NCBI GenBank assembly: GCA_964247135.1
Contig: CAXTTL010000140.1
Span: 1 to 12,630 of the forward strand
Direction of reading: 5' to 3'
DNA: 12,630 bases
Source of the DNA: an uncultured Deinococcales bacterium
GTDB taxonomy: Bacteria; Deinococcota; Deinococci; Deinococcales; JAAFIG01
Made by a program: the position numbers and the translations under genes. Shown piece after piece: positions 1-12,630 of this stretch (its first letter is position 1; each line of letters opens with the position of its first letter). The notes under the pieces were generated by a model. That model did not search any database and had not been told where the DNA came from. It saw only the letters and a program-made list of their open reading frames with translations.

Positions 1-117
1 AAGCCTGTCCTAAAACGAATGCAAACCCCACTCAGAAAATTCGAGTAAATGCTTTCCTTACAGCTTGGAGCTTATAGCCCCAATTACGTCAATCCCCCAA
101 AACCCAAAGGAGACCCC

Positions 118-906
118 ATGTACACCTCCGAATTCACCTACCACAAAGCCTCGAGCGTATCCGACGCGCTGGCGCAACTTGCCTCCAACCCCGATGCGAA
201 ATTGCTGGCGGGTGGACACTCGCTGATTCCAACCATGAAGTTGCGGCTCGCCAGTCCGAGTGCGCTCATTGATGTCTCGAGCTTGCCCGAATTGCGCGGT
301 ATTCGTACCGAGGGCGACACGATCATCATTGGGGCGATGACCACGCACCGCGAACTCGAGTTCTCAAAAGTGCCATTGCTCAGTGAAGTTGCGCCGCTCA
401 TTGGCGATCCGATGGTGCGCAACAAGGGCACGATTGGTGGCGCTCTGGCGCACGCCGACCCGTCCGCCGATTACCCAGCCGCGATTTTGGCTTTAAACGC
501 CAAACTGAAAATCCAATCCTCGAGTGGCTCGAGGGTCGTGACCGCCGATGAATTCTTCCAGGGCATGTTCACCACCGCACTCGCCCCAGGAGAGATGCTG
601 ACCGAAATTCATATTCCAGCCAGCGTGAAAGGTGCAGCTTACGAAAAGTTCGCTCACCCAGCCAGCCGTTACGCGATTGCAGGCGTTGCCGTTGTGGTGC
701 ATTCAGATGGCAGCCTTCGCGCCGCCGTCACGGGTGCGGGCGACCACGCCATGCGCCTCACCAAACTCGAGTCCGAAGGCGTCTCGAGCGCCTGCAAAGG
801 TCTGGTCAGTGCCAGCGACCTGATGGGCGATCACTTTGCCAGCGCCGAGTACCGCGCCCATCTGGTGGACGTGATGGCAAGCAAAGCTTTGGCTCGAGCG
901 AAGTAA
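118..906 (+). CDS. coxM: Xanthine dehydrogenase/aerobic CO dehydrogenase family FAD-binding medium subunit (CoxM/CutM-like), 262 aa
   Basis: AAGGAG at 107-112 precedes ATG 118, a better start than 49. FAD-binding motifs KLLAGGHSLIPTMKLR and IGDPMVRNKGTIGGALAHADPSADYPA, plus C-terminal SAEYRAHL. The family is clear but the substrate is not; large and small subunits are not in the window. Confidence 0.92.
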   Translation: MYTSEFTYHKASSVSDALAQLASNPDAKLLAGGHSLIPTMKLRLASPSALIDVSSLPELRGIRTEGDTIIIGAMTTHRELEFSKVPLLSEVAPLIGDPMVRNKGTIGGALAHADPSADYPAAILALNAKLKIQSSSGSRVVTADEFFQGMFTTALAPGEMLTEIHIPASVKGAAYEKFAHPASRYAIAGVAVVVHSDGSLRAAVTGAGDHAMRLTKLESEGVSSACKGLVSASDLMGDHFASAEYRAHLVDVMASKALARAK

Positions 907-918
907 AATTCTAAACTG

Positions 919-956
919 AAACTGGGGCATCGTTTCTCAAGATGCCCCAGTTTTTT
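919..956. terminator. Intrinsic terminator, likely bidirectional
   Basis: Perfect 13-bp stem AAACTGGGGCATC (919-931) / GATGCCCCAGTTT (941-953), 9-nt loop, T6 at 951-956. Lies between convergent genes ending at 906 and 968. Confidence 0.9.
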
Positions 957-967
957 ATGCCTCGAGA

Positions 968-1702
968 TTACGGGCAGGGCTGATTTGTCATGGCGGCATA
1001 CTGAATCCCACTGACTGCATCGGTCTTGCGGTTGTTCCGAACGCAAGCATGTACATCTGTGGGCAACTTGCCACCCTTTTGTTCGATCATGATTGCCAAC
1101 AAACCAATTGCTGGGGCTGTCGAGAATGACGATCCGGTAATGCCAAGACTCGAGGGCAAAGGCTGACCGAGCAGGCATCGATAGCCCGTAACACTGTCAG
1201 GGCACAAACTCACACCCTGCGTGAACACGTCCGCGTTGGCTCGGGTGTTAAACGCCGCGATTCGGTAAGCGCCGTTGTACCAACCGACCGAAGCCACCGA
1301 GATCACATTGGCTAAACTCGGTTGACCGGTGATGGCAACGCCGCTCGAGTAATTGGCAGGATATTGTGCTGGGGCGCGAGGCGCATTGCCCCCCGAGGCG
1401 AACACGGGCATGTTGTGCCGCACCCGCAGCAACTCGAGCAGCGCGAACATGATGTTGTTCGGCAGTGGGCTGCCAAGGCTCATGTTGATGATGTTGGGCT
1501 GGGTTGGATTGCTTGCAAGCACTTGCATCAAGGCTTTGCCAAGGTCTGAAGCTTTGCAGGTGCCACTCGAGTTGCAAGCCATGTAGCTTTGAAAGGTTAC
1601 ACCTGGCGCGATGGTTTGAATTCAGCTTTTGACGTGCGTGTCGTGTTTGGCAAAACTGTAATTGGGTAGGCATGTAAAAGTATCCGCTGTGTCCACGCCG
1701 AC
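968..1702 (-). pseudogene. Subtilisin-like (S8) peptidase domain, interrupted by an in-frame TGA at 1624-1622 and lacking its own signal/propeptide (open part 968..1621, first ATG 1582)
   Basis: Manual translation reads VGVDTAD (Asp motif), KHDTHVKS*IQTIAPGV (HGTHVA..IAP-type His motif), IINMSLGS, ASGGN (oxyanion Asn), YPANY, VISVASVG and GITGSSFSTAPA (GTSxA-type Ser motif), all in the frame of the upstream regulator. Confidence 0.78.
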
Positions 1703-3088
1703 GGCTTCATAAAACCCTGCGGCTTTCTTAAACCTCGAGATGGCTTCGCTAAAATTCCCACCCGAACTCGAGACCCAACCGATGGTGTTGTACGCGGTGG
1801 CTTTTGCCCATAAGTCGCCCGAACCGTTGTTCAGGACAGATTCGGCGGTCAGTCGCGCTTCGGCGGTTTTGCCCGCACGCCACAACAAGCCCGACTTTAA
1901 CGCCATGATTCTCGAGGTTTGATGCAAGATTGCCAGGTTCTGCACGACTTCCAAAGCCTCTTTGAAACGCCCTGAACGCTCGAGCGCATAAGCGTACAAG
2001 AAGGTACTTTCGGGTTCGGGGTCGATGCCCGTCACGCGTTCGGCGCTGCGAACCTCCTCGAGCAGTGTTATCACTTTGGCAAACTCGAGTTGGTTCATGT
2101 GCATCTGGGCTTGGGCGCAGTAAGCGGTTCTGGCTTTTGCCATGTCGCCCAAACCACCAAAGCCTTGGGTGTCATGATAAATGCGATTGTAAAGTAAAAA
2201 CGCATCTTCAGGCGGGGTCGCTCGAGCCATCGCAATCACCAGGGGCGAGCGTTCGCTGGGGTGATTTTCAAGCCAACTCGAGGCGAGTTCTGGGGTTAGC
2301 ACTCGAGCGCTCGTGTCGATCAAACCTGACATGAGAAGCCTTTCTTGGGCTTCGGCGAGTTCGTTGAGTGTTAACTCGAGCGCATTGCGGATGATCGACA
2401 GATTGGGTTGGGCTTGCAAACTGAGTGCCAGAAAAACACTGCGTTGTTTGACGGACAAATCTTCAATTCCGGCTTTCAAACTGCGCTCGAGATTCTTGTT
2501 GAAATCACTCTTGGTGCTCGAGAGTAAACGCTGCAACCGTGCCAAATTGACAGGCTCGAGTTCGGGCGCTTCGGGCAGTTGATACGCCCGTTCTGCCAGG
2601 GCTTTGGCGGCTTGGGTGTTGTTTTCAAAAAGGTGTGATTCTGCCAGTTTGAGCATGGCAACTTGCGCCCGCTGCGCGAAGGATTCGCGTTTGAGTAACA
2701 CCCAATCCAGCAATTCTGAACTGACCTCGAGATCATCGGGCGGCTTGCCCAAATCGTGCAAGAACGGCGCTTGGTACAACTCGAGTGCCGCTTGAAGGTT
2801 GTCGTTTGCCAGCAATTCGAGGAATTCTTGCGCGTCACAACGAATCAAACTTGGCAAGGGATCAATGCCAGGTTGGCTCGAGATCACCTCACCAGCGCCC
2901 TCTTTTTTAAATTGCGAAAGCACCACGGACAAATTGCTTTTGGCTTTTTTGTCGCCCCAGAACAACTCGGCTAAGTGATCTCTGGTTTGCGCCCCCTCTA
3001 GCGTCAGGTACGCCAGCAACAGCAAAGGCTTGGGTCTGGAAAACCCAATGCCCTCGAGCTTCACCTTGCCGAACGTGATCAGTTGCAC
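1622..3088 (-). CDS. SARP/AfsR-like transcriptional regulator (winged helix + BTAD, second winged-helix-like segment, TPR repeats), 488 aa
   Basis: N-terminus RPKPLLLLAYLTLEG..TRDHLAELFW..KSNLSVVLSQF; BTAD-like CDAQEFL..ALELYQAPFL..LLDWVLLKRE; TPR-like helices AYALERSGRFKEAL, GLLWRAGKTAEA and AYNTIGWV..GNFSEAISRFKKA. GTG start. No Walker A motif seen. Confidence 0.85.
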   Translation of the reverse strand: MQLITFGKVKLEGIGFSRPKPLLLLAYLTLEGAQTRDHLAELFWGDKKAKSNLSVVLSQFKKEGAGEVISSQPGIDPLPSLIRCDAQEFLELLANDNLQAALELYQAPFLHDLGKPPDDLEVSSELLDWVLLKRESFAQRAQVAMLKLAESHLFENNTQAAKALAERAYQLPEAPELEPVNLARLQRLLSSTKSDFNKNLERSLKAGIEDLSVKQRSVFLALSLQAQPNLSIIRNALELTLNELAEAQERLLMSGLIDTSARVLTPELASSWLENHPSERSPLVIAMARATPPEDAFLLYNRIYHDTQGFGGLGDMAKARTAYCAQAQMHMNQLEFAKVITLLEEVRSAERVTGIDPEPESTFLYAYALERSGRFKEALEVVQNLAILHQTSRIMALKSGLLWRAGKTAEARLTAESVLNNGSGDLWAKATAYNTIGWVSSSGGNFSEAISRFKKAAGFYEAVGVDTADTFTCLPNYSFAKHDTHVKS

Positions 3089-3093
3089 ACGGC

Positions 3094-3099
3094 ATTTTA
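3094..3099 (-). promoter_or_regulatory. -10 box TAAAAT, probable leaderless promoter of the regulator
   Basis: Minus strand reads GCAG-TAAAAT-GCCGT-GTG: a TANNNT box 5 nt before the start codon, with no Shine-Dalgarno. This layout is common in Deinococcus-Thermus. Confidence 0.6.
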
Positions 3100-3116
3100 C
3101 TGCGCTTTGCCAAATG

Positions 3117-3135
3117 TTGTTAAGCGCTTGTTAAG
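3117..3135. promoter_or_regulatory. Tandem direct repeat TTGTTAAG-N3-TTGTTAAG (11-bp period), candidate SARP/OmpR-type operator
   Basis: Exact 8-mers at 3117-3124 and 3128-3135 in the 98-bp divergent intergenic region. Confidence 0.55.
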
Positions 3136-3186
3136 GGGTCGTTTTTGGGCGGGTTGCATCCTTTGCTTACCAGAAAGGACGTGCTT

Positions 3187-4515
3187 ATGAAAAAAGGTTT
3201 CAAACTTCTGCCCGCGTTGTTCGCCCTGTCCCTTGGAGGCGTGTTGATGCACAACGCGCCCGCTCAAGCCAAAGATTGTGATTGGAAAGTCAGCGGCAAG
3301 ATCAGCAGCCTGAACCTGTTGCCAGAACTGAAAACCAAGTTTGGCAGCAAGTCCTATCTCGAGAATCTGGAAGTCAAAGTCTCGGAAAAAGAAAAAGTGC
3401 TTGGCATTTGGGGAACGTTTAACGCGTGGGATGTCGTGCGCAGCAACTCGAGCGGGTCGTTTACTGCCAGCAACAGCAAAAACTGTGACCAACGACGATT
3501 TAAGGTCGAGGTGCGGTTTAACGACGATGACCTCGAGATTCACTGGGCAAAATCCACACAAATCCTGACCAAAGACGTGAAGTGGTATACGGTGCTTGAC
3601 GAAACAAATGGAGAACACCCAGCAGGACCAGTCAACCTTGGAGAGTTTACTTTTGGCACCAATAACCTTGACCTAAACGATTACGACGCGCATCACCATG
3701 CGGACATCTGGCAGGCGTATCACATGGTCATCGAGCACTTTAAAGGCATGGGGTCAGAATATGCTTTTAAAAGCAAAATCAAAGTCAAATACCCCAATGA
3801 TAGCGCGATTGTTGGTGCCGCCGAGGACAGTTACGCCAACCCAATCACAAAACATATTTACATTCACAAAGACGCAACCACCGATCAATTTAACCTGGAC
3901 ACGCTGTACCACGAGTTATTTCATGTTTGGGTATACGATCACTTTTCCGGCGAAGGCTGCCTGACCGAAACCCTGCTTATCAACGGCAGTACGCACGGAC
4001 CGGTCAACGACCCTTGCGTTGCGTTTAACGAAGGTGCAGCCGAGTGGGGTATGGGGCAACTCGAGCAGGTCTTGTTTGGCATGACTCCAGAACTGCCGTT
4101 CAGTCGGCAAGACTTGAAAAACAAAGGTGCCACGAACCTGGACTTGGTGCAACGTTTAGATGATGGCTGGCAATCGCTGTTGAGCACCATGACGTTGCCA
4201 GAGTTGAGCAAGTACAACTTTAACGGGACGGGCAACCACATCAGCTTTCAGTCACCCGCCCCAAGTGGATGCAGCAACCCAAGTAATGGCTTTCGCAAAG
4301 TCTTAAATGTCTTTCTCGAGAATCCAGACAAAGGCTTCAGAGCATTCCTTTCCAGAAACGAAACCACCATGGACAGTTTCTTGACCAGAAGCAACGCCAT
4401 TTTGGATAACTTTGGTACAAATTCAGTCAGTGATTTGCAGGTGCAAAACCTATACCTCGATCTGATTGACCCTAGCAAAACCACGCAACCTTCAAGCGTT
4501 TTGTGCGGCGGTTAA
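3187..4515 (+). CDS. Secreted gluzincin-type zinc metallopeptidase, 442 aa
   Basis: AAAGGA at 3174-3179 before ATG 3187. Sec signal peptide MKKGFKLLPALFALSLGGVLMHNAPAQA. HExxH motif YHELFH (3910-3924) and third-ligand motif AFNEGAAEW (~4021-4047). Confidence 0.8.
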   Translation: MKKGFKLLPALFALSLGGVLMHNAPAQAKDCDWKVSGKISSLNLLPELKTKFGSKSYLENLEVKVSEKEKVLGIWGTFNAWDVVRSNSSGSFTASNSKNCDQRRFKVEVRFNDDDLEIHWAKSTQILTKDVKWYTVLDETNGEHPAGPVNLGEFTFGTNNLDLNDYDAHHHADIWQAYHMVIEHFKGMGSEYAFKSKIKVKYPNDSAIVGAAEDSYANPITKHIYIHKDATTDQFNLDTLYHELFHVWVYDHFSGEGCLTETLLINGSTHGPVNDPCVAFNEGAAEWGMGQLEQVLFGMTPELPFSRQDLKNKGATNLDLVQRLDDGWQSLLSTMTLPELSKYNFNGTGNHISFQSPAPSGCSNPSNGFRKVLNVFLENPDKGFRAFLSRNETTMDSFLTRSNAILDNFGTNSVSDLQVQNLYLDLIDPSKTTQPSSVLCGG

Positions 4516-4585
4516 AGGCTTGACTCGATTCAGCATTGCGACTCGCAAGCTCGAGCTTCCGAAAGCTGGAAGCGAAAGGAGATGT

Positions 4586-5173
4586 ATGCAAAACAGTTCC
4601 CACGACAATTCTTACAGCCATTCACACGATCAAATCCATCAAGACAATTTGGCTTCTCAAACCAAAGCGCGTGTGCTGAAAGCCGTTGCTGGCTTATCGA
4701 GACTCGAGCAAAACCGTGTGACTCAGGATTTATTTATTGCTGAAGGTTGGAAGCTCTGGCAGTTGGGCGGCTTTTGTTTTGACGACGGTTCGGTGTTGTT
4801 GGGTTCGGGTTTGGGCTGGCAAACCCTGAGCGCACCTGAAGCTTCCAAGCTTTTGGACGATGAACTCAGGCAGCCGCTCAAGGTTTACCTGAGCTACAGC
4901 TTTGGTGGCAGTGACAGACGCGAAAAACGTACCGTCACCGAGGCACGAATTGAATTCTTGGAGCAAGCCAATTGCTGGAATCTGATGATCGAATACGAAG
5001 CCTTCATGGACTCGCCCTTGTACGGTTTGAAAACCATCAGCTTCAAGAATTTGATAGCGCTCGAGCTACAAAACCTCTGTCTGGATACGGTCAAACCCAA
5101 CCAACGTTGGCGGCTCGAGCAGATTGCCCAGCACCCAGACTGGCTTGGCTTGCGAAGGGGGGCAGCATCATGA
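4586..5173 (+). CDS. Hypothetical protein with His-rich N-terminus, 195 aa, translationally coupled to the downstream PLP enzyme
   Basis: AAGGAG at 4576-4581 before ATG 4586. Its TGA overlaps the next ATG (ATGA, 5170-5173). No family recognised. Confidence 0.7.
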   Translation: MQNSSHDNSYSHSHDQIHQDNLASQTKARVLKAVAGLSRLEQNRVTQDLFIAEGWKLWQLGGFCFDDGSVLLGSGLGWQTLSAPEASKLLDDELRQPLKVYLSYSFGGSDRREKRTVTEARIEFLEQANCWNLMIEYEAFMDSPLYGLKTISFKNLIALELQNLCLDTVKPNQRWRLEQIAQHPDWLGLRRGAAS

Positions 5174-6621
5174 CCTCGAGCACGCTGGACATCAAAGCCA
5201 TCCGCCAACATTTTTTCTTCCCGAAACAAGGTCGGATTGTCACCAACAACGCCGCCAGCAGCCAACCGCCGCGAGAATTGCTCGAGTTGTACCGTTCGCT
5301 CGCGCCTGGTTATGAAAACATTCACCGTGGACAGTCGAGCGCCTCGCAAGCCATGACAAGATTATTCGAGTCCGCTTATGACACCATCGCCAGTTTCTTG
5401 AATGCCTCGAGCCGAGGCAACATTGGGCTTTACCGCAATACCACCGAAGCCATCAATGCCGTGATGTACTCGCTCCTGACCGAATTTCGAGATGGTGACA
5501 ACCTAGTCACGACCGCGATGGAGCACAACTCGAACTACGTGCCCTGGTACGCCATGTGCCGCGAGATTCTGCCGAAATTTGCACGGCGGGCTGAATACCG
5601 CATCGTGCGCTTTGACCCGAACACTGGCGAACTTGACCTCGAGCATCTGGCAGCGCTGATCGACCCCCGCACCAAGCTGGTGTGTTGCACGGGCGCTTCA
5701 AACTTTCTCGGCACGAAAAACCCACTTGGCACCATCCGCCAACTGGCAAACTCGAGCGGTTACGAGCAACCAAACGGCGAGCGACGCTCGTACCTGATGG
5801 TGGACGGCGCACAACTTGTTCCAGGCAATTTCGTTGATGTCCAAGCCCTCGACCTCGAGTACCTGTCGTTTTCGTTTCACAAGATGCTGGCTCCGTTTGG
5901 GATTGGGGTGTTGTACGCCAAAGCGCACCTGCTCGAGTCTTCGTTGCCGTTTTTGTACGGCGGGGACATGATTGCCGAGGGTCGGGTCTTGCCCGAACTG
6001 GTGGAATACAACGCGCTGCCTTGGAAGTACGCGGCTGGTACACCGAACATTCTTGGCACGATAGTCTCGGCGCAAGCCATGCGCTTGCTGCTCGACTTGG
6101 CATTGACGCCCAAACGATTGACTTACTTTCGCAGCGAAAAAGCCATCGAGCAATCCGCAGTCAAAGACGCCATGAATCGCGTGACCGCCTGGAATCAAGA
6201 CCTCACCGCCAGGGCGCTCGAGCGGCTCGAGACCATCCCAGGAATCACCATTTACGGACCGCGCGATGCCACGCGCCGCACCTCGCTGGTCGCCTTTAAC
6301 ATTGCGGGTCACGATCCGTTTGCTTTGGCGCAAGCTCTGAACCAGGCTGGTGTCGAATCGCGGGCGGGTTGTCACTGTGCGACCTTGGCGCACCATGCGC
6401 TTGGCTTGACACCGCCCGCAAGTTGTCGCCTGAGCTTTTACCTCTACAACACGCCACAAGAAGTTGATCTGGCGCTCGATGCACTCGAGGCGATTGTAGC
6501 TGGTCGCGTCAAACGAAAGACCTGGTGGCAGATCAACTTCAAACATCCTCACACTCAACCCCATCGAGATACCTGCTTGCTTGACCGACACGAACATCCG
6601 CAGGTTTCAAACCTCAGTTGA
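5170..6621 (+). CDS. Class V PLP-dependent enzyme, SufS/CsdA-like cysteine desulfurase/selenocysteine lyase, 483 aa
   Basis: Motifs NNAASSQPP, NIHRG, NTTEAIN, MEHNSNYVPW, VDGAQ, SFHKM (PLP Lys at 5881), GGDMI, AGTPNI, RAGCHCA (catalytic Cys loop, 6361-6381) and RLSFYLYNT. Start placed at ATG 5170 rather than 4972. Confidence 0.9.
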   Translation: MTSSTLDIKAIRQHFFFPKQGRIVTNNAASSQPPRELLELYRSLAPGYENIHRGQSSASQAMTRLFESAYDTIASFLNASSRGNIGLYRNTTEAINAVMYSLLTEFRDGDNLVTTAMEHNSNYVPWYAMCREILPKFARRAEYRIVRFDPNTGELDLEHLAALIDPRTKLVCCTGASNFLGTKNPLGTIRQLANSSGYEQPNGERRSYLMVDGAQLVPGNFVDVQALDLEYLSFSFHKMLAPFGIGVLYAKAHLLESSLPFLYGGDMIAEGRVLPELVEYNALPWKYAAGTPNILGTIVSAQAMRLLLDLALTPKRLTYFRSEKAIEQSAVKDAMNRVTAWNQDLTARALERLETIPGITIYGPRDATRRTSLVAFNIAGHDPFALAQALNQAGVESRAGCHCATLAHHALGLTPPASCRLSFYLYNTPQEVDLALDALEAIVAGRVKRKTWWQINFKHPHTQPHRDTCLLDRHEHPQVSNLS

Positions 6622-6807
6622 TCTCAATCAGGAAACTTCAGAGCGCTGTTAGGTGTTTGTCGCACACCTGGCTTTGGAACGGTGCGCTCGTTCAAGACCA
6701 CAACGATTGGAGTTGCTGCTCAACTCGAGCTTTGATTTCAGACTCAACACCGAACAGCCCAAGAAATCTCTGGTTTCTCGAGCCAATCATTTGAAAGGAA
6801 GACCAAC

Positions 6808-7074
6808 ATGCGAATGATTCAACCCAGCCCCACACATGTTTGCGAAAACCCGAATTGTGCGCTCGAGTGGGAAGTTAAACCTGATCCTGAAACGCGTGAA
6901 CTCTGGCATTTCCGAGGTCGCAAAGGTGTCTTCACCGTGGCATTCCACAAACCCACCTGTCCGCTTTGCGGCGAAAAACTCTTGGAGATTGCGGTACTCG
7001 AGTCAGCCATTGCCGATTTTCACCGACCGCTTTCGCTCGAGACACAACAAAATACGCAGTCAATTCGTCCCTGA
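6808..7074 (+). CDS. Small zinc-ribbon-like protein, 88 aa
   Basis: GAAAGGA at 6793-6799. Four Cys arranged CENPNC ... CPLCGE. Confidence 0.75.
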   Translation: MRMIQPSPTHVCENPNCALEWEVKPDPETRELWHFRGRKGVFTVAFHKPTCPLCGEKLLEIAVLESAIADFHRPLSLETQQNTQSIRP

Positions 7075-7310
7075 AATTCCGATTTCTTGGCTGGTCAAAT
7101 GAAAAGAGGTTGCCATTTGAATGATTCAACAGCGATTCGGCAGCAAGCCCTCAATTGCAATCTCGAGCAAGACCTGAAGGAGAATTGCGTTTTGCACCTT
7201 GATTCTCCTGCTCGATCCTGGCGCGTCACTCGAGGTCGGGACACCCGTCTTCAGTGCGTGACTGCCACTCAATCCCTTTGCTCGAGACCGAGCGAAAGCG
7301 AGGCACACCC

Positions 7311-8309
7311 ATGAGAATAGGATTCACCACCAATCGAACAATCATCACGCTTCTGTTCGCGCTCGCCGCAGTCGCCTGCGACGGGACTAAGCCACCCACA
7401 GAGCCGCCGCCGCCACCCCCTCCAGGTGATACGACCCCGCCCAGCATTGTTTCCGTCACGCCCAACAACGGTGCGATTGGCGTGGCGAAGGATGCCAAGA
7501 TCAGGATTGAGTTCAGTGAGCCGATGAACCGCCAGGCGACTGAACTTGCCTACCAGTCCGCTGATATGCCCGCCGTGAGTTTCACATGGTTCAGCAACGA
7601 CACGAAGCTCGAGATTGATCCCGTGAGCGACCTCGAGTACACAAACACTGGTAAGCTCTACAACTTCAAACTTAAAAACACGGCGACCGATGTGGCAGGC
7701 AACGCACTCGCGGCGTTTGGCTCGAGCTTCACGACCTTTAAGGAACTGACCAGAAAGTTGATCAGCGACGATGCGCTGAACGGCTTCGTTCGCGGGGATG
7801 GCTTTGTGGATACAACGCATGACGTCGTTGCTGGCGACAGCAGCGTCACGGATAACGCGCAGCTTAAAGGCTTCTTCGGCTTCGACCTCTCGAGCCTCGA
7901 GACGGATGGTCTGACCGTGCCAGACAACATCGCCTCGGCGACCTTGCGCGTCAATCAATTCGGGGTGCGAGGCTCGCCTTACACCGACCTCATCCTGGGG
8001 AACAAGCACTTGCTTGCGGCTCACGTGGATTATGGCGCGGTTCTCAATTTCAACGATTTCAACACGCCGATCTTGCACGACTTGGGCGACCTCTCAACCG
8101 ACGCGAGCCTTGGCTACAAGACCAACTCGAATGCCCTCGAGTCCGTGAAGGATGACTGGACGAACCGCACCACGCGCAAGAACCGATCTCAGTTCATGCT
8201 CTTCTTCCCGAAGACAACCGATGGCGACGGCATCACGGACGACGTTCGCTTGGGCAGCAGGGCTGGCGCAAACCCGCCCGAACTCACGGTGACATTCCTG
8301 GTTCCATAA
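7311..8309 (+). CDS. Lipoprotein with Big_5/SbsA-type Ig domain and C-terminal DNRLRE-like beta-sandwich, 332 aa
   Basis: Signal MRIGFTTNRTIITLLFALAAVAC (lipobox AVAC), poly-Pro linker, Ig motif DTTPPSIVSVTPNNGA..IRIEFSEPMN..ATDVAGNAL, then FFGFDLSSL..IASATLRV..PPELTVTF. Confidence 0.82.
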   Translation: MRIGFTTNRTIITLLFALAAVACDGTKPPTEPPPPPPPGDTTPPSIVSVTPNNGAIGVAKDAKIRIEFSEPMNRQATELAYQSADMPAVSFTWFSNDTKLEIDPVSDLEYTNTGKLYNFKLKNTATDVAGNALAAFGSSFTTFKELTRKLISDDALNGFVRGDGFVDTTHDVVAGDSSVTDNAQLKGFFGFDLSSLETDGLTVPDNIASATLRVNQFGVRGSPYTDLILGNKHLLAAHVDYGAVLNFNDFNTPILHDLGDLSTDASLGYKTNSNALESVKDDWTNRTTRKNRSQFMLFFPKTTDGDGITDDVRLGSRAGANPPELTVTFLVP

Positions 8310-8404
8310 GCTCAGGAAACGTCTTTTCAGTTCTTGCTCACACCCTAAAACACTGCTTGGATACAAGATGCTCGAGCCAGTTTGCTTGAGAAAGGACGAT
8401 CTCG

Positions 8405-8656
8405 ATGCGCACCGCCGATCCTGTGGGCTACCTCGCCTCGATTTTGGTGCTGACCGCCTTCTGTATGAGCGGCATGGTGGCACTGCGGGTCACCGCCATC
8501 GCCAGCAACCTGGCGTTCATCGTCTACGCCGCGCTTTCCGGCATCGAGCCGGTGCTGTTGCTGCACGTGCTGTTGCTCCCCGTGAACGTCTATCGCCTGA
8601 TCCAAGCCCTGCGCTTTGAGCGCCGAGCCATGCCCGAAGCATCTCGGCTGTCTTGA
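8405..8656 (+). CDS. Small three-helix membrane protein resembling the YgjV-like membrane module often fused to cyclic-nucleotide-binding domains, 83 aa
   Basis: GAAAGGA at 8390-8396. Pattern VGYLASILVLTAFCM..MVALRVTAIASNLAFIVY....PVLLLHVLLLPVNVYRL. Confidence 0.75.
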   Translation: MRTADPVGYLASILVLTAFCMSGMVALRVTAIASNLAFIVYAALSGIEPVLLLHVLLLPVNVYRLIQALRFERRAMPEASRLS

Positions 8657-8791
8657 TCGATCTTGCCGCATCAAACTCTCGCCCTCGAGCCAGACCGAAC
8701 GAACTCGAGACCCACCCGTGAAAAACGCCTTCAAGTTCCCTTGGATTGTCCCATTCGATGCTCAGTCAACCCATCCTTAAAGGAGAAAATC

Positions 8792-9382
8792 ATGAAAACA
8801 CTTCAATTTATGTTGATCGTCCTGATCGGTTCGTTGTTCGCCGCCTGCGGTCCGACAAAACCGCTCGATCAAACCGAAGAACCCGCCATGGCAGACCCGT
8901 ACAACTACGTCCTGGACGGACAACCCACCACCCCCCAGACCCTCGAGCGCCTGAGCGCACAGGGCATCCACCTGAGCTACTTCGTACCGTCCGGCTGGGA
9001 TGGCAAAACCATGCAAGCCTTCAGCACCGAGGCTGGACTGAACGCGGCGAAGGCGCAACAGGATCAACGAATTCAAACGCAGAGCTTCTGCGTCGCGCTC
9101 CAGACCAACACCAAGTTCTACGACGGCGTGAACTACAGCGGTGCCAGCCTCGAGCTTGGCAGGAGCACCTCGTTTATGGATTTGGCGGCTGTCAACATCA
9201 ACGGACGGAATTGGGACAACGACATCAGTTCGGTCAAGGGCGTGGATTGTGGGTACACGTACCTGTATGACTGGGTTAACCCCAACATTGTGATCTCACC
9301 AGGCACAGACTTGTCTGCCCTGCCCTCCCCGTACAACACCGGACCCGGGTTGAGCACGATCTCAGCCATCGCCGTGAATTAA
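8792..9382 (+). CDS. Lipoprotein with C-terminal beta/gamma-crystallin-like domain, 196 aa
   Basis: AAGGAG at 8780-8785 before ATG 8792. Lipobox FAAC. Greek-key signature FYDGVNYSG ... WDNDISSVK; the second motif is degenerate (LYDWVN ... TISAI). Confidence 0.8.
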   Translation: MKTLQFMLIVLIGSLFAACGPTKPLDQTEEPAMADPYNYVLDGQPTTPQTLERLSAQGIHLSYFVPSGWDGKTMQAFSTEAGLNAAKAQQDQRIQTQSFCVALQTNTKFYDGVNYSGASLELGRSTSFMDLAAVNINGRNWDNDISSVKGVDCGYTYLYDWVNPNIVISPGTDLSALPSPYNTGPGLSTISAIAVN

Positions 9383-9389
9383 GTCGCCA

Positions 9390-9409
9390 GTCCCCGCTCG
9401 AGCGGGGAC
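9390..9409. repeat. Perfect 20-bp palindrome GTCCCCGCTCGAGCGGGGAC; possible terminator/attenuator or RNA-stabilising hairpin
   Basis: Self-complementary, begins 7 nt after the stop at 9382. A T4 run follows at 9417-9420, not immediately adjacent. Confidence 0.7.
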
Positions 9410-9443
9410 GAGCCTCTTTTCTCGAGCACACAAGGAGCAAGCA

Positions 9444-12434
9444 ATGAACTTCCGCAACCTGAAACATGTTTTCGCTACGGTCTTCACCATCGCCCTCGCC
9501 GCGTGCGGTGGGGGTGCGCCGCCCACGCCACCGCCCGTGACCGTCACCATCGGCACGGCGGGCGGCATGGTCAACGGTCCGTCCGGTGCGACGGTCGTCA
9601 TTCCGAACGGCGCACTCTCGCAGGACACGCCCATCGGCATTGCGCAGACGGATGTGGGAGCGCCTGCCCTGTCCGCTGGCACAACCACTTTCGGCGCGAT
9701 GTTCGCCTTCACCCCGCACGGCTCGAGTTTCGCCAAGCCCGTGACGATGACCGTGCCGTTTGACCCAAGCAAAGTACCCGTTGGAACCACGCCCGTATTG
9801 CTCAAGACCAATGCCGCGATGAATGGCTGGGACGTGGTGGCTGGGGCTACGGTGAACGGCAACGTCATGAACGGACAGGTGACGGGCTTTTCGCTCGCCA
9901 TCGTCACACTACCGCCCCTCGAGCGCGGTGCTCCAGTGCGGACAGTGTACGTCGCTAAACTGGACTCGGCTCGCAACCCCGTTGAACCCGTCTTGGAATC
10001 GGACAAGACGATCCAGCCTGATGGCAAGTTGGATAAACCTTATGAATTCGGCACCGCCGAATTCCCCGACCCGAGTGACCCAAACGATGATCCGAATGTG
10101 GCGAATGGGCGGGTCTTTTCCAGCGCAAACGGGGTGACGTACTTTGTTTCGAACGAAGCCCCTCACGGTGAAGGCAGTCGCATCAAGTATGAACAGAAGC
10201 AGGGTTACATCAAGCGTGCCGATAACGCCAAGCTGCAACTGATCGTGACCAAAGTCCGCATGGAGGCACTTGACTTTAATGAAGATGATCTCCTTAAGTT
10301 GTGTACAGCCAAAAAAAACAGTCCAGAGCGCCTTCTTTGCGAAAAAGGTATGCTTGGATGGCTTGAATACAACGTAGATGTTTTCCAGGGTGACAAAGAT
10401 GCTATTGGTAGGCGCATTTTCAAAGGTCTTGCCACTGCCCATTTGGAGGGTTGGAAGAACCATTGGCAGCTTGACGCGACTTTTGCAGGTTCTGAGTCTG
10501 CCAGGCTTTTTGCCGAACCTTTGTGGGATAACAGTAAGTTCAGTCTCGACAAAGACGTAGATAAGGATGGAACGGGTCATCACGCCAAGCTGGAACTCAC
10601 GAAGCCGCTTGTGATCAACATAGACCTGTCCAAGATAACAGCGAACAAAGACCCATCCAACTTGGTGGACGGGGCGTTCACGGTTAAGGCTACAGTGTTT
10701 TCGGATGTCCTTAGCAAAAGATCGGGGGAAAACTACCTTGGTGCCTTTCTGCGCGACCCGCAGAAAGTTGACGGCGACGTGCAGATCATCACCGAAGGAC
10801 TCGAGCCGACCGACCCATCCCCGCTCGGTCCGCCCGCGACCGACCCCAACCTGCCTCCGAGCTGCGCCTCTCTCCCATCGGCAGGAACCCTGAGCTTTAT
10901 CTCGCCCGATTACACCACCGCCGAGTCGGTCGGAGCCGCAGGAGCCGATCTGCTGATCGCCCGCATTGGCGGCAACGCGGGTGAGGTGAGCGCAACCGTG
11001 ACCACCAGCGACGATACCGCCAAGGCGGGGACGGACTACGAGCCGCTGAGCACCACCGTCACCTTCAAGGACGGCGATGACCTGCCGAAGTATGTCAGTG
11101 TGCCGCTGATTTACAGCTCGAGCAGTGAGCCGACCAAAAGCTTTAACGTCAGCTTGTCCAAACCCACTGGCTGCGGCAGCCTTGGCTTGGACAAAACGGT
11201 CGTCAACATCTTGGACGACACCCGTTCATTGCCAACACCGAGCGGTCTTGATCCCAGCTTCGGCAACGGCGGCAAGGTCACGACGGACAAGTTCGGCGGC
11301 AAGAATTCGGCGATGGCGCTGCAAAAGGACGGCAAGATCGTAATGGTCGGCGGCTCGAGCACCGATTTTGTTCTCGCCCGGTACAATGCCGACGGCAGCC
11401 TAGACACGGGCTTCGGCAGCGGCGGCAAGGTCACGACCGATGTCGTGGGCAGCCTCGAGGAACACGCGAACGGTGTGGCGATCCAAGCGGACGGCAAAAT
11501 CGTGGTGGTGGGTGACACGGGTGTGTTCACCAGCCCGAACAAGGACCGCTTCAGTTTCGCGCTCGTGCGCTACAACTCAGATGGCAGCTTGGACACCAGT
11601 TTCGGCATGGGTGGCAAGGTCACCAGCGGCGTGGTTGGGCAGGCTCGCGCGGTCGCACTGCAAGCCGACGGCAAGATCGTGGTCGTTGGAGACACGCTGG
11701 TCTTCGGCAGGATGAATGACTTCTCCGATTTCGTCGTGGCGAGGTACAACACCGACGGCAGCCTCGACTCGAGCTTCGGAAGCAATGGTCAGAATTTTAT
11801 GGATGTCGGCGGCACGAACCAGGCGTTCAATGTCGCCCTTCAGTCCGACGGTAAGATCGTGGTGAGCGGCAGCCCGATTGGTGTCAGCACCAGCGACAAC
11901 CACACCGACATCGCACGCTTTACCTCGAGTGGAAACCCAGATGGCAGCTTCGATAAGGATGCCATGCTCCAGATCAGCGGTCTGCGGGCGGGCGACGGAC
12001 TGGTGATCCAACCAGATGGCAAACTCGTGCTGGTGGGAAATGTTGAAACGGCGATTCCGCCCGCCACCGCCGTCCAGTTTGCCCTAATGCGCCTGGCAGC
12101 GGACGGCAGTCTGGACAATAGCTTCGGCAGCGCTGGTCTGGTCAAAACCGCGTTCGCGGCTCGCAGCGACAGGGCGCGGTCGGTCGCGCTGCAAGCCGAC
12201 GGTAAAATCCTCGTGGCGGGGCAAAGCAACGACTTTTTGTTCGCGCTCGCACGCTACAACCCTGACGGCACGCCAGACTCGAGCTTCCGCTCGGACGGCA
12301 AGCTGACCATCGGGTTTGGCATCCAGGATGGGGCTGAAAGCGTGGCGCTTCAGCCAGACGGCAAGATCGTTCTCGGCGGCTTCTCGCGGAGTGCCTCGAG
12401 CATCGGGTACGCCCTGGCTCGCCTCATTCCCTGA
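9444..12434 (+). CDS. Large surface lipoprotein: ZU5-like domain, unknown domain, Calx-beta, and delta-60 (DUF5122-type) repeat propeller, 996 aa
   Basis: AAGGAG at 9432-9437; lipobox LAAC. ZU5-like TIGTAGG..VVIPNGAL..FTPHGSSFAKPVTMTVPF; Calx-beta GTLSF..TAKAGTDY..TVTFKDGD..EPTKSFNVSLS; seven QxDGK(I/L) repeats. Confidence 0.88.
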   Translation: MNFRNLKHVFATVFTIALAACGGGAPPTPPPVTVTIGTAGGMVNGPSGATVVIPNGALSQDTPIGIAQTDVGAPALSAGTTTFGAMFAFTPHGSSFAKPVTMTVPFDPSKVPVGTTPVLLKTNAAMNGWDVVAGATVNGNVMNGQVTGFSLAIVTLPPLERGAPVRTVYVAKLDSARNPVEPVLESDKTIQPDGKLDKPYEFGTAEFPDPSDPNDDPNVANGRVFSSANGVTYFVSNEAPHGEGSRIKYEQKQGYIKRADNAKLQLIVTKVRMEALDFNEDDLLKLCTAKKNSPERLLCEKGMLGWLEYNVDVFQGDKDAIGRRIFKGLATAHLEGWKNHWQLDATFAGSESARLFAEPLWDNSKFSLDKDVDKDGTGHHAKLELTKPLVINIDLSKITANKDPSNLVDGAFTVKATVFSDVLSKRSGENYLGAFLRDPQKVDGDVQIITEGLEPTDPSPLGPPATDPNLPPSCASLPSAGTLSFISPDYTTAESVGAAGADLLIARIGGNAGEVSATVTTSDDTAKAGTDYEPLSTTVTFKDGDDLPKYVSVPLIYSSSSEPTKSFNVSLSKPTGCGSLGLDKTVVNILDDTRSLPTPSGLDPSFGNGGKVTTDKFGGKNSAMALQKDGKIVMVGGSSTDFVLARYNADGSLDTGFGSGGKVTTDVVGSLEEHANGVAIQADGKIVVVGDTGVFTSPNKDRFSFALVRYNSDGSLDTSFGMGGKVTSGVVGQARAVALQADGKIVVVGDTLVFGRMNDFSDFVVARYNTDGSLDSSFGSNGQNFMDVGGTNQAFNVALQSDGKIVVSGSPIGVSTSDNHTDIARFTSSGNPDGSFDKDAMLQISGLRAGDGLVIQPDGKLVLVGNVETAIPPATAVQFALMRLAADGSLDNSFGSAGLVKTAFAARSDRARSVALQADGKILVAGQSNDFLFALARYNPDGTPDSSFRSDGKLTIGFGIQDGAESVALQPDGKIVLGGFSRSASSIGYALARLIP
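11247..12431 (+). repeat. Seven ~55-aa delta-60-type repeats (LDxSFG..ALQxDGKIVVxG..FxLARYNxDG)
   Basis: QKDGKI, QADGKI, QADGKI, QSDGKI, QPDGKL, QADGKI, QPDGKI. A 7-bladed beta-propeller is inferred. Confidence 0.88.
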
Positions 12435-12579
12435 AGAACATTCCCGCGTTGGTTTGCCGCAAAATCTGCTGCTTTACGGCGCGGTTGGACGGTTTTCTCG
12501 AGCTTGATGCCAGAATCCCACACGATCCAGTTTGGAAGTTTACGGGTGGCGGGAGCATTGAAGCAACATCGAATCTTTC

Positions 12580-12610
12580 AAAACGCGGCATGGCATCATG
12601 TCGCGTTTTT
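12580..12610 (+). terminator. Probable intrinsic terminator
   Basis: 13-bp stem AAAACGCGGCATG / CATGTCGCGTTTT with one G-U pair, loop GCAT, ending in T5; about 145 nt after the stop at 12434. Confidence 0.6.
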
Positions 12611-12630
12611 CACGTCTTTCAGCCTCGAGC

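Follow-up and report, generated by a model that had tools for sequence, protein, structure and literature searches.

The USS of Pasteurellaceae and the DUS of Neisseriaceae, both found in naturally transformable bacteria, are lineage-specific, over-represented words that occur in coding and non-coding DNA at about one per kb and are scarce in foreign islands; they are longer than 6 bp and not palindromic, they are defined by preferential uptake, and the USS shapes encoded peptides. Hosts of restriction-modification systems normally avoid or tolerate the recognition site and do not accumulate it, and Dcm/Vsr very-short-patch repair, whose bias makes a methylase target more frequent, is associated with an excess of CCWGG in E. 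coli, a small effect. HIP1 (GCGATCGC) and the alternate HIPs of cyanobacteria are short GC-rich palindromes, over-represented at least 15-fold (15- to 300-fold for HIP1; PMC5861425), which are found in every frame and outside coding sequence, are shared within lineages but graded or absent in some members, and keep their positions better than control motifs do, with higher conservation of codons within the motif than outside it. HIP1 reaches 300-2,700 copies per Mb in Elhai's table and is nearly coextensive with GATC and CGATCG methylases (PMC4390886). It is reported to improve natural transformation, dependent on homology and methylation (bioRxiv 10.1101/2024.09.10.611283), and a role in DNA uptake has been proposed for it (PMC13756078). 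In Nocardia, an orphan methyltransferase for which a non-restriction function has been proposed recognises the hexamer CTCGAG, and the motif is clustered in non-coding DNA by dnaA, tracking this one enzyme (Blow et al. 2016, PMC4752239).

Here we show that HIP-type genomic words also occur outside cyanobacteria: an uncultured Deinococcales family has one, CTCGAG. The window analysed is an entire contig (C140) of 12,630 bases from an 84%-complete Deinococcales MAG of 386 contigs (G000, hereafter the host genome). It contains exactly 82 CTCGAG sites, the first at 150 and the last at 12624-12629; the initial annotation had counted about 82 against 3-4 expected, and 200 dinucleotide-preserving shuffles of the window gave a mean of 3.42 (sd 1.91, maximum 10), with none reaching 82. 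The features of the window are as follows.

150..12629, unstranded: all 82 CTCGAG sites, by direct count and shuffles
49..906, plus strand: coxM-like FAD-binding subunit gene (ORF; Pfam FAD_binding_5, E 8.4e-54, and CO_deh_flav_C)
1622..3088, minus strand: TPR-repeat regulator-like gene (ORF; weak TPR Pfam matches)
6622..7253, unstranded: longest intergenic stretch, 632 bp, with 7 sites (6724, 6777, 6862, 6997, 7036, 7162, 7229)
7889..7901, unstranded: CTCGAG N CTCGAG, two sites 7 bp apart within a Big_5-domain gene
8310..8788, unstranded: intergenic stretch with 3 sites (8371, 8684, 8704), provided that the downstream gene begins at ATG 8789, its probable start judging from a signal-peptide-like N-terminus
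9444..12434, plus strand: gene of a 996-aa secreted repeat protein (ZU5, Calx-beta, DUF5122 propeller; ORF and Pfam)

The eight sites of the coxM-like gene, with phases counted from the ORF start at 49, lie in phase 2 (150, 276, 519, 528 and 783), phase 0 (355 and 766) and phase 1 (893), and the readings given for three of them in the initial annotation (CTC GAG at 355, TCG AGC at 150, GCT CGA at 893) are correct. The minus-strand regulator-like gene carries 17 sites in 1,467 bp (11.6/kb, from 1734 to 3053), so that the motif occurs in genes of both strands, and the gene of the secreted repeat protein, with just 10 sites (3.3/kb), is the sparsest long stretch. Because the stretch at 6622..7253 is non-coding, its enrichment is not derivable from codon or dipeptide usage. 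With ORF-based gene boundaries, intergenic DNA of the window holds 15 sites in 1,572 bases (9.5/kb) and coding DNA 67 in 11,058 (6.1/kb). The claim that some 14 intergenic copies in about 1.25 kb are denser than those in coding DNA thus holds for the window, whereas genome-wide the gap is small (7.19/kb outside long ORFs vs 6.55/kb inside, with crude gene calls of at least 150 aa that leave short genes in the 'outside' fraction).

The host genome contains 33,925 CTCGAG sites, one per 150 bp or 6,660 per Mb, about 25-fold above expectation. The observed-to-expected ratio is 24.8, 35.2 and 14.4 under 0th-, 1st- and 2nd-order models, respectively, and that of the next palindrome is 3.7. The maximal-order (Markov-4) ratio of 1.24 carries no information, since CTCGAG itself accounts for 88% of all TCGAG pentamers. 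In ORFs, the word is observed 16,124, 4,094 and 6,089 times in phases 0, 1 and 2, compared with about 2,870, 300 and 530 after synonymous shuffling (an excess of 5.6x, 13.6x and 11.6x) and about 1,100, 165 and 265 after codon-order shuffling; codon-preserving shuffles eliminate 82-93% of the sites in every phase. The enrichment therefore did not vanish under Markov and codon-shuffled controls, and protein-level bias, already discounted in the initial annotation, is no explanation, given that the excess persists after codon shuffling in all phases and is also seen outside genes. The motif is exactly 6 bp long: genome-wide, no flanking position exceeds 0.07 bit (G at -1 or C at +1 in 39% of the sites), and one-mismatch variants occur at 0.5-1.7x expectation, neither depleted nor enriched. 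Other palindromes are purged from the host genome; GAGCTC has no copies, and no two CTCGAG sites are centred 6 bp apart, a spacing that would yield GAGCTC.

The word's influence is strong enough to have altered both codon pairing and how often proteins contain Leu-Glu. CTCGAG encodes 16,124 of the 20,886 Leu-Glu pairs (77%), whereas elsewhere CTC accounts for 15% of Leu codons and GAG for 33% of Glu codons; permissive tripeptides are written with CTCGAG in 43% of cases in phase 1 and 47% in phase 2. Leu-Glu is the top dipeptide (observed/expected 2.38), compared with 1.02 for Glu-Leu and 0.85-1.06 for controls.

CTCGAG is spread near-uniformly over native DNA and is almost missing from low-GC foreign islands. 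All 386 contigs are enriched (2.56-11.28/kb, median 6.81), although motif-rich contigs would be favoured by tetranucleotide-based binning in itself; a single-contig family genome of 5.09 Mb (G011) still has 23,515 sites. Confinement to one contig is thus excluded by all contigs and by the relatives described below, and a library or assembly-junction artefact is not borne out: 0-8 contig ends fall in each distance class (0-10 bp) where about 5.2 are expected, with no pile-up. The spacing of sites in the host genome has a CV of 0.96, gaps of 300-500 bp are rarer than predicted by an exponential, and the only short-range periodicity is 3 bp, with no helical repeat seen. Among genes with at least five Leu-Glu pairs, 1,742 of 1,838 write at least 50% of them as CTCGAG. 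The 29 genes below 30% are mostly of below-average GC, down to 0.26-0.27, and three of these, without any site, lie in or beside the longest site-free gaps.

The excess is lineage-wide. All 18 other genomes of the family, from five genera, are rich in the word (4.3-6.8 sites/kb, 12,028-35,442 copies), and 15 loci from MAGs labelled 'Deinococcales bacterium' show it at 17-34x; family members and relatives are phylogenetically non-independent samples. A weaker excess is present in named Calidithermus and Meiothermus loci, including cultured strains, and in genera g13, g22 and g23. Across the order Deinococcales the trait varies by degrees, and a Thermus-like genus lacks it (G022: 2.6x over base composition, codon-pair ratio just 0.6). 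The highest density among high-GC relatives is at most 3.4/kb, below that of the family, and Deinococcus-like genomes avoid CTCGAG (26-1,010 copies in 63 genomes). The literature searched contained no earlier description of this excess in Deinococcales.

CTCGAG is held at orthologous positions across species and genera far above other hexamers or the same codons elsewhere, in tests that repeat those applied to HIP1 in PMC5861425, with every other hexamer as a control rather than composition-matched palindromes alone. Between the host genome and G005 (85% identity), 1,264 of 1,619 sites (78%) are conserved, compared with 45% for all hexamers, placing CTCGAG first among the 200 hexamers that occur 150 times or more; third-codon-position identity is 0.887 within sites and 0.716 outside, and non-coding sites are kept at 69% vs 41.5% for other non-coding hexamers. 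Five within-genus pairs gave 75-83% vs 39-44% for the control, and in one between-genus pair 23 sites are shared among 52 and 33 (44% and 70%; control 21%). In a six-species alignment, with a mean of 153 sites per genome, 75 (49%) have survived intact in every species, whereas an identical hexamer is found at 13.9% of positions. All four codons concerned (CTC, GAG, CGA and TCG) are more conserved within sites (0.78-0.87) than elsewhere (0.51-0.64). Apparent terminal-branch changes in the six-way alignment amount to 51 losses and 22 gains, of which only 2 are single-step; these are rough parsimony counts on a star-like tree at 15% divergence. With losses exceeding gains and few single-step gains, a strong ongoing drive is not directly seen. 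The conservation does not separate selection on function from a site-restoring repair bias.

The proposal of a HIP1-like hyper-abundant palindrome outside cyanobacteria is therefore upheld by abundance, reading phases, non-coding occurrence, conservation and lineage distribution, in all of which CTCGAG resembles HIP1 and the alternate HIPs, as it does in belonging to a genome that purges its other palindromes. It differs from HIP1 in being another word, of 6 rather than 8 bp, in another phylum, in its higher density than the range in Elhai's table, and in visibly altering protein composition (Leu-Glu 2.4x). A cognate orphan methyltransferase co-distributed with the motif, as HIP1 has according to PMC4390886, was not found for CTCGAG by an orthology-based search. 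With USS and DUS it shares the lineage-specific excess in coding and non-coding DNA, the scarcity in foreign islands and a host with the competence channel ComEC, and with USS also an effect on encoded peptides, but it is an exact palindrome with nearly uninformative flanks. Unlike the Nocardia motif, it is in genome-wide excess, with neither a dnaA cluster nor a common methylase. A Chi- or KOPS-type polar word is rejected, as CTCGAG is its own reverse complement and hence lacks strand polarity.

That the word has no function, and arose as a side effect of codon or dipeptide usage, as a remnant of a high-GC ancestor with a preference for CTC and GAG, through neutral mutation bias or as an artefact of assembly or binning, is largely refuted and, in our estimate, very improbable. 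High-GC, CTC/GAG-rich relatives do exceed the base-composition expectation, as G022 does, the maximal-order Markov ratio is low, and composition-based binning could select motif-rich contigs. However, that ratio is uninformative, most sites are lost in codon-preserving shuffles, non-coding DNA is equally rich, sites are conserved well above background, and the family tops every high-GC relative though its present codon preference is for TTG and GAA; moreover, the excess recurs in 18 separately assembled genomes, the single-contig genome and cultured Calidithermus and Meiothermus, with contig ends unenriched. Binding of an abundant nucleoid-associated or chromosome-organising protein, for which a dense, even lattice would serve compaction or domains, was proposed for HIP1 by Xu, Lawrence and Durand, the argument resting on the conservation of HIP1 and on a periodicity of 10-90 kb (PMC5861425). 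The near-even spacing across native DNA, slightly more regular than random, and the retention of sites in coding and non-coding DNA are in line with it, but there is no candidate protein and no periodicity at the helical repeat, and we consider this role improbable.

Somewhat unlikely, in our judgement, is that an orphan methyltransferase targets CTCGAG, the methylated site serving mismatch repair, strand discrimination or epigenetic control, with repair biased to methylatable sequence making and keeping sites, as Elhai has modelled for HIP1. The hexamer is a classical type II site, the recognition sequence of XhoI/PaeR7I-type systems, and outside the family 3 of 22 genomes of the order encode the XhoI endonuclease family PF04555 next to methylases (G021, G033 and, as a broken copy, G031); the avoidance in Deinococcus-like genomes, the abundance of methylases in the family (C5 in 16/18 genomes, N6_N4 in 15/18), the predominance of C to T among single-step losses (25/34), the Nocardia enzyme (PMC4752239) and a hot-spring epigenome preprint reporting methylated CTCGAG and TCGA as common to one host-virus group argue in the same direction. 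Yet PF04555 is found in none of the 19 family genomes (57-94% complete), the Eco57I-type, XhoI-linked methylase of G031 has no tblastn match in the host genome at E 0.01, and those of G021 and G033, which are of the N6_N4 type, match nothing there at more than 25-28% identity, with no orthologue. An XhoI/PaeR7I restriction-modification system is accordingly not supported, and the family differs from the usual hosts of such systems in having accumulated the site. The TaqI-like methylase (TaqI_C) is present in 6 of 18 family genomes and absent from the host genome and G011; searches with PF07669, PF01555, PF00145, PF02384, PF02086 and PF12950 gave no methylase common to all family genomes, and an all-against-all comparison of G000, G008, G009, G011 and G015 none present in all five. 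The best-conserved methylase, a D12/Dam-class enzyme with 83% identity between two genera, is found beyond the host genome in only 3 of 12 sampled family genomes and in none of six of genus g5. The link to an orphan PaeR7I/XhoI- or TaqI-like methyltransferase suggested in the initial annotation thus found no support, although the comparisons are orthology-based and the family may possess non-orthologous methylases with CTCGAG specificity. Four HIP1-rich strains have no recognisable cognate methylase in Elhai's account (PMC4390886), so a missing shared gene is not fatal to the methylation reading. Vsr (PF03852) was found in none of five genomes, and the T-variants that very-short-patch-type repair would purge show no depletion (TTCGAG 1.74x, CTTGAG 1.17x), which speaks against the methylation reading and gives a Vsr-type drive no support, despite its likeness to Dcm/Vsr. 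Near dnaA, 20-kb regions of G000, G005, G009 and G011 show no cluster of the kind expected for an origin-associated, Dam-like methylase motif (1-8 sites per 500 bp, at most 6 per 300 bp, within the genome-wide range).

Our preferred, though tentative, reading, to which we give rather less than an even chance, is by analogy that CTCGAG may be a 'self' tag read by a putative symmetric DNA-binding protein in DNA exchange or recombination. Known uptake sequences are about 9-12 bp long and non-palindromic, which counts against a role in tagging or uptake, as does DNA uptake in Thermus, which is reported to lack sequence specificity. ComEC (PF03772), present in 18 of 19 family genomes, is not discriminating because lineages that lack the motif have it just as often (22 of 22 non-family genomes). 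The near-expected frequency of one-mismatch variants is neither for nor against reading as a tag. Comparing the use of CTCGAG at Leu-Glu pairs with context-free codon use, as log-odds, gives a value of about 4 for the small advantage (population-scaled), or the conversion-like drive, that each site would have, and a putative twofold-symmetric protein would read the word as double-stranded DNA. For this family, the word would then mark own-lineage DNA during exchange or recombinational repair, in uptake or post-uptake processing in natural transformation, and such a role may hold whether the site is methylated or not.

The window carries exactly 82 copies of CTCGAG, the XhoI/PaeR7I site, against a mean of 3.42 and a maximum of 10 in 200 dinucleotide-preserving shuffles, none of which reached 82; the excess reported in the initial annotation thus stands. 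Of these sites, 15 fall within the 1,572 bases of intergenic DNA and 67 within the 11,058 bases of coding DNA, and the three examples from coxM that had been cited for the use of different codon phases are correct against the ORF and site positions. A search of the window against Rfam gave no match, one DNA sequencing run shares 0.08 of the window's words, and no RNA runs containing these words were listed. Three further ORFs of the window are of separate interest:

968-1582, minus strand, subtilase (Peptidase_S8) ORF matching only profile positions 91-273 of 288, with the N-terminal part absent, possibly because the gene is truncated or its start misassigned
3145-4515, plus strand, protein of 456 aa without a Pfam family, probably secreted
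8789-9382, plus strand, protein of about 198 aa without a Pfam family, probably secreted

The window is one entire contig (C140) of the source MAG, G000, and the excess extends over all of that genome (5,091,702 bases in 386 contigs; 84% complete, 1.8% contaminated; no 16S gene found). This assembly contains 33,925 copies of CTCGAG, one per 150 bp, with observed-to-expected ratios of 24.8 for base composition and, for Markov models of first and second order, 35.2 and 14.4, the runner-up among 6-bp palindromes being TTTAAA at 3.7. The maximal-order Markov model yields a ratio of only 1.24, but it was discarded as a control because it conditions on pentamers that are themselves mostly motif: 88% of all TCGAG pentamers fall within CTCGAG, so that the signal is absorbed by the model. 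The word is present on all 386 contigs, at 2.56-11.28 per kb, and no enrichment was found at contig ends, contrary to what an artefact of assembly junctions would produce.

Coding constraints do not account for these numbers. Using crude gene models (3,674 non-overlapping ORFs of at least 150 aa, covering 79.5% of the assembly), we compared the sites in each codon phase with two kinds of shuffles, and the excess outlasts both.

CTCGAG sites in ORFs of the source MAG, by codon phase (0; 1; 2)
Observed: 16,124; 4,094; 6,089
Synonymous codons shuffled within genes, 5 shuffles: about 2,870; about 300; about 530
Codon order shuffled, 3 shuffles: about 1,100; about 165; about 265

The density outside the ORF set is 7.19 per kb versus 6.55 inside. 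The word is exactly six bases long, with at most 0.07 bit in the flanks, and its one-mismatch variants occur at 0.5-1.7 times expectation, except for CTAGAG (0.08), which includes CTAG, a word generally avoided in this genome. The spacing of the sites is near geometric (mean 148, CV 0.96), with gaps of 300-500 bp somewhat rarer than the exponential predicts and with no periodicity other than that of 3 bp.

The sites are also kept in place between species. When 340 kb of the congeneric species G005 was aligned to the source MAG (234 kb aligned, 85% identity), 1,264 of 1,619 sites (78%) were found to be intact, as against 45% for all hexamers; CTCGAG ranks first in conservation among the 200 hexamers that occur 150 times or more. 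Non-coding copies are conserved in 69% of cases versus 41.5% for other non-coding hexamers, and third-codon-position identity is 0.887 within sites versus 0.716 outside. The same codons are better conserved inside sites than outside: CTC, 0.874 versus 0.527; GAG, 0.869 versus 0.630; CGA, 0.779 versus 0.508; TCG, 0.851 versus 0.644. Across five within-genus pairs, 75-83% of the sites are conserved versus a background of 39-44%, and in one between-genus pair (75.6% identity, 9.5 kb), 23 sites are shared out of 52 and 33, versus 21%. A reference-anchored alignment of six congeneric species yielded 23,010 fully aligned positions; all six retain 75 sites out of a mean of 153 per genome (49%), whereas the hexamer is identical in all six at only 13.9% of positions. 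By rough parsimony on these few events, 22 sites occur in a single species and 51 are missing from a single species; single changes account for 34 of the 51 losses, and 25 of these 34 are C-to-T or G-to-A, counts that are too small and too rough to tell selection from repair bias or to place a methylated cytosine, should there be one.

The imprint of the word on proteins is strong. In the source MAG, 16,124 of 20,886 Leu-Glu pairs (77%) are written CTCGAG, although in other contexts Leu is encoded by CTC in 15% of cases and Glu by GAG in 33%; the resulting log-odds shift of about 4 would correspond to a population-scaled advantage or drive per site. In the other two phases, 43% (phase 1) and 47% (phase 2) of the tripeptides able to encode the word do so. 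No dipeptide of the proteome is more over-represented than Leu-Glu (observed-to-expected ratio 2.38, a surplus of about 12,000 pairs), with Glu-Leu at 1.02; elsewhere the Leu-Glu ratio is 0.85-1.06 in Deinococcus-like or unrelated loci and 1.70 in Meiothermus and Calidithermus loci. Among the 1,838 genes in which Leu-Glu occurs five or more times, 1,742 write at least 50% of these pairs as CTCGAG. Most of the 29 genes below 30% are of below-average GC, down to 0.26-0.27, and three site-free genes among them lie in or adjoin the longest CTCGAG-free gaps. Taken together, this gene-by-gene usage and its low-GC exceptions indicate that the word marks native DNA. Site-free genes with a GC of 0.26-0.27 in or beside the longest gaps include those at C13:13338-14421, C20:8447-9575 and C70:14264-16157, and such genes are probably recently acquired islands. 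Contig C75, of low site density, does not clearly qualify as a prophage (one weak terminase-like PHROG match among 10 ORFs tested).

Beyond this genome, CTCGAG is in 17-34-fold excess in fifteen loci from MAGs labeled 'Deinococcales bacterium' and in 5-11-fold excess in named Calidithermus and Meiothermus loci; it stands at 0-0.4-fold in Deinococcus-like loci, and most of 48 loci of other phyla are at 0-2-fold, the Rokubacteria locus L075 reaching 4.3. For whole genomes, we counted the word along with the reversed control GAGCTC and calculated a composition-free index, namely, the CTCGAG share of Leu-Glu pairs divided by the product of CTC use and GAG use elsewhere.

CTCGAG and GAGCTC in whole genomes of Deinococcota (coded genera g and families f; we infer their match to named genera)
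Family f1 (that of the source MAG), five genera, 18 of 18 further genomes: CTCGAG 12,028-35,442 copies (4.3-6.8 per kb); GAGCTC 0 copies in the source MAG, 3-25 in 14 of the further genomes and 114-568 in the remaining 4; index 13.8 (G005), 5.0 (single-contig genome G011)
g13, g22 and g23, 18 genomes: CTCGAG 1.4-3.4 per kb; GAGCTC far lower than CTCGAG; index 4.1 (G103, g22), 3.5 (G042, g13), 2.2 (G072, g23)
g9, Thermus-like, 23 genomes: CTCGAG 1,455-2,537 copies; GAGCTC 1,113-2,680, about equal; index 0.6 (G022)
g7, Deinococcus-like, 63 genomes: CTCGAG 26-1,010 copies; GAGCTC 10-1,024
Other relatives: index 2.0-2.1 in two f4 genomes (G025, G021), 1.3 in G019 (f2)

Thus, the trait is graded: extreme in family f1, moderate in Meiothermus- and Calidithermus-like genera, absent in Thermus-like genomes and reversed in Deinococcus.

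For the control word GAGCTC, the SacI site, composition predicts about 1,370 copies in the 5.09 Mb of the source MAG, the same number as for CTCGAG (33,925/24.75), and its complete purge exceeds usual restriction avoidance; because of this purge, two CTCGAG sites are never 6 bp apart. Among the 64 six-base palindromes, 48 are below half of the expectation and 28 below a tenth, with a single copy of GGGCCC, 3 of CGGCCG, 4 of AGGCCT, 5 of CGTACG and 7 of GGATCC; the ratios for GGCC and CTAG are 0.02 and 0.07. Such avoidance suggests that the lineage, like HIP1 cyanobacteria, has been exposed to a very large number of restriction systems.

The searches gave no support to an orphan methylase of XhoI or TaqI type, the candidate named in the initial annotation. 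The XhoI endonuclease family was not detected in any of the 19 family genomes and was detected in 3 of 22 others, where it adjoins two unrelated kinds of methylases, Eco57I-type in G031 and N6_N4-type in G021 (locus L082) and G033 (locus L081). The two N6_N4 enzymes share 73% identity, and stop codons interrupt the nuclease of G031 (L090/L083, C1 about 1094210-1096226). No orthologues of these linked methylases were found in the source MAG, and TaqI_C is present in 6 of 18 family genomes. Methylases are plentiful in the family but differ from genome to genome: searches with six Pfam methylase families yielded no candidate common to family genomes, and cross-comparison of G000, G011, G008, G009 and G015 identified none shared by all five. 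The nearest to sharing are three two-genome pairs, namely, an N6_N4 enzyme (G000-G009, 80% identical), an HsdM-like enzyme (G000-G011, 41%) and a Dam-class (D12) adenine methylase, about 83-84% identical between two genera (G000 C320:2155-2985, minus strand, and G011:C1:1609687-1610514). The latter is well conserved where present (93% and 76% identity within genus), but its distribution is patchy: of 12 family genomes sampled in addition to the source MAG, 3 have it, and it was not detected in any of six from genus g5. A protein of 845 aa that resembles Eco57I occurs sporadically, in 6 of 18 genomes of the family and in 4 of 6 Deinococcus-like ones. A scan of 3,674 long ORFs for [DNS]PP[YFW] gave 34 matches, of which the 10 not already explained were compared with Pfam: they comprise housekeeping enzymes, PrmC, the D12 enzyme described above and two proteins without a family, which do not resemble methylases; NCBIfam naming of 10 methylase candidates returned nothing specific. 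Vsr was not found in any of five genomes. Nevertheless, given the incompleteness of MAGs and the possibility that unrelated enzymes have the same specificity, methylation of CTCGAG is unproven yet possible.

The highly iterated palindrome HIP1, a puzzle for three decades and, to our knowledge, known only from cyanobacteria until now, is the closest known case. The Deinococcales CTCGAG shows all of the defining HIP features open to testing, apart from a cognate methylase, so that the initial proposal of a HIP1-like word outside cyanobacteria is upheld to that extent; it differs in the word, the phylum and the lack of an evident cognate methylase. For HIP1, the available parts of the respective sources argue for selection from the same conservation tests (PMC5861425), tie HIPs to methylases while listing exceptions (PMC4390886) and point to a role in natural transformation (bioRxiv 10.1101/2024.09.10.611283; PMC13756078). 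In Nocardia, an orphan methylase recognizes CTCGAG and the motif clusters by dnaA, according to the available portion of PMC4752239, whereas no such cluster was found in 20-kb regions around dnaA of G000, G005, G009 and G011. According to a 2026 preprint (10.64898/2026.06.24.734251), methylated CTCGAG and TCGA occur in common within one hot-spring host-virus group, its taxon not stated in the accessible part of the text. No report of CTCGAG over-representation in Deinococcota was found in the literature searched, which left most subscription journals and supplements outside, nor any mention of it in the accessible parts of PMC4390886, PMC13756078, PMC5861425, PMC4687349 and PMC3077040.

The CTCGAG excess is therefore real, genome-wide, lineage-wide and actively maintained, and the word is almost certainly a DNA-level signal that is kept in place and shapes the proteome; that it has no function, given the conservation of coding and non-coding copies alike, is highly improbable. 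As to what the signal does, we tentatively favor a self-tag in DNA exchange or recombination. A methylation-centered role in repair or epigenetics, which the abundance of methylases keeps in view and the failure to find a common enzyme weighs against, is possible but somewhat doubtful. A lattice of sites for a nucleoid protein is a rather improbable alternative. The rest of the probability goes to explanations not yet thought of.

The self-tag can be cast in a more specific form, which we consider unlikely in its full detail. CTCGAG would be a 'self' word of this Deinococcales family, present more weakly in Meiothermus and Calidithermus. Its reader would be a putative symmetric DNA-binding protein that belongs to the machinery of transformation or recombination, with no dedicated methyltransferase involved. 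Preferential uptake or recombination of own-lineage DNA would then act as a molecular drive, to which the genome would owe its approximately 34,000 copies and the proteome some 12,000 additional Leu-Glu pairs.

A scan of viral contigs for a three-site pattern, a sample rather than a census, returned at least 120 stretches. Among the matches listed are the IMG/VR contigs L245, L162, L171 and L258, some with 4-6 CTCGAG per kb: L245 has 57 copies in 9.7 kb, lacks GAGCTC and has a GC of 0.64, and L258 has 73 in 14 kb at a GC of 0.565. Such contigs may be phages of motif-rich hosts, and motif density could possibly assign phages and plasmids to these bacteria. It is also a sharp marker for binning and for the detection of foreign islands. 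Cloning or mapping strategies that rely on XhoI are of no use in these bacteria.

The case shows how far a DNA-level word can reach over protein: it encodes the very dipeptide that leads the proteome in over-representation. If the self-word reading is true, CTCGAG would be the first palindromic six-base signal for uptake or recombination, and the HIP phenomenon would have arisen a second time independently. With a different word, a different phylum, no evident methylase and cultured relatives of graded strength, this second case makes the cause of genome-filling palindromes testable by comparison, and since the word is present, if more weakly, in cultured Calidithermus and Meiothermus, ordinary experiments would be decisive.

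Follow-up and report, generated by a model that had tools for sequence, protein, structure and literature searches.

Two open reading frames on the minus strand of the window (i.e., the whole 12,630-nt stretch of DNA analyzed), 1622..3088 and 968..1582, lie in one reading frame, which raises the question whether they are a regulator–protease fusion interrupted by one stop codon or what is left of two genes. Translation of 968-3088 gave 488 residues, a TGA at 1624-1622, 13 sense codons, and the ATG of the 204-aa ORF, and readthrough of the TGA would give a product of 706 aa; the first-pass annotation had reported the same arrangement, and its junction string was identical to ours. It had also described a TPR-type regulator followed by a subtilisin domain, and in Pfam the first part matched TPR families and the second matched Peptidase_S8. 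Three explanations had been offered, namely a deletion followed by a nonsense change (e.g., TTA to TGA), a sequencing error in a real fusion, and regulated readthrough. Comparison with relatives points to the first, and we regard the window, with a probability of about 0.88, as carrying the scar of one internal ~1.77-kb deletion across two adjacent genes. The coordinates of the features are given in Table 1.

Table 1. Features of the locus and its flanks, in window coordinates
Feature	Position	Strand	Details
CoxM-like FAD-binding subunit gene (flanking)	49..906	+	Pfam FAD_binding_5, E 8.4e-54; convergent with the subtilase remnant
Subtilase remnant past the stop, 217 codons + TAA	968..1621	-	NMSLG, SGGN, and GSSFS motifs
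TGA stop	1622..1624	-	Leu (7), Ile (2), or Val (1) at this position in 10 aligned intact homologues
24 subtilase-derived codons, tail of the 488-aa ORF	1625..1696	-	HDTHV (His 482 = 1645-1643); match residues 293-316 of the G002 subtilase
Deletion junction	1696..1697	-	Regulator GGC / GTG subtilase; flank comparison with G002, G011, and G008
Part derived from a SARP-like/TPR regulator (codons 1-464; predicted winged-helix and BTAD-like head)	1697..3088	-	Intact orthologues 722-724 aa
Promoter-like site TTAACA-18-TAAAAT	3094..3123	-	Ends 5 nt before the regulator GTG start (3088); consensus match only
Tandem box GTTAAG-N4-TGTTAAG (two direct repeats, 11-nt period)	3119..3135	+	Between the regulator and the divergent secreted HExxH-protein gene
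Divergent gene (flanking), secreted protein with HELFH (HExxH) motif	3145..4515	+	Without Pfam family

In the relatives, the SARP-like/TPR regulator gene is followed by a separate gene for a lipoprotein-type subtilase of 536-543 aa. The two genes are intact, separate, and adjacent in G002 (on two contigs with a 99-nt overlap), G008, and G011, and intact on separate contigs in G003. This longer regulator with a separate S8 gene, together with a Leu codon at the position of the stop (CTG in G002, TTA in G003), bears out the deletion followed by a nonsense change; the first-pass annotation had named such an arrangement in relatives as refuting a fusion. Two flanking genes serve as synteny anchors: the CoxM-like gene is 94% identical to the neighbour of the intact subtilase gene in G002, and the HELFH-encoding gene shares 89% identity with its counterpart that runs divergently from the intact regulator in G002. 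At 1697/1696, regulator codon 464 abuts subtilase codon ~293, and the sequence common to both sides of the junction is only a G or an imperfect GGY-G (1-4 nt). Compared with G002, G011, and G008, the window lacks 1,766, 1,774, and 1,762 nt, respectively. Lost with this segment are the C-terminal 260 residues of the regulator, the intergenic promoter/operator-like region including a second tandem box, and the lipobox, the N-terminal and propeptide-like region, and strand beta-1 of the subtilase. The first-pass annotation had rightly pointed out that the readthrough product has no export signal; the subtilase lipobox lies in the deleted segment. CTCGAG sites were considered as the cause of the deletion and rejected, the nearest being at 1734-1739 and 1566-1571, away from the join; a literature search returned no paper on CTCGAG as a highly iterated palindrome.

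The ancestor would have carried a 724-aa regulator gene followed on the same strand by a 536-aa lipoprotein-type subtilase gene. One deletion would have fused the two, in frame by chance, taking the last 260 codons of the regulator, the intergenic region, and the subtilase from its lipoprotein signal through its first core strand, and the Leu codon 24 codons past the join would have become TGA. Because the stop falls at this distance from the join, translation is predicted to yield a shortened regulator of 488 aa that ends in a disordered foreign tail of 24 residues, and the 217 codons past the stop would be an untranslated, non-functional subtilase remnant. The event is probably recent and would have inactivated both genes, the nonsense change presumably following the deletion. 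Window-specific replacements were not in excess in either part (regulator 13 vs 7, subtilase part 6 vs 4; both not significant).

The regulator-derived part is 88.8-91.4% identical to the regulators of G002 and G003 and to P0002 over 463-464 residues, and all three extend 260 residues beyond it. Pfam TPR_14 was detected in the 488-aa ORF at 27 bits (cut-off 23.5), and TPR_12 in the intact P0002 at 59.6 bits (cut-off 30.1), in the region lost from the window. The label SARP/BTAD given in the first-pass annotation has indirect support only: neither BTAD nor Trans_reg_C matched the 488-aa ORF in Pfam at E ≤ 0.1, and regulator residues 20-171 align with residues 27-179 of P0071 (E 2e-16), in which BTAD was found at residues 104-234 (45.5 bits) and Trans_reg_C at residues 26-80 (20.7 bits, below the 26.2 cut-off). 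An NCBIfam search gave nothing above cut-off, and a PDB sequence search with the regulator profile returned TPR proteins only. Structure searches with the 488-aa model likewise returned only TPR proteins, which filled the lists, so that these searches bear little on a SARP fold for N-terminal residues 1-140. The AF2 model of the 488-aa product had a pLDDT of 89.1; its 24-residue subtilase-derived tail, at a pLDDT of about 31, is predicted to be disordered. The truncated regulator still has its putative DNA-binding head plus some four TPR-like helix pairs, and it could be partly active.

The subtilase-derived stretch (971-1696, 242 residues) shares 91.3% identity with P0038 and 82.6% with the G002 subtilase. 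Past the stop, the remnant lacks a start context, a signal peptide, and the His, and Peptidase_S8 matched it at E 2.8e-08 over profile positions 76-273 of 288. Of the active-site residues proposed earlier, the candidate catalytic His at 1645 was confirmed, as H482 aligns with His64 of subtilisin BPN' and is invariant in 27/27 family representatives; lying upstream of the TGA, it is separated from the catalytic Ser. The oxyanion Asn and the Ser had been placed beyond the stop, and both N568 (1387-1385; Asn155 in BPN') and S654 (1129-1127; Ser221) were indeed located there and are invariant in the same 27 representatives. The assignment of a catalytic Asp at 1693 had to be given up: by manual count along the alignment, Asp 466 (1693-1691) aligns with the non-catalytic Asp36 of BPN', and of the 11 intact homologues in alignment A1, 5 (including G002) have Gly there and one more has a gap. 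The subtilase sequence of the window starts at the equivalent of BPN' residue 35-36. The family motif G-G-G aligns with D/G32-S/T-G of BPN', its first G corresponding to Asp32 and lying on the deleted side; this position is Gly in 24 of the 27 representatives, and the catalytic Asp expected at the end of strand beta-1 is missing from the remnant. Intact homologues have a lipobox (L-V-G-C), a pro-subtilisin-like N-terminal region, and beta-1 at residues 285-290; in the window all three are deleted, which leaves the alpha/beta core incomplete and without propeptide or export signal.

A functional fusion would require that regulated readthrough or recoding of the TGA yields a TPR-gated cytoplasmic protease, for which it may be said that the parts are in frame and that the His, Asn, and Ser motifs survive. 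However, among 71 homologues from a search of 5.8 billion clusters none was fused and none covered more than 76% of the 706-aa product, and the nearest match to each part is a protein of its own, P0002 (724 aa, 92% identity) for the regulator and P0038 (537 aa, 91%) for the subtilase (longest contig listed for each, 22,141 nt). A search among longer proteins (1,237-3,530 aa) gave 0 matches in 1,942 candidates, which is weak evidence with the tool used. The degenerate back-translated junction peptide had 0 matches in metagenome_contigs, from which records of the window's own genome were possibly excluded; with the same reservation, genome_contigs gave one match, in an Anaerolineae MAG, which was dismissed as chance since its flanks were unrelated. 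Because no fused homologue was found, a sequencing error in a real fusion is left without support. This genome uses TGA as a regular stop codon: it terminates 485 of 1,320 open frames of at least 400 codons. Selenocysteine insertion or other recoding was rejected, as an Rfam scan of the window gave 0 matches, TGA is a common stop, and relatives have Leu, Ile, or Val at the homologous position, not Cys or Sec; no recoding signal was found in the window and no conserved stop at that position in the aligned homologues, and other paralogues are free of internal stops. Furthermore, the deletion took the central strand and the folding-chaperone-like propeptide region, and the subtilase-derived tail is modelled as disordered. 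We therefore consider a readthrough protease very unlikely, and the least probable of the readings weighed here.

The contig could instead misjoin two places of an intact locus in an organism that has both genes whole. The window belongs to a fragmented metagenome-assembled draft genome (386 contigs, 84% complete), contig breaks fall within or next to this regulator gene in the G002 and G003 assemblies too, and the junction support is thin: a 225-nt public contig of low depth (X1; 1 mismatch; 1679-1903) passes the join by 18 nt, below the 31-nt criterion of the comparison tool, and it is perhaps from the window's own source sample and thus not independent support. Against an artefact, this contig does pass through the join, the shared sequence at the junction is far below what misleads a k-mer assembler, and a search of the other contigs of the assembly did not turn up the lost 1.77 kb, which is weak evidence as the assembly is incomplete. 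Public contigs of relatives have 2,200 letters in the place of 355 letters of the window (X2), and in X3 and X4 the likeness of a contig to the window stops at 1696 and intact regulator sequence continues from there; among the eight public runs listed, none contained half of the sequence words. Taken with this evidence, a misjoin is improbable. If the deletion is real but the TGA arose as an error of base calling or of the consensus, the locus would encode a 706-aa accidental chimera, probably misfolded. The TGA is one base from the TTA codon of G003, and 1622-1624 lies outside every near-identical public contig, X1, among the four runs compared, giving no cover at 1540-1633. Consensus errors are rare in short-read assemblies, however, and even an open frame would give a subtilase part without beta-1, propeptide-like region, and export signal, with the biology little changed; we hold such an error to be slightly less probable than a misjoin.

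As a deletion scar, the locus is of an already known kind and ordinary. It resembles chimeric pseudogenes in that same-strand neighbours meet at a point where they have hardly any sequence in common, the stretch between is gone, synteny persists on both sides, and a premature stop follows, and nothing essential sets it apart from them. The join in frame gives it the look of a designed fusion; with odds of 1 in 3, this needs no special explanation. An in-frame "hidden fusion" over a single stop can be resolved by one comparison with close relatives, which in this case reduced it to an ordinary pseudogene. Annotations should mark the 488-aa and 204-aa ORFs as what is left of two genes rather than list them as a regulator and a small peptidase.

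The subtilase family departs from BPN', which belongs to peptidase family S8A, in its mostly Gly residue at the Asp32 position and in the Asp or Glu following the His, and Pfam aligns it from profile position 73-76 on, while the catalytic His, Asn, and Ser are shared. Asp or Glu stands directly after the catalytic His in 23 of the 24 representatives with Gly at the Asp32 position, and the three representatives with Asp32 retain the usual His-Gly; this covariation of Asp32 to Gly with Gly to Asp or Glu after the His is of note. It would mean that the catalytic acid of the clade has been relocated within the protein structure, or that these subtilases are natural equivalents of engineered anion-triggered subtilisins. 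The best PDB sequence matches of the family are such BPN' variants (PDB 6ube, 3f49, 3bgo), because Gly replaces Asp32 in them (I-L-G-T-G aligns with I-I-G-G-G); these are laboratory constructs, and the natural family may likewise be crippled or anion-dependent, or may use another acid. In the available text of PMC1274311, subtilisin-like proteases are described as expanded in D. radiodurans (10 vs 2), and "SARP" is there an unrelated eukaryotic term. The papers listed on subtilase pseudoproteases deal with Clostridioides Csp and Plasmodium proteins. A model of an intact homologue matched pro-subtilisin E, pro-Tk-subtilisin, SUB1, and fervidolysin (Foldseek E 6e-13 to 1e-10; 430-530 alignment columns).

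AfsR-type "large" SARPs combine a SARP part with an NB-ARC ATPase and TPRs, and a tandem direct-repeat operator with an 11-nt period by the target promoter is a feature of Streptomyces SARPs. The window regulator is similar in its N-terminal ~170 residues, which are homologous to BTAD/Trans_reg_C proteins, in its C-terminal TPRs, and in the box of 11-nt period by the neighbouring genes. It differs in that no NB-ARC/AAA ATPase module was found in it, although paralogues in the same genomes have one, in giving no direct Pfam match to BTAD or Trans_reg_C, and in the loss of its last 260 residues. The tandem box was matched once in the window (0.01 expected), the sole strict match in the 5.09-Mb genome. 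As GTTWAG-N4-TGTTAAG, it was found upstream of the subtilase gene in 4/4 relatives examined (G002, G003, G008, and G011), and the window, G002, and G003 also carry it upstream of their divergent gene. With its direct repeats of SARP-type 11-nt period, it is a putative operator. The intact module of the relatives is more interesting than the scar. The conserved box is common to the two neighbouring secreted-hydrolase genes. Tentatively, and with more doubt than confidence, a SARP-like/TPR regulator that lacks an ATPase, its locus-specific tandem box, and the two secreted hydrolase genes that the box precedes, one of them from the small Gly32-type subtilase clade, may form an undescribed module. 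On the boldest reading, the truncated regulator would still act to some extent at the box that is left before the divergent gene. Two promoter-like sites were found in the region (0.8 expected), and the true start of the divergent gene is likely near 3181-3187.

Translation of the window bore out the first-pass annotation's description of two open reading frames (ORFs) sharing a single reverse-strand frame: 488 residues are encoded by 3088..1625, the TGA lies at 1624-1622, and 13 sense codons lead from it to the ATG of a 204-aa ORF ending at 968; the junction string quoted there matched the translation exactly. TPR families were the sole Pfam matches of the first ORF, a SARP-like regulator, and the second ORF matched Peptidase_S8 (E 2.8e-08) in an alignment beginning at position 76 of the 288 profile positions.

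The 706-aa readthrough product (X at the stop) was searched against 41 genomes, the window's own (G000) included, and its two halves matched different genes. Residues 1-465 matched open frames of 708-727 aa (90% in the relative G003, 89% in G002, and 62% in G011 and G008), and residues 464-706 matched separate open frames of 543-557 aa over their last 243 residues (identity 83% in G002, 80% in G003, 59% in G008, 48% in G011); only in the window did a stop lie inside the match. According to the ORF lists, the relatives' regulators have 722-724 aa (the G003 gene leaves its contig end after 694 residues). A same-strand subtilase gene begins 85-107 nt beyond the regulator gene and encodes 536-543 aa, with an N-terminal lipoprotein-type signal ending in L/I-x-G-C. 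The G002 locus is continuous, its two contigs overlapping by 99 nt, and its outer neighbours on both sides are those of the window (a CoxM-like FAD subunit, 94% identity; a divergent secreted HELFH-motif protein, 89%), so that the window departs from its relatives only inside the locus.

At the join (1697|1696), regulator codon 464 abuts subtilase codon 293 (G002 numbering). The window reads ...GTC GGC | GTG GAC...; in G002, GAT CAA follows GGC in the regulator and ...GGC GGT precedes GTG in the subtilase, and the sequence common to both sides comes to one G, or an imperfect GGY-G. The missing DNA, 1,766 nt in G002 coordinates (1,774 nt in G011, 1,762 nt in G008), comprises 260 regulator codons, the intergenic region, and 292 subtilase codons; the lost part of the regulator includes the best-scoring TPRs (residues 567-633 of the homologue P0002), and the chance of an in-frame join was 1 in 3. 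Internal deletion, a familiar and frequent type of event, made the locus a chimeric pseudogene. The first of three earlier proposals, a deletion followed by a nonsense change, was correct down to the guessed TTA-to-TGA route, and relatives keep separate intact genes. The codon at the TGA position is CTG in G002 and TTA in G003, both Leu, and the residue there is Leu in seven, Ile in two, and Val in one of ten aligned intact homologues; TTA to TGA takes one base change.

The other two proposals, a sequencing error in a real fusion and regulated readthrough, gained no support, as no fused homologue was found. Among 71 homologues of the readthrough product (E ≤ 0.001; 5.8 billion clusters) none was full-length, coverage reaching at most 76%: regulators of ~700-747 aa covered 56-76% and seventeen subtilases of 533-545 aa 34-35%, the closest pair being P0002 (724 aa, 92%) and P0038 (537 aa, 91%), with 22,141 nt as the longest contig recorded for each. 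Of the 71, only the window's own 488-aa protein was truncated. A size-restricted search for fused proteins, 1,237-3,530 aa long, gave no hit and counts as weak evidence, and the junction peptide pattern had no relevant match in two public collections. Against readthrough, the Rfam search of the window gave no match, and TGA is an ordinary stop in G000, where it terminates 485 of 1,320 open frames of at least 400 codons, as well as two further long ORFs in the window; paralogous regulators of the same genome contained no internal stops.

That misassembly produced the join was considered very improbable, given that only 1-4 nt are common to both sides and a k-mer assembler would have no reason to join them. 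Eight public sequencing runs had words in common with 1300-2100, none reaching half of the words, and four were compared with 600-3400. One run, possibly the window's own source sample, held a 225-nt contig with one mismatch that spans 1679-1903 and extends 18 nt beyond the join into the subtilase side, short of the 31-nt bridging criterion. A 5,794-nt contig of ~87% identity from another had 2,200 letters against the window's 355 (1495 to 1851), and in the remaining two, similarity stopped exactly at 1696 and the contig continued with codons for the intact regulator's next residues. No other contig of the assembly (84% complete) yielded the deleted protein segments. No near-identical contig covered 1540-1633 in the four runs, and the TGA is known from the assembly alone.

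In the AlphaFold2 model of the 488-aa ORF, residues 1-465 were confident (mean pLDDT 89.1) and the subtilase-derived tail (466-488) was disordered (pLDDT ~31). The subtilase-family profile was aligned with subtilisin BPN', placing the family's H on His64, N on Asn155, S on Ser221, and I-I-G-G-G on V-I-(D/G)32-(S/T)-G; this family therefore has Gly where the canonical Asp would stand, at a position within the deleted DNA. The Asp at 1693 (D466), previously taken as catalytic, aligns with the non-catalytic Asp36 (counted along the BPN' alignment), and its position holds Gly in 5 of 11 intact homologues and is gapped in a sixth. The model of the intact G002 subtilase (pLDDT 87.8, pTM 0.88; strand beta-1, residues 285-290; His helix, 310-321) matched unprocessed pro-subtilisins, SUB1, and fervidolysin in alignments of 430-530 columns, which makes a propeptide-like domain probable in its N-terminal part. 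The window's remnant is devoid of signal, propeptide-like region, and beta-1, and the stop parts its His from its Ser. Since subtilisin folding depends on the propeptide, the fragment should not fold, even with the stop read through.

With the intact G002 subtilase (L015 599-2206), 122 proteins were found, of which 26 mostly near-full-length representatives with the best scores were aligned together with it; fragments, multidomain proteins, and weaker matches were dropped. Position 290, the Asp32 site, was Gly in 24 of the 27 and Asp in three. The residue after the catalytic His was Asp in 21, Glu in two, Ser in one, and Gly in three; Asp or Glu stood there in 23 of the 24 proteins with Gly at the Asp32 site, and the three with Gly were exactly those with Asp at 290. 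The covariation suggests that the catalytic acid has moved, or that engineered anion-triggered subtilisins have a natural analogue here, and may reflect a single evolutionary event, because the 27 sequences are related to one another. Engineered anion-triggered subtilisins without Asp32 were the family's best PDB sequence matches.

Replacements specific to the window or to its sister were counted where outgroups agreed. Neither the subtilase part (6 window-specific versus 4 sister-specific, 205 columns) nor the regulator part (13 versus 7, 391 columns) differed significantly, and one family-invariant residue was altered in the window (Ser to Asn in Y-P-A-S-Y); by these counts, the deletion looks recent. 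The locus appears dispensable in the genus, as the same-genus genomes G004 (79% complete) and G005 (92% complete) gave paralogue-level matches only, for both genes and with these queries.

Among the four relatives, the intergenic DNA has diverged except for three elements: a box, GTTTAGA-nnn-TGTTAAGA, of two direct repeats with an 11-nt period, TAnnnT 10 nt downstream of it, and the ribosome-binding site. The tandem box is thus kept upstream of the subtilase gene in all four. A strict form, GTTWAG-N4-TGTTAAG, also precedes the divergent HELFH-protein gene in the window, G002, and G003, and occurs only once in the 5.09-Mb genome G000. Operators of SARP activators have the same tandem direct-repeat architecture, and the box is probably the regulator's operator. 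Residues 20-171 of the regulator aligned (E 2e-16) with a protein carrying Pfam BTAD and a sub-threshold Trans_reg_C, neither of which matched the window's protein directly; structure searches with the regulator model were swamped by TPR matches. The regulator would activate both adjoining secreted-hydrolase genes; of the two boxes, the window has lost the subtilase-proximal one and retains the other.

Coordinates of tandem boxes and of regulator-subtilase pairs in the window, in its genome (G000), and in loci of relatives (L-numbers)
Feature	Location	Strand	Basis
GTTWAG-N4-TGTTAAG box	window 3119-3135	+	pattern match
GTTWAG-N4-TGTTAAG box	L015 536-552		pattern match
GTTWAG-N4-TGTTAAG box	L016 4346-4362		pattern match
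GTTWAG-N4-TGTTAAG box	L013 4477-4493		pattern match
GTTWAG-N4-TGTTAAG box	L014 4216-4232		pattern match
GTTWAG-N4-TGTTAAG box	L003 1814-1830		pattern match
GTTWAG-N4-TGTTAAG box	L002 529-545		pattern match
Regulator + subtilase, directly adjacent	G000:C185 4317-8865		
Regulator + subtilase, directly adjacent	L031 (G030:C21) 1986-6330		
Regulator + subtilase, one ORF between	L032 (G034:C12) 1766-6173		

The HELFH-motif secreted protein (3145-4515, forward strand) belongs to no Pfam family; its gene, with the same upstream box as the relatives' subtilase gene, is a possible second target for the regulator. On the reverse strand, a promoter-like TTAACA-18-TAAAAT (3094-3123) stops 5 nt short of the GTG start codon of the regulator, so that an mRNA made from it would be leaderless or nearly so; the -35-like hexamer shares bases with the tandem box of the opposite strand. 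Paralogous or orthologous pairs in which a same-strand subtilase lipoprotein gene follows a SARP-like regulator, whether or not the latter has an AAA/NB-ARC module, recur across the order; their subtilases have canonical D-T-G / H-G-T motifs.

The palindrome CTCGAG, which had no part in the join, occurs 82 times in the window (3.4 expected) and 33,925 times in G000 (6.7 per kb), where it is the commonest hexamer at ~25 times the mononucleotide expectation; GAGCTC, GGGCCC, CGGCCG, AGGCCT, CGTACG, and GGATCC occur 0-7 times, and loci of family relatives hold 3.6-8.5 CTCGAG copies per kb. In a 996-aa ORF (9444-12434, forward strand), ZU5 and Calx-beta stand together with six DUF5122 beta-propeller repeats, a combination unusual in bacteria.
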